Below, in pieces: positions 1 to 64,000 of a stretch of 64,000 nucleotides of DNA. Position 1 is the first letter of the stretch; the number at the start of each line of letters is the position of its first letter. The stretch is taken from the NCBI GenBank assembly GCA_965248925.1, contig CBDFLE010000006.1, positions 64,001 through 128,000 on the forward strand. Reading direction: 5' to 3'. This stretch comes from Candidatus Multivoradales bacterium (GTDB lineage: Bacteria; Acidobacteriota; Thermoanaerobaculia; Multivoradales; J023). The position numbers and the translations under genes were made by a program. The notes under the pieces were generated by a model that saw only the letters and a list, made by a program, of their open reading frames with translations, did no database searches and was not told the DNA's origin.

Positions 1-10
1 GCGCTGGCAC

Positions 11-778
11 TTAATCGTCGAGACTAAACTCTTTGCGCGTGCCGGAGTTGCCGGCGCCGACTAACTTGCCGTCCTCGAAACGCAAGCTGCTGGACAGCCC
101 GCTGCTTTCGTCGGTCTTGATTCGCCAGAATCCAACTTCTGTTCCTTTAGACTGACGCAAGTTCCATATTTCAATTTTCTTACCGTCTTCGATCTTGGTT
201 TCGAAGGACTCCGGCGCGCCGGTGATATAGAACACCTGCCGCTTGCTCATACCGTTGTCGAGCTTGCGATCGGCGATCGCCTGCTTGATGTCTGCCGACC
301 AGTCGTCGTGCCCTTCTTGCAGCGGCTGGTGGGCGAAGGCCAGATCGGCGGCCGCCTTGAAATCCTCGAGGCTGTTGATCTTGATCAGCTTGATCACCGT
401 CTGCTCGTCGTCAGCCGGGCCCACTCCCTCGATCTCTAGCTCGACTTCGTCGCCATCGAAGTCGATTTCCTCGATCTCGACTGGATCGTTGATGCGGATG
501 CCCCAATAGGTGCCACCGGCGTGCCACGGACTGGCGTTGAAGGCGTCAGGATCGTCCATCTCGCTCGATTCGGGACTGATCTCGATCAGTGGGCTGTAGT
601 ACACCCCAAACGAATGCCGGCCCTTATTGCAGGGTGCGTCCATGCGCATGTAGAGGGTGCCGGAGAGCATTTTCTTGGCGGCTTTGCGGTCGCTCTTGGC
701 GAGGCCGGCGAATACGGAGGGTGCCAGCAGCACGGCCAGCGCCCAGAGGACTGTTGTGTGCACGTTGCTTCTCTTCAT
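11..778 (-). CDS. Hypothetical exported protein
   Basis: 255-aa ORF with signal peptide (LWALAVLLAPSVFA), AAGGAG RBS upstream, C-terminal GMSKRQV..I.G.P..E.W segment reminiscent of SmpA/OmlA-like domains. Confidence 0.75.
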   Translation of the reverse strand: MKRSNVHTTVLWALAVLLAPSVFAGLAKSDRKAAKKMLSGTLYMRMDAPCNKGRHSFGVYYSPLIEISPESSEMDDPDAFNASPWHAGGTYWGIRINDPVEIEEIDFDGDEVELEIEGVGPADDEQTVIKLIKINSLEDFKAAADLAFAHQPLQEGHDDWSADIKQAIADRKLDNGMSKRQVFYITGAPESFETKIEDGKKIEIWNLRQSKGTEVGFWRIKTDESSGLSSSLRFEDGKLVGAGNSGTRKEFSLDD

Positions 779-979
779 AAGGTCTCCTTCAGATTTAGCA
801 TTGCAGGCGCCGAGGATATCACCGCGGCTCTCCGCCTACCTGGGCTGCACTCGCTTCTCAACGTGCAGGAGCAGGTTGATCGCCAAATCTTCGACCCCAC
901 AGGCCATGCTAATCTGCGGCCGATTCCGCGGCTCACCGCGACCTAACCGCCGCCGACAGTTTCTAGGAGTCAGCAGCCC

Positions 980-1972
980 ATGAGCGACCGTCATCCGCCC
1001 CGTATCGTCCACATTGGCCTCGGCCCGGTAGGCTCGGCTATCGTGCGGGAGATTCTCCGCCGCCAAGCCGGCCAGCTGGTCGGTGCCCTCGACCTCGACC
1101 CAGCCAAGGCGGGTCGCGACTTGGGTGAGGTGATCGAAGCCGGTGAGCAGCTCGGCATCGAAGTTGGCAGCGATGCCAACGCCGTGCTCAACGCCAGCCG
1201 GCCACAATTAGCGATCCTCACCACCACCTCGAGCCTCGAACGGCTGAGCGCACAGGTGATCGACCTGGTCGGCCGCGGAATCGCCGTGCTCAGCACCTGC
1301 GAGGAGCTCTCCTATCCCTGGGCTAGCCAGCCCGAACTGGCCGCCGAGATCGACCGCGCCGCCCGCGCCGCCGGAGTGGCGGTGCTGTCGACCGGAGTCA
1401 ATCCAGGCTTCCTGATGGACTTTCTCCCCTCGGCGATGTCGACCCTGTGCCGCGACGTACGCAGCGTGCGGATCAAGCGCCTGCTCGATGCCGGGGCGCG
1501 GCGCCAAGCCTTCCAGGACAAGGTCGGTGCCGGTCTCGACCTCGATTCGTTTGCCCAGCGCGCCGCCGCCGGCACCTTGCGCCACGTCGGTCTAAGGGAA
1601 TCGACCGACATGGTGGCCGCCGCTCTCGGCTGGAGCCTCGACGACTACAGCGAAGAACTCGAACCGGTGCTCGACGACTCCGGCGAGCGGGCCCGCGGCA
1701 CCTTGCAGATCGGCCGCGGTTTCGTCGCTGGTGATGAGCGCGTCACCCTCTATTTCCGCGCCGCGGTGGGCGAGCAAGACCCCCACGACCGCATCATCAT
1801 CGACGCCGAGCCCCCCGTCGACAGCACCATTCGCGGCGGTGTCCACGGCGACTTGGCGACCCACAACGTGGTCATCAACTCCATCCCGGCGGTGCTTGCC
1901 GCCCAGCCGGGGCTGCGTACCATGCTCGACCTGGCCACTCCAGGCTGCCGGGCGGAGTGCAGCGGCGTCTAG
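980..1972 (+). CDS. NAD(P)-dependent DapB-like / 2,4-diaminopentanoate (amine) dehydrogenase family protein
   Basis: Rossmann GLGPVG, STCEELSYPW, TGVNPGFLMD and GGVHGD motifs; AGGAG RBS. Confidence 0.85.
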   Translation: MSDRHPPRIVHIGLGPVGSAIVREILRRQAGQLVGALDLDPAKAGRDLGEVIEAGEQLGIEVGSDANAVLNASRPQLAILTTTSSLERLSAQVIDLVGRGIAVLSTCEELSYPWASQPELAAEIDRAARAAGVAVLSTGVNPGFLMDFLPSAMSTLCRDVRSVRIKRLLDAGARRQAFQDKVGAGLDLDSFAQRAAAGTLRHVGLRESTDMVAAALGWSLDDYSEELEPVLDDSGERARGTLQIGRGFVAGDERVTLYFRAAVGEQDPHDRIIIDAEPPVDSTIRGGVHGDLATHNVVINSIPAVLAAQPGLRTMLDLATPGCRAECSGV

Positions 1973-2009
1973 CAGCCGCAATCACTCGGTCTCCGACTAT
2001 GCTCACCCC

Positions 2010-2723
2010 ATGAACCCGTGGATTCTAGTAGCCGTCGTATTCTTCTCCTCAGCGCTGACCGCGATTCTCGGAATCGGTGGCGGTATCTTGTTGATCGCCC
2101 TGATGCCGGGGCTGCTACCGGCGGCGGCGATCGTGCCCGTGCATGGGGTCGTGCAGCTGGCCTCGAACTCTAGCCGGGCCTACTTCGCCCGCCGCTCGAT
2201 CGCCTGGCAGCCGCTGCTGCCTTTTGCCGCTGGCGCCCTGCTCGGTGCCGCGGTCGGCTCGCAGGTGGTGGTCGAGTTACCCGCGGGCGGGCTGCCGCTG
2301 CTGCTCGGTGGCTTTATCTTGCTGACTACGTGGCTGCCCGGGATCGCCATGGCGCGGTGGCCGGGCCGCTTCTTCACTATCGGCGGGGTGCAGACCTTCG
2401 TCTCCCTCTTTGTCGGCGCTGCCGGCCCGCTAGTCTCGCCGCTACTGTTGCGGGAAGGCTACGAACACCGCCGCGTCGTCGCCACCCACGGCGCGATGAT
2501 GACCTTGCTGCATGCCTTGAAATCCCTGACTTTTCTCGCCCTGGGCTTCTCTTTCGCCCACTGGTGGCCTCTCATCGCCGCCATGGTGGTCTCCGCTACC
2601 GCCGGTTCATGGGTCGGCAACCGGCTGCGCGAGCATCTGCCGGAGACTAACTTGCGGCTGGCTTTCAAGCTCTTGCTAACTGTTCTGGCGTTACGCCTGG
2701 TGCTGAGTCCCTTGTGGGCTTGA
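2010..2723 (+). CDS. TauE/SafE (TSUP) family membrane transporter
   Basis: Hydrophobic; GIGGGILL, VPVHGVVQLASNSSRA, GAAGPL motifs; ATG at 2010 is in frame with ORF 1731..2723. Confidence 0.85.
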   Translation: MNPWILVAVVFFSSALTAILGIGGGILLIALMPGLLPAAAIVPVHGVVQLASNSSRAYFARRSIAWQPLLPFAAGALLGAAVGSQVVVELPAGGLPLLLGGFILLTTWLPGIAMARWPGRFFTIGGVQTFVSLFVGAAGPLVSPLLLREGYEHRRVVATHGAMMTLLHALKSLTFLALGFSFAHWWPLIAAMVVSATAGSWVGNRLREHLPETNLRLAFKLLLTVLALRLVLSPLWA

Positions 2724-2833
2724 ATCGCGCCGGCAACTGCTCATCCGCACCACGGCGCGGCCGCCCTGATTCTCAGTGCTAACATTGCTCAGACTCGGAA
2801 CGGAACGCTCTATCCACTTGCCTGGAGGACATT

Positions 2834-3388
2834 ATGCGGCGTCAACAGTTGCTTCTTTCTACTGCCTTGATCGTCTTACTTGTGACGCTGGGCGGCTGGG
2901 GTAAGAACAAGTCCAAGAAGACCGATCTCTATACCTGGCACGACCGAGCTCAGTCTTTCGCCGAGTTGAAGACTTTTGATTGGCAGCCTGCCGAGCGCTT
3001 GATGTCGAAGAGCCAATCGGCCCTAGACCGCTGGATCGTCGGGTCGGTAGAGCGCGAACTCTCCGAGCACGGGATGCGTCACTCTGACGCCGCCGAAGTC
3101 GACTTCGTGATCGCTTACGAGTACGCCTCACCGGATCGCGGACGCCGCGGAAAGCCCACCAGCCGCGCTCCCTCCGGTGGTTGCCGGCGCGGAAAGTGCC
3201 AGCGCGCCAACCCCAAAGCAACCGCGGTGAAACTCGACAACACTCTCTATTTCGAATTTCAGGATCCGGTGACCCGGCTACCCTTCTGGCGCGGGCGCAT
3301 CCGGCCAGTATTGGGCCGCGCCGACGACTTGGAAGGAGATTTCGTCAGCGCAGTGAAAGAGGTTTTCCTCCAGTATCCACCCAGCTGA
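2834..3388 (+). CDS. DUF4136-like exported protein
   Basis: Signal peptide, F..LKTFDW, L...G.....DF.I.Y, TL.FEF.DP.T...FWRG and terminal QYPP pattern; GGAGG RBS. Confidence 0.7.
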   Translation: MRRQQLLLSTALIVLLVTLGGWGKNKSKKTDLYTWHDRAQSFAELKTFDWQPAERLMSKSQSALDRWIVGSVERELSEHGMRHSDAAEVDFVIAYEYASPDRGRRGKPTSRAPSGGCRRGKCQRANPKATAVKLDNTLYFEFQDPVTRLPFWRGRIRPVLGRADDLEGDFVSAVKEVFLQYPPS

Positions 3389-3393
3389 GCTGG

Positions 3394-4833
3394 TCAGCCT
3401 GCCGCGCAGGTTTGGTCTTGCGCGGCCACCGCTAGGCGAATGTCTTCGATCGCCATCTCCAGCCGTGGGCGATGGGTGCGGAAAGAGAGCACACAGAGGC
3501 GCAAGATCACCCGCCCATCGATGACCGTGTCGGTCATTAACACCCGCTGACGGCGGTTGATCAGGTCGAGTATTCGCCGATTACGCACATTGAGTTCTGC
3601 CTCCGACAACCCCGGAGCAGCCCAACGAAAAGGAACCAGAGATAGTTCCGGCTCGGTCAAGACCTCGATCCCCGGGATCTGGCGCAGCTGCTCGGCAGCC
3701 CAGCGAGCCAGATCAAGCTTTTCGTCGAGACAGTCGCGAAACACGCCGATACCGTGCATCTTGATCGGCAACCAGGCGCGCAAAGCGCGAAATGGCCGGG
3801 TCAGTTCAGGGGATATCTCACTGAAATCCACTCGCTCTGCCTGGTCTTGTAACGGTGGCATGTAGTCGGCGGAAACCGCGTGGGCACGCCGTAGGGCTGC
3901 CGGATCGCGCACCAGCAAAGCGCCGCTGCCGTAGGGCAGAAAGAGGCTCTTGTGCGGATCGAGGGCGATTGAGTCGGCCCGCTCCAGCCCCACTAAAGCC
4001 AACTGGCCACGCTCGGTCATGGCAAAGAACCCGCCGTAGGCAGCATCCACATGCAGCCACAGTCTCTGCCGCTGGGCGATCTCGGCCATCGCCGGCAACG
4101 GATCTACCGCGCCAGTGTTGGTGGTGCCGGCACTGGCCACCACCAAGAAAGGCTGCTTGCCTTGCGACCGATCCTCCGCCACCAGTCGGCTCAGTTCGTC
4201 GGGCCGCAGGCGGAAGGCTCCATCGCAAGGCACCGAACGCACATTGGACGACGGAAAACCGGCCATCATCGCCGCTTTGACCACCGAATGATGCACCTGG
4301 GCGGAAACGTAGATCGTGCCGTTAAGAAAGTTCTCCGGCAGTAGCTCTCGCCGTGCCGTGACCACCGCCGTCCAGTTGGCCAGCGAGCCGCCGGTGGTGT
4401 TGAATCCCCCAGCGCTGGGCGGATAACCCACGATGTCGCAGAACCAGCGCACCACATTAGTTTCCAGCTGCGCCAGTCCGGGAGCAGCGATCCACACGCC
4501 GACATAGCGGTTGACGGCGGTGCTGATCAGATCGGCGAGAGCACTGTGGAAGAGACCGCCGCTGGGAATGTAGGCCAGATAGCCAGGTCCAGCGGTGTTG
4601 TAGGAGCAAGGAATCGCTTGATCGAAAAGTTGCGCCAGCAACCGTTCCAGCGGCACCCCCTGCTCGGGCAGCGCTTCGGCCAGCTGACGGGCGATCTCGG
4701 CGCCGTTCTCAACCGCCGCCGCGGGTTGCCGGTCGAGACTCTCCAGATGCTCGACGATGCGCTCCATCGCAGCGTCCACCCAGGCACGCAAGGTAGCGCT
4801 GTCCGGCTCCAGAGGATAGTCGGTCATGGTCAT
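3394..4833 (-). CDS. PLP-dependent group II (aromatic-L-amino-acid-like) decarboxylase
   Basis: GGSLAN, HHSVVKA, AGTTNTGAVDPL, WLHVDAAYGG and PLP lysine in DPHK; start chosen at ATG 4833. Confidence 0.9.
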   Translation of the reverse strand: MTMTDYPLEPDSATLRAWVDAAMERIVEHLESLDRQPAAAVENGAEIARQLAEALPEQGVPLERLLAQLFDQAIPCSYNTAGPGYLAYIPSGGLFHSALADLISTAVNRYVGVWIAAPGLAQLETNVVRWFCDIVGYPPSAGGFNTTGGSLANWTAVVTARRELLPENFLNGTIYVSAQVHHSVVKAAMMAGFPSSNVRSVPCDGAFRLRPDELSRLVAEDRSQGKQPFLVVASAGTTNTGAVDPLPAMAEIAQRQRLWLHVDAAYGGFFAMTERGQLALVGLERADSIALDPHKSLFLPYGSGALLVRDPAALRRAHAVSADYMPPLQDQAERVDFSEISPELTRPFRALRAWLPIKMHGIGVFRDCLDEKLDLARWAAEQLRQIPGIEVLTEPELSLVPFRWAAPGLSEAELNVRNRRILDLINRRQRVLMTDTVIDGRVILRLCVLSFRTHRPRLEMAIEDIRLAVAAQDQTCAAG

Positions 4834-5558
4834 TCCGCCATTGTATGACGGCGGCCCGCTCTCGCGGTCTGATCGAGCCTTCGCGACTGCCAATACCGCG
4901 CCGCCCAGAAAGGACTCTCAAGGCTGGACTTGATCACCCCACGGCGGGCCGAGGCATGCATGAACCAGCCGTCCGAGAGATAGATGCCGACATGGCGGGT
5001 TCTGTTCTTGAGCTTGAAGAACACTAAGTCGCCTGTCCGCAACTTCTTCCTTGATATCGACTTACCTTCTTGCACCTGGCCGCGAGTGGTACGAGGCAAA
5101 TCGACTCCGAGAACCGCATGAAAGGTGACAACGACCAAGCCGGAGCAGTCGATCCCGGCCTTCGAGATGCCGCCATAGCGGTAGCGAACCCCCTCCCACT
5201 CGGCCAGCTGGCGCAGCAGCAAACGCTCTAGCGCAGCTTCCGCACCGGGACGCCGAGCGGCCAGCTGGCGCTCGATCGCGGCGGCGTCTGCTCGCGCCGC
5301 GTCTCCGGCAAGCGCAGCAGCTGCAGCCCGCTCAGCCCTGCGGCGTGCCGCGGCTTCATTCTTCGCCGCAGCTTCGGCCACGGCGGTCGCCAGTGGTTTT
5401 GCTGGCGCGCGATCAACCACCGGTGGCGGCGGTGGCGGCCGTAGCTCGGGCAATCGCCCGGCGCAGCTGGTCAGCACAGTGGCTGCGAGCACTAAACAAG
5501 AGAAAGTGGCTAGGCAACGCGATCGGGGATAAATCTTGGTCAGCTCCGACATCTGCAA
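4830..5558 (-). CDS. NlpC/P60 (C40) cell-wall peptidase lipoprotein
   Basis: Lipobox LTSC, YRYGG..GIDCSG, GDLVFF, HVGIY, FMHAS. Confidence 0.9.
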   Translation of the reverse strand: MQMSELTKIYPRSRCLATFSCLVLAATVLTSCAGRLPELRPPPPPPVVDRAPAKPLATAVAEAAAKNEAAARRRAERAAAAALAGDAARADAAAIERQLAARRPGAEAALERLLLRQLAEWEGVRYRYGGISKAGIDCSGLVVVTFHAVLGVDLPRTTRGQVQEGKSISRKKLRTGDLVFFKLKNRTRHVGIYLSDGWFMHASARRGVIKSSLESPFWAARYWQSRRLDQTARAGRRHTMAE

Positions 5559-5566
5559 TCAGCTGC

Positions 5567-7384
5567 TCAAGCCACCACTTCCGACACCAGGTTATCAACG
5601 ATAAAATCCCGACGCTGCGGCGTGTTCTTGCCCATGTAGAAATCAAGAGCCTTCGAAACTTCGCTCATCGCCCGCACTTGCACCGGCTCTAGCCGGATGT
5701 CGGCACCGGTGAATTGCTTGAATTCTTTGGGAGAGATCTCACCCAGGCCCTTGAAGCGCGTGACCTCGGCCTTCTGGATGCGATCCAGGGCCTGATCGCG
5801 CTCGGCTTCGCTGTAGCAGTAGGCTGTCGCTTTTTTGTTGCGAACGCGGAACAGTGGCGTTTCGAAGATATAGACATGACCGCCAAGCACCAGCTCTTCG
5901 AAATAACGCAAGAAGTAGGTCAACAAAAGGTTACGGATATGCATGCCATCAACATCGGCGTCGGTAGCGATAACGACTTTGTTGTAACGCAGCCCTTCGA
6001 TGCCATCCTCGATGCCCAGGGCACGCATCAGGTTGTAGAGTTCTTCGTTCTTGTAAATCGCATCGCGCCTTAGGCCGTAAGTGTTGAGCGGTTTGCCCTT
6101 GATGGTGAAAATCGCCTGACTGTCGACATCGCGAGCCTGCACCATCGAACCACCGGCTGAGTCGCCCTCGGTGATGAACAGGCTCGACTCCACCGCCAGT
6201 ATGTGTTTGTCGCCGCGGTGGATCTTGCAATCAATCAGCTTGGGGATGCGGATGGCGGTTTTTCTGGCCCGCTCACGGGCCTGCTTCTTGACCGAAGCGA
6301 GTTCTTTGCGCAACTTCTCGTTGGCTTCGATCTTGGCCACCAGTTTCTGCGCATACTCAGAGTTGCGATGCAGCCAGACGTTGACCGCCTCCTTGACCGC
6401 GGCGACGATCCAACCGCGCACATCGGTGGAGCCCAGCTTGTTCTTGGTCTGGCTCTCGAACACCGGCTCTTGTAGTTTGACCGCCACTGCGCCGACGATG
6501 CCGTCGCGCACGTCGGCGCCGGCAAAACTCTTCTTGGCGAACTCGTTGATGCCCTTGAGCAAACCCTCGCGGAAAGCGCTCTGGTGGGTGCCACCATCCG
6601 CTGTATGCTGGCCGTTGACGAAGCTGAAATAGCTCTCGCCATAGCTGTTGGTGTGGGTGAAAGCGAACTCCAGCCGACTCTCGCGATGGTGCACCAGCGG
6701 ATAGACCGTCGGTTCCTCGCCAATCTCCGCCGCCAGCAGGTCTTCGAGCCCGTTCTTACTGCGAAACGCTTTGCCGTTGAGCAGCAGGGTGAGACCGGCG
6801 TTGAGGTAGGCGTAGTAGCGCAGCCGGTGCTCGATGTACTGGTCGTTCCACTCGAAATCGCCAAAGATCTCCGGGTCGGGAGCGAATTCGACGAAGGTGC
6901 CGTTCTTGCCGGCACTGTCGCGCCCCCCCTTCTCCATCGTCTTCTTGCCCCGACTGAAGAGCGCCCGCTGGTACTTCTTGTCGCGGTAGCTACACACCTG
7001 GAAGTGTACCGACAGGGCGTTGACCGCTTTGGTGCCGACCCCGTTCAGGCCGACCGAGAATTGGAAGACGTCGTCATTGAACTTGCCGCCGGTGTTGATT
7101 TCTGACACGCAGTCGACCACTTTACCCAGGGGGATGCCGCGACCGTAATCGCGCACCGACAGGGTCGAGCCGTCGCGGACGATCTCGACCCGCTTGCCGT
7201 GGCCCATGATGAACTCGTCGATAGAGTTGTCGACCACTTCCTTGAGCAGAATGTAGATGCCGTCGTCGGGATGGGAGCCATCGCCCACCCGACCGATGTA
7301 CATGCCGGTTCTCAGGCGGATGTGCGACAAGGCGTCGAGCGTCTGGATGGCGCTCTCGTCGTAGACCGGTTGCTTGTTGGCCAA
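5567..7384 (-). CDS. parE: DNA topoisomerase IV subunit B (type IIA, short form)
   Basis: EVVDNSIDE, DYGRGIP, GLNGVGTKAVNALS, TEGDSAG, TDADVDG, RFKGLGE; 605 aa, no gyrase insert. Confidence 0.85.
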   Translation of the reverse strand: MANKQPVYDESAIQTLDALSHIRLRTGMYIGRVGDGSHPDDGIYILLKEVVDNSIDEFIMGHGKRVEIVRDGSTLSVRDYGRGIPLGKVVDCVSEINTGGKFNDDVFQFSVGLNGVGTKAVNALSVHFQVCSYRDKKYQRALFSRGKKTMEKGGRDSAGKNGTFVEFAPDPEIFGDFEWNDQYIEHRLRYYAYLNAGLTLLLNGKAFRSKNGLEDLLAAEIGEEPTVYPLVHHRESRLEFAFTHTNSYGESYFSFVNGQHTADGGTHQSAFREGLLKGINEFAKKSFAGADVRDGIVGAVAVKLQEPVFESQTKNKLGSTDVRGWIVAAVKEAVNVWLHRNSEYAQKLVAKIEANEKLRKELASVKKQARERARKTAIRIPKLIDCKIHRGDKHILAVESSLFITEGDSAGGSMVQARDVDSQAIFTIKGKPLNTYGLRRDAIYKNEELYNLMRALGIEDGIEGLRYNKVVIATDADVDGMHIRNLLLTYFLRYFEELVLGGHVYIFETPLFRVRNKKATAYCYSEAERDQALDRIQKAEVTRFKGLGEISPKEFKQFTGADIRLEPVQVRAMSEVSKALDFYMGKNTPQRRDFIVDNLVSEVVA

Positions 7385-7390
7385 GGCAGC

Positions 7391-7948
7391 TCAACCACCT
7401 TTCTTGTTGTCCAGCGGCGACCGCGAGACTGGCTTCTGATCGTAGGGCAGACAAGGAGTTGTGCCAATCAAGTAGGCCAGGTGCTTGGTCTCGGCAACCC
7501 GCAAAGCCACGTTGTAGCCGCTGAACGAGGTGCGCAAGGTCGGCTGCTGGCTGCTCATGGCATCGAAGTAGGTTTCGAGACCGTTCTTCTTCCAATGCTC
7601 GTCCATCACCTCGAGCAAGCTGCGCGGCTCGACCTCGGAGTCGATCTTCAGCTTGACCTGGATCGAACTCGAAGCCGACGCTTTGCCGGCCATCGCCGCT
7701 GGGCAAGCCATCGGTCGGTCGACCGGCGCGTCGTAGGAACGGACCTTATCGCCTAGGATTGTCTCGGCCGCATCCAGCACCTGCCGCAGCTCGGCAATGG
7801 CCGCTTCGCGCTTGGGATCGTCGCTAGCTGACGATTCGGCCGCTGCCAGCTGCCAAACGACCGCGGCCAGCAGGGCAAGAAGGGTCACTCGAATGCCACT
7901 TGCCAAGAGCCGAGGGTGTCGCGGTTGTGGTGCTTGCTGGTTCTTCAT
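7391..7948 (-). CDS. Hypothetical exported protein
   Basis: ATG 7948 with GGAG upstream; hydrophobic N-terminal segment; two Cys (PMAC, TTPCL). Confidence 0.6.
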   Translation of the reverse strand: MKNQQAPQPRHPRLLASGIRVTLLALLAAVVWQLAAAESSASDDPKREAAIAELRQVLDAAETILGDKVRSYDAPVDRPMACPAAMAGKASASSSIQVKLKIDSEVEPRSLLEVMDEHWKKNGLETYFDAMSSQQPTLRTSFSGYNVALRVAETKHLAYLIGTTPCLPYDQKPVSRSPLDNKKGG

Positions 7949-8144
7949 AGGAACTCCAGAGGGGTGATGATCACGGGTCAAGGTGACTTGCTGTATTGTT
8001 GGGCAAGTAATCCGCAAGACAGATGGCAGGGTATCAGGTTACGCCACCAGGCCTTCTTAGGCGCGGTAAGATCCCTGTAACGATGCCAGCAGCGGTCGGG
8101 AGCCTCCGCCCGGCCCGATCCGGTGCCGAACAGCCTAAGAAACC

Positions 8145-8840
8145 GTGACTCCTACTGCCGATTCGATCGACCTTCGCGCGTTGCAAAACGTCTTCCCGGA
8201 TCCGCGGAACGCGCCGGCCGAGGGCCTACTGGCGGTCGGCGGCAATTACCGACCCGAGATGCTGCTCGCCGCCTACGCCAGCGGCGTCTTCCCTTGGCCC
8301 AGCGACGAGCTGCCCCACTCCTGGTTCTCCCCCGATCCACGCTGGGTAGTTCGGCCAGCCGACCTTCGCATCTCCCGCAGTCTGCGCAAGGCTGTGCGGC
8401 GAGGGGCTTTTCACATCACCTTCGACCACGCCTTCGAGCGGGTGATCGAGCTCTGCTCCAAGACCTCTCGGGCGGGCCAAGACAGTACCTGGATCACCGC
8501 CGAGATCTACCAAGGCTATTGCGATCTGCACCACATGGGCTGGGCCCATTCGGTGGAGTCCTGGCACGAAGGCGAGCTGGTGGGCGGCCTCTACGGGGTT
8601 GCAGTGGGTGGCATGTTCAGCGGCGATTCGATGTTCTACTTGCGCCCCGACGCCAGCAAGGTGGCGCTGGTGGCATTAGCTCAACACCTCGCCGAGCAGG
8701 GATTCACCTTCCTCGACTGCCAGGTTCACACCGCCAACATGGAGCGCTTCGGTGCTTTCGAGATCAGTCGCCGGCGGTTTCTCGAAGAGCTCGATCGGGC
8801 ACTCGACCTGCCCTCAAAGCCAGGCCGCTGGAGCCGCTGA
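8145..8840 (+). CDS. aat: Leucyl/phenylalanyl-tRNA-protein transferase
   Basis: GLLAVGG, AYASGVFPW, WFSPDPR, TWIT, AHSVESW, LVGGLYGV, SMF, DASKVAL, DCQ. Confidence 0.95.
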   Translation: MTPTADSIDLRALQNVFPDPRNAPAEGLLAVGGNYRPEMLLAAYASGVFPWPSDELPHSWFSPDPRWVVRPADLRISRSLRKAVRRGAFHITFDHAFERVIELCSKTSRAGQDSTWITAEIYQGYCDLHHMGWAHSVESWHEGELVGGLYGVAVGGMFSGDSMFYLRPDASKVALVALAQHLAEQGFTFLDCQVHTANMERFGAFEISRRRFLEELDRALDLPSKPGRWSR

Positions 8841-8841
8841 G

Positions 8842-10779
8842 GTGAACGGCAGGATCGCCATCGCAACTTGGCGCCGCTGGACCGGCCCAGCGGCAATCCT
8901 GGCTGCCACGACACTGATGCTGTGGCGTAGTTGGCTGAAGTGGCCCGACCTTTTCGTCGATTACGGCCAGCAGCTCTACGTCGCTTGGAGGCTTGCCGAA
9001 GGTGAGGTTCTCTACCGCGACATCGCTTACTTCCATGGCCCCTTGTCGTCGTACTTACACGCGGGGGTGATGCGGCTTTGGGGCACCAGCCTACTTTCGT
9101 TGGTGGTGTTCAATCTCTTGCTGCTCGGCGTTCTGCTGTGGCTGCTTTACCACTTGTTGAGCGATCTCGGCAGCCGCTTCTCGGCCACGGCCAGCTGCCT
9201 GCTGTTCGTCGGCATCTTCGCCTTCGGCCAATACCTGCGCATCGGCAACTACAATTACATCTGCCCCTACACTTACGAAATCACCCACGGCGTGATCCTC
9301 GCCCTGGCAGCCATCTTCTGCTTCGAGCGCCACCGGCGGCAGACCTCGAAGGGTCAGTTGGTGCTAGCAGGAGTGCTCCTCGGCCTGGTTTTCCTAACCA
9401 AAGTCGAGATTTTTGTCGCCGCCGCGGTGGCTCTATTCGGCGGCACCATGGCATTGGGTTGGCAGGATCGACTTGGAATGAGACAAGCGCTGCGCAGGCT
9501 AGCGGTGCTGGGTGGCGCAGCGCTCCTCGCACCGCTGGCGGCCTGGCTCTTGCTCTGTCTGGCCATGCCTCCAGCAGCGGCCCTTGAGGCGGTGACTCGG
9601 GCCTATTCAGCGGCGCTCACCTCGCCGGCTGGCGAACTCGCCTTCTATCGCTCGCGAATGGGATTGGACGCACCGGCCAGCAATCTTTGGCGCCTGGTTG
9701 TGACCTCCTCATGGCAACTGGCTGCTCTGGGGCCGGCAGCGATTGCCGCTTTTGTCTGGCAACGGCTTCCCAAGCTCCGTTGGGCGGCCGCAACCTTGGC
9801 GGCGCTGCCGGTGCTCTATCTTGCCTGGCAGCTGCCCAGCGCCGGCTGGTTCCATGCAGCAAGGCCCTTGCCGGTGTGGGTAATGGCGGTGATCGGCGCC
9901 TGCGGCATCCAGCTGCTCCGTCGACCAGCCGGCAGCGGTAACGGCCCATCTGACAACCTGGCACCCGGCAACGCTGTGCGCCCAACCCCTGGTCCAAGGG
10001 CCATCGGTATTCTGCCTTTGGCCCTGTTCGCCCTCGCTCTACTACTGAAAATCGTCCTCAACAGCCGGGTCTACCACTATGGGTTCGTGCTGGCCATGCC
10101 CGCAACCCTCTTGCTGGTGGTGGTTTGGTTGGAGTGGTTGCCACGCTGGATCACTCATCGCGGCGGCCAGGGCCGAGTGTTCCGGGTCAGCGCGACGGCG
10201 ATCCTACTCTTGGCGACCAGCGCCCATGTGCTGCGCAGCGAGCGCTACTTGGCCGCCAAGACCTACTTGGTAGCCGCAGGCGGCGATGCCTTCTGGAGCG
10301 ATTCGCGAGGCGCGGCAATCGAAGGCTTGCTAGCCACCTTGGCCAGCCACCGTCAGCCCGGCCAGACGCTGGCCGTTTTTCCCGACGGAATCCTGCTCAA
10401 CTATCTCTTGCGAGCCCCTTCCAGCCTGCCCTATCTGAACTACGTCCCCACCGAGGTGCTGGCCTACGGCGAAGAGCGGATCTTGGCGGATCTGCAACAA
10501 CAACCACCAGATTGGGTGGTGCTGGTGGAGGCCGACACCAGCATTTTCGGCTATCGCTACTTCGGCCAGGACTACGGGGTCGAGCTACGCCGCTTCATCG
10601 ACCGCGACTACCGGCCGGTAGGCACCTGGGGCGCGGTACCGCTGACCGGCTCGGGCTTTGGGGTCCAGCTGTGGCGGAAGCGCTCCGCGCAGCCATCCTC
10701 GTCCCAGCCGAGGTATGATTGGCACCGGCAGCGACAGCAGGCCGCCCGCCACCGGGCCAGCGCCCAGCGGCTTCACTAG
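8842..10779 (+). CDS. Polytopic GT-C fold (ArnT/GT39-like) membrane glycosyltransferase
   Basis: Many TM helices, DYGQQLY..W....G..LYRD...FHGP acceptor loop, periplasmic C-terminal domain; GTG start right after aat stop. Confidence 0.75.
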   Translation: MNGRIAIATWRRWTGPAAILAATTLMLWRSWLKWPDLFVDYGQQLYVAWRLAEGEVLYRDIAYFHGPLSSYLHAGVMRLWGTSLLSLVVFNLLLLGVLLWLLYHLLSDLGSRFSATASCLLFVGIFAFGQYLRIGNYNYICPYTYEITHGVILALAAIFCFERHRRQTSKGQLVLAGVLLGLVFLTKVEIFVAAAVALFGGTMALGWQDRLGMRQALRRLAVLGGAALLAPLAAWLLLCLAMPPAAALEAVTRAYSAALTSPAGELAFYRSRMGLDAPASNLWRLVVTSSWQLAALGPAAIAAFVWQRLPKLRWAAATLAALPVLYLAWQLPSAGWFHAARPLPVWVMAVIGACGIQLLRRPAGSGNGPSDNLAPGNAVRPTPGPRAIGILPLALFALALLLKIVLNSRVYHYGFVLAMPATLLLVVVWLEWLPRWITHRGGQGRVFRVSATAILLLATSAHVLRSERYLAAKTYLVAAGGDAFWSDSRGAAIEGLLATLASHRQPGQTLAVFPDGILLNYLLRAPSSLPYLNYVPTEVLAYGEERILADLQQQPPDWVVLVEADTSIFGYRYFGQDYGVELRRFIDRDYRPVGTWGAVPLTGSGFGVQLWRKRSAQPSSSQPRYDWHRQRQQAARHRASAQRLH

Positions 10780-10795
10780 AGAGACCCCTAAGAAG

Positions 10796-12607
<1,812 letters not shown>

Positions 12608-12633
12608 GCCATGGCAGGGTCAGGCACTGATCT

Positions 12634-13038
12634 TCAAGGAACAATTTCAAACACCTCAACCCCCTCCGGCCGGTAGACGCTAAAGCCACGCCGGTCGAGG
12701 GTGAAAACGCGCTTCAACCGGTCCCGCTCGGCTACTCTGACCAGTGCCGCATCGGCTAGGTCCATAGGTAGATCTCGGTACTTGCTCATCAATTCCCGCA
12801 TGCGGGGAAAGTCCGTCGCGTCAAGCGGCGAGAGCACGACAACACCGCGACTGAGTAAGTTCCACAGTGCTTCCTGCCCACGCCAGTCGAATCCGAGTAG
12901 ATACATGGCTTTCGTGACCGCCGGCCAGACGGTCAGCATCGGTTCTTTCAAAGACTCGAACAGTACGCGGCAGGAGTGATGCTGAGAATCGTCAGCGTGC
13001 AGCAAGGCCACTAATGGCCCCGCATCCACCAAGATCAA
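12634..13038 (-). CDS. vapC: PIN-domain VapC toxin (possibly inactivated)
   Basis: ILVDAGPLVA, PMDLADAALV, VFTLD; overlaps the upstream antitoxin stop by 4 nt. Confidence 0.9.
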   Translation of the reverse strand: MILVDAGPLVALLHADDSQHHSCRVLFESLKEPMLTVWPAVTKAMYLLGFDWRGQEALWNLLSRGVVVLSPLDATDFPRMRELMSKYRDLPMDLADAALVRVAERDRLKRVFTLDRRGFSVYRPEGVEVFEIVP

Positions 13039-13283
13039 CGTCGCCGCTCCAGTAGCTCGCGGAACTTGCGACCGGTCTCCTGAGACAGATCCGGCGGGCC
13101 GCCGCTGACGCAGCCGATAAGATCACGCGCCAATTCCGCCGGATTCGCCGTGGTCAAGGCGCGCCGTTCGGCCATCTCTTGGATCGCCAAGCGTACAACC
13201 TCGGATTTGGGCCGCTGAACTACGCGGACCAAGAGATTCAACGCTTCTTCAGTTCTTCGGTCAAGTCTTACACTGGTAGGCAT
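13035..13283 (-). CDS. vapB: Ribbon-helix-helix (CopG-like) antitoxin
   Basis: MPTSVRLD..TE..L..L......KSEVVR.AI RHH signature; C-terminal LIGCVSGGPPDLS; GGGAG RBS; coupled to PIN gene. Confidence 0.85.
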   Translation of the reverse strand: MPTSVRLDRRTEEALNLLVRVVQRPKSEVVRLAIQEMAERRALTTANPAELARDLIGCVSGGPPDLSQETGRKFRELLERRR

Positions 13284-13294
13284 TCGGGACTCCC

Positions 13295-13315
13295 TGTAGG
13301 ACAAACCGTACTACA
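13295..13315. promoter_or_regulatory. Palindromic operator upstream of vapBC
   Basis: TGTAGGAC-AAACC-GTACTACA (7/8 inverted repeat) just upstream of the antitoxin RBS, typical of TA autoregulation. Confidence 0.55.
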
Positions 13316-13352
13316 TCTCGACATCTCGATGCAATTGCCCAATCGAGCAGTA

Positions 13353-14675
13353 CTACCCTGTCACCAGATCCACTGCCAAGGCATCGAGCGCCCGCTGTAG
13401 GGGGAAGAAGAAAGAGGTCTCGCCGCTGCCGGCGAAGGCCATGGCGATGGCGTAGCCGTCGGCGGCGATCAGCAAGGCGCCACAATCGCCAGGCTCGAGC
13501 ATCGGCGTAGTCTCGATCAAGTCGCCGAAGACAATCGGCACGGTGTTGCCATCGCCGGTGCCGCGCAATGGCCCACCGACGCAGCAGACCGGTAGCGGTA
13601 GCTCGATCTGGGCATCGATCTGCAACACCTCTCCGTGGACCGCGCCGCTGGTCCGGCCGACCATCGACACGGCTTCGCCGTCGACCGCAGGGCGGACTCC
13701 GCGCGGCACCCCGAGCCCGGAAATCTTGGCGCTGACATCAGTCACTTTGCGAACCGCTGCGATCAACGCAATCAGGTTGCTGGCAGCTCTGGCCGGCTGA
13801 TCGTGAGCGACGATGAAACGGCTGACTTTGGCCACGATATCGGCACGGGTGCCGCCATCAGGCCGGGCGGGCTGGATGACCGCGTCACCGGGGTTGGGAA
13901 GGGTGCCGCCGGCACAGAATGGGGTCAGGTCGGAGAGGATGGCGAGGGCCTTCGGATTACCCCGGTCGGTCACCAATGCGCCGAAGGTGGTGGCGCCGCC
14001 GCGGTAGTGGCCCAAGCTAGCGCCAGGCGACGCGGGCCGCACCCGTACCTGGAAAGGTGAGGCGGGCTGCGTCGCGGCAGGCGGTGAATCCGAGACCGGG
14101 TCAAGCAGAGCGGTAGAAACCGCCGCTGCCGGCACTCCCTCCGCAAGCTCGATCAACTTGGCATAGCCACTCTCGCGCAGCTCCAGCGGGCTGAGCACGA
14201 TCATGTCGCGCAAGATGTCGACTATCCGCGCAATCATGTCGCGGATGTCATCGTAGAGATTGAGGTCCTCGCCGATGCCCTGCAAGTTGGCCAGGCCGAC
14301 CGAGCGCATTTTGACTTCGAGTTCTTTCTTCTTGTCTTCCCAATGCTTGATGTAGTCGAGCAGGTCAATCGCGTCGTAGATTCGCGCATCACTCAACACT
14401 AATAGGAAAATTCGCTGCTTGAAGTCACCGTGCGCGAATACTTGCAGCAATTCGGACATGCAGAATCTTGAACGCAGGTACTTGTCCGAGATCAGCAGCA
14501 CTACCGCTCGGCCGTGGCCAATCTTTGCCATGAACTCGCGGATGCTGTCTTTCGCTCCCAACTCCCTCTTGTCTCGTCGCAACCGGATATGGTGCGCCGC
14601 CAGGGCCTGCTCGATCTCATCGGCGACTTGCTCACTCTCGCCACCCCAGGCGTAGGACAGATAAATCTCACTCAT
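13353..14675 (-). CDS. TIR domain fused to a chymotrypsin-like (Nal1/S1-type) domain with degenerate triad
   Basis: N-term IYLSYAW..RDK..SI.EFM..IG....VVLLISDKYLRS.FCM.E; C-term RP..PG.SLGH, GD.VIQP...DGG, GRTSG, GDCG, FAGS. Confidence 0.85.
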   Translation of the reverse strand: MSEIYLSYAWGGESEQVADEIEQALAAHHIRLRRDKRELGAKDSIREFMAKIGHGRAVVLLISDKYLRSRFCMSELLQVFAHGDFKQRIFLLVLSDARIYDAIDLLDYIKHWEDKKKELEVKMRSVGLANLQGIGEDLNLYDDIRDMIARIVDILRDMIVLSPLELRESGYAKLIELAEGVPAAAVSTALLDPVSDSPPAATQPASPFQVRVRPASPGASLGHYRGGATTFGALVTDRGNPKALAILSDLTPFCAGGTLPNPGDAVIQPARPDGGTRADIVAKVSRFIVAHDQPARAASNLIALIAAVRKVTDVSAKISGLGVPRGVRPAVDGEAVSMVGRTSGAVHGEVLQIDAQIELPLPVCCVGGPLRGTGDGNTVPIVFGDLIETTPMLEPGDCGALLIAADGYAIAMAFAGSGETSFFFPLQRALDALAVDLVTG

Positions 14676-14755
14676 GCTTGAACCTCAGGTTAAGAGCATG
14701 AATTGTAACCGTTCCCCTAACCCGGCCGCTGGGAAAGAGCTAGGCTTGCCGAATC

Positions 14756-15931
14756 ATGGATGCCGAACTACTCGCAAGCGCCGAGCCCAAAACCGGCGCC
14801 GGGCTTTACCTGCACATTCCCTTCTGCTCCGCGATTTGCCCTTACTGCGATTTCGCGGTGCTGGTGGGAAACGAGCGTCGGCTGGCGGCGTTCGGCTCCT
14901 TGCTGGAGCAAGAAATTGGCCGCTGGAAGGCGACGAGTTGGAGTTTCGACACCGTCTACCTGGGTGGGGGTACGCCGTCGATCTTGCCCGCTGACACCCT
15001 CGCCGAGGTGTTTGCTCAGCTCGCCGACAACCTCACCCTCGAGGCGGATTGCCGATTCTACTTGGAAGCCAACCCGGAAGATGTCGACCGCCCACGGCTC
15101 GAGGCCTGGCAACGACTAGGAATCAGCACCTTGAGCCTCGGAGTGCAGGCTTTCGACGATCGGAATTTGGCCTTCCTCGGCCGCCGCCATGACCCTGCAC
15201 AAGCTCGGAGAGCGGTGCGCCTGGCTCTGGGATCCGACTTTGAAACCGTCTCACTGGATCTGATCTTCGGCCTACCTGGGCAAGATCTGGAGTCGTGGCG
15301 CCGGACTCTGCAAACCGCGATCGACCTCGGCCCACAGCATCTTTCTTGCTACCAGCTCGAGATCCACCAGCGCACCCCGTTTGGCCGCTTGCAACGCCGA
15401 GGTGAGCTGCGCGAAGCTCCCGAACCACGCCAGGCCGAACTTTTTCGGTTCACTCACCAACGCCTTGCCGACGCCGGCTGGCAAGGCTACGAGGTGTCGA
15501 ATTTCGCCCGCGCCCCGAAGCATCGCTCGCACCACAACAGCAAGTATTGGGACCACACCCCGTACCTCGGCCTGGGACCCTCGGCCCACTCCTTCGCTGG
15601 CCGGCGGCGTTGGTGGAATGTACGCCATATGGAAGCCTGGGCACGACAATTGCGCGACACCGGCGACCCCTTGGAGGGCTGCGAAAATCTGCGCAACGAG
15701 CAACTTGCGTTGGAGCGCCTGATGCTCGGCCTGCGCACCAGCGACGGCATCGACCTGCGACGCTTCCAACGGCGCTACGGCATCGACTTGGTGAGAACCA
15801 ACCAGCGACGCATCGACACTCTGCGCCGCGATGGCTTGCTCGCCGAAGACGCCGATTTCCTGCGCCCCACCCTCGATGGCCTAGCGGTGGCTGACGGCCT
15901 AGCGGTGAATTTTGAAGTCCGCGCCGACTAG
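14756..15931 (+). CDS. hemW: Radical SAM heme chaperone
   Basis: LYLHIPFC..ICPYCDF, YLGGGTPS, EANP, YEVSNFA, HNSKYW, YLGLGPSAHS. Confidence 0.93.
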   Translation: MDAELLASAEPKTGAGLYLHIPFCSAICPYCDFAVLVGNERRLAAFGSLLEQEIGRWKATSWSFDTVYLGGGTPSILPADTLAEVFAQLADNLTLEADCRFYLEANPEDVDRPRLEAWQRLGISTLSLGVQAFDDRNLAFLGRRHDPAQARRAVRLALGSDFETVSLDLIFGLPGQDLESWRRTLQTAIDLGPQHLSCYQLEIHQRTPFGRLQRRGELREAPEPRQAELFRFTHQRLADAGWQGYEVSNFARAPKHRSHHNSKYWDHTPYLGLGPSAHSFAGRRRWWNVRHMEAWARQLRDTGDPLEGCENLRNEQLALERLMLGLRTSDGIDLRRFQRRYGIDLVRTNQRRIDTLRRDGLLAEDADFLRPTLDGLAVADGLAVNFEVRAD

Positions 15932-15975
15932 GCGCGCCCCGCCAGCGGGCATTCTCCTGTACCGCAAACAGCAAA

Positions 15976-16003
15976 CGAGCCCGACTGTGTTCAGTCGAGC
16001 CCG
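15976..16003 (-). terminator. Intrinsic terminator after duplicated gene copy B
   Basis: Minus strand CGGGCTCGACTG-AACA-CAGTCGGGCTCG then TTTG; homologous to the hairpin at 18494. Confidence 0.65.
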
Positions 16004-16043
16004 TTGCAAAGCCAGACCAGCTTACGCCGACCTGGCAGATTCC

Positions 16044-17390
16044 CTAGTTTGCGCTGGGAATCACGCCAGTGTCGGTGATCAGCGGGTTGACATCGTCGCA
16101 AGCCGAGGTCAGCGGTAAGGCCGAGTAGCCGACCTGGAACAGGCCCAAGGCGCTGATCGTGGTCGTTACATGGCTCTGCGAGATGTTGCCATCTGAGCCG
16201 AAGTCAACATCGAAAGCGACCCCGTCGTTCGGAATGTTCAGGTTGAGGAACGTCCAACCGGACTCGTAAGGAATCGCCAGATCGCCGTCGCCGATCTTCG
16301 AGCGCTGGGTCTCAAGCGGGAAACAAGCCGGATCGAAGTCCGGATCCGGCGGCGAGATCACGCCACCACCGAAGATGAAGCATATCTCGACCGCGTTCTC
16401 TTGCTCGTCGAACGCTACGACCTCGGTCTCGTTCATTGGGTTCTACGACGGACCCGCACCAGGGCCAGAGCCGCAATTGTAGAACTGCTGAGTGTCAGAG
16501 GTGGTCGAGTCACGCCACACCAAGAGGTCTGTGCCACCGGTGAAACCAGCGTTCTCGATGTAACGAGTCGCCCAGGTGGTAGCCAACGGCTCGCGATTGT
16601 CCGAGCCGGTCAGGCCTGGATCGTAGCGACCGTAGAAGGTGTAACCCGTCGGCGTCGAGCCGGCGTTGAACTGCGGATCGGCCTCGATGGCCACCAGCGG
16701 CTCGCCAAACGAGAAGGCGTTCACCTGATCGACGATGTAGAAGTCGCCCCACAGCTGGTTGATGTCGTTGGCGATACCCACGCCACCGTCCACGAAGTAG
16801 CCGGTCTCGTTCGGGAACACCGTCGAACACTGGTTGACGTTATCGATCGTGATGTAACCGCGAGCGATGGCATCACCGTGATCCTCGCCCATGCAGCCCA
16901 GACCCAGCACGTTCTGGCCAGTGTGGCCATTCTGCAAGCGGGTCAGGTTGGCCGAGGAAACCACCGGGTTGTTGAACGGGAATACGCCCAAGCAGCCAGG
17001 GAAACTACCGTCCCACTGCGGGTTCAAGCCGTGCGGGCTGATCAAGTCGGCGCCGTCATTCTGGGCATCGGCCGTGACCGGCAGGTTGCCCTGGAAGACG
17101 TCGAACAGGTTGACCGGCACGATGTCGTAACCGCTAAGGAAAACGTCGCAGTCAATCGTCGGCTGGGTCCAATCGGTCCACAGCGTGACGTGAGCCAGCG
17201 CCGGAGCGGCTGACGCGTTGTTGATGGTGAACAGCGTGGTGGTACCCACCGCGTTGGTGTAGTCGACCTCAAAGTAAGGCAGCAGTAGGGTCGCCGCCGG
17301 CACGTTGTCAATCGTGCACAGCTCGGCGAAGGCCTGTCCGCCGAAGGCAAGGACACTAGCCACTAGTAAAACTAAAACGATCTTTTTCAT
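16044..17390 (-). pseudogene. Exported/surface protein copy B with in-frame TAG
   Basis: Same length (1347 nt) as the paralog at 18561..19907; TAG at 16443-16445 aligns with Trp TGG of the paralog and the frame continues unchanged. Confidence 0.85.
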
Positions 17391-17668
17391 ACCCGTCTAT
17401 TCTCCCAGGTTGAAAAGGTGGTTGCAGTGATTTTGGGAAGAGCCACGGGCCACGGTCACGAACTCAATTAGGTGGAGCCATCAGGTTCCCAGCCTGCGCT
17501 TGCTCTACGGGCGCTCACCTCTTCTTACGAAATTCAGCCGCGCTATAGCATGGCGAACCATGAATGACACCTCCGAGCCCCGTAGACCAGCGATGGTGAG
17601 CAGAAGACGGTGACGAGCTAGGGATCCAACAAGCCCCCGAGGGACAAGCTATACTGGCAAACCGTCAG

Positions 17669-18418
17669 TTGGAGGATGGTCCATTGAAAGTCGACCTTGA
17701 TGCAGCCGGCGGCGAGCTGCGTTTGTTACTCAGCAGCCGTGCCGCAATCGGCGAGCTTTTTCGCCGTGCCGAGGCCGAAGCCGGGCTGTTCGTCGAACTG
17801 GAGCGTGAGCTACCGCAGTTCCACCGTCTGTACCTCGAGGCTCGCGCCCGGCCAGCGATCCGCTTCCGTTGCTCGGTCGAGGTCTTGCAGGTGTTTCCCA
17901 GCGGTTCTGGTTTCGGCACCGCGCTACGCTTGGTGGAGTGGACGCCAGAACGGCAGCGCCAACTACAGCGCGCATTGGACGGCGGCGGTGAGACCGACGA
18001 GTCGGTTTCACCTGCTTTCCGCATCCGCCAGCTGAACCCGAACGAGCGTTTTCGCTTGGCTACCCGGGCAACGCGCAACGAACGCCAGATCCTACTTCGG
18101 GATACTTCCCCGCAAGTCTTGATGGGCCTGCTCTCCCACCCCAGGCTGGAGACTCAAGATGTGGTGGCGATCATCAAATCGCCTCACAGCTCCGCCGGCG
18201 TATTAAAACGAATCGCCGAGAATCGCAAGTGGATGATGCATCCGGAAGTCCGCACTGCCGTGGTCCGCAACCAAAAGACGCCAACCCCGCTGGCGATTCG
18301 CCTGCTCGATCGCCTACGCAGCGAAGATCTGCGGTGGCTGTCGAAGCTCGGTAACACTCGCGAGTCTCTGCGCCGTGCCGCGCTGCGGGTCTACCTACAG
18401 CGTACTGGCCGACGGTAG
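17669..18418 (+). CDS. Hypothetical protein (PilZ-like N-terminus, helical C-terminal domain)
   Basis: 249-aa ORF; ER.RLA.RA...ERQILLRD, L.HPRL, VRTAVVRNQKTP helical-repeat pattern; domain calls tentative. Confidence 0.7.
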   Translation: MEDGPLKVDLDAAGGELRLLLSSRAAIGELFRRAEAEAGLFVELERELPQFHRLYLEARARPAIRFRCSVEVLQVFPSGSGFGTALRLVEWTPERQRQLQRALDGGGETDESVSPAFRIRQLNPNERFRLATRATRNERQILLRDTSPQVLMGLLSHPRLETQDVVAIIKSPHSSAGVLKRIAENRKWMMHPEVRTAVVRNQKTPTPLAIRLLDRLRSEDLRWLSKLGNTRESLRRAALRVYLQRTGRR

Positions 18419-18489
18419 GCCGGCCCAGTCCTCGTCCAGCCACGCTGAAAACACCCGGTACACCAGGCGGGGTCTTTGACGCAAATAGC

Positions 18490-18523
18490 AAAAGGGCCCG
18501 ACTGCGAACAGTCGAGCCCTTTT
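18490..18523. terminator. Bidirectional intrinsic terminator
   Basis: AAAA-GGGCCCGACTG-CGAA-CAGTCGAGCCC-TTTT between convergent genes; TTCG loop on the minus strand. Confidence 0.8.
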
Positions 18524-18560
18524 CCATGTCAGACCAGCTTACGCCGACCTGGCAGATTCC

Positions 18561-19907
18561 CTAGTTTGCGCTGGGAATCACTCCAGTGTCGGTGATCAAC
18601 GGGTTGACATTCTCGCAAGCCGAGGTCAGCGGCAACGCCGAGTAGCCGACCTGGAACAGGCCAAGGGCACTGATCGTGGTCGTCACATGGCTCTGAGCCA
18701 ACGAACCGTCGGAACCGAAGTCGACGTCGAAGGCGACGCCAATGTCGTCGATGTTCAAGTTCAAGAACATCCAACCCGACTCATACGGAAGGGCCAGGTT
18801 GCCGTCGCCTACCGTCGCCCGCTGGGTCTCCAGCGGGAAGCACGGCGGATCCACGTCCGGGTCCGGAGGCGAAATCACTCCGCCACCCAGGTCGAAGCAG
18901 ATCTCCACTGCGTTCTCCTGCTCGTCGAACGCCACAACCTCGGTCTCGTTCAGCGGGTTCCACGACGGGCCAGCACCAGGGCCAGAGCCACAGGCGTAGA
19001 ACTGCTGGGTGTCAGAGGTCGTCGAGTCACGCCACACCAAGAGGTCGGTACCACCGGTGAAACCAGCGTTCTCGATGTAACGAGTCGCCCAGGTGGTGGC
19101 CAACGGCTCGCGGTTATCCGAGCCGGTCAGGCCTGGATCGTAGCGACCGTAGAAGGTGTAACCGGTAGGCGTCGAGGCGGCGTTGAACTGCGGATCGGCC
19201 TCAATCGCCACCAACGGCTCACCGAAGGAGAAGGCGTTGACCTGGTCGACAATGTAGTAATCGCCCCACAGCTCGTTGATGTCGTTGGCAATGCCGACGC
19301 CGCCGTCTACGAAGTAGCCGGTCTCGTTCGGGAACACCGTCGAACACTGGTTGACGTTGTCGATCGTGATGTAACCACGAGCGATGGCGTCACTGTGATC
19401 CTCGCCCATGCAGCCCAGACCCAGCACGTCCTGGCCGGTGTGGCCATTCTGCAAACGGGTCAGGTTGGCCGAGGAAACCACCGGGTTGTTGAACGGGAAT
19501 ACGCCCAAGCAACCAGGGAAGCTACCGTCCCACTGCGGGTTCAAGCCGTGCGGGCTGATCAAGTCGGCGCCGTCGTTCTGGGCATCGGCCGTGACCGGCA
19601 GGTTGCCCTGGAAGACGTCGAACAAGTTAACCGGCACGATGTCGTAGCCAGTGAGGAAAACGTCGAAGTCGATCGTCGGCTGGGTCCAATCGGTCCACAG
19701 CGTGACGTGAGCCAGCGCCGGAGCGGCTGACGCGTTGTTGATCGTGAACAGCGTGGTGGTACCCGCCGCGTTGGTGTAGTCGACCTCGAAGTAGGGCAGC
19801 AAAAGAGTTGCGGCCGGTACATTGTCGATCGTACACAGTTCGGCGAACGCCTGCCCGCCAAGAGCGAGGAGGCTAGCCACTAGTAGGACTAGAACTATCT
19901 TTTTCAT
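18561..19907 (-). CDS. Exported/surface protein copy A (VPAATLLLPYFEVD family), 448 aa
   Basis: Signal peptide MKKIVLVLLVASLLALGGQAFA; acidic, Gly/Asn/Thr-rich, several Cys; intact ORF. Confidence 0.85.
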   Translation of the reverse strand: MKKIVLVLLVASLLALGGQAFAELCTIDNVPAATLLLPYFEVDYTNAAGTTTLFTINNASAAPALAHVTLWTDWTQPTIDFDVFLTGYDIVPVNLFDVFQGNLPVTADAQNDGADLISPHGLNPQWDGSFPGCLGVFPFNNPVVSSANLTRLQNGHTGQDVLGLGCMGEDHSDAIARGYITIDNVNQCSTVFPNETGYFVDGGVGIANDINELWGDYYIVDQVNAFSFGEPLVAIEADPQFNAASTPTGYTFYGRYDPGLTGSDNREPLATTWATRYIENAGFTGGTDLLVWRDSTTSDTQQFYACGSGPGAGPSWNPLNETEVVAFDEQENAVEICFDLGGGVISPPDPDVDPPCFPLETQRATVGDGNLALPYESGWMFLNLNIDDIGVAFDVDFGSDGSLAQSHVTTTISALGLFQVGYSALPLTSACENVNPLITDTGVIPSAN

Positions 19908-20115
19908 ACCTGCTTGATCTCCCCAGGTTGAAAAGGGGTCTCTGATGTCGAATCTAGAGCCACGGGCCACGGGCGCGGGCTCCGGTCTGTGGAGCGCTTC
20001 GGCTCCCGTCCTGTATCTCGGTACGGGCACTCACCTCCTGTCTAAAGACTTCTACCGAGACTAGCACGAATGTGGAGGAAATTTGCAACCCACTTGTAGC
20101 CAACCCCCCATCAGC

Positions 20116-20145
20116 AAAAGAAAAAGGCGCCCTGTATAGAGCGCC
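20116..20145 (-). terminator. Intrinsic terminator of the VWA gene
   Basis: Minus strand GGCGCTCT-ATAC-AGGGCGCC-TTTTTCTTTT. Confidence 0.7.
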
Positions 20146-20246
20146 CAGCAAAAATCAGGCCCAAACCAACGGGTTGATCCCTCCCGCAGTAGAGATCAAA
20201 GTAAATCCGGTCCCAAGCCCCGCCGACTCAGAACACGGCCGTAAAC

Positions 20247-21953
20247 TCAGATCACCATCGCCAACCGCTTCGACATCACGGCGCCGGTGGTGGGATCGTG
20301 TAGGGAAATCAACAAACGGTGCGACTTCTTGCGCAGTTTGAGCTGGGTCTCAAAGACCACCACCTCACCCTGCTCGGGCCTCGAACCGACTTGGATAGTT
20401 ACCGGAACTACGGAGATATCGGCCCTGTCGCCACCCTCGTCGGTCGCCGCCACGCGCAGCTCGAGCGACGCGGCGTACCCCCCCTGATGCGCTAGCACCG
20501 CCACCTGGTCCAGCGGAATCTCCAGGCGAAGGGGTACGAGGATTTTGCGTAGGCCCGCGGCACTCGGTGCACCGAGTTCGGCGCCAAAGTCCTCCGCGAA
20601 CGGCAACGGTGTATCGAAAAGCTGGGCACTCTCGACCAACATAGTCACTTCGCTCTGCCGGGAGAGGTCGGTGAAGCTGGCACGGCTGCGCACTTTGAGC
20701 CCCTTGACTCGAGTCTTGACCTCGATCCGATGCTGCTCGTCGTTCTCCCGCCACTGGGGAGTGAAGCCCAGCCAGTAGTACGAGCGAGTGTCGTCCAGGA
20801 CGCCTTCGAGGGCACTCAAGCTGGCACCATCGATGAACGCACGGCCACCGGTTTGAGCTGCCAGATAGTGGAGAGAATCCTCGTTCAGCCAATCCCGTTG
20901 ACGAGACCGCTCGTCGGCGATAGAAGCGGCGAAGACACTGCGATGCTCGGCGCTGCCGTAAGTACGGCGTTCGAGCCCAGCGACATCGACCGGATAGAGG
21001 GTATAACCGAGACGGTTGGCGGTATCGATCAAGGGGCGGAAGGCGCGACGGCCGCCAGCAAGCCCCGAATAGGTGTGATTCTGCTGCGTGGAGTTGTAGT
21101 CGTAGCTACCGGCGGCCCAGGCTTCACCCGAGATCGGCCAGCCACCAGATAGCAGCAGCATGACTTTGCGGCCATCGGGCCTGGCGAAGCCGCGCAACGC
21201 CGAGGCGGCGGCAGCGGCCACCCGGGCGACCTGCAACTGACGCTCGCGGCCATAAGTGAGGGCGCCAGCGGGATAGTCGTAAGCGCCGCGGAAGCCAACA
21301 TTGGCGAAACCCCTGCCGCCGAAACCACTACCCAAACCACGGCGGTAGAAGCGGTGGGTCGAGTCCAAGTTGCGCTCCTGGGCCAACCAGCGCAGCCCGT
21401 AAGATCGGCGCTCCTTGGCACCTTCCAACACCCGCGTCAGCTCGCGGGTCGACTTCGACCAGGTTGACAGCAACTGCACCTGGCCACCATCAAAAGCAAC
21501 CACCGCCATGCTGTCCTTAGGTCCCAGCTGCGACAGCTGGCCGATCACCCGGTCGATCACCCGATTGCGGTGGGACGGCAAGGCAAAAAGATCGTCGATG
21601 AACACCAAGAAACGGGTACCGACCGTATCGCCAGCGCGAAACGCCGGCAAGGCCACGGACTGGGAGTGAACTTGGGAGGTCACCGCCTGTCCCGCCGAAA
21701 CCTCGGTGAAGAAGTCGATCGGCACCTCGGTGCCATCGATCAGCAGGGCGAAGTCCTGGGGACCGAGACCCACCACCCGGTCGCCCTTCTGGGTCACCAC
21801 TACTTCCAGATTCAGCACCCGGACGTCGACGATCTCGCCGAAGGCAGCAGACAAATCGGCCGCCTCGTCGGCAGCGATCGGCAGAGCCATGAGCAAGAGC
21901 AACATCACCGCCAGGGTGAGTGTTGTGAGTTTGGCGAAGCTTGAATTTTTCAT
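20247..21953 (-). CDS. Exported VWA domain protein (acidobacterial VWFA-related type)
   Basis: Signal peptide; VDVRVLNLEVVVT..G.RV.GL...DF, GRKVMLLLSGG, LYPVD..GL, LAAQTGG, SYYWLGF. Confidence 0.85.
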   Translation of the reverse strand: MKNSSFAKLTTLTLAVMLLLLMALPIAADEAADLSAAFGEIVDVRVLNLEVVVTQKGDRVVGLGPQDFALLIDGTEVPIDFFTEVSAGQAVTSQVHSQSVALPAFRAGDTVGTRFLVFIDDLFALPSHRNRVIDRVIGQLSQLGPKDSMAVVAFDGGQVQLLSTWSKSTRELTRVLEGAKERRSYGLRWLAQERNLDSTHRFYRRGLGSGFGGRGFANVGFRGAYDYPAGALTYGRERQLQVARVAAAAASALRGFARPDGRKVMLLLSGGWPISGEAWAAGSYDYNSTQQNHTYSGLAGGRRAFRPLIDTANRLGYTLYPVDVAGLERRTYGSAEHRSVFAASIADERSRQRDWLNEDSLHYLAAQTGGRAFIDGASLSALEGVLDDTRSYYWLGFTPQWRENDEQHRIEVKTRVKGLKVRSRASFTDLSRQSEVTMLVESAQLFDTPLPFAEDFGAELGAPSAAGLRKILVPLRLEIPLDQVAVLAHQGGYAASLELRVAATDEGGDRADISVVPVTIQVGSRPEQGEVVVFETQLKLRKKSHRLLISLHDPTTGAVMSKRLAMVI

Positions 21954-22049
21954 CGTTTTCCGCTCTATTTGAAACGCGACTGGAGGGCCGCGAAGTCGTT
22001 GTGTTGCGTCTTCAGGGCCGCCCCGGAGGGCGACCTTGCCTTGCCATAC

Positions 22050-22066
22050 AGCAAAGCGCGTACCAA
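22050..22066 (-). promoter_or_regulatory. Sigma-54 (-24/-12) promoter upstream of the VWA gene
   Basis: Minus strand TTGGTACG-CGCT-TTGCT versus consensus YTGGCACG-N4-TTGCW; about 100 nt upstream of the ATG. Confidence 0.6.
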
Positions 22067-22228
22067 CTTCGGGATTGGGTCAAGAAAGGCGGCAAACAAA
22101 GGGAGATGGCCCAGATTGGCGCAGCGGAGAAGCAGCTCTGGACCGGCGCTGTCCTCGGCTGGGGACGGGGTGCGGCGCTCGCCGAGGGCGATGAAGCCAG
22201 GGGCGGGCAACCAATACCTGGAATTAGC

Positions 22229-22263
22229 AAAAGGCCCCGGTCACTGCTGCAACCGAGGCCTTT
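22229..22263 (-). terminator. Intrinsic terminator
   Basis: Minus strand AAAGGCCTCGGT-N10-ACCGGGGCC-TTTT. Confidence 0.7.
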
Positions 22264-22343
22264 CGGGTCTGTTTTGGTGGCGTTGGGTCTCCCCCCTCAA
22301 GCGGGGAAGCTCTCCGCGAGCCACTTTGACTGCGGAGCTTCCC

Positions 22344-22382
22344 CTAGGGGGTCGCCACCTCTGTCAAACCGTAATTATCCAC
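22344..22382 (-). CDS. Candidate 12-aa small ORF MDNYGLTEVATP
   Basis: Perfect AAGGAGGTGA Shine-Dalgarno (22387-22396), GTG start, TAG stop, followed by a long hairpin and terminator. Confidence 0.45.
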   Translation of the reverse strand: MDNYGLTEVATP

Positions 22383-22609
22383 AGAATCACCTCCTTCTTG
22401 GGGCGAGTCCTCAAACGGCGGTACCCAAACCGCCCAGCTCCGGAAGCCGCCCAACGCCTCGACGGAACCGCCACACCGCATGGATGTGGAGCTTCAGAGA
22501 CCTCCATGGTGAAATAGGCGGCGCCGGATGTCAATATGAGCAGGCAACATTGGCCGCCCAACAATCGGTCTGCCGTTAGCTCAAGCAACCTCAAAGGAAT
22601 CGAATTACG

Positions 22610-22846
22610 ATGAACGAATGGCTGTCAATCGCCACGGAGGGGCCGGTGGTCCGGCGGGGCCTGCTCTACGCTCTGATCGTCGGCTGCGTCTTGATCACCA
22701 TCAACCACGGCGACGCCCTGATGCGCGGCGAAGTGAACGGCCGGCTGCTGCTGAAGATGGGACTGACCACGCTGGTGCCCTTCCTGGTATCGACTTTTTC
22801 GAGCGTGGGCGCCTTGCGCCGAGCGCGGCGGCAATCCAATGGCTAA
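22610..22846 (+). CDS. NrtS-like small membrane protein
   Basis: AL.VG.VL..IN.GD....G......K..LT..VPFLVST pattern; AAGGA RBS. Confidence 0.75.
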   Translation: MNEWLSIATEGPVVRRGLLYALIVGCVLITINHGDALMRGEVNGRLLLKMGLTTLVPFLVSTFSSVGALRRARRQSNG

Positions 22847-25010
22847 CGCGATGACCCGGGCGATGCCCCAGCGACTCGCCCGGCGGCTCATCGCCCGACA
22901 GCCGATCGCCGGGTGGCTCCTCGGTTTGCTCAGCCTGGGGGCCGCCGCGGTCGTGATATTTGCCGTCGATCTGACGCCGCAGGTAGGGGCAGACTTCTTC
23001 TTCTCCACCGACGATCCACAGCTACGGGCATCGCAACAGATCGCCGACCTATTCCCGGCCGGTGAGCAGCTCTTGCTGTCAGCGACCAGCGAAGATCCCT
23101 TTGCCAGCGAGTCGTTGGAGCGCCTCGAGGCCCTGTGCCAGGAACTCGAGCAAGTCGCCGGCATCGGCGCCGTGCAGAGCCTCACTCGGGGCCCGTCAAG
23201 CCCGCAGAAAGTAGCCCAAAGCCCGCTGTGGAAGCGCCTACTGCTGACCGACAGTCCACATATCAGCCAGTTGGTGGTGACCCTCGACCGGGGCCTCGAC
23301 GGTGCGGCCAGCGGCCGCCTGGTGGATGCTGTCGAACAGCTCATCGCCAGCCACAGCTCGCCAGATTTCAGACTGCGGATCTCGGGAGCGCCTTACGTGG
23401 TGGAACTGATCCGCCGCCATCTGAAGCAAGATCTGCGGCTCTTCAGCCTTTTCTCGCTGGCCGTCTTCGGGCTGGTGATCGGGCTGGTGTATCGTTCGCC
23501 GCGGGTGGTCCTCGGCACTCTGACCACCTGCTTGGCAGCCTGTGCGGTGACCCTCGCCTTGCTGCCGTGGGTAGGGGTCGCGATCGGGCCGCTGACCGCC
23601 AATTTGGTCACCATCATTTTTGTACTGACCCTGTCGCACATGGTTTTCTTGACCGCCAACTGGCGATTGGCGTGGACCACCGCCAAGGACTCCGCCGCCG
23701 GCTCCGACAGCGCCTTGGTGGTCGCCACCGAGCGCACCCTGGGCGCCTCGTTCTGGGCCATGGCAACCACCGTCTTGGGATTCTCCAGCCTGCTGCTAGC
23801 CTCCGCCAAACCGCTGCGCGAACTGGGCGCCGCCGGTGCTCTTGGAACGGTGGTAGCGATCGTTCTAGCTTACGGGCTCTACCCCGCTTTCTTGCGCCAC
23901 GGCACGCCGCGAAGGGCGCGCGCGACCACCTCTCGCGCGGCCAAACCGTTGCCGACTTGGGGCTGGCCGGCACTGGCACTGCTATTGACCTCCTTAGCCG
24001 CTTGGGGCTTACCCAAGCTCGACACTGACCCCGGCCTGCTGAGCTACTTTGCTGAGCACAGCGAGATCCGCGCCGGCCTTGAGCATTTCGATCGTCATGG
24101 CGGCTCTAGCCCAATGTTGCTGGTGGTCAGAGCGGCAGACCGCCAGCGGCTCGATCAAGGCGCACCAGCGAAGCAGCTCGAAGACTTGCAAGAGCTGCTC
24201 GAAACCGACCCGGAAGTTGGCATGGCGTTGTCGCTACCGGTGCTGTTGGCTGAGGCTCGCCAGGTGCCCTTCTCCTTCTTACTCTCCACCGACAAGCTGC
24301 TCGACCTGCTCGACAGCGAGCGCTATCAACGGGTGGCCAGCAGCTTCATTACCCGCCAGCGCGACCAGGCCCTGTTCTTGCTGCGCCTGCGCGAGTCCGG
24401 GCGTCAAGCACCTCGGCGGGAGATCATCGAACGGCTGCGCGGGCAAGTCGCCAAAGCGGGGCTTGAGCTGGAGCTAGCCGGCGGTATCTACGATTTGCAA
24501 GCGCAACTCGGACTGCTGGTCCGAGGCAGCCTGATCCGGGGACTCGGCGGCCTGCTGCTGCTCTTCGTTGGAGTCGCCGCGGTGGTGTCGAGGAGTCCTC
24601 GATCAACCCTGTCGATGGTGCTCTGCCTGGGAGCGGTGCCGGTGTTGGTCTTGGGCGCATTCGGGCTCGCCGGTATTCCTCTCGATGTGATTTCTTCACC
24701 GGCCGCCAATGTTGCTATCGCCTTGGGTATCGACGCCATGATCCACCTGGTGGCGGCGATGCGCCGCCACGGCGGCCCGCCGGCGGTGGCTTGGGCGATG
24801 GCCCGTGAGGAACTGCGGCAACCAGTGTTAGGAGCAGCGCTAATCCTCGCCGCCGGCTTTGGCATCTTCTCCCTGTCGAGCTTTCCGCCGACCCAGCGCT
24901 TTGGTCTAGCCGTCGCCGCCGGCACCCTCTGCGCCGCCCTGCTGGCCTTATGGGTGCTACCGGTGCTGGCTGCCGGACGCTGGAGTCGGAGTCGAGGTCG
25001 GGCTGGATGA
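22839..25010 (+). CDS. MMPL/RND family membrane transporter
   Basis: Two repeats of extracytoplasmic loop plus TM bundle; ISGAPYV, ATTVLGFSSL, LGIDAMIH, AGFGIFSLSSFPP..RFG. Confidence 0.85.
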   Translation: MANAMTRAMPQRLARRLIARQPIAGWLLGLLSLGAAAVVIFAVDLTPQVGADFFFSTDDPQLRASQQIADLFPAGEQLLLSATSEDPFASESLERLEALCQELEQVAGIGAVQSLTRGPSSPQKVAQSPLWKRLLLTDSPHISQLVVTLDRGLDGAASGRLVDAVEQLIASHSSPDFRLRISGAPYVVELIRRHLKQDLRLFSLFSLAVFGLVIGLVYRSPRVVLGTLTTCLAACAVTLALLPWVGVAIGPLTANLVTIIFVLTLSHMVFLTANWRLAWTTAKDSAAGSDSALVVATERTLGASFWAMATTVLGFSSLLLASAKPLRELGAAGALGTVVAIVLAYGLYPAFLRHGTPRRARATTSRAAKPLPTWGWPALALLLTSLAAWGLPKLDTDPGLLSYFAEHSEIRAGLEHFDRHGGSSPMLLVVRAADRQRLDQGAPAKQLEDLQELLETDPEVGMALSLPVLLAEARQVPFSFLLSTDKLLDLLDSERYQRVASSFITRQRDQALFLLRLRESGRQAPRREIIERLRGQVAKAGLELELAGGIYDLQAQLGLLVRGSLIRGLGGLLLLFVGVAAVVSRSPRSTLSMVLCLGAVPVLVLGAFGLAGIPLDVISSPAANVAIALGIDAMIHLVAAMRRHGGPPAVAWAMAREELRQPVLGAALILAAGFGIFSLSSFPPTQRFGLAVAAGTLCAALLALWVLPVLAAGRWSRSRGRAG

Positions 25011-26086
25011 AAATCGCCCTGCTACTTTCTGGCGGCGTCGACAGCTCGGTGGCCCTCGGCCTACTGCGCCGTCAAGGCCACGAAGTAGTGGCCTTCTACT
25101 TGAAGATCTGGCTCGAGGAAGAGTTGCAGGGACTCGGCGAATGCCCTTGGGAAGAGGATCTGAACTTCGCCCGAGCGGTCACCGATCAAGCCGGCGTGGC
25201 CTTGCGGGTGGTGCCTTTGCAGCAGGAGTACCACCAGCGAGTGGTCAGCTGGGCGATCGGCGAACTGCGGGCTGGCCGCACTCCGAGCCCCGACCTTTTT
25301 TGCAACCAGCGGGTCAAGTTCGGCGCCTTCTTCGAGCATCTACAGCAGCGGACCAACGCTTTCGATCGCATCGCCTCGGGCCACTATGCCCGCTTGTCGC
25401 GACCCCCAGGCGGGATTGAGCTGCGGCGGGCCGCCGACCCGGTGAAAGACCAGACTTACTTCCTGTCGCAAATGAGCCGGCAACAGCTGGAGCGCTGCGA
25501 ATTCCCGCTCGGGAGTTATCTCAAACAGCAAGTCAGGCGGCTCGCGGCGGAGTTGGAGCTACCCAATCGCGATCGACCGGACAGTCAGGGGATCTGCTTT
25601 CTCGGCAAGATCCCCTTCGACGACTTCGTGCGCAGCTACCTGGGCGAGCACCACGGCGAGATTCGCGATCGGCGCACTGGCCAACACCTGGGCGAGCATC
25701 GTGGCCACTGGTTTCACACCATTGGTCAGCGCAAGGGTCTCGGTTTGAGTGGCGGCCCGTGGTACGTAGTCGACAAGGACATCGCCAGCAACTGTCTGTG
25801 GGTGGCTCACGGTGAGCAGCTGGAGGAATACCGCCGCGATCGCTTCCGCCTGCTAGCTCCGAGCTGGTTAGCCGCGGTGCCAGCTCTCGGCCGCCGGCTG
25901 CAAGTGAAGGTCCGCCACACTCCCCGAGCCGCCGACTGTCGCTTAGCCGAGAGCGCGGACGGCAGCATCGAAGTGCTGCTAGACCAGCCGGACCCAGGTA
26001 TTGCGGTGGGCCAGTCGGCGGCGCTCTACGACGGCCAGCTATGCCTGGGTGGCGGCCAGATCGGTAGCTCTGCAAACCGCAGCTGA
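25007..26086 (+). CDS. mnmA: tRNA-specific 2-thiouridylase
   Basis: SGGVDSS, TPSPDLFCN..VKFG, ASGHYA, KDQTYFL, DSQGICF, TIGQRKGL, GQSA. Confidence 0.96.
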   Translation: MKIALLLSGGVDSSVALGLLRRQGHEVVAFYLKIWLEEELQGLGECPWEEDLNFARAVTDQAGVALRVVPLQQEYHQRVVSWAIGELRAGRTPSPDLFCNQRVKFGAFFEHLQQRTNAFDRIASGHYARLSRPPGGIELRRAADPVKDQTYFLSQMSRQQLERCEFPLGSYLKQQVRRLAAELELPNRDRPDSQGICFLGKIPFDDFVRSYLGEHHGEIRDRRTGQHLGEHRGHWFHTIGQRKGLGLSGGPWYVVDKDIASNCLWVAHGEQLEEYRRDRFRLLAPSWLAAVPALGRRLQVKVRHTPRAADCRLAESADGSIEVLLDQPDPGIAVGQSAALYDGQLCLGGGQIGSSANRS

Positions 26087-26266
26087 GGGCAGCCCACGAC
26101 CGCGGGTCAAGATTTGAAGCGTCCTCCTCCTGAGCGGAATTGTCCGCGGATTCTCGCTTCAGCCGGTGTAGAATTTATAGTGTCATAGTTGACGATGCGG
26201 GCTCACGCCCAGTCCACGGTCACTCCAGGGTGGCTGCCTTCTTACGCCTCTTGCAGGAGGATCCCG

Positions 26267-27049
26267 ATGGCTGAAGAATTCCCCCGCGGTCGATTCGTTT
26301 GGTACGACCTGAAGTCCACTGACCCGGCGGGGTCGCAGAAGTTCTACACCGCTGTCATCGGCTGGAGCACCCAGACGATGGAGGGCATGGACACGCCCTA
26401 TGACATGTGGGTGAATGGCGAGGCGCCGCTGGGCGGCGTCGAGCAGCTGTCCCAAGAAGCCCAAGACGCCGGCACGCCAACCCATTGGGTGGCCTACGTC
26501 GCGACGCCAGATGTCGAAGCCACCGCCCAGCGGGCCACCGAACTCGGCGGCAAGGTGATAGTGCCTCCCACCGACCTCCCCGGTGAAGGCCGTTTTTGCG
26601 TTCTGCAAGACCCCCAGGGGGCCTTCATTTCGGCTTATTCGTCCAAGGGCGAGGTCGGTGGTGACGACGGCCCGCGCCAGGTCGGTGAATTCTCTTGGCA
26701 CGAGCTCATCACCTCCGACTACGCGGCCGCATTCACCTTCTACTCCGAGCTCTTCGGTTGGCAGAAGGGCGAGGCTATGGACATGGGACCGGCCGGCATG
26801 TACCAACTCTACGGCCGCACCGAATTGCCTTTAGGTGGCATGTTTAACAAGAGCGACGACATGCCGATGCCGCCGAGCTGGTTGCTTTATATTCGGGTCG
26901 CAGACATGGATCAAGCAATAGCCAGGGTGAAAGAGCATGGCGGCCAGATTGCCAATGGGCCGATGGAGGTGCCAGGCGGCGACCACATCACCCAATGCAT
27001 CGATCCCCAGGGCGGCGCCTTCGCTTTGCATCACGCCAGCAAAGGCTGA
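26267..27049 (+). CDS. VOC family (glyoxalase-like) two-domain protein
   Basis: GRFVWYDL..FY..V.GW and FSWHEL..FY..LFGW repeats, DPQG twice; AGGAGG RBS. Confidence 0.9.
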   Translation: MAEEFPRGRFVWYDLKSTDPAGSQKFYTAVIGWSTQTMEGMDTPYDMWVNGEAPLGGVEQLSQEAQDAGTPTHWVAYVATPDVEATAQRATELGGKVIVPPTDLPGEGRFCVLQDPQGAFISAYSSKGEVGGDDGPRQVGEFSWHELITSDYAAAFTFYSELFGWQKGEAMDMGPAGMYQLYGRTELPLGGMFNKSDDMPMPPSWLLYIRVADMDQAIARVKEHGGQIANGPMEVPGGDHITQCIDPQGGAFALHHASKG

Positions 27050-27098
27050 GTCCTGATCAGGCTGGTCGCCGACCCGGCGGCCAGCACCTTCCTTCGGT

Positions 27099-27527
27099 CT
27101 ACAGCCCGCCGTAACCCATCTGGTAGAGCATCCAGTAGATCACAACCCCGGTCACCGATACGTAGAGCCAGATCGGCAGCGTCCAGCGAGCGATCTTACG
27201 GTGCTTGTCGAAGCGCTCAGCCAGCGCTCGCCACAAGGTGATCGCCGCCAAGAAAGGCACCAAAGCGGCCAGCACCGTGTGACTGAGCAAGAGAGAGAGG
27301 TAGAAGGTCCGCACCGCGCCAGTACCCTGAAAACGCACCGAGCCAGCATGGAAATGGTAGGTCAGGTAGCTGATCAAGAACAGCACCGAACAGCTGAAGG
27401 CGATCAGCATGCAAGCCCGATGCGCGGCGATTCGCCGCTGACGGATGCAGGCAAAGCCGGTGACGAGGAACACCGCCGCCAGGGCGTTTAGGCTGGCGTT
27501 GACGGTGGGTAGGTCTGAGATCTGCAA
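27099..27527 (-). CDS. DUF420 (YozB-like) membrane protein
   Basis: LPTVNASLN, HRACM, FLISYL.YH, HRKIARWTLPIWLYVSVTGV. Confidence 0.9.
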   Translation of the reverse strand: MQISDLPTVNASLNALAAVFLVTGFACIRQRRIAAHRACMLIAFSCSVLFLISYLTYHFHAGSVRFQGTGAVRTFYLSLLLSHTVLAALVPFLAAITLWRALAERFDKHRKIARWTLPIWLYVSVTGVVIYWMLYQMGYGGL

Positions 27528-27724
27528 AGGGAACCTCCGGTGGGGACGGCGGGATCCTATCTGAGTTCGGCATGCGTGGGCGATCTGCGGCCAAAATCTG
27601 CGGACGAGATGCGCGGCCAGGACCGATCACGAGGGGTTACAATCCCTCGCCTCCCCCTCCCGCCTCGCCAACTGCCTCGGCACCATCCCTTAGCCAGCCT
27701 TCGCCACCCCATCCCGTCACCCAC

Positions 27725-30700
27725 TCACGCCGCCTCTTTCAGCTCCGGCTTCTTCCGATTGTCGTCGGGATTGCGATCGATCAGCTTGTTGTAAGGATCA
27801 ATGCCGACTTCCACTGGCTTGGCATCAACGACTAACTCTACCTGGGTGGTGGCTTCGGTGAGGTGGTGCTTCTCGAAGTAGAGCACTTTCTCTTCGTCCT
27901 TGCCGTCGACTTTCTCGCGACTGAAAACCGCCACGTCGATCCAGTCGGCGACAGGAACCTCGCTTTCTTGGCCCTGGCCGTCGGCACGGAGTTTTCGCGC
28001 CGCCAGCTCCATCTGCACTTTGTAGCGGCCATCGGGGAGTTCTTCGTAGGTCGCCTCGACGACCTTGTTTTCGTACAGAGTGATAGTCTCGAAAAGGTCT
28101 TCAATGACGTATTGCAGGTGCTCAGGAGTCACCGCGCGGATCTCGTCGATGAGTTCGGCCGAGGTGGTGTACGGCGGCTGCTGGAAGGCCACCTTCTGGA
28201 CGAAGCTGCGAATGGCGCCGTTGAGCACCTCCTCGCCCAGGTAGTCACGCAGGGCGTACATCACCAGACTGCCTTTGCGGTAGTGGATGTAGGCCTGGTT
28301 CTCGACCAGCATCAGCGGCTGCTCTTCGATCAGCTCGCCGCCGCGACTCTGGAGATATCTGTCGAGTTCGTGCTTGAGGAAGCGGCGCATCTTGTCGCGG
28401 CCATAGTGCTTCTCCATCACCATCAATGCCGAATATTGCGCCATGGTCTCGATCAACATGGTCGAACCCTGCACCGCCGCCGGGATGACCTGGTGCCCCC
28501 ACCATTGGTGCGCTACCTCGTGCGCGGAGACGTAGAAAACGTAGTCCAGATCATCCTCGTCACTCAGGTCGGCGATGAAACCAATGGACTCCGAGAACGG
28601 GACGGTGTTGGCGAACGACTGGGCAAAACTAGCGTAGCGGGGAAACTCGAAGATCCGCATTTGGCGGAACTGGAAGGGCGAGAACTGGTCACCGAAATAA
28701 TCGAGAGACTGCTTGATCGCCTCCATCATGCGGTCGATGTTGTACTCGTGGCCAGCGTGGTGGAAGATCTCCAATTTGACTTCCTTGCCATCCGGCCCAC
28801 GCCACTGATCCCGCAGCACTTCGTAGCGTGCCGATAGGAAGGCATAGAAGTTGAGCATCGGCACACCCATCTTGTAGTGGAAATAGCGCCGCTCTCCATC
28901 GCGCCACTCGCGCTCTAGATTGCCGGGTGTGACCGCGATTTGGTCTGCCGATGTCGACACCGTGGCCTCAAAGGACACCCAATCGGAATCGTTGGAGAGA
29001 GCGTGGTTGCGGCGGGCGAAAGTATCGTCGATTTTGGGCATCCGCTCGAGCGGTTCGAGGCCCGCCTTGCGCCGCTTGTTACGGTCCTGCAACTCGCCTC
29101 CAGCTTGATAGCCGAGGGAAGGGAAGAACTGCCGGTTGTTGAAGAAGGTGCCATTGGCCACCACCTGATTGACCGGCCCATTGTTGACGAAGCCTTGGGC
29201 ATCGAAACTGACCTCGAAATCGAGCCGCGAGGTAGCGCCGGGAGCGAGCGGCTCCTTCAGGCGGTATTGGTAATAGCCATTGAGCTCGTCGGCCTCGGTG
29301 AGTTCAGCACCGGCGATCTCGAGCTTGCCTATCTCAGCGTTGGGTCCGATCGAGAGGTGCAGCTCATCGAGGGATTGATCGGTCTTGTTGGCCAGCAAGT
29401 AGTGGCCTCGCGCCTCCACCCGGCGTTCTTCGGGATAGATCTCGACCTCCACTCGCACGTCGGTGATCTTCGGCACCGGCCGATCCTTGAAGTGGCTATA
29501 TTTCTTCTCGAACTCAGCCTGCCGGTCTTCGGCCACGTCACCTGCAACGTACTTGTTGAGTAAGTTGGTGTTGTAAAAAATGAAGGCGCCAACGGCAATG
29601 AATCCGGCGAGGGAGGCCGCCAAGCCCAACTTGGTCAGTGGCCCGATCTGGCTGCTCGCCGCCCGCCAGCGCGACCGCCATCCGCTGTCAGTGCCGCGCC
29701 GCCAGAAGGCCGTGGCGGCGATCAACATCGCTACCGCCAGCAGGCTCCAATAGAGCCCGAACCAAAAGCGCCGCGCCACGAAGTGGCCGTAGCCGTTCAT
29801 GTCTGAGTAGGTGCCCAGCCCCGGCGAGGCGAAGCTGTAGAGGTTGTGGTCGAAGTCGAGCGCGCCTAGGATAATGTTGCTGATCAGGTAGATCATCATC
29901 AACAAATAGCCGACAAACTTGCTCTTCGAAAACACCTGAAAGAACAACGCCAAGACCAACACCAAGGCGAAAGTCAAGCCAGGGCCAAAGATCAAGCCCT
30001 TGAAATAAAGCCCGAGTTCGAGCTGATGATAGCCCTGAAATAGCTGGATCGAGATCGCGGTCAGCACACCAACCCCGAGAACCACCACCAACGCCATTAG
30101 CAATGCCGCCGCCTTGGCCAAGACCATCACCCAGTTGGGCACCGGCAGCGCGCCATAGACCTCGTGCAACTTCAGCGAGCGCTCTTTCCACACCAGCTCG
30201 CCAGCGTAGAAAGTCAGGATCACCGGCGCCAGAAAAAGGAAACTGCCACCCAATATGGTTAACATCCAATAGGTCACTGGCAGCACATCGGTGCCGACAA
30301 AACTGCCGATGTTGGCCGAGTTGCCCACCGTGTTGGCGACTCCGAAAAGCAGGATCACCAGGAAGGCCACACTACGCACCACGCTGCCCGTCTCGATGCG
30401 CACTTGCCGCCGCAGTTGCAGCAGCCGGGTAGCAAAGCCGTAAGTAGGCACGGCGGTGGGCAAATGCAGGTCGATGGCTACCGTCGGAGCGGCATCCTCT
30501 GCCACTTGGCCACGCTGGCGCCACTTCTTGGCCCCGCCCTCGAGCACGGTGGAATAGCGGAAACGGTAGATGGCGAAGAGCAGCATCGCCAACCCCAAGC
30601 CCATCCACAGCAGGCGATTCCACAGCAGCTGACCATCGAGAGGCGGAGTCAGCGTGTTGCGATCGAAAACCGTCCAATAGCGGGTGGTATTACTGATCGC

Positions 30701-31342
30701 AGCCAAGCCAAAGGGATCGAGCATCGCCGCCAAGAACTGATCTTCGGTATCACTCAACAGGGTCTGAGAGACTCCCCAAGAAACCATCAGGGCGACCAGG
30801 CCGACATAGGTCGCCATCAGGCTCCGCGTCAAGCTGGCCAGGGAGAAGAAGATCGCACCGGCGATGAACAGATTGGGCAGCACTATCACCAGGATCGAAA
30901 ACAAGTAAGGCTGTAGCTGAAAAGCACCGAGCTGCTCTGGATCGAGCCAGGGCATGACGGCGCCTGCCACCAAGCCAAACAAGGCGCCGAGAAAAGTTGC
31001 CGCCGAGGCGGCGTAGGAACCAGCGAAGCGGCCCAACAAGTAGCGCTTCGGGGTCAGCCGGGTGGTGAAAAACAACGGCGCGGTCTGGTACTCAATATCT
31101 CGCACTGTCGAATTGGCCATGAAGGCGGTGGTGAGGAACAGGCCCAACACGCTGATCGAGGCCAACACCTGCAAAATCACAAATGGCGAATTGCGATGCA
31201 CATTGCCCGCAGCGCCGCCTACCGACACGCCGGTGTTGACGACAATCATGAAGGCCAGCAAGAAGAAAAAGAAGGTGGTGAACAGGAACAAGCCCTGCTT
31301 GCGTTGCTGCCGCCACTCGAAGAGAAAGACTTCCTTCAGCAT
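27725..31342 (-). CDS. ABC-2 permease fused to M1 family aminopeptidase
   Basis: Two permease halves, YSDMNGYG, then FAQSF, HEVAHQWWG...E zinc motif, YIHYRKG, IDPYNKLID. Confidence 0.92.
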   Translation of the reverse strand: MLKEVFLFEWRQQRKQGLFLFTTFFFFLLAFMIVVNTGVSVGGAAGNVHRNSPFVILQVLASISVLGLFLTTAFMANSTVRDIEYQTAPLFFTTRLTPKRYLLGRFAGSYAASAATFLGALFGLVAGAVMPWLDPEQLGAFQLQPYLFSILVIVLPNLFIAGAIFFSLASLTRSLMATYVGLVALMVSWGVSQTLLSDTEDQFLAAMLDPFGLAAISNTTRYWTVFDRNTLTPPLDGQLLWNRLLWMGLGLAMLLFAIYRFRYSTVLEGGAKKWRQRGQVAEDAAPTVAIDLHLPTAVPTYGFATRLLQLRRQVRIETGSVVRSVAFLVILLFGVANTVGNSANIGSFVGTDVLPVTYWMLTILGGSFLFLAPVILTFYAGELVWKERSLKLHEVYGALPVPNWVMVLAKAAALLMALVVVLGVGVLTAISIQLFQGYHQLELGLYFKGLIFGPGLTFALVLVLALFFQVFSKSKFVGYLLMMIYLISNIILGALDFDHNLYSFASPGLGTYSDMNGYGHFVARRFWFGLYWSLLAVAMLIAATAFWRRGTDSGWRSRWRAASSQIGPLTKLGLAASLAGFIAVGAFIFYNTNLLNKYVAGDVAEDRQAEFEKKYSHFKDRPVPKITDVRVEVEIYPEERRVEARGHYLLANKTDQSLDELHLSIGPNAEIGKLEIAGAELTEADELNGYYQYRLKEPLAPGATSRLDFEVSFDAQGFVNNGPVNQVVANGTFFNNRQFFPSLGYQAGGELQDRNKRRKAGLEPLERMPKIDDTFARRNHALSNDSDWVSFEATVSTSADQIAVTPGNLEREWRDGERRYFHYKMGVPMLNFYAFLSARYEVLRDQWRGPDGKEVKLEIFHHAGHEYNIDRMMEAIKQSLDYFGDQFSPFQFRQMRIFEFPRYASFAQSFANTVPFSESIGFIADLSDEDDLDYVFYVSAHEVAHQWWGHQVIPAAVQGSTMLIETMAQYSALMVMEKHYGRDKMRRFLKHELDRYLQSRGGELIEEQPLMLVENQAYIHYRKGSLVMYALRDYLGEEVLNGAIRSFVQKVAFQQPPYTTSAELIDEIRAVTPEHLQYVIEDLFETITLYENKVVEATYEELPDGRYKVQMELAARKLRADGQGQESEVPVADWIDVAVFSREKVDGKDEEKVLYFEKHHLTEATTQVELVVDAKPVEVGIDPYNKLIDRNPDDNRKKPELKEAA

Positions 31343-31352
31343 GACATTGACC

Positions 31353-32246
31353 TCAGGCCGCCACCGCCGCGTTAGCCTGACGGGCCTGCGGCAAGGTGGT
31401 GAAGTAGACATCGGCCAGATCGGGTGCCACCGGCTCGAAGTCCACTGCCGGGCACTCGTCGGCAAGAACGCGAATCTCCGTGCGGCCGGCGAACAGGCGG
31501 CTCGACAGCACCCGGTAGCGGTCGCGATAATCCGCCAGTTCTTGCTTCGCCACCACCCGCTTCCACACCTTGCCCTCGAGTCCGCCGATCGCCGTGGCGG
31601 GCTCGCCGGTGTGCCACACTTTGCCCTCGCCGAGGATCGCCATACGGCTGCACAGATCGCTGACATCTTCGACAATGTGAGTCGACAAGATCACCACCAC
31701 CTGCTCGCCGATTTCTGCCAAGAGATTGAGAAAACGCGCCCGTTCCTCCGGATCTAGACCAGCGGTCGGCTCGTCGACGATCACCAGCTTGGGCTCGCCG
31801 AGCAACGCCTGTGCAATGCCAAACCGCTGCTTCATGCCACCTGAGAAAGTGCCCAACCGCTTCTTGCGATGCTGGTGCAGATTGGTCTGGTGGAGCAGCG
31901 CATCGACCAGCGCCATGCGCTCTTTACGCCGGGTAAGACCCTTGAGTACCGCGAAATGGTTGAGCATCGCCTCGGCACTGATTTTCGGGTAGACGCCGAA
32001 CTCCTGCGGCAGATAGCCCAGCACTTTGCGCACTTCCGACTTCTGCTGCAAAATATCGAGATCGCCCAGCCGAGCGGTGCCGGAATCGGGCTCTTGCAGA
32101 GTGGCCAAGGTGCGCATCAGGGTCGACTTGCCGGCGCCGTTGGGGCCCAGCAAACCGAACATGCCACGGGGAATGTCGAGGGACACCCCATCGAGGGCGC
32201 GGACGCCGTTGGCATAGGTCTTCGACAGATTCTCGATCCTCAGCAT
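31353..32246 (-). CDS. ABC transporter ATP-binding protein
   Basis: GPNGAGKST, FSGGMKQR, IVDEPT, STH. Confidence 0.95.
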   Translation of the reverse strand: MLRIENLSKTYANGVRALDGVSLDIPRGMFGLLGPNGAGKSTLMRTLATLQEPDSGTARLGDLDILQQKSEVRKVLGYLPQEFGVYPKISAEAMLNHFAVLKGLTRRKERMALVDALLHQTNLHQHRKKRLGTFSGGMKQRFGIAQALLGEPKLVIVDEPTAGLDPEERARFLNLLAEIGEQVVVILSTHIVEDVSDLCSRMAILGEGKVWHTGEPATAIGGLEGKVWKRVVAKQELADYRDRYRVLSSRLFAGRTEIRVLADECPAVDFEPVAPDLADVYFTTLPQARQANAAVAA

Positions 32247-32449
32247 GGTCAGCTCCTCGGCACTCGATCAGGGTTCAGCATCGCTAGAGGCGGCGGGCCG
32301 CGCGTTTTCCGGTGACCGGCGACAGCACCAGCGACTCTTTGGGCGGCAATCCTCGACGGTATCAGTAGTCACGTTCGGAGCTGTTCAATGTTTCACCTTC
32401 GGAAATCGATAACAACGGTGAGACCAGAACTCCTGACATACCCTTTTTC

Positions 32450-34674
32450 TCAAATGTCCGGTTGAGCCTCTCCGGAGGTGTTCCGAGGCCCTGGGAAGGC
32501 CAGGCTCCGGGGTGGCGCCTTCTTGATCGCGAACCGCATCCGTAGCTCGGTGCCGGGGAAGTGGGTGGCGGTAGCGTTGAGTTCTTCGCAGACGGCGGCG
32601 ATCGCCGCCGTCTTGTGGGGAGAGCTGAGCGGGTCGATGGAAAGGAGCAGCACGGTGTCGGTAACCTCCATATCGCCGCCGGCCGCGAAAGCGCTTTGGA
32701 TCAGGGTGCGTCCCTCCTGCTCGGTGCGGCGGTAGTGGGGTGATAGGAGCCGGAGAAGATCACCTTCGGCCTGGTAGGCGACCATCTTGAGAATATCGGT
32801 GAGGTGCTTGCGCTCGACGGACAGCTTGATGACATCCGCTTCGACGACCTCTTGGACGGGGACGCGGACGGGGAGGGTCGCGCGCTGGTTCTCGAGTTCG
32901 GTGATCTGCTCTATCGCTGCCCGGACCCTGGCGGAGATGGCGGCGTTGGCGATCTTGAATCCGCGCATCGTGCGCCGCCGATCCTCGCGGTTTTCAAGAG
33001 CAGCGATCCCGATGTGGGCCCGGAGCTGCTCGAGATGTGCGTGAGCTTTGCGCAGCTCTGCATTGATCTTGCCGCGCTCGGGATTCGGCACATCGCGGGC
33101 GGCGTCCGCTGGCTCGGTGCCATAGTCCACCAGGGCATCGAGTGCGAATTCTTCGCGCAGGTATTTGAAGAAGTTCTCTTGCCTCCAACGATCGAACATG
33201 CGGTAGGCGACCTCGAGTGTGGAGAGGTCGCGGCGGGAGGTGATGATGGACGTCTGGTGGCCGTTGTCGCAGAGGCGGGTGACCTGGCGCAGGTACAGCC
33301 GCTTGCGCTTCTTCCTCGGGCCATACTCGAGGTAGATACGCTGATCGGCGAGGAGGTACTCGAGCTTCCGCCCGTGGATCGTGTCCTTGATCTGCCCGAA
33401 CTTGCTCAACGGCACCGGACGAAAGGGGGCCTTTCGGTATGTGAGGATGTCGAACTTCTTGGCGATGAGCTTCGCAAACAGCTTCGGGCTCCAACCCCCA
33501 CGGTCGAAGACGACGGTGACTCGCCGGTCTCCGAGTAGCTTTCGTACCTCTTCGAGAATGAGGGGAAGCATCGTCGCAAGCCCCTTGTTGGCCTCGGTGG
33601 GGACCACGAAGAGAGGCTCGCTCTCAGCATCGTTGACCCAGTAGTCGGTGGTGGCCGGCATCGCGATCCGCATCCGCGCTACGTGTGTCTTGGGAATCTC
33701 TCGGCCACCGTGGTAGGCGCGCACATGCCCGTCCACGTAGAGGAAGCCCATGGCATGGCCCCTGGTGGCGACCCGGCGCTGAGCGAGGGCGCGACCGAGA
33801 TCCGCGGCCAGGCCATGCGCGGCCAGCCGAGCGAGCTTGTTGCGCAAGGTTTTCACTTCCGGCGCTCGGTCGAGCCCGAGAAGCTGACCCAAATGCCGGG
33901 GTGAGCGCTCCTTGAGCCCTTCGGGTCGCTTGACCCGCAACAGTGCCATCAGCAGCAGGGTTACCAGAGTGGTGCGCAGCCCATAGAAGGCCGGCCCGAT
34001 GCTGCCGTACAGCTCCTGCGCGATGGAGAGCACGCCGCTGTCCACCAGGGCGGGAATCGCCAGCAGAGCACCGGCGCCCGGTAGCTGGGTCGCCGCTCCG
34101 AAGATCGGCGCCGCATCATCGAGGAATCCCAGCCTCGCCAGCAGCCGATCGCTGGCGCGATCCGCTGGATCGAGGTCCAGCGAGAGGGGAACCTGATCTT
34201 GCTCGGACGCAGAAGCGGACAGTTTTGGGTCCGCAGCCGCTGGGTCACCGCCACCCTCAGCGTCGAGCGCAAGATCCGCAGTTTTCAGGGGGCCGTCGAC
34301 CTGCTGCTCATCAGAGCCGGACAGTTTTGGGTCCGCACTCTCGAAGGGCATCGTCATCTGCACTACCGACCGCTCTTTCCAGCCCAGGCGCTTGGCGAGC
34401 TTGCGAACGGCCTTCTCATCGATGCCCAGCCGCCGGCCAATCTCGCGATTCGACACACCCTCGGCCTTCCAGCCGTTGACCGCGTCCAGGCGGCCCTGCG
34501 CTACCCGAGACTGACCCCGGGGAAAACCGCGCGGCCGGCCCAGAGCAGCCAGCCCACCTTCTTCGAAGCGGCGCTGATTCCGGCGCACAGTCCGCACATC
34601 ACAAGCGAACGCAAGGGCCACCTCGCGTTGCTGTGCCCAGCCCAATTCAACGAGACTCACCATCGCGTGGGCCT
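32450..34674 (-). pseudogene. Large HTH-containing DDE-like transposase, 3' part
   Basis: Two HTH regions, YVDGH, TDYWVND, VFDRGG, RWRQENFFKY; N-terminus displaced to 37582-37750. Confidence 0.88.
34215..34338. repeat. Two intragenic copies of palindrome (G)CGGAC-AGTTTTGG-GTCCGCA
   Basis: At 34215-34235 and 34318-34338; third copy at 37779-37800. Confidence 0.9.
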
Positions 34675-34888
34675 TGCCTGCACCGACGGAAACCGACCAC
34701 CGATTCCGATTGAAAGTGACCAGTGATTCCAACGGAATCTGACCATCGATTCCGATCGAAAGTGACCACTTTTCCGGGTCGATCGGAATGGGTGGTCAGA
34801 TTGGATCGGAATCCTGGCCACGGCGGAGTTCGACGGTAGCGCGCTCCTCACAATTGGGGTATTCCAGCCTCCTTGAAAGGAGAATTGG

Positions 34889-36463
34889 ATGCCGAGAGTG
34901 AGGACATCGATGCGCAAGATACGCGAGGTACTGAGACTGAAATGGCAGCATGGCCTGTCGCACCGCCAGATCGGACGGTCGGTTCGGCTGGGCCACGGGA
35001 CGGTGTGCAACTACCTGCTGCGAGCCAAGGTTGAAGGCCTGAGCTGGGAGCAAGTAGCAGCTTTGAGCGACGCTGAGCTGGAGCAACGCCTGTACCCTCG
35101 GCCGCAGCCGCTTCGGAGGGGTGGTCAGCGAGCCTTGCCCGACTGGACCAAGGTGCATGGCGAGCTGAAGAAGAAGTGCGTAACCCTGTCGCTGCTGTGG
35201 CAGGAGTACCGGGAGGACCATCCTGACGGCTACGGTCTCAGCCGCTTCTGTCAGCTGTACCGGATCTGGGAAGGGCGCCTGGATGTGTGCCTGCGCCAAG
35301 CCTACCGGGCGGGCGAGAAGCTGTTCGTCGACTATGCCGGACAGACCGTGAGGGTGATCGACCCGGCGACTGGCAAAGCGCGCGAAGCGCAGATCTTCGT
35401 GGCGGTGCTGGGGGCGAGCAACTACACCTATGCCGAATCAACGTGGAGCCAGGGCCTGGAGGACTGGATCGGCTCTCATGTGCGGACCTTCGCGGCTCTG
35501 GGCGGGGTGAGCGAGCTGGTGGTGCCGGACAATCTGAAGAGCGGCGTGACCAGCCCGTGCCGCTACGAGCCGGAGATCAATCGCACCTACGCGGAGTTGG
35601 CCGAGCACTACGGCGTGGCGGTGGTGCCGGCGCGGGTGAGGAAGCCCCAAGACAAGGCGAAGGTCGAAAACGGTGTATTGCAAGTGGAGCGCTGGATTCT
35701 GGCCCGGCTGCGTAACCAGCAGTTCTTCAGCCTGCGAGAGCTCAACGAGAGCATCGCGAAGCTTCTGGTCGAGCTTAACGACCGTCCGCTGAAGGTGTTG
35801 GGCGTCTCGCGCCGAGCGCTGTTCGAGCAGGTCGATCGTCCTGCTCTGGGTGCTTTGCCGCTCCAGCCCTACGAGCTTGCCGAATGGAAGAAGGTACGCG
35901 TTGCCCCGGACTACCACGTCGAGTTCGAGGGCCACTATTACAGTGTGCCGTACCAGCTGATCAAGAAGCAGCTCGATCTGCGGGCGACGGCGCAACTGGT
36001 GGAGGTGCTCGATCGCGGCAAGCGTGTGGCTGCTCATCGTCGCAATCGGTGTCGGGGTCGGCACACGACCCAGAGCGAGCACATGCCCAAAGCGCACCAG
36101 GCGTACCTGGAGTGGACACCGACACGGCTGATCAGCTGGGCGGCGAAAACAGGCCAGGCGACGGCCGAACTGGTGGAGACCATCATGCTTAACCGCTCCC
36201 ATCCTCAGCACGGCTTTCGCTCGTGTCTGGGGCTGATGCGCCTGGGCAAGACCTATGGTGCCAATCGTTTGGAGGCTGCGTGCCGCCGCGCGCTCGCCAT
36301 TCACGGCCTGTCCTACAAGAGCGTGAAGTCGATCCTGAAGAGCGGCCTGGACCAGCAAGCAGCGCCCGAGCCCACCGAAGTGACGGCGCCGATCGAGCAC
36401 CGCAACGTCCGCGGCGCCAGCTACTACAGTGCCGCGCGCCGCGAGGAGACGCCGCCATGCTGA
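34889..36463 (+). CDS. istA: IS21 transposase
   Basis: MRKIREVLRL HTH, GEKLFVDYAG, VPDNLKSGV, PARVRKPQDKAKVE. Confidence 0.96.
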   Translation: MPRVRTSMRKIREVLRLKWQHGLSHRQIGRSVRLGHGTVCNYLLRAKVEGLSWEQVAALSDAELEQRLYPRPQPLRRGGQRALPDWTKVHGELKKKCVTLSLLWQEYREDHPDGYGLSRFCQLYRIWEGRLDVCLRQAYRAGEKLFVDYAGQTVRVIDPATGKAREAQIFVAVLGASNYTYAESTWSQGLEDWIGSHVRTFAALGGVSELVVPDNLKSGVTSPCRYEPEINRTYAELAEHYGVAVVPARVRKPQDKAKVENGVLQVERWILARLRNQQFFSLRELNESIAKLLVELNDRPLKVLGVSRRALFEQVDRPALGALPLQPYELAEWKKVRVAPDYHVEFEGHYYSVPYQLIKKQLDLRATAQLVEVLDRGKRVAAHRRNRCRGRHTTQSEHMPKAHQAYLEWTPTRLISWAAKTGQATAELVETIMLNRSHPQHGFRSCLGLMRLGKTYGANRLEAACRRALAIHGLSYKSVKSILKSGLDQQAAPEPTEVTAPIEHRNVRGASYYSAARREETPPC

Positions 36464-37221
36464 GGCACGCGACGCTCGATCAACTCGCCGCGCTCAAGCT
36501 CCACGGTATGGCCAAAGCCTTTGAGGAGCAGCTGTCGATGGTCGATGTCTCAGAGCTCTCCTTCGAAGAGCGCCTCGGGCTGCTGGTCGAGCGCGAAGCG
36601 ACCGAGCGATCCAGCCGCCGCTTGATAGCGCGGTTGCGAAAAGCCAAGCTGCGCGAGCAGGCGGCCATCGAAGACATCGACTGGCGAGCCAAGAGGGGCC
36701 TGGACAAAGGCCAGATCCTGCGCCTGGCCTCGTGCCAGTGGATCGCCGAGCATCTCAACGTGCTGATCACCGGCAAGGCCGGGGTGGGCAAGACCTTTCT
36801 CGCCTGCGCCTTCGCGCACAAGGCATGTCGGGAGGGTTACACCGCTTTGTACCTGCGGGTGCCGAGGCTGTTTCGCCAGCTCGCCATCGCGCGGGGTGAT
36901 GGTAGCTACGAGAAGCTGCTCAAGAGCTATGCTCGCACAGACCTGCTCATCCTCGACGACTGGGGGCTGGCGCCGATCGGGGCCAGCGAGCGGCGCGACC
37001 TGCTCGAGATTCTTGAGGACCGCTACGGCAACCGCTCCACGCTGGTGACCTCCCAGCTACCGGTTGAGAGCTGGTACGAGGTCATCGGCGATCCGACCTT
37101 GGCCGACGCCATCCTCGATCGCACTGTCCACGGCGCCTACAAGCTCGCGGTGGACGGTGACTCCATGCGGGCGAAGAGAGCCGGCGGTATTCGCAAGGCC
37201 GCCCAGCGAGAGGCAAGGTGA
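36457..37221 (+). CDS. istB: IS21 AAA+ helper ATPase
   Basis: GKAGVGKT, LLILDDWG, STLVTSQLP..W, ADAILDR; overlaps istA stop. Confidence 0.96.
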   Translation: MLRHATLDQLAALKLHGMAKAFEEQLSMVDVSELSFEERLGLLVEREATERSSRRLIARLRKAKLREQAAIEDIDWRAKRGLDKGQILRLASCQWIAEHLNVLITGKAGVGKTFLACAFAHKACREGYTALYLRVPRLFRQLAIARGDGSYEKLLKSYARTDLLILDDWGLAPIGASERRDLLEILEDRYGNRSTLVTSQLPVESWYEVIGDPTLADAILDRTVHGAYKLAVDGDSMRAKRAGGIRKAAQREAR

Positions 37222-37303
37222 GATCCAAGAGCATGCTGAAGCGATCGCCGATCCGGACCCATCAGCGGGCCTGCGGCCCGATCCGGACCCGACCCAAGAT
37301 GGA

Positions 37304-37406
37304 CTGTGGAAGCTGCCGCGGTTGTGGAAATCGCTCTGCGATTCCCACAACCGCTTGGAAAACGCCCCCCTGCCCCCCAACCTGCGTTTCCCACAGCTAC
37401 GCACAG
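37304..37406 (+). other. Multi-hairpin structured segment in the IS21 right arm
   Basis: GCGGTTGTGGAAATCGC/GCGATTCCCACAACCGC and TGGAAAACGC/GCGTTTCCCA hairpins closed by CTGTG..AGCTG/CAGCT..CACAG. Confidence 0.6.
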
Positions 37407-37581
37407 CCCCGACGACGGGTTATTTGAATACAATCAATCAAGAAGAAGAGCCGGAAGGAGGGCTCCAGCTACAGCGAAAGTGGACACTTACAACTGAGGA
37501 GAGCGCCAGCGTCGCTTCGCTCCGACAAGTGGTCGGTTTCGATCGGAATGGCTGGTCAGTTTCGTCGGAATAGGCAGGCCT

Positions 37582-37750
37582 CGCCTGTCCTGTCGCCGGC
37601 AGCGAAGTGAGCGAGCGGCATGCCGCTGACCACCACCACCCGATAGCCGCCCCTCTGCTGGAGGCGGCAGCGGTCGTTGATCACCACAACCCCATCGGGG
37701 ACCCCGGCGTGGTCTGGGAACAGGACGGTGTGCTCGCTCGTCAGTGCCAT
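37582..37750 (-). pseudogene. Outer transposase, 5' part
   Basis: MALTSEHTVLF...HFAAGDRTGEA joins in frame to HAMVSLVELG when IS21 plus one TSD copy is removed. Confidence 0.88.
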
Positions 37751-37778
37751 GCTCGATCATGCCTCGGCACCGAAAAAA

Positions 37779-37800
37779 GCGGACAGTTTTGGGTCCGCAC
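37779..37800. repeat. Third copy of the transposon palindrome, between TIR and start codon
   Basis: GCGGACAGTTTTGGGTCCGCAC about 30 nt upstream of the transposase ATG. Confidence 0.85.
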
Positions 37801-37909
37801 CACCTCTGAGGGGCGGTCCTGTGTTTTCAGAGGGTTAGGAGGGGTAGGTCAGGAGGTCTGGAGACCCACGGCCAGTTAGCTGCCTTATTCGCCAAGAACG
37901 GCAACAAAA

Positions 37910-37945
37910 TGCGAAAAGGGCGCCTCACGAGGCGCCCTTTTCGCA
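37910..37945. terminator. Perfect inverted repeat / intrinsic terminator
   Basis: TGCGAAAAGGGCGCCTC-AC-GAGGCGCCCTTTTCGCA just after the stop at 37967. Confidence 0.85.
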
Positions 37946-37966
37946 ACCAAACCACTCGTCCGGAAC

Positions 37967-39202
37967 CTAATGCAGCTCGACCTTCTCGACCTCATCCCAG
38001 GCGATGTAGACCTGGTCGTCGCCGCTGATGACCAACACGCCGGCATTGCCCGAGCCGACGTCGGCACTGTCTTCGAGTTCCAGCCGCTCGCCGTTCTTGA
38101 GCACCACTTCGCTGGAGTCGCGGCCAGCCGGCATGATCGAAGTAATGTCGGCAAAGCGGATATGGTATTCGATATCGTCAGTGTCGCCGTGCAGGATCTC
38201 CCAAGTCTCACTTTCGTCGAGATCGAAGACGATCCGACCGCGATGAACCTTGCCGCCACTGGCTGTGACCTGCCCTCGCAGCTGACGGCTAGGCGTGAAA
38301 TCCGAGTATGACGGGCCGCTGTTCGGCGGCTCCCTCAGGTCGAAGCGCTCGAAGGCGTCCCAACTCACCAGCACGCGGCCAAAGCGCGGGTCGTCGACGA
38401 AAATGCCACGGTTGCCGGAGTCGACATCGTTGGAGTCGTCGAGCACCAGCTCACGCCCGTCCTTGAGCGTCACCTGCGAGCTACCGCGAGTGCGGCGCTC
38501 GATCGACTTGAGCCGGCCAAACTCGATCGACACATCACCATCGCGAGTCTCGCCATCAAGCTTGTCGGTCCACAAGGTCTCGTCCTGGTCCCACTGCACG
38601 AAGCCGGTAAAGTCGCCGCTTTCGGTGATCACCGTACCGTAGATCCGCTTCGGGGCCTCCGCATAGGTCGCAGGACCCGCGGCAAACTCGATGAACTCGA
38701 TGTTCCTCCACTTAATGTCGATCTCACCGAGACTCGGGTCAAAGACCTCGATGTCGGCACCAATATCGTTGGAGCCGCCACTGAGTTCGTAGATCGTGCC
38801 GCTATTCATGGTCAGCCGCGTATACCGGCCGGGCTCGATGCGCCGGATATCGCCAAAGCGGGTCACGAACTGGCGCCCCCCCGCGTGGTGATCCTCCCAG
38901 GTTACGGCCAACGTGTAACCGAAGATCTTGATCGGCTTGCGGGTCCGACGCTTGGCGTCGGGTATCTCTTCCATGTACTTCAAATCGTGTTTGCTACCGT
39001 TGAAGTGGTCACCCCAAGAACTCTCCTCTCCATCCCAGCGCAGGCGCCCTTCGTAGGTTTGGCCACTCTTAGTCTCCACCTTGCCGTAGATAAAGCCCTC
39101 GCTAGCGGCCAGAGGCAAGGTTGCGCAGAGCGCGATGGCCGGTACTAGACAGAGTGCCAGAACGTGGTTAACCACAGTCTCGGTCGATCGTAGGGTTTGC
39201 AT
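37967..39202 (-). CDS. Exported protein with three internal repeats
   Basis: Signal-like segment; G.V.T.SG....G...WD..E.W repeated three times; AAGGAG RBS before MQTLRS. Confidence 0.8.
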   Translation of the reverse strand: MQTLRSTETVVNHVLALCLVPAIALCATLPLAASEGFIYGKVETKSGQTYEGRLRWDGEESSWGDHFNGSKHDLKYMEEIPDAKRRTRKPIKIFGYTLAVTWEDHHAGGRQFVTRFGDIRRIEPGRYTRLTMNSGTIYELSGGSNDIGADIEVFDPSLGEIDIKWRNIEFIEFAAGPATYAEAPKRIYGTVITESGDFTGFVQWDQDETLWTDKLDGETRDGDVSIEFGRLKSIERRTRGSSQVTLKDGRELVLDDSNDVDSGNRGIFVDDPRFGRVLVSWDAFERFDLREPPNSGPSYSDFTPSRQLRGQVTASGGKVHRGRIVFDLDESETWEILHGDTDDIEYHIRFADITSIMPAGRDSSEVVLKNGERLELEDSADVGSGNAGVLVISGDDQVYIAWDEVEKVELH

Positions 39203-39255
39203 GTTCAACTCCTTATCTCGACGCGGCAGCCAAGCGGCTCCCGCGTGGTTTTCAA

Positions 39256-39900
39256 TCAGAGGCTCCAGCCATCGAGGCGGAAGCTCTCTCCACCCTCGTC
39301 TTCGCCCAGAGAGACTCGCCGCCGCTCGCGGCTCCCCGCGGGTTCCCCCACGGTGTCCGAGTCCCTGCCCGCGGCCGAGTCTTCAGCGACCGCTTGCATT
39401 ACCGACAACATCTCGCGGTGGTAGCGATGATCCGCTTTGAGCAGCTCGGTGGCAATTTCCACGAACCGCGATTCCGTCATCTGCCCTCGATCCTCGCCCA
39501 GCACCAACTCGAGAGCACCTGAGTGATCGAGCAAGGGCCGCGACAGCTGACTAGTGCCCACCACCGCCCACAGCCCAAAGACCAGCAAGAACGCTGCCGC
39601 CAAGCGCGGCAACCACTCACTTGCAGACCAGCGGCGACGGCCGAACTGGCCCTTGCTAGCCGCAGAAATTCGCCGCCAGAGGTCTTTTGGTGGCTCGTCT
39701 GGCGGCTCGGCCTGGTCGCGCAAGCTGCCCAGCGCATGGCCCAAGCGGCGATTGCGCCGGTAGAACTCCTGGCCAGCTGGCGAGTCCAGCAAGCGGTCGA
39801 TGCTGTTGAGTAGCTCGCTCGACGCCAACTCACCATCGAGCAGGGTCGACAGCTTCAGCTCCAACTGCTGGGCGTCGTCGAGTTTCGAGGTTTCACTCAT
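39256..39900 (-). CDS. Putative transmembrane anti-sigma factor
   Basis: LSTLLDGEL N-terminal anti-sigma-like motif, LWRRI, single TM; ATG overlaps the sigma stop. Confidence 0.75.
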   Translation of the reverse strand: MSETSKLDDAQQLELKLSTLLDGELASSELLNSIDRLLDSPAGQEFYRRNRRLGHALGSLRDQAEPPDEPPKDLWRRISAASKGQFGRRRWSASEWLPRLAAAFLLVFGLWAVVGTSQLSRPLLDHSGALELVLGEDRGQMTESRFVEIATELLKADHRYHREMLSVMQAVAEDSAAGRDSDTVGEPAGSRERRRVSLGEDEGGESFRLDGWSL

Positions 39901-40451
39901 GACAGGCTCCAACCGGCTTCCGGCAGGCATTCGCCGAGTTGGGCGACTATCTGCTTGCGAGCGCGGTAGATGTTGATCTTGACCAAAGAAGGGCTCCAAC
40001 CGGTTAACTGGCCGATTTCCTCATAACTACGCTGCTCCACCAGCGCCAGATCGAAGGCACGCCGGTGCGAATCGCTGAGTGATTCAAGAGCCTCGTCGAG
40101 ACGGCGGGTGAAGGCCCGCCAGGACGCTCGGCGCTCGGGAGAGACAGCGTCGGGATCCAGCCCATCCAGCGGATCCGCCCCGCTCTCGGGGGTCTCCGCC
40201 GCCACCACCAAACGAGGCCGGCGGAGCCGGTTGATCATCAGATTGCGAGCAGTGCTCAGCAGATAGCCGCGAAGATTGCCGCCGTCGCGAAACGAGCCGG
40301 CGCGGATCGAGCGCACAAAAGTCTCTTGCAGCAGATCCTCAGCCGCGGCGTAGTCCCCCAGCCGGCTACGCAGGAATGCCAGAACAGCCGGCCCATGCGT
40401 TTCAAATGCGGTGCGCCAGAAGATCTCGTCTTGTTTCACAGCTTGGCCCAA
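39897..40451 (-). CDS. ECF-type RNA polymerase sigma factor
   Basis: AEDLLQETF, YL..TARNL.IN region 2; SYEEIG...VKINIYRARK region 4. Confidence 0.92.
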   Translation of the reverse strand: MGQAVKQDEIFWRTAFETHGPAVLAFLRSRLGDYAAAEDLLQETFVRSIRAGSFRDGGNLRGYLLSTARNLMINRLRRPRLVVAAETPESGADPLDGLDPDAVSPERRASWRAFTRRLDEALESLSDSHRRAFDLALVEQRSYEEIGQLTGWSPSLVKINIYRARKQIVAQLGECLPEAGWSLS

Positions 40452-40506
40452 ATTCCTATCTCCACTCGCAGATTCGGGGTCGCGGCTCTCTGGCCACCTG
40501 CCCTAG

Positions 40507-40534
40507 AAGACACCCTAGACCCTGCAAAGTTACA
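40507..40534 (-). promoter_or_regulatory. Candidate ECF promoter upstream of the sigma gene
   Basis: Minus strand TGTAAC-N16-TGTCTT, matching the ECF AAC...(C/T)GTC pattern. Confidence 0.5.
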
Positions 40535-40542
40535 ACTCGTGC

Positions 40543-40593
40543 TTGACAGGGCAAAAGTCATCAGTTACAGTTTGTAACGTTACATATTGTGAC
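40543..40593 (+). promoter_or_regulatory. Sigma-70 promoter overlapped by tandem BlaI-type operators
   Basis: TTGACA-N17-TACAGT; GTTACA-GTT-TGTAAC (40564-40578) and GTTACA-TAT-TGTGAC (40579-40593). Confidence 0.7.
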
Positions 40594-40626
40594 ACAACCG
40601 GTCCATGGCTCAACAAAGCCAAGAAC

Positions 40627-41067
40627 ATGCCACGAAGAACAACCCCAGCAGCCGCTACCCGCCAGACTACCGAGCGCCAACTGAGCGACCTTGAGCGCCA
40701 GGTGATGCAGACCATCTGGGATCAGGGCACAGCCACCGCCGACCAAGTCCGCCGCCACCTCGAGGCGCGGCGCGAGCTCAAGGATTCTACCATCCGCACC
40801 ATCTTGCGGCGCCTTGAGGACAAGGGCTTCGTCGACCACGCGGTCGAGGGCAGAACCTACCTCTACCGCGCTCTGATTCGCCCCCGCCGAGCGGCAGCCG
40901 AGGCCGTGCGCCAGGTGGTTGACCGACTCTGTGGCGGTTCGGTCGAAGAACTGCTGCTGGGTCTGGTGGACAATCAGCTGCTCAGCGCTGAGCAGCTTGA
41001 GCGACTCTCGAAACAGCAGAATAGTGCTTCGACCGAGTTCACCCCGGGCCAAGATCCCAGGGAGTAG
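40627..41067 (+). CDS. BlaI/MecI/CopY family repressor, C-terminus probably replaced
   Basis: LSDLERQVMQTIW, STIRTILRRLEDKG.V.H..EGRTYLY; last ~16 codons are antisense RAYT sequence. Confidence 0.88.
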   Translation: MPRRTTPAAATRQTTERQLSDLERQVMQTIWDQGTATADQVRRHLEARRELKDSTIRTILRRLEDKGFVDHAVEGRTYLYRALIRPRRAAAEAVRQVVDRLCGGSVEELLLGLVDNQLLSAEQLERLSKQQNSASTEFTPGQDPRE

Positions 41068-41468
41068 ACAACTCCCTCTTTGGCACCATGACTTATCAAG
41101 TAGCGGAGGCGTGCGACCTGAACCACGGCCTCGTCGGCGACTGGGATGCCACGATAGCGGCAGTTGAAAACCGTCCCCGACCAGTCGTGAATCCTGCCGA
41201 TCTCTTTCGATAGATTGGTGTTGAGATGCCTCATGAAGTTCGCTAACTGCTCACTATCCGCTGGCGAGGCCAGAAGATGATAGTGATTGGAGGCCACCAC
41301 AACAGCATGAATATCGACTGCGGACAGACTCCGAGCCTTGGCCAAGCAACCGATAAAAATCTCGTTGAACCGCTTCCCTGGTCGCAGCAAATAGCGACTC
41401 TGTAGGGTTCGGCAGGTGACCTCGACAAGCATTCGGGAACGGGGTAAGTAGCGAAGATTTCTGCCCAA
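41020..41468 (-). pseudogene. Truncated REP-associated tyrosine (Y1 HUH) transposase
   Basis: VEVTCRT...YLLRP, SNHYHLL (HUH), F..RY, RYLISHG.KEG, WPG; visibly more AT-rich; similarity ends near 41020 (approximate). Confidence 0.75.
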
Positions 41469-41554
41469 TACCCTACACAGACGCAAACGGGCTTCCTCTT
41501 CTTACTGCCAGTCAGACAATGCCGATTTTGCTGCCCAGGCTGATCTCCCCATAC

Positions 41555-43360
41555 TCAACCCGCCCGCCCCCGCCTCGCCATCTGCTCACCCAGGTCCCCC
41601 AGAGCGCTCACCGCGCTCTGGCGGTCGTCGTCGGTCAGCTGCTGTTCGCTGTAGGCGGCGCGGACATAGAGGGTGGTCAGCCTACGTGCTGGATCCTCCA
41701 AGAAGCGGAAGCGTTTCTGCACCGTTTGCAGCACATCGTAGGGGGTGTCGCGAGAGTTTCGTGGGTATCCCAGCTGATGGACCACACAGAGCAAGCGACC
41801 ATAGGCGTTGATCACCGCTTCGTTGGGCGGCAAACCGGTCAGCGCCCCAATCCCGGCCAAGGGGTTCGCCGGAGGCTTGCGGGTCTTTCTTTGGCGCCGC
41901 CGCAAGCACCCGAACTTGCCTGCCAACCAGGACCGTAGCCACTTACCGGAACCTCGGCTAGTGAACAACCGCCACAGCCCGAGAATGGCAAAGACCGCCA
42001 ACAACAGAAGGACCGGCACTTTCAACCATTGGCCAAAGCTGGTGAGCCGGCCAATCACTGAGGCGGCAAAGCCACCGCCGCCATCGCCGCTGGAACGCCC
42101 TTCTGATCAAGTTGAGGAATCTGCCGAGGCTCCGGCAGAAGAATCGGCGGATGCAATGTCCCCACTTCGCCGCGGCGAGCCGCCACTGCGCGCCCGGCCA
42201 GTACCGTCGGGTTGACCTCGGCCAACCGTCAACGGACTTCCATCATCAGCTTGCCCCGGCGCTACGCCACTACCGCGGAAGGTGACTCCGGGAAACGCCA
42301 ACATCACCGCCAGCATGATCACCGTCAACACGGCGGCGAGGCCAATCCGCGATGGCACCAGAGCCGCCGAAGGTGGCGCCCCAAAACGCAGCGCCTGGCG
42401 AGCCAAACCAAGACCGGAACCCGCCGCCAAGACTACCCCCGTCGCCAGTAGAAAGATGATCACCGCAGCCAAAGCCCGCTCGCCGATCTCTGGCGGCGCG
42501 CGGAGCAACAGAGGCTCGCCCAGGGCGAAGGCAGCCAACGCCATCAATGCCAACCGAGCCACGCCGGCGGTCGGATTGCCATGGGCATCAGCCGTGGCAG
42601 CAGCGGCGCGGCGGCGGCGCGCGAAGCGGCCCGGCGGACGGCGGCGCTGAGGCGAGAGGTGACGAGTAGGTTGCTGGGCTCGCTTCCTGGCCTCCGTTTG
42701 CAACCGCTCGACGCCATAGAGGCGCTTCCCGCTGGGCGGTGACGGGTCGTCTTCGATCGACATCTGGCGGGTTATACGGCTAGCGAAACGCCAAATGGCG
42801 ATGATGATCGCCAAGTTGATCAGCATTTCCCAACCACCTCTAGATGCGGGCGACCAGGGGGAGACCATCATCACCAAGCCCATTGCGCAGAGCAAGGCCA
42901 AGCTGTAGACCTGCTGCCGGTCGGCATCGCCTCCGGCCTTGCCGCAGCGAGCGATCAGCACCGTGGCGACCGCGAAGCATAGGCCGACCTGCTTCAACGC
43001 TCTGCCGCCATTGAGAAATACCGAGCGCAGGTCGAGTAGGTAGAACAACAGAGCAACGACCATCGCAATGATCGCCGCGGGTACGACTACATGGTGCGAG
43101 AACCAGCCGAAGCCTTCGCTGTCAGCAGCTGTGGCTCGCCTGGATACGGTGGCCTCGACCCTCGCTACTGCAGCCTCCTGTCGGAGCTCGAAAGCACGCT
43201 CGCCACAGCGCCGGCAGATCAACAACGAAGCGGTCACACGCACACAATCGCGGCACAACAGCTCATCGCAACCATCGCAAGACAGCTCCGCCGAACGCTG
43301 CGGGTGGCTCGCGCAAGGCCCGCCGGCAAGCTCCGCCACCGCTGTGGCCACCCTGCTCAC
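41555..43360 (-). pseudogene. Zn-finger membrane protein with DUF4129-like C-terminus, in-frame TGA
   Basis: C..HP......C..C...LC..C motif, TM helices, TGA at 42107-42109 in frame with the downstream ORF (TPYD...LTTLYVRAAYS). Confidence 0.7.
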
Positions 43361-43369
43361 AGCGTCCTT

Positions 43370-44717
43370 CTCATAGGGCTTGGCACCCCAAACGTCCCAA
43401 ATCGTCTCCGCTAGCCACCGATAGAGTGGCACGCCGAGCGGCATGGGTGCAGGCGGCAGGGCGGCGGCAGCTTCGGCAGAACCGGCAATCCACACCACGG
43501 CGACTTCGAATCCGGACTGACGCAAACCTTCCAGTGCCGCAGCAAGTGCCAGATCGAGCTTCGGAGTGATCACCATCAGCACCAGCGACCGGAGCAGACG
43601 CGGCAGTTCGGCAGTCAGTAGACCCGGCAACGTCATCCCCTCGCTAGGCTCGATCCTGGCCAACGCCAAGCGCAGCCGCTGGCGTTGCCAGGCGCCACTG
43701 GCAGGCTCGATTTCAAGCGGCGGCAACTCGCCGCCGCTGACGCTTTCCACCCACCGCTAACGCCCGATCGAGCCGGCGAAGGGTACCTTCCTGCCAATCC
43801 TCGGCGAAGCTCTCGGCGGCATCGCCGCCGTTGGCCAACAGACCTACCATTTGCTCGCCGGCGAGCACGAACTCGGCCAGCGAAGCCGCGGCGGTCACGG
43901 CCAGCTCGACCCTCGGGTCGGGCAATTCGTCGGCCGGGTCAAAGTCAGGGTAGGCAACCCGTCCCATCTCCATCACCAACAACGCACCATCGAGCACCGC
44001 CGGCTCGAACACCTTGACCTGGAGTTCTCCACTGCGGGCCGTAGCTCGCCAATGCACTCGGCGCAGAGAATCGCCTGGACGGTAGGCTCGGACGCCTTGA
44101 AACCGGGCTGGATCTTCAAAAAGGCCATTGCGGCGCGGCACTTCGTGGATGGGTCGGTGACCCAGTGGCCAACCATCGCCAATCGGTACTACGCGGGGCA
44201 GAACGGTGAGAAATACCGGCCCTCCATCATCTTTGAGGCGTCGTACCAAGCCGAACGGCCCACTCGCTTCGACCACCGCCGGCCCGACTCGGAAAAGCCC
44301 CCGCCGAGTGCTGTGCAAGCGGTAAGAGAGGCTCATTTCGCCAGCCGCTGGGACCGAGGCGAAGCGGGCCGTCGAGCCTTCGACATCGAGCCCTGGCCCA
44401 ACCTGCTCACGCCAGAACAGCCACCAAGCCGGCCAACGCTTGGTATTGGCCAAGACCAGGGCGGCATCGGTCACTCCGCCAAATTCGATCTCATTCGTGG
44501 TCAAGCTCCGACGCAGCTCGATGCCAGCCAAGCTGAACGAGGCCAACGCCACCGCCAGGATCATCAAGCCGGCCGCGGTCAGGGCGGAGACAAGGAAAAA
44601 TCCCGCCGAGAAGATCGACAGCAGGAGACCTAGCAAAGCCACCAGCAAGCCCCAGACCCAGGGCCTACTGATGCCCGCGCCGGCCTCTAGATCGCTCACT
44701 GTTGCTGCTGGGCTCAA
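43370..44717 (-). pseudogene. DUF58 family protein with two frameshifts
   Basis: RRGLFRVGP, GVRAYRPGDSLRRVHWRATAR; frame changes near 43730 and 43420 (alternate frame restores VASGDDLGRLGCQAL-stop). Confidence 0.75.
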
Positions 44718-44742
44718 CTACGGCCCCTACCCAGGTCCATGA

Positions 44743-45520
44743 TCACCTCAGTCTGGGCTGAGCCGCGGCGTCACTCGCGGCGCCGTGGGTGGCCACGACC
44801 GGCATCGGAATACGGCCAAAGACCTCGTCGATCACCTGCCGCGGGCTGCGTTTGGACAGACGGCCTTCGGCGCCGAGAATCACCCGGTGGCAAAGCACCG
44901 CCGGATAGAGCTGCTTGACATCGTCGGGGAGGACAAAATCACGGCCAGCCAGCGCCGTCTTGGCTTGCGCCACTCGGTATAGAGCCTGGCTGGCGCGCGG
45001 CCCGGCGCCGAGTACCAAATCGCGATTACCACGAGTGCCAGCGATGAATCGCACTAGCCAGCGCCGCACTTCGGCATCAACGTGGACTTGGCGGATGCGT
45101 TCCTGCAGCTGGCGGAGAACCAGGGGCGAGAGCACCTGTTGCACCTCTTCGAGCGGCTCGCCGGCAGTCCCTCGCACCAACATCTCCTCTTCAGCCGCGG
45201 CGCTCGGATAGCCCACCGAAAGACGCATCAAAAAGCGGTCGAGCTGCGCCTCAGGCAGTGGGAAGGTGCCTTCGTGCTCGACCGGGTTCTGGGTCGCAAT
45301 GACGAAGAAAGGGGGATCCAGGCGGTAGGTCTTACCCTCGATACTGACCTGACGCTCAGCCATCGATTCGAGTAGCGCCGCTTGCGGCCGCGGCGTCGCC
45401 CGATTGATCTCATCGGCCAGCATGCAGATCACCACCTGCTGCAACACCGGCCGCTTGCCGTAGATTACTTTCTCCAGTTGCTCAACCACCGCCGCGGCGG
45501 CCTCTTTGACCTGCTTCAGA
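44743..45520 (-). pseudogene. MoxR AAA+ ATPase lacking Walker A region
   Basis: KVIYGK...VICMLA joined directly to DEINRATP..Q.ALLE; ATQNPVEHEGTFPLPEAQLDRF retained; 5' end approximate. Confidence 0.85.
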
Positions 45521-46095
45521 CCTTTTCTCGACTGTTGGTCTTAGCAGTCCGCGCTGCATACCCCGGTCTACGCCCGGACCCGCTCCTACGTCCTTGGCAG
45601 ATCCAGTATCCCCCGCCAGCGCGGTCAACGCTGCAACTCTACGAGATCTTCTTCCGGCATCATCCAACAGACTGTGCAAATTACAAGATCTTGAATCCGA
45701 CGGGACTTCGCCGCCGAACGTCAGCCCTCACGATTCGCCCAGCAGTACAAGAGGGGCCCCAGCTCATCCCCGGAAAGAAGCATTCCAAACTTGCGGGAAA
45801 ACGGACAGACACCCCAAGTCGATTCCGGCACAAAATTTGAACCAGCCCCAGGTCAGAAAAAGATTAGGAATGCTCGCCGGCTCCGGCGAGGGGAAAGCGA
45901 CGCCCAAGGAGAGGCGCCCGACTGCTACTGCCGGGAGCTGCTGGAGTTAGTTCGACTGGCCCGTCTGATCACGGCCAAGGAAGCTCTTGTCAGCCCTGGA
46001 TAGTGAGCCTGGTCGCTGGCCGGCCAGCGGCGCCTCCACCTGCGGATCACGAAAATCTGCGCCCGGATCGCCGCCCTGAGATTACCCGCGCGGGA

Positions 46096-46491
46096 TCAGT
46101 CCGGCGCCAGCATCGAGAGCATCGGCTGCCAGTAGTTCTCGTGCCAGCCTGTTTCGAGATGCTCTCGCTCCGAGTCCGGGAAGCCGGCGTGGTCGAGGGC
46201 AATCTGGGTGCCCTCGCCTTCCTGGGTCAGCTCAAACCGGACAATCGAGTAGACCCCCTGCTCCCAGGTTTTCGCTCGCCACGCCTGCACCAGAAGTACA
46301 CCGGCTATGCCCTCGACGGTGCGGCCAACGATCATGCCGCCGAAGAGGGAGAACCGCCCACCGTTGGCGGGGTCGATATCAGCCGGGGCACCGCCAGCCA
46401 TGGCACTGAACTGACTGGAGTCCATAAGAATGTCGTAAACTCTCGAGGGCGATGCTGGGACGGTGATTTGCTGGAGAATACGGTGTGACAT
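46096..46491 (-). CDS. SRPBCC/AHSA1-like protein
   Basis: GGRFSLFGG, VQAWR...W, LDHAGFP, GWHENYW; AGGAG RBS. Confidence 0.88.
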   Translation of the reverse strand: MSHRILQQITVPASPSRVYDILMDSSQFSAMAGGAPADIDPANGGRFSLFGGMIVGRTVEGIAGVLLVQAWRAKTWEQGVYSIVRFELTQEGEGTQIALDHAGFPDSEREHLETGWHENYWQPMLSMLAPD

Positions 46492-46537
46492 CTTCTTACT
46501 CCTGCTGCGGTTGAGCGGCTCTAGGCCAAACCACCGA

Positions 46538-48403
46538 TCAGTCGATCTCGCACATGCAGTGGGCGTAAACCCCGTTAGGATCGTCAAACACTTCGAGCAG
46601 CTCGGCTTCGCGCTCGAGATAGCCAACCATCCGCCGCAGGGAGCTGCTCGGCCGCAGCTGCTGGACTTCGGGCTCGACCCAAGCGACGGCGCGGGCCATC
46701 ATGTCGCCGAGCAAGCGGTCTTTGAAGCTCAGCGCCTTTTCGCGGAAGTCGACCTGGTATTCCTCACCCAGGCCAGCCTTCTCGGCCGCCGAGGCGATGG
46801 CGTCGGACAGGCCACCGAGCTGATCCACCAAGCCTAGACGGTGAGCATCCTCACCACTCCACACCCGGCCACGAGCGATCTTGTCGACCTCTTCGACGGT
46901 CATCCCGCGGGCCTCGGAGACCCGGCTAAGGAATTCGCGATAGCCCTTGTCGATCACCAGCTGGATGATCTCACCCACCCGCGGATCGAGCTCGCGATCG
47001 GGGCGGAATGCGCCGGCCAGCCAGTTGGTGCCAATCCCGTCCACCTTCATGCCGGCGTGCCGTTCGAGGGGTTTCTGGTAAGTCGGCACCATGCTGAAGA
47101 TACCGATCGAGCCGGTGATCGTATTCGGCGCCGCCCAGATCTCGTCGGAAGCGGTGGAGATCCAATAGCCACCGGAAGCCGCTACCGTACCCATCGACAC
47201 CACCACCGGCAAGCCGGCCTGGCGAGCGAGCACGAACTCACGACGGATGATCTCGGAAGCAAAAGCGCTGCCGCCGCCGCTATCGACCCGCAAGACCAGA
47301 GCCTTGACGTCGTCGTCGAGGCGAGCTTTACGGATCAGCCGGGCGGTCGAGTCACCACCGATCGCACCGGGGGGCTGGTTGCCGTTGAGAATCGAGCCCT
47401 TGGCGACGATCACCGCCACCTTGTCACCCTTCTTGCCGCCAAAGCGGCGCGGGCGGTCTTCACCGATCGCTTCCAGGTAGCTATCGAGCGAGATCTGGTG
47501 GAAGCTGAGGCTATCCTCGTCCTCGCCGACCAGCTCGATCATCCGTGCGCGGACCTCGTCGCGAGTGCCGATCTGGTCCACCAAACCGGCCTGCTGCGCC
47601 ATCTCCGCCATATGGCCTTGCGCATCGGTGAGCTGCTGGTTGAGCTGTTCGACCCCATTGCGGATCGCCTCGACGCTGATGCCGCGATGGGCCGCCACGT
47701 CGGCCAGATACGAACGCCACAGATCGCCCAACCAATCCAGGTTGGCCTCGCGCGCCTCATCCGACATGCTGTCGCGCAAGTAGGGCTCGACCGCTGACTT
47801 GTATTCACCGACTTTGAAGACGTTCCAATCCACCTCGAGGCGATCGATAGCCTGCTTGTAGTAGGTCCGGTACCGACCGAAACCCTCCAAGACCACCGTT
47901 CCCATGTGGTGCAGATGCACCTCGTCCGCCAGCGAAGCCAAGTAGTACTGACCACTGCTGTAGCTGTCGGCGGCGGCGATGACCTTCTTGCCGCTAGCCT
48001 TGAAATCCTCAATTGCCGCCCCGAGTTCACCGAGCTTACTCGGACCGACACCACTCATCCCTTCCAGGTGTAAATAGAGAGCCTGAATGCGGTCGTCGTC
48101 CTTGGCCGCCGCCAGGGCGTCCAGTAGATCAGCCAGCAGGGCTTGGGGTTGGTCGCGATCGAGCGCTTTGTCGAGGGCGCGCGAGAAAGAGGTACCGCTG
48201 AGCTGCTCGACGACGTTACCGCTCGGGTTGAAGACCAGCGCCGCTTTCTTCGGCACTTCGGGGCCCTTGTCGCGAGCCAACATCACCAACAAGCCCACGA
48301 GGATCAACACGAACAGAGCGTTGAGAGCCACTCGTCGGGCCAAGTCGAGGCCTCTAAACAGCCCGCGCAGGGCGTTTCCAATCTTGCTATTGCCTTTGCT
48401 CAC
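46538..48403 (-). CDS. sppA: Signal peptide peptidase, 67-kDa type
   Basis: KVGEYKSAVEP, LRVDSGGGSAFASE, SMGTVAASGGYW, TITGSIG, GRVWSG. Confidence 0.95.
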   Translation of the reverse strand: MSKGNSKIGNALRGLFRGLDLARRVALNALFVLILVGLLVMLARDKGPEVPKKAALVFNPSGNVVEQLSGTSFSRALDKALDRDQPQALLADLLDALAAAKDDDRIQALYLHLEGMSGVGPSKLGELGAAIEDFKASGKKVIAAADSYSSGQYYLASLADEVHLHHMGTVVLEGFGRYRTYYKQAIDRLEVDWNVFKVGEYKSAVEPYLRDSMSDEAREANLDWLGDLWRSYLADVAAHRGISVEAIRNGVEQLNQQLTDAQGHMAEMAQQAGLVDQIGTRDEVRARMIELVGEDEDSLSFHQISLDSYLEAIGEDRPRRFGGKKGDKVAVIVAKGSILNGNQPPGAIGGDSTARLIRKARLDDDVKALVLRVDSGGGSAFASEIIRREFVLARQAGLPVVVSMGTVAASGGYWISTASDEIWAAPNTITGSIGIFSMVPTYQKPLERHAGMKVDGIGTNWLAGAFRPDRELDPRVGEIIQLVIDKGYREFLSRVSEARGMTVEEVDKIARGRVWSGEDAHRLGLVDQLGGLSDAIASAAEKAGLGEEYQVDFREKALSFKDRLLGDMMARAVAWVEPEVQQLRPSSSLRRMVGYLEREAELLEVFDDPNGVYAHCMCEID

Positions 48404-48757
48404 TACTGATTCTCCTGGGAATTCTGGCGGTCAGAGAGCCCACCGAAACCAGCTCGGATTCAGTGTCCCTTATTTCTATTTCTCGATCACATTTGCCTGG
48501 CTTCACACGCCGGCAGGCTGCTGGCGCGGCCGTAACTCTAACTTACGGTGAACCGCTGGCAAATGTTCTACTCCTCTGACCCGTGAAATGACTGCTTTCT
48601 CCACCCCTCTCAACCCATCTCGACCCGGAGGGAGGTAGCGGTGGCTGGCCTGCACGCCGTGGTGTTGATCACCTCTGGCTAGCAAGGCGGTTCAGGCCGG
48701 CCGACCCGTGGCGGCCTGTTATGCTCCGCCAAGTCTCCCCAGGTCCCGCACCGAATC

Positions 48758-49552
48758 ATGAAGAACTACCTCGACTTGCTGCGCCGAGTGCGCCACCACG
48801 GCACGGCGAAGAGCGACCGCACCGGCACCGGTACGCTGAGCCAATTCGGTTGCCAGATGCGTTTTGACCTCGCCGACGGCTTTCCTCTGCTGACCACCAA
48901 GCGGGTGCACCTGAAATCCGTGCTGCACGAGCTGCTGTGGTTCCTAAGCGGCTCCACCAATCTGGGCTACTTGCGTCAGAATGGGGTCAAGATCTGGGAC
49001 CAGTGGGCCGACGAGGAGGGAGAACTCGGCCCGATCTATGGCTACCAATGGCGTTCTTGGCCCAGCGCTGACGGCGGCCACATCGATCAACTGGCCGAAG
49101 TGGTCGAGCAGATTCGCCGCCAGCCGGATTCGCGGCGCTTGCTGGTCAGCGCCTGGAACGTCGCCGACCTCAGCCGCATGGCGTTGCCGCCTTGCCACAC
49201 CCTATTCCAATTCCACGTCAGCGATGGCCGGCTCTCATTGCAGCTCTACCAACGCAGTGGCGATCTATTTCTCGGCGTGCCGTTCAATATTGTTTCCTAC
49301 TCGGCCCTGTTGCTGATGGTGGCCCAGGTCACCGGTCTCGAAGCCGCTGAATTCATCCACACATTGGGGGATACTCACCTCTACCAAAATCACCTGCGGC
49401 AAGCCGATGAACAACTCGCCCGCACCCCCGGCCCCCTGCCGCGACTGCGCCTGGACCCGGCGATCCGCCGCCTCGACGACTTTCGCTACCAGCACTTCAG
49501 CATCGAAGGTTACGAGCCACAGGCAACAATTCGCGCACCTATAGCGGTATGA
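48758..49552 (+). CDS. thyA: Thymidylate synthase
   Basis: [47 protein letters not shown]. Confidence 0.98.
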
Positions 49553-50178
49553 GCCGACCCGCGAAGCGAGCCCGCGGCAAGCGGCGCATCTCGATGATCG
49601 TAGCCATGGCCCACCAGCGGGTGATCGGTCGCGATGGCGACCTGCCCTGGCATCTGCCCGACGATCTGCGACATTTCAAGGCCACCACCCTGCGCCATCC
49701 GGTGCTGATGGGACGCAAGACTTTCGACTCGATCCTCGGTCGGCTCGGCAAGGCGCTACCGGGGCGGCGCAACCTGGTGCTGAGCCGCGATCCGAGCTAC
49801 CACGCGGCTGGGGCTGAGACTTTCACCACCTTGGACCAAGCGCTGTTGGCGGCCGACTGCGACGGTGAGAGGAAAACCTACAGCAAAGGCAACGACGATA
49901 GGAGCGAACTCTTCGTCATCGGTGGCGCCGAGATTTACCGCCTGGCCCTGCCCTTCGCCGAACGCCTCTTTCTCACCCGCGTCGACGCCACGATCGACGG
50001 CGACACTCGCTTTCCCCGACTCGACGACGACTGGCGGCTGGTCTCGCAAGAGGCTCACCCGGCAGATCCACGCCACGCCTATCCTTTCACTTTCGAGCTC
50101 TGGCAGCGTGAGGCGGCGCAGCCCGCCCCGCCGCTAGGGCCGCCGAGCGAGCAAGATGAACCACAGCGCCGCGGCTGA
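49549..50178 (+). CDS. folA: Dihydrofolate reductase
   Basis: [47 protein letters not shown]; coupled to thyA. Confidence 0.95.
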
Positions 50179-50695
50179 GCCCAGCGTCCAGCGCGGTAGC
50201 AGTCAAGACGCTGCCATCCAGAGCTGTAGCGACCTGCCTGGCACCGCCCTGAGCGATCTACTGCATCGGTTTGGCCTCGACCTCGGCTGGGTCGCCGAGG
50301 GTGCCGAGATTCCCGGTAGCCACTGGGGAGCACCGGAAGCCGGCCTGTTGCGAGGCAAGGTTTGGGTACGCGGCGATACGCCGGTTCACTCCGCTCTGCA
50401 CGAGAGCTGTCACCTGATCTGCATGGACGACCAACGCCGCGCCCAAGTCGACACCGATGCCGGCGGCGAAGACTTCGAGGAAGACGCGGTTTGCTACCTG
50501 CAGATCTTGCTCGCCGACCAACTGCCGACCGTTGGCCGCGATCGCCTGATCGCCGACATGGACGCCTGGGGCTACAGCTTCCGCCTCGGCTCGGCCAGGG
50601 CCTGGTTCGAGCAGGACGCCGAAGAGGCGCGAGCGTGGCTGATCGAGCAACGATTGATCAACCCGGAGGAGACACCAACCTGGCGACTTCGATAG
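50156..50695 (+). CDS. Conserved hypothetical protein with HExxH motif
   Basis: IPGSHWG.PEAGL, HSALHESCH, EEDAVCYLQ, MDAWGYSFRLGS. Confidence 0.75.
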   Translation: MNHSAAAEPSVQRGSSQDAAIQSCSDLPGTALSDLLHRFGLDLGWVAEGAEIPGSHWGAPEAGLLRGKVWVRGDTPVHSALHESCHLICMDDQRRAQVDTDAGGEDFEEDAVCYLQILLADQLPTVGRDRLIADMDAWGYSFRLGSARAWFEQDAEEARAWLIEQRLINPEETPTWRLR

Positions 50696-50726
50696 GCTGC
50701 TTTAAACCGACCCTCAAGGAACCGTC

Positions 50727-52121
<1,395 letters not shown>

Positions 52122-52184
52122 GAAGCAGCTGGTAGGATTTCGCTTCGCCAATCCCTAGCAACTTCATAGCTCGGAACGAAAAAG

Positions 52185-54515
52185 ATGTCTCGATCCCTCG
52201 TCCAACGCCTGCTCGACCGCCGCTTTCCCCAGCTGATGGGCCTTTACTTAGGCATCAGTTGGGGCCTGATTGAGGTCGCCGATTGGACCGTCGCGCGCTA
52301 TCTGCTGTCCAAACACTGGGTCGATCTGGTGCTGATCATCGCCGTCACCTTGATTCCCACCGCCGTCCTATTGGCCTGGAACCACGGCAAGGCGGGCCGC
52401 GATCGGGTGCCGCTGATCGAGAAGATCGGCATCCCAATCAATCTGATGTTGACCGCCACCCTGCTGGTCAGCCAGCTGCAGGGCAAACCACTGGGAAGAG
52501 CCGCCGAGAGAGTGCAGATCGTCAACGAGCAGGGGCAGACTGTCGAGAGGCTGATTCCCAAGCAGGGGTTGCGCACCCGCGCCGCGTTGTTCTTCTGGCG
52601 CAACGACAGTGGTGACGAGTCGCTCGACTGGCTGTGCTACGGCTTTCCCAAAATGCTGGAGCGAGATCTGGAACAGGATCTCTTTTTCAGCGGCACCACA
52701 CCCACCAACACCGCATTGCTGACCCGGCTGCGGCGAGCTGGCTTCGCAAACGCCCTCGAGGTCCCGGTGGCCTTGCAGAGCGAACTAGCGAAAGATCATC
52801 GCCGCGCCTTTTTCGTTGACGGCGCATTCGATCGCCAGGGCGATGTCTACCAGCTTCGCGCCACCATCTACAGCACCCAACCGGCGCGGCAAGTGGCCGA
52901 GCACCGCTTGGAGGGTGCCGATCTGCTGAACCTGGTAGATCAGCTGGCGGTCAAGATTAAGCCCGATCTGCGGGTCCAGAAGAGCGGCAATCGGCTATCT
53001 AACGACTTGCCGGTGTCGCAACACATGACCGCCGACGTCGAAGCTGCAAGGCATTTCTTCGCTGGGCTGGTCGCCGAGGATCTCGAAGGCAACTACCAAG
53101 CCGCCGCCGGCTTCTACCGCCAGGCCACCGAAGTCGATCCGACCTTCGCCAGCGCCCAGCTGATGCTGGCCAGCACCTCGCTGCAGATCGGCGACACGGC
53201 AGCCGCCACCACCGCCATCCAGCAGGCCTTGCAACACGACTATCGACTGCCCGAGCGTGACCGCTTCCGAGCTCGTGGTCTGAGCTACAGCTTGAAGCAA
53301 GAAGCGGAGAAGATCGGCCCGCTTTTTGAGCAGTGGACCGAGCTTTACCCGACCGACATCGCTGCCCACGGCAAGCTGGCGAACCACTATGTCCGTGCCA
53401 GCCGCCTGGACGAGGCACTCACCGTCTATCTACGGATTCTCGAGATCGACCCCGCTGCCGACCAAGTGCGCCCTGAGATCGCTCGCCTGCTGAGCGTCCG
53501 TGGCGACCACGGCGGTGCCCTCGCACAGCTAGAGCAACACGCTGCCGACCATCCGGACGACCCCGAGACCCAGCTACACATCGGTCAGCTGCACTGGATC
53601 AGCGGCGAGCTGCCCGAGGCCCGGGCCGCCTTTGAAAAAGCCAGCTTGCTGTCAGAAGACGGTAACTTGCTAGCGCTGACGGCGATCGGCTCGGTCGATC
53701 TGGCAGAGGGCAAGGTCGACGCGGCCCGGCGACGGCTCCAAGCCCTCGCCGGCAGTGCGCGGGATCCCAAAGCGGTAGGGCACTTGCTCAACTTCCGCTT
53801 GACGATCGACATGATGACCGGTCAATACAGCCAGGCGGTCAATGATCTCGATGACTTCTTCGAGGGCGGCAAGCACGGCCTGCCACCGGTGATGACCTTG
53901 CTGCTGCCTTCCGCATTATCGGACCTCTACGTCTACGCTGGCCAGACCGAGCGCGCCCTAGCCAACGTCAGAAAGGTCGAGAGCCTGCCGCCGCCTCTCG
54001 GCGCCGAAGCCCACACCGGCTACCTGAAGCTCTACATGGCCAGCGGCGAGCCCGATCTGCTAGAGCCGCACCTGCAGCCGGTCACCGAACATCTGAAGAA
54101 GTATCAAGCCGACGTCAACCTTTACTTCGTCGAGCAGGCCCGCGGCCGGATGTTGGAACTACGGCAGGACTACGCTGGCGCCACGGCGGCCTTCAGCAAA
54201 GCCATCGAGGTCCACTCGACCAGCATTCTCAAGGGAATGGACTCCCTGATTCCGGTCAGGCTCTACACCTCCCTCGGCCACAACCAACGGCTCGCCGGTG
54301 ACCGCACCGCCAGCCGCGGTAGCTTGAGCGAAGCACTGCACCGCTTCCCCTACCATCCTGAAGCCAATCTAGAGATGGCCAAGCTACTGCGCGACGAAGG
54401 TGATCACCAGCAGGCCCGGCAACATCTCGACCGAGCCCTATTGATGTGGCAAAACGCGGACCCGAACTACCCCCCCGCCAGCGAAGCGCGAGCGCTGGCA
54501 GACGAGCTGCTTTAG
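52185..54515 (+). CDS. Membrane-anchored TolB-like/TPR repeat protein
   Basis: Three N-terminal TMs (L.RR....YL...W.LI.V..; AW.HG), TolB_N-like region, many TPRs, terminal W.NADP. Confidence 0.8.
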   Translation: MSRSLVQRLLDRRFPQLMGLYLGISWGLIEVADWTVARYLLSKHWVDLVLIIAVTLIPTAVLLAWNHGKAGRDRVPLIEKIGIPINLMLTATLLVSQLQGKPLGRAAERVQIVNEQGQTVERLIPKQGLRTRAALFFWRNDSGDESLDWLCYGFPKMLERDLEQDLFFSGTTPTNTALLTRLRRAGFANALEVPVALQSELAKDHRRAFFVDGAFDRQGDVYQLRATIYSTQPARQVAEHRLEGADLLNLVDQLAVKIKPDLRVQKSGNRLSNDLPVSQHMTADVEAARHFFAGLVAEDLEGNYQAAAGFYRQATEVDPTFASAQLMLASTSLQIGDTAAATTAIQQALQHDYRLPERDRFRARGLSYSLKQEAEKIGPLFEQWTELYPTDIAAHGKLANHYVRASRLDEALTVYLRILEIDPAADQVRPEIARLLSVRGDHGGALAQLEQHAADHPDDPETQLHIGQLHWISGELPEARAAFEKASLLSEDGNLLALTAIGSVDLAEGKVDAARRRLQALAGSARDPKAVGHLLNFRLTIDMMTGQYSQAVNDLDDFFEGGKHGLPPVMTLLLPSALSDLYVYAGQTERALANVRKVESLPPPLGAEAHTGYLKLYMASGEPDLLEPHLQPVTEHLKKYQADVNLYFVEQARGRMLELRQDYAGATAAFSKAIEVHSTSILKGMDSLIPVRLYTSLGHNQRLAGDRTASRGSLSEALHRFPYHPEANLEMAKLLRDEGDHQQARQHLDRALLMWQNADPNYPPASEARALADELL

Positions 54516-54601
54516 GCGTCGGCGAGCGCCCGCGTTTGCGCCCTCCGCTGACTATTCGAGACCCACTCGCCGGTAGCGAATCTCCTGTCGCCCTGGTTGC
54601 A

Positions 54602-57037
54602 ATGTCATTCTTTCTTCAGGATCTGAGGCAAACCTGCCACGCTCTGTTCAGGGCTCGCGGGCTATCGCTGACTGTGCTGGTGATCCTTGCTTTAGGTTTC
54701 GGACTCAATGCGGCAATGTTCTCGGCCGCCTATCAACTGCTACTCAGACCGCTGCCCTTTGACCAGCCCGAACGACTGCTGGCGGTGTTCGAGACCCGGG
54801 CCGATGGCGGCCGCGCCGGCGTCGCGCTAGCCAACCTGCTCGACTGGCGCGAGCAGGGCAGCAGCTTCTCCGGCCTCGCCGCTTACCGCAAGCGCAGCTT
54901 CGGACTCAAAGCCCGTGAGCAGGCCACAGTGGCAGTGGTGCAAGTCGGCATGGTGACGGCGGATTTTCTGCCCTTGCTCGCCAGGGCCCCAAACCTCGGA
55001 CGGTTCTTCGATGAACCACAAGAGCGAGCCGAAGCCGCTGTTGTGGTGCTGACCGACGCGACCTGGCGCCAACATTTCGCCGCCGACCCCGAAGTGCTAG
55101 GCCGCAGCCTGCGACTCAACGAGGTCCCGTACCTGGTGCTGGGCGTTCTGCGGCCAGGCTTTGACTTCAAAATCGATGGCCAGGAACTCGGCGCCTTCAT
55201 CCCTATCAGCCACCGTGACTACGGCCACTCGCGCGACGTGCGCACTCTGGGAGCCGTCGGCCGCTTGGCCGCCGGAGTGACGCTCGAGCAGGCGCGCCAA
55301 GAACTGCACGCCATCGCCGACCGACTGGCCAGCGATTTTCCCGCCACCAACGCCGAGATCGGCGCCGACTTGGAAAGTCTGCACCAGGCCCTGACCGGTA
55401 GCAACCGCCGCCCCTTGCTCCTGCTGCTAGGCGCCGGCCTCCTGCTCTTGCTGATCGCCGCCACCAGTGTCGCCAATCTGCTGGTAACCCGGCTGGTGAC
55501 CCGCCTGCGGCAAGTAGCGGTGCGCTTCGCTTTGGGCGCCAGACCTGCCCGCGTCGGCCGCTTGTTCTTCCTCGAGACTGCGACCTTGTCTATTGCCGGC
55601 GCCGCCTTGGGGCTGTTGTTGGCGCGCGCTTTTCTCGCTTTGCTACCCCGAGTCTTGCCATTGATCGGCGGCAGCGGCAGCGTTCCCAGACTTGATTCGC
55701 TGAGCCCTGACTTCAGCACGGTTCTCTTCTCTCTGCTCTTGGCGGCCGCCGCGGCGCTCCTCTTCGGCACTCTGCTGAGCTGGCTGGCTCGACGCTCCAA
55801 CCTCGGCCAGCTGCTCAGGGAAAGCGGCTCGCAGGGGTCGTTGCGCGGCCGCCTCCGCAGCGGCCTGGTAGTGACTCAGGTAGTGCTCAGTGTGCTGTTG
55901 CTGCTGGGCGCTGGCTTGCTGTTGCGCAGCTTCTCTAACCTGCTGTCGAGCCATCCTGGATTCAACTCTGAACGGATCCGCCACTTCGGCATCGGCCTGC
56001 CGGAGCAGCGCTACGATAGCGAAGAGAAGATCCTCGCTTTTCATCACCGCTTGCTCGAAGAACTCGGCGACCTGCCGGCGGTCGAGGCGGTCGGCGCGGT
56101 AGTCCGACTACCGCTGGCCGGCAGGGGCATGCGGGCCGGTTTCTACCAGGTCGATCCGGCGGACTCGCCGGTGTTCAGCACGGCGATCAACATCGTCAGT
56201 CCTGGCTATTTCGCCACTCTCGGCACGGCGTTGGTGGCGGGCCGCGAGTTCGACTGGACCGATGGGCTAGAGGCGACGCGGGTGCTGCTGGTCAATCATG
56301 CCTTCCGCCGCACCTACTTTAACGATCAGCCGCCGCGCCAGGTCCTGGGCCGCCGCCTCGCCCTGAGCTGGGCCAGTCCTTCCCATCCGCGGGGCTCGGC
56401 CTGGGAGATCGTCGGCGTGGTTGACGATATCCGCCAACGTAGTCTGGAGCAGCAGGCCGAACCGGCAGTATTCCTATCGCTGGGCCAATTTCCCGCCGAA
56501 GGCTGCTCGTACGTCTTGCGTGAAGTCCCCAACGCGCCCGACTTGGGGCCGCAAGTGGCGGCAGCGGTGGCCCGCAGCGACAGTGATCTACAGCGCATTT
56601 CCCTCGGTTCGCTGCGCCGGCTGGTGGTCGGCAGTCTGGGAGATCGGCGCCTGGGTCTATGGCTCACCGGCGGCTTTGCCGGCCTCGCCCTGGCCTTAAC
56701 CTTGGTTGGCATCTATGGCGTTCTTTCCTTCCACGTCGCACAGAGCGCTCGCGAGACGGCGATCCGGATCAGCCTGGGCGCCGCCCCGGCGCAGATCCGC
56801 GGCCGGGTGCTGCGATCGAGCCTGGGACTGACCATGCTCGGCTGCGTTCTCGGCATCGCCGCTTTCTGGTTTCTCGGCCAGCTGCTGGAGAGTCAGCTCT
56901 ACGGCGTCGACCGTCACGATTTGACAACCCTGGTGGCGGTGGTGGGGGTGCTGGCGGCAGTGGCCATTGCCGCCGCTCTGTTTCCCGCGCTCCGAGCCAG
57001 CCGAGTGGCGCCGATGAGAGCGCTACGTGAACACTGA
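54602..57037 (+). CDS. ADOP-type (MacB/FtsX duplicated) ABC permease
   Basis: QDLR....L.R..G......LALG.G.N.AMFS....LLRPLP; duplicated MacB-PCD/FtsX; RASRVAPM.ALR. Confidence 0.9.
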   Translation: MSFFLQDLRQTCHALFRARGLSLTVLVILALGFGLNAAMFSAAYQLLLRPLPFDQPERLLAVFETRADGGRAGVALANLLDWREQGSSFSGLAAYRKRSFGLKAREQATVAVVQVGMVTADFLPLLARAPNLGRFFDEPQERAEAAVVVLTDATWRQHFAADPEVLGRSLRLNEVPYLVLGVLRPGFDFKIDGQELGAFIPISHRDYGHSRDVRTLGAVGRLAAGVTLEQARQELHAIADRLASDFPATNAEIGADLESLHQALTGSNRRPLLLLLGAGLLLLLIAATSVANLLVTRLVTRLRQVAVRFALGARPARVGRLFFLETATLSIAGAALGLLLARAFLALLPRVLPLIGGSGSVPRLDSLSPDFSTVLFSLLLAAAAALLFGTLLSWLARRSNLGQLLRESGSQGSLRGRLRSGLVVTQVVLSVLLLLGAGLLLRSFSNLLSSHPGFNSERIRHFGIGLPEQRYDSEEKILAFHHRLLEELGDLPAVEAVGAVVRLPLAGRGMRAGFYQVDPADSPVFSTAINIVSPGYFATLGTALVAGREFDWTDGLEATRVLLVNHAFRRTYFNDQPPRQVLGRRLALSWASPSHPRGSAWEIVGVVDDIRQRSLEQQAEPAVFLSLGQFPAEGCSYVLREVPNAPDLGPQVAAAVARSDSDLQRISLGSLRRLVVGSLGDRRLGLWLTGGFAGLALALTLVGIYGVLSFHVAQSARETAIRISLGAAPAQIRGRVLRSSLGLTMLGCVLGIAAFWFLGQLLESQLYGVDRHDLTTLVAVVGVLAAVAIAAALFPALRASRVAPMRALREH

Positions 57038-58565
57038 GAGCACCTCCTCCGCCAAGGCCGCGCAGCCTCGACCCAGGCTCGGCATGGCAGGCTTTGGCGA
57101 ACACTTCTGGCCCAGCCTGAATCGCACTCGCCAGTTTTACCTTGACGCCCTCGGACCGGCATTCGAACTCCTTCACCTCGATTCGGCCACTACCCCGGAC
57201 CCGGCTGCCGGAGGCTCGGAGGCCGGGTCGACGCTCGCCCTGTCGGGCTTGCTCAACTTCAGCGGCGACTTCGCTTGGCAACTCGACCCCCATCCCGAAC
57301 AGCCGCTGATCTTCAGCATGCACGGCGGGCCGATCTTGAGCCAAGAGTTCCTCTACCGCCACCTCGGCCGGCTCGAATCGACTGATGTGCTGTTGGTCAA
57401 CTGCACCTCGGATCAGAGCATTCTGCGGCAGATGTTCGATGACGCCACCCCACGGCTCGCCCACCTGCCCCTACCGGTGGGCAGTGAGCACTTCCAGCCG
57501 CGACCCCGCGCCGAATGCCGACGGCGGCTGCCGATCGAGCCCGTGGATCACCTGGTGGGTTTTGTCGGCCGTCTGCTACCGCAGAAGGGTCTGCATCAAT
57601 TCCTGCGCCTGTTGGCGGATCTCCGCCAGCGCCTGCGGCCACGAACGGTGGGAGGCGTGGTGGTGGGAACTTACTGGATGGACTACCCGGTGCTACCCTT
57701 CGTCACCGAGACCTATCCGGAAGAGATCAAGGCGTTGATCGCCGAACTCGAGTTGGGCGACAGCCTGACCTATTTCCCCGCTCGACTCAGCGACGACGAA
57801 CTCGCCTCCTGCTACGGCGCCCTGGATGTGCTCATCCATCCCACCAGCAGCATCGACGAGAACTTCGGCTATACAGCGCTCGAAGCCATGGCCTGCGGCA
57901 CCCCGGTGGTCGGCGCCGCTTACGGCGGGCTGAAAGACACCGTCATCGACGGCGAAACCGGCTTCTTGATGCCGACCTGGGCTAGCCGCAGCGGTATTCG
58001 CATGGATCTGGACCACGGGCTCGACCAGGTCTGCCGTTTGCTCGACGACGACCCGCTGCGACAGCGTTTTTCCGCCGCCGCGGCCCAGCGTGCGCACCAG
58101 GTCTTCTCGGTGCCGGTGTGCGCCGAGCGCTTGCGCCGCGCGATCGAAGAGTCGGCTGCTGCCCGGCACCGCGGCGAAGCCCGCCCCTTGCGGCGCCGAA
58201 AACCCCCTGAGCCCGCTACCGAACTCGGCTTGCTACCCCCTACCGCAATCCCCTGGGAGGCGTATTCGCCGGTCGTCGAACACTACGTCAGCGGACCACC
58301 GCCACGACCGTCCGCCAACGATCGCTTGCGCTTGGCGGCTCCTCTGATCACTCTCGCCGGAGGCGGCCAGCGACTCGCAGATCCGGCCTGGCCAGCTACT
58401 TTCCAGCTCACCACCGCCGACAGCGAGTCCCTCGGACAGTGCGGACGCTCCTTCACCCGCGCCCAGTTGGAGCAGGCTCTCACCGCAGCCGGCGCGGCGG
58501 TCGAGAACCGAGTGCAACAGTGGCTCGACCTCGGATTGCTGCTAGCGAACCCGGCGGATGGCTGA
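57027..58565 (+). CDS. GT4 glycosyltransferase with C-terminal extension
   Basis: GFVGRLLPQKG, ENFGYTALEAMACGTPVV (E-X7-E), DGETGFL; start overlaps permease stop. Confidence 0.88.
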   Translation: MNTESTSSAKAAQPRPRLGMAGFGEHFWPSLNRTRQFYLDALGPAFELLHLDSATTPDPAAGGSEAGSTLALSGLLNFSGDFAWQLDPHPEQPLIFSMHGGPILSQEFLYRHLGRLESTDVLLVNCTSDQSILRQMFDDATPRLAHLPLPVGSEHFQPRPRAECRRRLPIEPVDHLVGFVGRLLPQKGLHQFLRLLADLRQRLRPRTVGGVVVGTYWMDYPVLPFVTETYPEEIKALIAELELGDSLTYFPARLSDDELASCYGALDVLIHPTSSIDENFGYTALEAMACGTPVVGAAYGGLKDTVIDGETGFLMPTWASRSGIRMDLDHGLDQVCRLLDDDPLRQRFSAAAAQRAHQVFSVPVCAERLRRAIEESAAARHRGEARPLRRRKPPEPATELGLLPPTAIPWEAYSPVVEHYVSGPPPRPSANDRLRLAAPLITLAGGGQRLADPAWPATFQLTTADSESLGQCGRSFTRAQLEQALTAAGAAVENRVQQWLDLGLLLANPADG

Positions 58566-60453
58566 TCTTCTCTCCACCCCACCGACGCTGGCCGTTATCA
58601 TCCCGTGGTGCGACCGGCCGGAGATCTCCGCCACTCTGGAGAGCAACCGAGCCGCCCTCGCCGACCCCGGCTTGCAGCTGCTGGTGGTCAACTGCGGTGG
58701 CGACCTGGCCGAACTCGATCGGCTTTTGCAAAGTACCGCGTTGCCCGGCCTGAGCCGCCTAGACCTCCCCGGCGCCAGCTTCAACAAGGCCCTGGCCCTC
58801 AATGCCGGGGTCGCGGCCACCGACGCCGCTGAGCTGTTCTTTCTTGACACCGACATAGTGCTGGCGGACAATTTTCTCGACCGTGCGCGGCGCCGTCTAA
58901 GCTCTAACACCTTTGTGACCGTACAGCAGGTGGTCGAGAATTCGCCACCCCCACGCCACCACCTGTCCGGCCTGCATGAAATAGCGCACTTGATCGAATT
59001 GGTCAGCGCCGATGGCACCACGCAAATCGAGACCAACCGCAGCCGCCCGGCGGACGGTAGCCGTAGTGGACCCGGCTTGATCCTGCTGCGCCGCGAACAC
59101 TTCCTGGCCATCGACGGCATGAATTCCGACCTCGAAGGCTGGGGTTTCGAAGACCTCGACTTGGTAACGCGGCTGCAGCTCGCCCAAGGCCTGCGGCGAC
59201 GATCGGTCGGCACCGTTGTACATCTCACCCACGACGATGAGGTGCGCACGCTCGGCGCCAACGACCGTGCCGAGAGTGAGGCCCGCAACCGGATGCGGGC
59301 GTTCTACAACTACGGCCAGCGGCACTACCTGGGCACCTACGACGACGACCTACAGCAGTGGCGTGAACACTGGACCCAGCACCGGTTCGAGCCGCTCAAA
59401 GCAGCCTGCGGTCAGCGTCCACAGCCTCTTTCGCCGACCCCGAGCCTGCGCCTCAGCGTAGTCGACCAGGTGCCGTTGCGCCACGGCGATTCGGCAGCCG
59501 AGGCCCTCGGCGAATGCGTCGAGTTGGCGCGGACGGTCGAGCGCCTCGGCTACCAGCGGTTTTGGATCGCCGAGCATCACAACGCCTCGTCATTCGCTTG
59601 CACCAGTCCCGAAGTGCTGATCCCATTGGCCGCCGCCGCCACTCGCCACCTGCGGATCGGTAGCGGCGGGATGCTGCTGCGCAACACCTCGGCCCTCAAA
59701 ACAGCCGAGCTCTTCCGAACCTTGAGTTCGTGCTTTCCGCACCGCCTCGACCTCGGAATAGGGGGCGCCACCGGCGGCGACCCCCTGACTTCGAACGCCC
59801 TCGCCCATCCTCGCCCGGTGCTCGACTCCAAGACCTATGGTCAGCAGGTTCGTGACTTGTTGGGATTTCTCGCCGGCCAGCTGCCGAGCGCACACGACTT
59901 CGCCACCATCCGTTCCCAGCCTGGACCTCCCAACGCTGCCTTGCCCGAGGTGTGGCTGCTGGGTTCGAGCCCGCACAGCGCGCAGCTGGCCGGCGAGCTT
60001 GGCCTGAGCTACGCTTTTGCTGATTTTCTGACTGACAATCGCCAGCTGGCAGAGGTCGCCGCCGACGCTTATCGCGAAGCCTTCAAGCCGTCACCGGCTC
60101 TCGTGGCGCCACAGATGCTAATCGCGGTCGAAGCGATCTGCGCTCCGACTGAAGAGGAGGCTCGCCACCTCGCCGCTAGCCGACTGGTCGATTGGTTCGC
60201 CGAACTCTACGGTCTACAAGGCTTGCTACCTGCCGACGAGGCAGCGAACCTCGGGCTCGACAGTCGCCACGGGAAAGTCTTCGACCAGTTCGCTGGGCGT
60301 TGCCTGGTCGGCTCTCCAGCACAGGTCCACAACCACCTGCTCGACATCGCACAACGGACCGCGGTGCAGCAGTTCTCCATCATCACCAACTGCTACGCAT
60401 TCGAGAGCCGTTGCCGGTCGTATCAATTGCTAGCCAGCGAACTCGGCCTCTAG
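58558..60453 (+). CDS. GT2/GT7-like glycosyltransferase fused to luciferase-like (LLM) flavin monooxygenase
   Basis: VIIPW, FNKALALN.G, FLDTD, GWGFEDLD; from ~aa 297 LSVVDQ, RFWIAEHHN, RIGSGG.LL, RLDLGIG, WLLGSS. Confidence 0.88.
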   Translation: MADLLSTPPTLAVIIPWCDRPEISATLESNRAALADPGLQLLVVNCGGDLAELDRLLQSTALPGLSRLDLPGASFNKALALNAGVAATDAAELFFLDTDIVLADNFLDRARRRLSSNTFVTVQQVVENSPPPRHHLSGLHEIAHLIELVSADGTTQIETNRSRPADGSRSGPGLILLRREHFLAIDGMNSDLEGWGFEDLDLVTRLQLAQGLRRRSVGTVVHLTHDDEVRTLGANDRAESEARNRMRAFYNYGQRHYLGTYDDDLQQWREHWTQHRFEPLKAACGQRPQPLSPTPSLRLSVVDQVPLRHGDSAAEALGECVELARTVERLGYQRFWIAEHHNASSFACTSPEVLIPLAAAATRHLRIGSGGMLLRNTSALKTAELFRTLSSCFPHRLDLGIGGATGGDPLTSNALAHPRPVLDSKTYGQQVRDLLGFLAGQLPSAHDFATIRSQPGPPNAALPEVWLLGSSPHSAQLAGELGLSYAFADFLTDNRQLAEVAADAYREAFKPSPALVAPQMLIAVEAICAPTEEEARHLAASRLVDWFAELYGLQGLLPADEAANLGLDSRHGKVFDQFAGRCLVGSPAQVHNHLLDIAQRTAVQQFSIITNCYAFESRCRSYQLLASELGL

Positions 60454-60503
60454 GCCCACCTCCTGACCATACGTTTGACACTGGCCAATTACTCCTTGCG
60501 CTG

Positions 60504-60528
60504 GGAACTTTTCGCCGCCGAGTTCGTT
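60504..60528 (+). promoter_or_regulatory. Candidate ECF promoter upstream of second ADOP permease
   Basis: GGAAC-N16-CGTT, followed by AGGAGG RBS. Confidence 0.4.
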
Positions 60529-60574
60529 GGCATTTAGTGTAGCCAGTTCCAACCAGTAACGACCAGGAGGTGTA

Positions 60575-62992
60575 ATGAGCGACCTGTGGCGAGAGGCGCG
60601 CTTGGCCCTGCGAGGACTTCTCAAGCATCCCGGTTTCACCACCGTGGCACTATTGACGTTGACTCTGGGTATCGGCGCCACGACGTCGATATTCACCGTC
60701 GTGCGGCATGTTCTGCTCGAGCCCTTGCCCTATCCCGACCCCGATCGCCTTTTGCTGATCCAAGAGAAGAATCCGGAGGCGGGATTGCCACGCTTTTCGA
60801 TGTCGCCGCTAAATTTTCGCGACTACCGCGAGATGAGCACCTCCTTCGAGTACATGGCGGCGCGCAGCCGGGTTAGCTTGGCACTGATCGGCGAGGCCGG
60901 CAGCCTGCCACGGCAAATCGGGGGGCAGGCGGTGACCGCCGACTTTCTCGAAGTCATGGGCACACCGCCAGCTCTGGGCCGCGACATCGCTGCTGAGGAT
61001 GATCGGCTTGGGGCACCACCAGTGATTATCCTCGGCCACGGCCTGTGGCAAGATCTCGGTGGGGATCCAGGCATCCTCGGCAGCGATCTACGCATCGACG
61101 GGCAGATGACAGCGGTCATCGGCGTCTTGCCCAAAGACTTCCCCACCGCCACTGAAGCCCTGATCCCGCTGGCTCACGACTACGAGTCTTCGAACCGAGG
61201 CAGCCATTGGCTGCTCGGCTTCGGTCGGCTCAAGCCGGAAGTGACCTTGGACCAAGCTCGCATCGAGCTCACCACTCTGGCCGCGCGGCTGGCCGAGAGC
61301 TATCCGGCATCGAATACCGGCTGGGGCACGATCGCCGTTCCACTGCACCAGCGAATGGTCGAGAACATCCGGGTAGCGCTGTGGATGCTGCTAGCGGCAG
61401 TGGTCCTGGTGCTGCTGATCGCTTGCGCCAATGTCGCCCAGCTAACCCTGGCGCGGGTGGCCCAGCGCAGCCGCGAAATCGCCTTGCGCAGCGCACTCGG
61501 CGCCAGCCGCGGTCAGTTGACCCGCCAGCTGTTGATCGAGAGCCTGCTGTTGGCATTGGCCGCCGGCATCCTCGGCACGGCTTTGGCGACCCGCGGCACG
61601 GCCTGGCTGGTGGCGCTGAACGGCGCAGAGATTCCACGCGCTGAGACCATCGGTGTCGATGGTGGCGTGCTGCTCTTTGCCCTGCTCGCAACTTTTGGCA
61701 CCGTCCTGCTCTTCGGCCTCCTGCCAGCATTGGCGGCCTCCAAGACCGATCTCGCGGGCGCCCTCAAAGAAGGTGGCCGGGGCCAGGCCGGAGCCGGCGG
61801 CAGCGCCCGGCTACGTAGCACCTTGGTGCTCAGCGAGGTGGCACTGGCGCTAGTGGTGTTGATCGGCGCGGGGCTACTAATCCGCAGCTTTGGCGAACTG
61901 TTGGCGGTAGAAGCGGGTTTCGAATCTGAATCGGTGTGGATTGCCACTGTTGATCTGCCAGAGAGCACTTACGCTGAAGAGAGCGCGCGCATCGAGTTCT
62001 TCGATCGGTGGATCCAAGGTGCTCGCGCACTGCCCGGGGTCAGCCTGGCCAGCACAGTGATGCCGATGCCCCTGTCGGGCAGCGATTGGGTCAATACCCT
62101 CTACCTCGAAGGCGAGCCCCTGCCCGAGCCCAATCAGGAACGCAACGCCAATATCCGCTTCGTCAGTGGAGATTACTTCGAAGCCCTGGCGATTCCGGTC
62201 CACCTGGGACGGCCGATCCTGGCCACCGACGACGCCGCCTCGGTGCCGGCAATCGTCGTCAACAAGAGTGCCGCCGAGCAGTTCTGGAATGGTCAAGACG
62301 TTCTCGGCAAGCGACTCTCCTTCGGCCGACCTGATGGTGACAACCCACGCTGGTACAGCGTCGTCGGAGTGGTCGGCAACGTTCACCACAGTGCCCTAGA
62401 CCGGGCGGTTCAACCGGCCGTCTATCGCTCGGTGCGGCAAGACGCACCTGATTCGGCCACTATCGTCTTGCGCACCACCGGCAGCGACCCAACGATCATC
62501 GCTCGACCGCTGCGATCCTTGCTGCAGAAACTCGACCCAGATCTGGTGCTGCGCCGCGAGCAGAGTGCTGCCGAGATGGTCGCCAACTCGATCGCCGAGC
62601 CTCGCTTCAACACCACGCTGCTAGCGATTTTCGCCGGTCTCGCTTTGATCTTGGCAGCGATTGGGGTCTTTGGCGTGGTGTCCTACGCGGTCAGTCTTCA
62701 GCAGCGCGAGTTTGGAGTGAGGATGGCCCTCGGGGCGCGTGCTGAGCAGATCGTCTCAAGGGTCCTCGGCCAAGCTTTGCGTCCGGTGCTAGCGGGGGTG
62801 GCGATCGGCATGGCGGTGGCGTTGATCGCTAGCCGGGTGCTGTCCAGCTTGGTCTACGGCATCAGCGTGTACGACCCAATCACCTACTTCGGTACCGGTG
62901 TCCTGCTGACCGCGGTAGCCGCCCTGGCTTGCCTGATTCCGGCCTGGAGAGTCACTCACCTTGACCCGATGGAGGCGCTGCGCGATGAGTAG
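60575..62992 (+). CDS. ADOP-type (MacB/FtsX duplicated) ABC permease
   Basis: PGFT.VA.LTL.LGIGATT.IF, VLLIACANVA, REIALR.ALGA, REFGVRMALGA, DPMEALR. Confidence 0.93.
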   Translation: MSDLWREARLALRGLLKHPGFTTVALLTLTLGIGATTSIFTVVRHVLLEPLPYPDPDRLLLIQEKNPEAGLPRFSMSPLNFRDYREMSTSFEYMAARSRVSLALIGEAGSLPRQIGGQAVTADFLEVMGTPPALGRDIAAEDDRLGAPPVIILGHGLWQDLGGDPGILGSDLRIDGQMTAVIGVLPKDFPTATEALIPLAHDYESSNRGSHWLLGFGRLKPEVTLDQARIELTTLAARLAESYPASNTGWGTIAVPLHQRMVENIRVALWMLLAAVVLVLLIACANVAQLTLARVAQRSREIALRSALGASRGQLTRQLLIESLLLALAAGILGTALATRGTAWLVALNGAEIPRAETIGVDGGVLLFALLATFGTVLLFGLLPALAASKTDLAGALKEGGRGQAGAGGSARLRSTLVLSEVALALVVLIGAGLLIRSFGELLAVEAGFESESVWIATVDLPESTYAEESARIEFFDRWIQGARALPGVSLASTVMPMPLSGSDWVNTLYLEGEPLPEPNQERNANIRFVSGDYFEALAIPVHLGRPILATDDAASVPAIVVNKSAAEQFWNGQDVLGKRLSFGRPDGDNPRWYSVVGVVGNVHHSALDRAVQPAVYRSVRQDAPDSATIVLRTTGSDPTIIARPLRSLLQKLDPDLVLRREQSAAEMVANSIAEPRFNTTLLAIFAGLALILAAIGVFGVVSYAVSLQQREFGVRMALGARAEQIVSRVLGQALRPVLAGVAIGMAVALIASRVLSSLVYGISVYDPITYFGTGVLLTAVAALACLIPAWRVTHLDPMEALRDE

Positions 62993-63033
62993 GTGGCGGC
63001 CAGAGGGGAGGTGCAGGTTCTTGGACCTACGAC

Positions 63034-64000
63034 TCAGGGCAGCTTGTGGCCATGACCTTCGAGGGGGATCTCGATCGGCTCGCCGGCCATGCTGCTCTCG
63101 ACCCGCAAAGTTGCCGAGCGGGAACCCGGAGAGGTGGGTGCGAAGCGCAACTCGACCGTGCAGCGCTGCCCCGGTGGAATTTGATGGCCTGAGCAGCCAT
63201 CGCTACCAAGGGCGAAAAACTCCGCGTCACGACCGCTCAAGCGCAACCTCCTGACCGTTAATCCGGCGCGGCCTTGGTTGCTCAGATTTAGCTGCCGGCT
63301 ACCCGCACGGCTCGCCGCCACCGCGCCAAAATCTAGCAGCATCGGCGTTACCAACAAGCGCGGCGAGACGCCAATCCCGGTCAAGGGAATTCTCAAGCGG
63401 TCGCCACCGGCATCGTGGACTAGTTCCAACACCGCGCGGTGCGGCCCATCACGGCGGGACTTGAAGCCCATCTCGATCGTGCAGCTAGTCCCCGCCGCCA
63501 AGGTTTTTCCCGAGCAACCATCGCGACGGGCCAAGAAACTCTGCGCATCACCACCGCGCACACGGATCTTGCCTAGCTCGAGCGGGCCGCTGCCATCGTT
63601 GCCAATCCGCAGCTCGGCCGACGGGCTGAGCGAACCCAGCGCGGCTTCGCCGAAGCTCAACCGTGAGGCAGCCACTGAAATCCCCGGCGCTGTACCGAGA
63701 CCGCTCAAGAGAATCTCTCGCGGCGCCTCTTCGAGCTGGTGATCGAGAATCAGCCGGGCGGTGAACGACCCGGCTTGCTGCGGCTCGAAGCCCACCGCCA
63801 CCGAGCAATGCGTACCCGGCTCCAGAAAGCTAGGGGTGCAATCCTCTTCGCCCAAGGTGAAAACCGTCTCCTCAGGGTCGAGAGTCAGCCCGCGAAGGGT
63901 CAGCGGCCCGTTGCCATCATTGGTCAGAGTAAGGCTGAGCCGTTCAGCGACCGAACCGCGCAGCACCGAGCCGAAATCAAGCGCGGTAGCATCGACGGTC
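63034..64000 (-). CDS. Ig-like (ASH / choice-of-anchor D-like) repeat surface protein, 5' truncated by window
   Basis: Three ~105-aa repeats L.FG.......L.N.G...L......C....L..G..C.V.V.F.P...G...A.L. Confidence 0.85.
   Translation of the reverse strand, partial: TVDATALDFGSVLRGSVAERLSLTLTNDGNGPLTLRGLTLDPEETVFTLGEEDCTPSFLEPGTHCSVAVGFEPQQAGSFTARLILDHQLEEAPREILLSGLGTAPGISVAASRLSFGEAALGSLSPSAELRIGNDGSGPLELGKIRVRGGDAQSFLARRDGCSGKTLAAGTSCTIEMGFKSRRDGPHRAVLELVHDAGGDRLRIPLTGIGVSPRLLVTPMLLDFGAVAASRAGSRQLNLSNQGRAGLTVRRLRLSGRDAEFFALGSDGCSGHQIPPGQRCTVELRFAPTSPGSRSATLRVESSMAGEPIEIPLEGHGHKLP

Follow-up and report, generated by a model that had tools for sequence, protein, structure and literature searches.

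A single gene within the stretch of DNA analysed here (64,000 nucleotides from Candidatus Multivoradales bacterium, hereafter the window) joins a TIR domain, through a helical extension and a linker, to a chymotrypsin-fold domain of the Nal1-like peptidase S1 family from which the catalytic triad is missing, and in what looks like a one-gene defence protein the role of sensor probably falls to the dead protease. TIR NADases are immune executioners common to bacteria, plants and animals, and the mode in which they are switched on varies. The C-terminal domain (hereafter psS1) is, judged by its alignment, a pseudoprotease that lost His and Asp long ago. In what follows P0001 denotes the TIR-psS1 protein itself, while the other P-numbers and the L-numbers denote relatives and their loci.

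The open reading frame is intact, as had been claimed, carries GAGG 8–11 nt 5' of its ATG (start at 14675), and contains every motif that the original prediction had quoted. These are FCMSE with Glu75 in the TIR domain; RPASPGASLGH, GDAVIQPARPDGG, GRTSG and FAGS, the scaffold motifs of the C-terminal domain; and, at the sites of the triad, ILSDLTP, LIALIA and PGDCG (Cys398). The features of the gene and of its immediate surroundings are collected in Table 1.

Table 1. Features of the TIR-psS1 gene and its neighbourhood (positions within the window)
Feature	Position	Strand	Basis or remark
Whole gene, 440 aa + stop: TIR, helical extension, Pro/Ala linker, triad-less Nal1-like S1 domain (psS1)	13353..14675	-	intact ORF
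TIR_2 Pfam match, residues 4-112	14340..14666	-	E 3.6e-11; fold matches to plant TIRs RUN1, Roq1, L6
Glu75 codon, putative catalytic Glu of TIR	14451..14453	-	aligned with RUN1 Glu; invariant in 12/12 TIR-module relatives
Helical extension of TIR module, residues 102-180 (long helices 102-125, 128-157)	14136..14372	-	models; kept in P0002-P0013
Pro/Ala-rich linker, residues 181-205	14061..14135	-	sequence; pLDDT <50 at residues 181-200
psS1, Nal1-like chymotrypsin-fold domain without triad, residues 206-440	13356..14060	-	homology, model, alignment
Thr251, catalytic His position	13923..13925	-	family alignment
Ile302, catalytic Asp position	13770..13772	-	family alignment
Cys398, nucleophile Ser position (GDCG)	13482..13484	-	family alignment
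vapB-like ribbon-helix-helix antitoxin-like gene, 50 nt downstream of TIR-psS1, same strand	13035..13304	-	RHH_1 E 0.0046, below Pfam cut-off
vapC-like PIN-domain toxin-like gene	12634..13038	-	PIN E 3.4e-7; TTG start overlaps vapB stop (TTGA)
Insert of about 2.15 kb (vapC, vapB, TIR-psS1) between lepA and hemW-like gene	12608..14755	.	relatives' loci

The N-terminal domain is a TIR in which the catalytic Glu has been kept, a putative NADase on sequence grounds. Its match to TIR_2 (PF13676) in Pfam reaches 44.1 bits against a curated cut-off of 28. In a phmmer comparison with the PDB, Glu75 is aligned under the Glu of RUN1 (catalytic Glu100), and under Ala in entry 7s2z, which according to its title is the E100A mutant. 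The conservation of Glu75 among homologues, a point raised with the original prediction, is complete, the residue being unchanged in all 12 TIR-module relatives (P0002–P0013). The TIR and helix module as a whole is conserved across these relatives, even though their C-terminal domains differ, and the helical tail described earlier is borne out by the long helices of the models. In the full-length model the TIR module has moderate confidence (pLDDT 58–87), and when modelled alone (residues 1–200) it has a mean pLDDT of 73.7. The model shows the flavodoxin-like TIR fold with a modest match, the top Foldseek hits being the TIR domains of RUN1, Roq1 and L6 (best E 2e-4, TM 0.43–0.52). The CARF-TIR protein Cat1 is a weak sequence match of the domain in the PDB (E 0.22). 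PADLOC returned a weak match of residues 3–167 to the TIR part of its TIR-SAVED model (E 2.8e-5), and no match to any full defence system, Thoeris included.

The same module (42–55% identity) carries other domains at the C-terminal place that psS1 occupies in P0001. It is followed by an AAA_35/AAA_22 ATPase in P0003, by a domain of about 170 aa without family assignment in P0004–P0012, and by a region annotated as SUMF1/FGE-sulfatase family in a Chondrinema plasmid protein. This swapping of domains behind the TIR and helix module is counted in favour of psS1 occupying a sensor position. At locus L020 the same type of ATPase stands N-terminal of the TIR, and thus the domain order is reversed there.

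In Pfam the C-terminal domain of P0001 has no match of its own, NAL1_N included. Sequence searching nevertheless relates it to 1821 proteins at E<=1e-3, a large family whose triad-intact members match Nal1_C (PF25819), NAL1_N (PF25608) and Trypsin_2 (PF13365). The AlphaFold2 model of residues 205–440 is of high confidence (pLDDT 93–99), and its best Foldseek matches in the PDB are structures of rice NAL1 (7y77, 8pmg; E 3e-12), with further matches to SGPB/alpha-lytic protease (TM to target 0.75–0.82). Both the double beta-barrel chymotrypsin fold and the sequence homology to the peptidase S1/Nal1-like family are therefore present, as the original prediction had it, and the domain is indeed of trypsin fold. 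Scaffold motifs are shared by psS1 and the active family (RP..G.S, QP..DGG, GR..G, GDxG, FAG). Within the clade described below, G396, D397 and G399 are invariant, and F414 and A415 are conserved at 85–90%, as in the active enzymes; GDxG and FAG(S) are interpreted as the scaffold of the oxyanion hole and the substrate strand. The clade is set apart by a loop insertion near residues 366–372, and by an acidic residue at position 249 (D in 18 and E in 2 of 20), where 99 of 115 active enzymes have N.

Self-association had been argued from the oligomerisation of Nal1/HtrA-type domains, an argument that does not carry over. NAL1 assembles into trimers and hexamers by means of its ATP-binding domain and N-terminal strand, according to the passages of the NAL1 study considered here (PMC12012508), and neither of these is detected in P0001, where Pfam gives no NAL1_N match. 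Because the domains required are not detected, a cage oligomer in the manner of NAL1 was rejected for P0001. A homo-oligomer prediction with two full-length copies, run without controls, gave a score of 0.00, which speaks neither for nor against self-association.

The loss of the triad is best seen in the family alignment. Triad columns were defined by aligning 156 domains, 115 of them triad-intact; 5 of 161 sequences, which covered fewer than 190 query residues, had been dropped before the count, at least three of these being fragments with the motif GDCG (P0028, P0030, P0046). At the columns that hold H, D and S in 115/156 rows, P0001 reads Thr251, Ile302 and Cys398, so that it lacks the His-Asp-Ser triad typical of the family, and the claimed loss of all three residues stands. 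P0001 falls within a clade of 20 cluster representatives, which was first read from a FastTree tree (support 98) and then re-tested with IQ-TREE (SH-aLRT 99) on 76 rows, namely the 20 clade members, 21 other rows without the His-Asp-Ser combination and a random sample of 35 from the 115 intact rows. The three triad columns, of about 230 in total, were kept in the tree alignment. His and Asp are both absent from all 20 members. Position 251 is occupied by S12 T5 N1 Y1 L1 and position 302 by S13 A2 P2 I1 L1 W1, while the nucleophile position is Ser in 12, Cys in 6 and Gly in 2.

Catalysis was lost once, at the base of the psS1 clade. Since the whole clade is without His and Asp, and since both halves of P0001 are conserved with respect to P0002 (70% identity over psS1, 65% over the TIR module), recent decay was rejected, in agreement with what had been predicted; close homologues do not have the intact triad that would have pointed to such decay. 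What does not survive is the description of the triad as rewired, since position 398 varies among Ser, Cys and Gly, a relative that is 61% identical over psS1 (P0163) reads GDSG, and His223 is not specific to the clade. A second triad-less group also exists, flanked on one side by an nSTAND1 NTPase and on the other by WD40 or FGE-sulfatase domains.

The partners of psS1 make an immune link plausible, as originally suggested. In a census of 20 cluster representatives and four loci, 18 of the 20 carry TIR, CHAT, SIR2 (SIR2_2) or EAD7, and two carry none of these; by partner, TIR occurs in 9, CHAT in 7, SIR2_2 in 3 and EAD7 in 5 (P0021, P0022, P0023, P0027 and P0165, besides locus L003). Fusions with CHAT are usually ordered CHAT-psS1-(TIR/SIR2), and in many members psS1 lies between a CHAT protease and the NADase. 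P0019 combines psS1 with TIR and SIR2_2 in a single chain. Among the loci, L001 holds a stand-alone TIR-psS1 homologue with a MacB-type permease and a kinase as neighbours, L002 a CHAT-psS1-TIR protein, L003 an EAD7-psS1 protein adjoining a Trypsin_2+vWA protein, and L004 a CHAT-psS1 protein adjoining a second CHAT protein. A profile scan of genome contigs with the psS1 alignment found seven loci, the earlier query with a single psS1 sequence none. At the sensitivity of the search, one full-length relative was found among 5.8 billion clustered proteins, and one more (P0163) by searching with the psS1 region. The TIR-psS1 pairing is rare but old.

The gene lies in an insert that it shares with the vapB-like and vapC-like genes, the more likely start of the former being the ATG at 13283. 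The insert is bounded by lepA, which ends at 12607, and by the hemW-like gene, which starts at 14756; genes for Leu/Phe-tRNA protein transferase and a PMT_2 glycosyltransferase also flank it. In five of nine relatives' loci examined lepA directly abuts hemW, the trio of vapC, vapB and TIR-psS1 occurs in none of the nine, and no full-length TIR-psS1 orthologue was found among 40 related genomes. TIR-psS1 is an accessory gene in an inserted position with a patchy distribution. A location in a defence island, a point raised with the original prediction, is not what is seen, for the gene stands between housekeeping genes with the vapBC pair as its sole companion in the insert. Direct or inverted repeats flanking the insert amounted to short imperfect matches at chance level, and mobile-element boundary repeats were rejected for this reason. 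Between 12400 and 15000 a sigma-70 promoter scan gave 0 sites, and four terminator-like sites are within the range of shuffles. The window is contained in four DNA sequencing runs of one study; no RNA run is listed, and the runs have no bearing on expression.

On this basis we give an even chance to the reading in which P0001 is a stand-alone TIR NADase effector and its pseudoprotease a sensor or regulator that binds a peptide or protein, the two forming a conflict or defence protein in a single polypeptide. The product would be cytoplasmic. Its effector would be the TIR module (residues 1–180, with Glu75), which is expected to cleave NAD+ once several TIR domains come together, as in other bacterial TIR effectors, and the cleavage would arrest the infected cell, presumably in defence against phage. 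psS1 would provide the input by binding a ligand, namely a peptide or protein from an invader or a stressed cell, and this capture may either relieve autoinhibition or nucleate the assembly of TIR domains. Given that the input domain is a protease fold, the ligand is expected to be a peptide or protein and not a nucleotide. Peptide-binding or dominant-negative roles have been proposed for inactive trypsin domains of conflict systems (Kaur et al. 2020, PMC7159879), a precedent for psS1 as a binding module. A bolder version is possible, if less than probable, in which psS1 works as a 'dead protease trap', an immune sensor that is both dedicated and portable and that uses its retained substrate-binding cleft. 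Such a trap might recognise the terminus of a phage protein, an inhibitor of proteases or the substrate of a maturation protease, and would have been plugged onto three killing modules, namely TIR, SIR2 and the CHAT caspase.

Several other explanations have to be weighed against the sensor reading. It is unlikely, though the most probable of the alternatives, that psS1 is an adaptor or regulatory element working with an active CHAT or trypsin peptidase encoded elsewhere, onto which it would dock, by which it would be cleaved or of which it would be a dominant-negative partner, and that proteolysis or docking switches the TIR on. A CHAT caspase-like domain is directly fused to psS1 in seven of the 20, psS1 proteins have a Trypsin_2+vWA protein as neighbour at L003 and a second CHAT protein at L004, and the dominant-negative option is among those named by Kaur et al. 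2020 (PMC7159879). A role as adaptor or regulatory hinge fits the CHAT-psS1-NADase order and the second triad-less group at least as well as that of a primary sensor. P0001, however, has no CHAT or EAD domain, no protease gene occurs in the 2.15-kb insert or the scanned flanks, and the homologue at L001 likewise stands alone. Distinctly unlikely is a division of labour like that of Thoeris ThsB, with psS1 sensing and the TIR making a cADPR-type messenger for a distant effector. Plant NLR TIRs are signal-producing enzymes, and the TIR of P0001, which is predicted to be competent, matches them best in both sequence and fold; with 13 TIR_2 matches in the 8-Mb genome, distant partners are conceivable. 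Yet the insert and flanks contain no SIR2, SLOG or Macro effector gene, PADLOC finds no Thoeris, and the TIR and SIR2_2 of P0019 look like paired NAD+ effectors in one chain, not like a sender and a receiver.

The two remaining explanations concern the activity of psS1 and the immune role itself. That the domain is still a peptidase, working non-canonically with Cys398 (or Ser) as nucleophile and a relocated base, is most improbable. GDxG is invariant, position 249 is acidic in a clade-specific way, and PGDCG presumably resembles the nucleophile motif of 3C-like proteases, but Gly at the nucleophile position in two members cannot be nucleophilic, the close relative P0163 has Ser there, and neither position 251 nor position 302 is constant across the clade. 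A possible His partner of Cys398 was judged by conservation and not by distance, and conservation over the 20 members reveals no clade-specific His: His223, present in 16/20, is equally common in active enzymes (102/115), and His290 and His346 are not kept even in P0002 or P0163. With Ser, Cys and Gly all tolerated at 398, Cys in only 6/20, and neither a His at the canonical site nor one of the clade's own, the 3C-like Cys-protease reading, offered originally as a minor alternative with a relocated His, is without support and was rejected. We also regard as very unlikely that the gene is non-immune, whether a regulator of stress or NAD metabolism, an addiction-type module with vapBC or a non-functional remnant. 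Such a gene would suit the housekeeping flanks, the toxin-antitoxin pair as sole neighbour in the insert and the rarity of the family, but the frame is intact with both halves conserved in P0002, the patchy distribution is that of an accessory gene, and the modules fused to 18 of the 20 clade members are associated with conflict systems in the literature considered.

What emerges is a small and old clade of domains with a protease fold. Its members lost catalysis but kept GDxG and FAG(S), and almost all of them adjoin TIR, SIR2, CHAT or EAD7 modules. With its 440 aa encoded by one gene, P0001 is a compact candidate for a pseudoprotease acting as a bacterial immune receptor, and offers an experimental handle on a comparative-genomics prediction made in 2020 (Kaur et al., PMC7159879). 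If the trap reading is true, P0001 would represent, in its smallest single-gene version, a class of sensor experimentally new to prokaryotic immunity. If psS1 is instead a regulatory hinge for protease cascades, its CHAT-psS1-TIR relatives would be a simple model of the proteolytic control of an NADase.

Bacterial TIR effectors with a fused ligand-binding sensor include TIR-SAVED (CBASS), TIR-STING and the CARF-TIR protein Cat1. Like these, P0001 joins a TIR having the catalytic Glu in one chain to a (here putative) ligand-binding domain, but SAVED, STING and CARF are all absent from it, and neither a cyclase nor a CRISPR locus is adjacent. It does not belong with TIR-SAVED of CBASS, which has SAVED and an adjacent CD-NTase, its C-terminal domain being of S1 fold and its TIR match weak. 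Thoeris likewise has a TIR protein in which the catalytic Glu is combined with a variable part outside the TIR, able in principle to sense infection; P0001 differs in that no ThsA-like gene (SIR2/SLOG or Macro) is adjacent, the neighbours being vapB, vapC, lepA and hemW. Eukaryotic S1 pseudoproteases such as haptoglobin and HGF are binding modules that have a chymotrypsin fold after loss of the triad. By analogy, psS1 may likewise have retained its scaffold after triad loss and been reused for protein recognition, although haptoglobin and HGF are of another lineage and context, are extracellular, and are not known to be fused to an NADase.

Rice NAL1 and the bacterial Nal1-like S1 peptidases are the closest to psS1 in fold, with sequence homology and common scaffold motifs. 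Compared with the NAL1 family, psS1 has its loop insertion near 366–372 and Asp in place of Asn249, and has neither the His-Asp-Ser triad nor the NAL1_N/ATP-binding domain on which the assembly of NAL1 depends (PMC12012508). A literature search by title and abstract yielded no description of a TIR-pseudotrypsin protein among the matches listed. Nevertheless, the novelty claimed for the architecture was overstated in that inactive trypsin domains are already present in Kaur et al. 2020 (PMC7159879), where nearly all effector-position trypsin domains of conflict systems are stated to be catalytically inactive; what stands is that a stand-alone TIR-psS1 protein is absent from the descriptions in the passages considered. 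These describe trypsin fused to vWA components, not a stand-alone TIR-psS1 or a Nal1-like affiliation. P0001 itself is without an EAD, has no MoxR, vWA or NTPase core nearby, and thus lacks the EAD/MoxR-vWA core of the ternary conflict systems. It does possess their inactive trypsin fold; as in the systems of Kaur et al. (PMC7159879; PMC8195603), a triad-less trypsin fold lies beside TIR, caspase/CHAT, SIR2 or EAD, relatives of P0001 within the clade carry EAD7, and L003 adjoins a vWA+trypsin protein.

The C-terminal half of the TIR-psS1 protein (P0001), the domain psS1 (residues 206-440), is a Nal1-like chymotrypsin fold without the catalytic triad. A Pfam scan of P0001 left this half without any match, and an NCBIfam scan gave no meaningful match; exhaustive phmmer comparison of residues 200-440 with 1.84 billion cluster representatives found 1821 homologous proteins at E<=1e-3, of which 370 reach E<=1e-10 and 16 reach E<=1e-30. 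Among the lower-ranked homologues, those whose triad is intact match Pfam Nal1_C, NAL1_N and Trypsin_2, and a PDB sequence search gave a weak hit of residues 380-437 to S1 proteases from Streptomyces (2sfa, E 0.048). In an AlphaFold2 model of full-length P0001, built from an 85-row alignment, residues 205-440 reach pLDDT 93-99; rice NAL1 is the top Foldseek PDB match of the model (7y77, 8pmg; E 3e-12), followed by Streptomyces griseus protease B and alpha-lytic protease (TM to target 0.75-0.82). A feature search of the ESM Atlas, a lead only, likewise pointed to Nal1_C and Trypsin_2 clusters. The Nal1-like trypsin fold of the original prediction is thus borne out by both the structural and the family matches, and the motifs which it quoted, including Glu75 and Cys398, all lie where it had placed them.

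The family alignment comprised 156 domains (161 sequences less 5 spanning <190 query residues), and 115 of these have His, Asp and Ser in the triad columns. P0001 carries Thr251, Ile302 and Cys398 there, in agreement with the predicted loss of all three catalytic positions, and falls within a clade of 20 rows (FastTree support 98, 156 domains) which all lack both His and Asp, and whose lowest identities to P0001 are ~32-36%. In an IQ-TREE quick search of 76 rows (the 20, the 21 others without His-Asp-Ser, and 35 randomly sampled from the 115 intact), the same 20 are split off from all other rows by a branch of SH-aLRT 99. Within the clade, position 251 is Ser in 12, Thr in five, and Asn, Tyr or Leu in one each; position 302 is Ser in 13, Ala and Pro in two each, and Ile, Leu or Trp in one each; and the nucleophile position 398 is Ser in 12, Cys in six and Gly in two, whereas the 115 triad-intact domains have His, Asp and Ser by definition of the set. 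The scaffold is retained: G396, D397 and G399 are invariant, F414 and A415 are conserved at 85-90%, as in active enzymes, and the RP, QP, DGG and GR..G motifs are kept. The clade also has marks of its own, namely a loop insertion near residues 366-372 and, at position 249, Asp (18) or Glu (2) in place of the Asn found in 99 of the 115 triad-intact domains. Near the base of the clade, P0031 and P0041 have His-Asp-Thr in the triad columns, and P0031 bears a SIR2_2 domain N-terminal to its protease domain.

The alignment decides against two other readings of these substitutions. The rewired triad, or Cys protease with a relocated His, that the original prediction had entertained is rejected, as residue 398 varies among Ser, Cys and Gly and the sole His common in the clade, His223 (16/20), is equally common in triad-intact members (102/115); in the alignment, conservation of His290 and His346 does not extend even to the nearest relatives of P0001. 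Between these relatives residue 398 toggles, with GDCG in P0002 (66% overall identity, 548 aa, an extra TPR-like tail) and GDSG in P0163 (TIR-psS1, 409 aa, 61% identity over psS1). That psS1 might be a non-canonical protease is very improbable. A decaying gene is ruled out by the clade-wide loss of His and Asp and by the similar conservation of both halves, since P0001 and P0002 are 70% identical in psS1 and 65% in the TIR module (residues 1-180); the predicted absence of recent decay also survived a check for close homologues with an intact triad. Judged from the alignment, the triad loss is old and clade-wide, Cys398 is nothing special, and psS1 is predicted to be a maintained pseudoprotease, very probably a non-catalytic one.

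Judged by sequence, the TIR half looks catalytically competent, as the original prediction had it. Residues 4-112 match Pfam TIR_2 (E 3.6e-11; 44.1 bits, cut-off 28), residues 3-167 give the sole PADLOC match, a weak one to the TIR part of a TIR-SAVED model (E 2.8e-5), and in a PDB sequence search with P0001 the best matches are plant NLR TIR domains (RUN1, E 3e-4), where Glu75 is aligned to the RUN1 Glu that is Ala in 7s2z, the E100A mutant. In the full-length AlphaFold2 model the TIR module has moderate confidence only (pLDDT 58-87) and the linker (181-200) lies below 50; structure models place long helices at 102-125 and 128-157 after the TIR. The module is portable: P0003-P0013 start with a module 42-55% identical to it, and there a Pro/Ala-rich linker precedes C-terminal domains other than psS1, namely an AAA_22/AAA_35 ATPase in P0003 and an unassigned domain (about 170 aa) in P0004-P0012. 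It also heads a 572-aa TIR protein on Chondrinema litorale plasmids, and in locus L020 the order is reversed, with the module C-terminal to an AAA_35-type ATPase. Glu75, whose conservation had been in question, is invariant in 12/12 aligned modules, together with SYAWGGESE, RDK and ISDKYL..S..CM.EL. On the C. litorale plasmid NZ_CP111044.1 (L035, 74802-76616), next to parA/parB-like and BRO genes, a 604-aa protein with a SUMF1/EgtB/PvdO-family (FGE-sulfatase) annotation starts with a version of the module that is 39% identical over residues 2-179. Our main argument for calling psS1 an input domain is that, within the TIR-module family, it sits where the FGE-sulfatase-family region sits, which makes it the putative positional equivalent of a known sensor domain; Kaur et al. 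2021 (PMC8195603) count FGS (FGE-sulfatase-type) domains as invader-sensing in such conflict systems.

Pfam scans and precomputed annotations supplied the partner domains of the 20 clade members, each of which represents a 50%-identity cluster; four loci were added to them. A partner is present in 18/20: TIR in 9, CHAT in 7, EAD7 in 5 and SIR2_2 in 3.

Domain architectures of the clade representatives
Architecture	Proteins
TIR-psS1	P0001, P0002, P0163, P0015, P0020
CHAT-psS1-TIR	P0016, P0018, P0164
psS1-TIR-SIR2_2	P0019
CHAT-psS1	P0024, P0026, P0166
CHAT-psS1-SIR2_2	P0029
EAD7-psS1	P0021, P0023, P0027, P0165
EAD7-psS1-SIR2_2	P0022
psS1 without detected partner domain	P0025; P0017 (a fragment)

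Among the loci, L001 (Thermoanaerobaculia MAG) holds a stand-alone TIR-psS1 gene that has a MacB-type permease gene and one for a Ser/Thr kinase-TPR protein as neighbours, and L002 (Anaerolineae MAG) holds CHAT-psS1-TIR. In L003 the genes for EAD7-psS1 and for a Trypsin_2+vWA protein of 1188 aa diverge, and in L004 a second CHAT protein is encoded after CHAT-psS1. A class-V aminotransferase gene lies immediately ahead of the CHAT-psS1 gene in L002 (43-4267) and L004 (7482-10723), both Anaerolineae-type MAGs. A second triad-less Nal1-like group is placed apart from this clade (FastTree support 100, 6 rows), and in the members scanned it sits mostly inside nSTAND1 NTPase proteins, before WD40 repeats or an FGE-sulfatase domain. 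Both flanks are found in P0058, P0114, P0120 and P0151, nSTAND1 only in P0144, and WD40 only in P0107 and P0138.

The TIR-psS1 locus is a small accessory insert and not a defence island. Its ORF has GAGG 8-11 nt ahead of the ATG, and a vapBC-like pair lies 50 nt downstream on the same strand; together they make up the whole 2,148 nt between the end of lepA (12607) and the start of a hemW-like radical-SAM gene (14756). In five of nine relatives' loci lepA leads directly into hemW, the other four have no lepA within about 6 kb, and none of the nine has the vapB-like, vapC-like or TIR-psS1 gene. A repeat search gave no convincing flanking repeats at the insert edges, and the genes farther out are of housekeeping type or lack a Pfam match.

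Features of the locus and its surroundings
Feature	Position	Strand	Remark
TIR-psS1 ORF (P0001)	13353..14675	-	intact, 440 residues
Glu75 codon of P0001	14451-14453	-	motif check
Cys398 codon of P0001	13482-13484	-	motif check
vapBC-like pair (ribbon-helix-helix/PIN)	12634-13304	-	RHH_1 E 0.0046, PIN E 3.4e-7; the two genes overlap by TTGA
Paralogous ORF	16044-17390	-	no Pfam match; apparently split near 16440 into 315 + 130 aa
Paralogous ORF	18561-20030	-	no Pfam match; 489 aa

The two paralogous ORFs share a near-identical hydrophobic N-terminus (MKKIVLVLLVAS...). GC content is split within the TIR-psS1 ORF, at 0.53-0.55 in the TIR half (about 14100-14700) and 0.66-0.68 in the psS1 half (about 13500-14100), against about 0.62 window-wide, which may reflect amino-acid composition or separate origins of the halves. 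None of 40 relatives, all from the same family or order, gave a match spanning both halves, the best partial matches being psS1 only in G012 (46%) and the TIR module only in G020 (50%). The own genome (7.98 Mb, 6 contigs; the window is C6:64001-128000) has one copy of psS1; the sole other match, G000:C6:50912-51160, is weak and S1-like (33% over query residues 13-97, E 8.2e-5) and belongs to an open frame of 668 aa about 13 kb before the window start. The 13 TIR_2 matches of this 8-Mb genome, 11 of them above the Pfam cut-off, suggest a large TIR protein repertoire; several lie in open frames >1000 aa.

P0001 thus joins a protease fold that has been stably maintained, which lacks catalytic residues and keeps the family's GDxG and FAG(S) motifs, to a TIR; members of the clade have repeatedly been fused to modules that consume NAD+ or are caspase-like, and the gene is accessory. 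A conflict or immune function is probable. We propose that psS1 would bind a peptide or protein ligand of an invader or stressed cell, that binding would relieve autoinhibition or nucleate TIR assembly, and that NAD+ cleavage by the assembled TIRs would arrest the infected cell; for this mechanism as a whole we see an even chance. The main rival, in which psS1 serves an active protease as adaptor or regulatory hinge, draws on the domain order CHAT-psS1-effector and on proteins of the nSTAND1-psS1-WD40 type, and is unlikely but deserves weight. A Thoeris-like signalling TIR is less likely than that adaptor role, and a non-immune role is marginally less likely again.

The claim that the architecture belongs to no named system stands in part. 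Kaur et al. 2020 (PMC7159879) report almost all trypsin domains in effector positions of conflict systems to be catalytically inactive and propose them as dominant-negative regulators or peptide-binding domains, and therefore the inactive-trypsin principle is already in print as a computational prediction; Kaur et al. 2021 (PMC8195603) include trypsin, TIR and caspase in the set of EAD-linked domains. The Nal1-like affiliation, a single basal triad loss in a dedicated clade and the stand-alone TIR-psS1 form were not found in the literature searched, nor was an experiment on a TIR-psS1-like protein, but the supplements of Kaur et al. may list the clade. P0001 is not an S1 peptidase, having no triad, and unlike NAL1 proper it has no N-terminal/ATP-binding domain; it likewise falls outside the 3C-like proteases, Thoeris and the CBASS TIR-SAVED proteins. 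It differs from the EAD-coupled ternary systems in having neither an EAD nor their core neighbours, but resembles them in logic.

What the first reader, a model, noticed from the sequence alone, without database searches (positions are those of the whole stretch)
22229..22450. Stand-alone micro-gene: perfect SD, 12-codon ORF, long hairpin, terminator
Seen, on the minus strand of a ~650-nt gap: a GGCGGT/ACCGCC hairpin, then AAGAAGGAGGTGATTCT-GTG encoding MDNYGLTEVATP-stop. The ORF 3' half and stop are sequestered in an ~84-nt hairpin (GGTGGCG/CGCCACC; GGGGAAGCTC/GAGCTTCCCC; 22276-22359), followed by an intrinsic terminator. A 10/10 SD at correct spacing plus a terminator is unlikely by chance. 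It is too short for the ORF track. Inference: a small peptide gene, a ribosome-binding sRNA or an attenuator-like element.
Basis: partly seen in the sequence, partly recalled or inferred. Interest (0 to 1): 0.7.

Follow-up and report, generated by a model that had tools for sequence, protein, structure and literature searches.

The report
Conserved structured RNA with translated micro-ORF
The "micro-gene" is one copy of a previously undescribed, roughly 270-base folded RNA gene found in several bacterial phyla; it carries an unusually strong ribosome-binding site and a tiny reading frame that evolution keeps open while letting the peptide sequence drift.

Summary
It is a free-standing transcription unit on the minus strand. 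It runs from a -35/-10 promoter (22534-22506) to an intrinsic terminator (22262-22229), giving an RNA of about 270 nt.

- **Distribution:** my covariance model finds exactly one copy in 31 of 41 relatives and in 26 of 151 genomes of the phylum. A pattern scan finds it in MAGs labelled with at least 8 other phyla. No Rfam family matches.
- **Structure:** covariation supports eight helices and one pseudoknot; a second pseudoknot has only weak covariation. They frame an A/U-rich single-stranded stretch of about 35 nt. That stretch holds a 14-bp complement of the genome's own 16S 3' tail and a GUG start.
- **Reading frame:** the ORF has 12-17 codons in 132 of 132 analysable members. The start is GUG or UUG, never AUG. 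All three stop codons occur, and the stop sits in the loop of a small covarying hairpin. Linker indels are multiples of three. Two out-of-frame linkers are compensated by a shifted stop.
- **Peptide:** codon positions vary equally, so the peptide sequence is unconstrained beyond what the RNA structure imposes.
- **Context:** neighbouring genes and their orientation are not conserved, so this is not an attenuator.

Most likely it is a ribosome-engaging small RNA whose function needs translation, not the peptide. The function itself remains untested.

The parts
22506..22534 (-). Promoter. The -35 box TTGACA lies at 22534-22529, followed by a 17-nt spacer and the -10 box CACCAT at 22511-22506. 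The inferred transcription start is near 22499.
   Evidence: Among the 13 related loci, TTGACA sits at the aligned site in 11; one has TTGACG and one is displaced. A sigma-70-like promoter lies within 100 nt upstream of the model match in 84 of 128 unique elements. Control windows gave 1 of 128 and 5 of 128. The start site is inferred, not mapped.
22471..22489 (-). P1, a 5' hairpin (CCACA / UGUGG). Its length varies between members.
   Evidence: A hairpin of variable length stands at this place in the alignment of 13 loci. I did not test it for covariation.
22436..22469 (-). P1.1 helix (GGUUCC 22469-22464 with GGAGCU 22441-22436). It encloses hairpin P2 (22460-22456 with 22447-22443), whose loop reads GUUGGGCG.
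   Evidence: In P1.1, 6 of 6 pairs show compensatory changes. In P2, 2 of 4 do on alignment A3 and 4 of 4 on A5. On A5 these two helices were part of the model that made the alignment, so those counts lean towards the structure.
22417..22434 (-). P3 hairpin (GGCGGU / ACCGCC) with loop UUGGGU at 22428-22423.
   Evidence: 98.4% of cells are paired and 6 of 6 pairs show compensatory changes on A5. On A3, 4 of 6 do.
22398..22405 (-). Pre-SD segment CGCCCCAA. It forms pseudoknot PK2 with the P2 loop (22454-22448).
   Evidence: PK2 was not in the model. It is 88.3% paired, and 4 of 5 pairs show compensatory changes. Variants read by eye on the aligned rows include UAGGCG:CGCCUA and a strand swap GCCC:GGGC.
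22384..22397 (-). Extended Shine-Dalgarno sequence GAAGGAGGUGAUUC.
   Evidence: It can form 14 consecutive pairs (2 of them wobble) with this genome's 16S 3' tail, GGAUCACCUCCUUUC. The 12-mer is unique in the genome. AGGAGGTG is invariant in 41 aligned members. The A/G and C/U variants keep pairing through G.U wobble.
22344..22382 (-). Micro-ORF: GUG, 11 further codons, then UAG (V/M-DNYGLTEVATP-stop). Codons 2 to about 6 form an A/U-rich single-stranded linker.
   Evidence: ORFs have 12-17 codons in 132 of 132 analysable unique members. Starts are GTG 111, TTG 21, ATG 0. Stops are TAG 80, TAA 40, TGA 12. The two control frames give a stop in the same window in 2 and 1 of 132. The linker is 58% A+T against 30.5% for the rest of the RNA.
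22266..22370 (-). 3' domain closed by two helices: Pa (GGUUUG 22370-22365 with CAGACC 22271-22266) and Pb (GGUGGCG 22359-22353 with CGCCACC 22282-22276).
   Evidence: Pb is 99.1% paired and almost invariant. Pa is 71.4% paired, and 6 of 6 pairs show compensatory changes. Both helices were in the model.
22341..22351 (-). P5 hairpin (CCCC-CUA-GGGG). It presents the stop codon UAG (22346-22344) in or at its loop.
   Evidence: A hairpin of at least 4 bp starts 0-3 nt after Pb in 112 unique members. The stop lies in the loop (within 1 nt) in 107 of those 112. Stems covary: CCUC/GGGG 28, CCUC/GAGG 13, CCCC/GGGG 11, CCCU/AGGG 10, CCCG/CGGG 8, and GCGU/ACGC among others.
22308..22339 (-). P6 arm (AGCUCCGC with GCGGAGAGCU, bulged). 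Its apical part is variable.
   Evidence: I read this from the window sequence and from the aligned members. I did not count covariation.
22293..22306 (-). P8 hairpin (CCCC-GCUUGA-GGGG).
   Evidence: Local P5 and P8 hairpins are both present in 90 of 114 analysable members. P8 stems vary: CCCC/GGGG 35, CCCG/CGGG 16, UCCC/GGGA 10, CCCU/AGGG 8.
22283..22288 (-). Junction strand ACCCAA. It forms pseudoknot PK1 with the P3 loop UUGGGU (22428-22423); all 6 pairs are possible in this genome.
   Evidence: PK1 was not in the model and is 83.2% paired. The GGG:CCC core is invariant, which is uninformative. The two outer pairs show some compensatory changes: UA 32, UG 8, CG 4, and so on. Support is weaker than for PK2.
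22229..22262 (-). Intrinsic terminator: a 17-bp hairpin followed by UUUU.
   Evidence: The fold predicts it. A terminator-like hairpin lies within 60 nt after the model match in 121 of 133 unique members, mostly starting 0-6 nt after it. A control window gave 45 of 133 under the same lax criteria.

Best explanation
Window 22229-22534 (minus strand) is a free-standing, single-copy gene for a highly structured small RNA of about 270 nt.

A compact 5' domain (P1.1, P2, P3) appears to reach out through two loop-to-strand pseudoknots. PK2 pairs with the bases just 5' of the Shine-Dalgarno sequence. PK1 pairs with the strand that closes the branched 3' domain. Between these two clamps lies an A/U-rich single-stranded stretch of about 35 nt. 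It contains an SD that can pair over 14-16 nt with the 16S 3' tail, then a GUG or UUG start 7 nt downstream, then about five unconstrained codons.

In the proposed mechanism, a ribosome loads there and translates 12-17 codons (usually 14). To do so it must melt Pa, Pb and P5 and break PK1. It then terminates at a stop codon displayed in the P5 loop.

- **Shown:** the RNA family, its structure, its promoter and terminator, and selection for an open frame of fixed length and fixed end.
- **Inferred:** that ribosomes really translate it, and that the useful output is ribosome engagement or translation-driven refolding of the RNA, with the peptide a by-product.
- **Unknown:** the downstream biological role.
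For: - **Conservation and copy number:** the model finds one match per genome in 31 of 41 relatives (21 of 23 in the window's own family) and in 26 of 151 genomes of the phylum. It finds 7 of 10 in a second phylum.
- **Structure:** 89.4% of cells are paired against 80.2% in shuffles. 30 of 40 pairs show compensatory changes against 20.0 +/- 1.6 (0 of 500 shuffles reach this). All slid controls score 0.108 or less against 0.290. PK2, P5 and P8 were not in the model and still covary.
- **Transcription unit:** a promoter is found in 84 of 128 elements against 1 and 5 of 128 in controls. A terminator is found in 121 of 133. A 220-nt contig from a metatranscriptome covers 22274-22477 of a relative at about 85% likeness.
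- **ORF:** it has 12-17 codons in 132 of 132, against 2 and 1 of 132 in the other frames. The linker length is a multiple of 3 in 130 of 132. The two exceptions, and a third seen, have the stop shifted by one base, so the frame is kept. In the model-only set, which owes nothing to my pattern, 53 of 53 have the ORF.
- **Peptide unconstrained:** entropy is the same at all three codon positions in codons 2-6. The conserved residues coincide with Pa and Pb.
- **SD:** it can form 14 bp with this genome's own 16S tail, and the 12-mer is unique in the genome.
- **Not cis-regulatory:**
Against: - No direct evidence of transcription ends, ribosome occupancy or peptide exists for this organism. The single RNA contig comes from a relative, in one run, and a library can hold DNA.
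- The nested helices were in the model that produced alignment A5, so their counts lean towards the structure. PK1 rests mostly on an invariant GGG:CCC core.
- The sequences are related, so k-of-n counts overstate the number of independent events.
- The pattern-derived loci were selected for the SD, an NTG and the GAGGTGGCG motif, though not for frame.
- The three frame-shifted relatives score weakly with the model (22-31 bits), so their homology is probable rather than certain.
- A structural role for the UAG/UAA/UGA loop cannot be fully excluded.
- The C-terminal E-V-A-x-x could still matter as a peptide.
- Nothing here says what the RNA does for the cell.
Confidence: 0.55

Rival explanations
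1. This is a true micro-protein gene. The 12-17 residue peptide, especially its C-terminal E-V-A-[S/A/T]-[S/P/L], is the functional product, and the RNA structure only tunes its expression or stability.
For: The frame, start and stop are conserved in 132 of 132. E-V-A is nearly invariant in the main group: E 91, V 93, A 91 of 93. The SD is very strong.
Against: E-V-A is encoded by the Pb strand GAGGUGGCG, whose partner CGCCACC is equally conserved. Three divergent probable relatives read the same nucleotides as R-G-G or G-G-G. Codons 2-6 show no excess variation at the third position. No modifying, export or partner gene is linked. An eight-helix structure with pseudoknots is far more than an expression signal would need.
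Confidence: 0.15
2. This is a purely structural non-coding RNA, such as a protein-binding, ligand-binding or rRNA-pairing RNA. The SD-like stretch pairs with the 16S 3' tail or binds a protein without productive translation. The short frame is only a fail-safe that discharges stray ribosomes.
For: The covarying architecture is complex, including pseudoknot PK2. Complementarity to the 16S tail runs to 14-16 nt, far beyond a normal SD. The start is never AUG (0 of 132), which would weaken initiation.
Against: Length variation is strict in units of three nucleotides, and the stop shifts to compensate. The spacing from SD to start is a constant 7 nt. The A/U-rich linker is the size of a ribosome footprint. 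These features are what a translated frame needs. A fail-safe would not need a fixed ORF length (14 codons in 97 of 132).
Confidence: 0.2
3. This is a leader-peptide transcription attenuator or riboswitch that controls the downstream gene (20247-21953, minus strand).
For: The order short ORF, hairpins, terminator upstream of a same-strand gene in this window looks like an attenuator.
Against: The downstream gene is not found in any of the other 12 related loci, and no flanking ORF is shared among the 13. The largest real synteny group is 12 of 100 loci, all close relatives. The likely downstream gene is on the same strand in 42 loci and on the opposite strand in 40. About 275 nt separate the terminator from the next start. 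I saw no conserved antiterminator, no run of regulatory codons and no Rfam riboswitch or leader match.
Confidence: 0.03
4. This is a type I toxin mRNA, or a ribosomally made natural-product (RiPP) or microcin-C-like precursor.
For: The ORF is tiny and lies in a structured RNA with pseudoknots, as in some toxin mRNAs. I saw only the search listing for PMC7708055 and PMC11228461.
Against: The peptide is short, hydrophilic and unconstrained. No antisense RNA gene and no linked modification or export genes are present. The element is single-copy and nearly universal in the family (21 of 23), which is unlike an accessory module.
Confidence: 0.02

Closest known systems
tmRNA (SsrA), mRNA-like domain
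   Same: Both have a short ORF (about 10-27 codons in tmRNA, as I recall) embedded in a pseudoknot-rich housekeeping RNA of about 300 nt. Both are single-copy with their own promoter and terminator. In both, the end of the frame sits in a hairpin.
   Different: This RNA has no tRNA-like domain and no CCA end. ARAGORN finds nothing here. Rfam's tmRNA model matches a different locus of the same genome at 145 bits. Ribosomes would enter here through a canonical SD and GUG rather than by trans-translation. The C-terminal residues are not a conserved degradation tag.
Leader peptides of transcription attenuators (trpL type), including liberated attenuator RNAs such as rnTrpL (PMC6614838; only the abstract in the search listing was seen)
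   Same: In both, what is selected is a very short ORF whose translation, not its sequence, matters. In both, the ribosome runs into hairpins that precede an intrinsic terminator.
   Different: This element is free-standing. It has no conserved downstream operon or orientation and no regulatory codon run. I identified no alternative antiterminator. Its structure is much larger, with pseudoknots.
Dual-function small RNAs (SgrS/SgrT, RNAIII/hld, SR1/SR1P; review PMC12310071 seen only in the search listing)
   Same: Both are independent sRNA genes that also carry a small ORF.
   Different: As I recall, known examples are lineage-restricted and encode peptides with conserved sequence and a function of their own. 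Here the peptide is unconstrained, the ORF is only 12-17 codons, the SD spans 14-16 nt, and the RNA occurs in several phyla.
6S RNA (a functional analogy only)
   Same: Both are housekeeping structured RNAs that could mimic the natural substrate of a central machine: open promoter DNA for RNA polymerase in 6S, a perfect initiation region for the ribosome here. Both could be released by the machine acting on them: pRNA synthesis in 6S, translation of the micro-ORF here.
   Different: There is no sequence or structural similarity and no Rfam match. Ribosome sequestration by this RNA is a hypothesis, not a result.
Glutamine-II / Downstream-peptide riboswitch (PMC2864571; passages read)
   Same: Both are structured RNAs with a pseudoknot next to the SD of a short ORF. 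That paper reports indels in multiples of three as evidence of coding.
   Different: Those ORFs are 17-100 codons with conserved sequence. That motif is a 5' UTR in cyanobacteria and marine samples. The Rfam models give no match here.

Membership tests
tmRNA | tRNA-like acceptor/T-arm domain with a CCA end, detected by ARAGORN or Rfam RF00023 | tested here: not met
   ARAGORN found 0 genes in 21500-23200. RF00023 matches another locus, C6:2766993-2767348, at 145 bits and not this one. No tmRNA hit appeared at E up to 10.
tmRNA | The tag frame lacks an SD and a start codon (entry is by trans-translation) | tested here: not met
   This element has a 14-nt SD and a GUG at 7-nt spacing.
Leader-peptide attenuator | Conserved downstream gene or operon on the same strand | tested here: not met
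   No flanking ORF is shared among the 13 loci. The largest synteny group is 12 of 100 loci. Downstream orientation is 42 same strand against 40 opposite.
Leader-peptide attenuator | Run of codons for the sensed amino acid, and mutually exclusive terminator and antiterminator | tested here: not met
   No amino acid is enriched in codons 2-9. I looked for an antiterminator only by eye and found none.
Dual-function sRNA | Independent sRNA gene with its own promoter and terminator | tested here: met
   A promoter is found in 84 of 128 against 1 and 5 of 128 in controls. A terminator is found in 121 of 133.
Dual-function sRNA | Small ORF that is translated | tested here: inconclusive
   Frame conservation holds in 132 of 132 and frame shifts are compensated, which argues strongly for translation. 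No Ribo-seq or peptide data were available.
Dual-function sRNA | Peptide with a conserved sequence and a function of its own | tested here: not met
   Entropy is equal at the three codon positions. The conserved residues coincide with helices, and divergent relatives use another frame.
Dual-function sRNA | Base-pairing regulation of target mRNAs | not testable with these tools
   I made no target prediction, and no interactome data exist.
Any Rfam 15 family (including Acido-1, Acido-Lenti-1, Downstream-peptide, glnA, 6S, riboswitches, leaders) | Covariance-model match at or near the gathering score | tested here: not met
   The best hit on the element has E = 0.045 at 18.7 bits against a gathering score of 37.8, and it lies on the opposite strand. 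Nothing matched the element in 8 diverse members at E up to 0.05.
Type I toxin mRNA | Hydrophobic toxin peptide and a linked antisense or overlapping sRNA | tested here: not met
   The peptides are hydrophilic and variable. Conservation is confined to one strand's features. An antisense transcript could not be tested.
RiPP or microcin-C-type precursor | Adjacent modification or export genes | tested here: not met
   The neighbours are unrelated: DUF5995, endonuclease I, amylase, Maf, M50 peptidase, formyl transferase, GDSL lipase, beta-lactamase. No neighbours are shared.

The most novel reading that the evidence does not exclude
This RNA would be the ribosome's counterpart of 6S RNA. A housekeeping RNA holds out a scaffolded landing pad the size of a ribosome footprint, with full-length complementarity to the 16S 3' tail and a deliberately weak GUG or UUG start. 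It would capture or test 30S/70S particles, for example to buffer free subunits or to give new subunits a trial run. It would be released and reset when the ribosome translates the built-in 14-codon frame and terminates at the stop codon displayed in the P5 loop. That would be a new class of ribosome-directed regulatory RNA, spread over many little-studied phyla.
Probability: 0.15. Interest if true: 0.95.

Novelty: new variant of a known kind. Interest (0 to 1): 0.8.

Why it matters
**Novelty.** The element matches no Rfam 15 family. None of my six full-text searches turned up a description of it. Papers outside the held library and supplementary files could not be checked.

**Distribution.** It is single-copy and nearly universal in the window's family. 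It also recurs in MAGs labelled Acidobacteriota (Thermoanaerobaculia, Vicinamibacteria, Holophagales), Krumholzibacteriota, Eisenbacteria, Latescibacterota, Nitrospirota, Myxococcota, Planctomycetota and others.

**Why the combination is unusual.** Three features are normally found apart:
- a riboswitch-sized pseudoknotted fold;
- the strongest possible ribosome-binding site;
- a reading frame that is conserved as a frame but not as a protein.

If translation is part of how this RNA works, it would be a clean natural example of a non-coding function of translation in a trans-encoded RNA. It would also be a handle on ribosome biology in phyla with almost no genetics.

**Annotation.** A 12-codon frame invisible to gene callers can still be under strong selection.

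Tried and rejected
**Families and readings rejected**
- **Rfam:** no credible match on the region, on the element alone, or on 8 diverse members.
- **tmRNA or tRNA:** ARAGORN found none, and the genome's real tmRNA lies elsewhere.
- **Cis-regulatory leader:** rejected on synteny and orientation.
- **Phage or mobile origin:** the same pattern in IMG/VR gave 2 hits. Both are chance matches inside one long coding frame.
- **RNAalifold's alternative long-range pairing** (A2 columns 25-29 with 109-113): it shows only one-sided changes, and I did not adopt it.
it is possible in only 21 of 90 members.

**Chance hits set aside**
- Eight of the 98 pattern loci were chance hits: L035, L060, L065, L072, L080, L091, L101 and L110. 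They lie inside long frames or lack a short ORF, and the model does not match them. I dropped them.
- L137 (26 bits) is a false model hit with no SD or ORF.
- The second, plus-strand hit in L106 (19 bits) was ignored.

**Distribution searches with little or no yield**
- The phylum around a Nitrospiria carrier gave 1 of 41. The model is ill-suited to that group and the filters were strict, so this says little.
- One Planctomycetales genome gave no genome-wide match.

**Sequencing runs**
- Runs X5 and X7 hold only partial, divergent pieces. X1-X4 are probably the source DNA. None of them informs on expression.

**Technical limits**
- A first all-against-all BLAST timed out and was rerun on a smaller set.
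- The peptide is too short for the protein-search and fold tools, so none was run.
Full report
**1. The observation**

- A GGCGGU/ACCGCC hairpin comes first.
- AAGAAGGAGGUGAUUCU follows, then GUG at 22382-22380.
- The frame GUG GAU AAU UAC GGU UUG ACA GAG GUG GCG ACC CCC UAG ends at 22344.
- GGUGGCG (22359-22353) pairs with CGCCACC (22282-22276).
- A 17-bp G+C-rich hairpin with a UUUU tail lies at 22262-22229.

The 226-nt stretch folds at -115 kcal/mol, z = -5.64, and 0 of 200 shuffles fold as well. The built-in terminator scan did not flag the hairpin because its tail has four T, not five. No Rfam family matches, either on 1.7 kb around the element or on the element alone. The best hit has E = 0.045 at half its gathering score and lies on the other strand. 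ARAGORN finds nothing.

**2. It is conserved as a unit**

- A DNA search of 41 relatives found the whole 226 nt at about 70% identity in 13 genomes, G000 included, once each, across several families.
- I aligned 11 of those 13, leaving out two partial hits. AGGAGGUG, the GUG and GAGGUGGCG were invariant.
- All 13 loci carry the motif.
- The flanking proteins of the window are found in none of the other 12 loci. An all-against-all comparison of flanking frames found only frames that overlap the element itself.

**3. The unit is longer than the finding**

Extending the alignment upstream showed TTGACA at the aligned site in 11 of 13 loci. One locus has TTGACG and one has it displaced. It is followed after 17-18 nt by an nAnnAT box. 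In the window these are 22534-22529 and 22511-22506, which puts the start near 22499.

Over all unique elements with enough flank:
- 84 of 128 have such a promoter within 100 nt upstream, against 1 of 128 in a window 300 nt further up and 5 of 128 on the reverse complement.
- A terminator-like hairpin follows in 121 of 133, nearly always starting 0-6 nt after the conserved core. A control window gave 45 of 133 under the same lax criteria.

**4. Distribution**

- Eight were chance hits inside long frames.
- Ninety are elements.
- They come from MAGs labelled Acidobacteriota/Thermoanaerobaculia/Vicinamibacterales/Holophagales, Krumholzibacteriia, Eisenbacteria, Latescibacterota, Nitrospirota/Nitrospiria/Manganitrophaceae, Myxococcota/'delta proteobacterium', Planctomycetales, Gemmatimonadetes, Fibrobacteraceae, Verrucomicrobiia and 'Rickettsiales'/Proteobacteria.
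- Single MAG labels may reflect mis-binning. Several phyla are represented by 3-5 independent MAGs.

*Covariance model.* I built model R1 from 32 sequences.

| Group searched | Genomes with a match |
|---|---|
| Relatives of G000 | 31 of 41 (one match each) |
| Window's own family | 21 of 23 (the two misses are fragmented assemblies, 93% and 85% complete) |
| Window's phylum | 26 of 151 |
| Small phylum around a 'Gemmatimonadetes'-labelled carrier | 7 of 10 |
| Phylum around a Nitrospiria carrier | 1 of 41 (model scores weakly there) |

Within the window's phylum the hits cluster by family: 8 of 8, 4 of 4 and 2 of 2 in some families, 0 of 11 and 0 of 8 in others.

The same pattern in viral contigs gave only two chance hits in a coding frame.

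**5. Structure**

From the alignments I derived this order, 5' to 3':
1. P1, a variable hairpin.
2. P1.1, which encloses hairpin P2 (loop UUGGGCG).
3. Hairpin P3 (loop UUGGGN).
4. A short linker.
5. CGCCCA, immediately 5' of the SD.
6. The SD, then the start codon.
7. A linker of about 15 nt.
8. Pa and Pb, which close a branched domain made of P5, a P6 arm and P8.
9. The junction strand N'CCCAA, then the 3' strands of Pb and Pa.
10. The terminator.

Two pseudoknots are proposed. PK2 joins the P2 loop to CGCCCA. PK1 joins the P3 loop to CCCAA.

*Covariation counts.*
- On the MAFFT alignment A3 (32 sequences), 88.4% of cells are paired. 21 of 40 pairs show compensatory changes against 11.8 +/- 2.0 in shuffles (0 of 500 reach this). 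All slid controls are far lower.
- On the model-made alignment A5 (91 sequences), 89.4% are paired against 80.2%. 30 of 40 pairs are compensatory against 20.0 +/- 1.6. The covariation score is 0.290 against 0.141, and slid controls reach at most 0.108.
- The nested helices were in the model, so those counts lean towards the structure.

*Helices not in the model.*
- PK2 is 88.3% paired with 4 of 5 compensatory pairs. Read on the aligned rows, one variant has an A-U replacement (UAGGCG:CGCCUA) and one has a strand swap (GCCC:GGGC).
- PK1 is 83.2% paired, but its GGG:CCC core never varies. Only its two outer pairs covary, so it is plausible rather than proven.
- P5 and P8 were tested by a separate script.
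  - A hairpin of at least 4 bp starts 0-3 nt after Pb in 112 unique members.
  - Its stems covary: CCUC/GGGG 28, CCUC/GAGG 13, CCCC/GGGG 11, CCCU/AGGG 10, CCCG/CGGG 8, GCGU/ACGC 3 and others.
  - The ORF's stop codon lies in its loop, within 1 nt, in 107 of 112.
- Local P5 and P8 co-occur in 90 of 114.

**6. The reading frame**

Over 137 unique elements, 132 could be parsed automatically. Four of the other five were seen by eye to carry the ORF. The fifth is a partial match.

| Feature | Count (of 132) |
|---|---|
| Start codon | GTG 111, TTG 21, ATG 0 |
| Stop codon | TAG 80, TAA 40, TGA 12 |
| ORF of 12-17 codons | 132 (14 codons in 97) |
| Stop in the same window, other two frames | 2 and 1 |
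| Distance from start to Pb a multiple of three | 130 |

The two exceptions to the multiple-of-three rule have linkers of 19 and 25 nt. They are from Planctomycetales- and Planctomycetaceae-labelled MAGs. A third case comes from an Eisenbacteria-labelled MAG. In all three the stop lies 5 nt rather than 6 nt after Pb, so start and stop stay in frame, and GAGGUGGCG is read as R/G-G-G instead of E-V-A. These three score weakly with the model (22-31 bits).

In the set found by the model alone, which owes nothing to my pattern, 53 of 53 real hits have the ORF. Of these, 49 were found by script and 4 by eye, the latter with an AAGGGGGUG variant of the SD. One 26-bit hit is false.

Among 93 unique 14-codon ORFs, the entropies at codon positions 1, 2 and 3 are alike in codons 2-6, for example 1.83/1.97/1.58 and 1.62/1.84/1.64. 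Amino-acid sequence is therefore not under visible selection there. The conserved G-L-x-E-V-A and the last two codons coincide with Pa, Pb and P5. The linker codons are A/U-rich, 58% A+T against 30.5% in the rest of the RNA.

**7. The SD**

The genome's 16S gene ends ...GGAUCACCUCCUUUCAGAG. The element's GAAGGAGGUGAUUC can form 14 consecutive pairs with that tail, two of them wobble. The family consensus AGAAAGGAGGUGAUCC would form 16. The variants GGUCC, GAUUC and GGGGG keep pairing through G.U. In the 7.98-Mb genome AAGGAGGTGAT occurs five times, one of which is the antisense of the 16S gene, and the 12-mer occurs once. The spacing from GGAGG to the start codon is 7 nt.

**8. Context and expression**

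- Likely neighbouring genes, picked by GC3, are on the same strand downstream in 42 loci and on the opposite strand in 40.
- Ten neighbours scanned against Pfam have unrelated functions.
- The only recurring synteny is among 12 close relatives.
- The genome has a normal tmRNA elsewhere.
- Of the sequencing runs, four hold the stretch fully and are probably the source DNA.
- One salt-marsh metatranscriptome run holds a 220-nt contig that lies on 22274-22477, minus strand, at about 85% likeness, with only 8-10 further letters at each end. This is a weak hint that a relative's element is a discrete RNA. It is one contig in one run, and RNA libraries can contain DNA.

**9. Interpretation**

*Shown.* A new RNA family exists with a defined promoter, terminator and multi-helix, pseudoknotted fold. 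There is selection for an open frame of fixed length ending at a fixed structural position.

*Inferred.*
- Ribosomes load on the single-stranded window of about 35 nt between PK2 and Pa. That is roughly the size of an initiation footprint, as I recall.
- They translate about 14 codons, which necessarily melts Pa, Pb, P5 and PK1.
- They terminate in the P5 loop.
- The internal GGAGGUG in Pb lies about 8 nt upstream of the last sense codon, so the anti-SD could re-pair there at termination. This is read from the sequence and is untested.
- I take the function to lie in ribosome engagement or translation-driven refolding, with the peptide a by-product (confidence 0.55).

*Rivals.* A functional peptide (0.15). 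A purely structural RNA whose frame is a fail-safe (0.2). A cis-attenuator (0.03). A toxin or RiPP precursor (0.02).

*Boldest reading not excluded.* A 6S-like RNA for the ribosome (0.15).

**10. Novelty**

There is no Rfam 15 match for the window element or for eight diverse members. Six full-text searches found no description. In PMC2864571 I read passages confirming that Acido-1 and Acido-Lenti-1 are Rfam families and that the Downstream-peptide motif differs from this element. Other papers named in this report were seen only as search listings.

I rate the element a new family and a new variant of the 'small RNA with an embedded ORF' kind. Interest is high because of its breadth, its architecture and its frame-only conservation.

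Noticed in passing
window 22618-22854 (+) and 22839-25010 (+): A 78-codon ORF starts divergently from the RNA gene and overlaps the start of a 723-aa MMPL-family transporter gene by 16 nt (Pfam PF03176, E = 2.2e-26). The small ORF itself was not scanned.
   Followed up: no
window 20247-21953 (-): A 568-aa ORF lies downstream of the RNA gene. Its N-terminus looks like a signal peptide and it has no Pfam match. It is absent from the other 12 related loci.
   Followed up: partly
window 24950-26086 (+): This is an mnmA-type tRNA 2-thiouridylase (PF03054, E = 5.9e-67). Its listed ORF overlaps the end of the MMPL gene by 61 nt, so the true start is probably further downstream.
   Followed up: no
window 22069-22123 (-): A sub-threshold Moco-II motif hit (20.6 bits against a gathering score of 35, E = 1.1) lies between the terminator and the next gene. 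It is probably chance.
   Followed up: no
L013, about 80 nt downstream of its element: A second near-copy of the element's terminator hairpin sequence follows the first.
   Followed up: no
L018 5750-5844: A long, nearly perfect palindromic hairpin about 90-180 nt upstream of that locus's element draws spurious microRNA-model hits on both strands.
   Followed up: no
family-wide, start codon of the micro-ORF: The start codon is GUG or UUG in 132 of 132 members and never AUG. This could mean that initiation is kept sensitive to IF3, or that the G/U has a structural role. It remains unexplained.
   Followed up: partly
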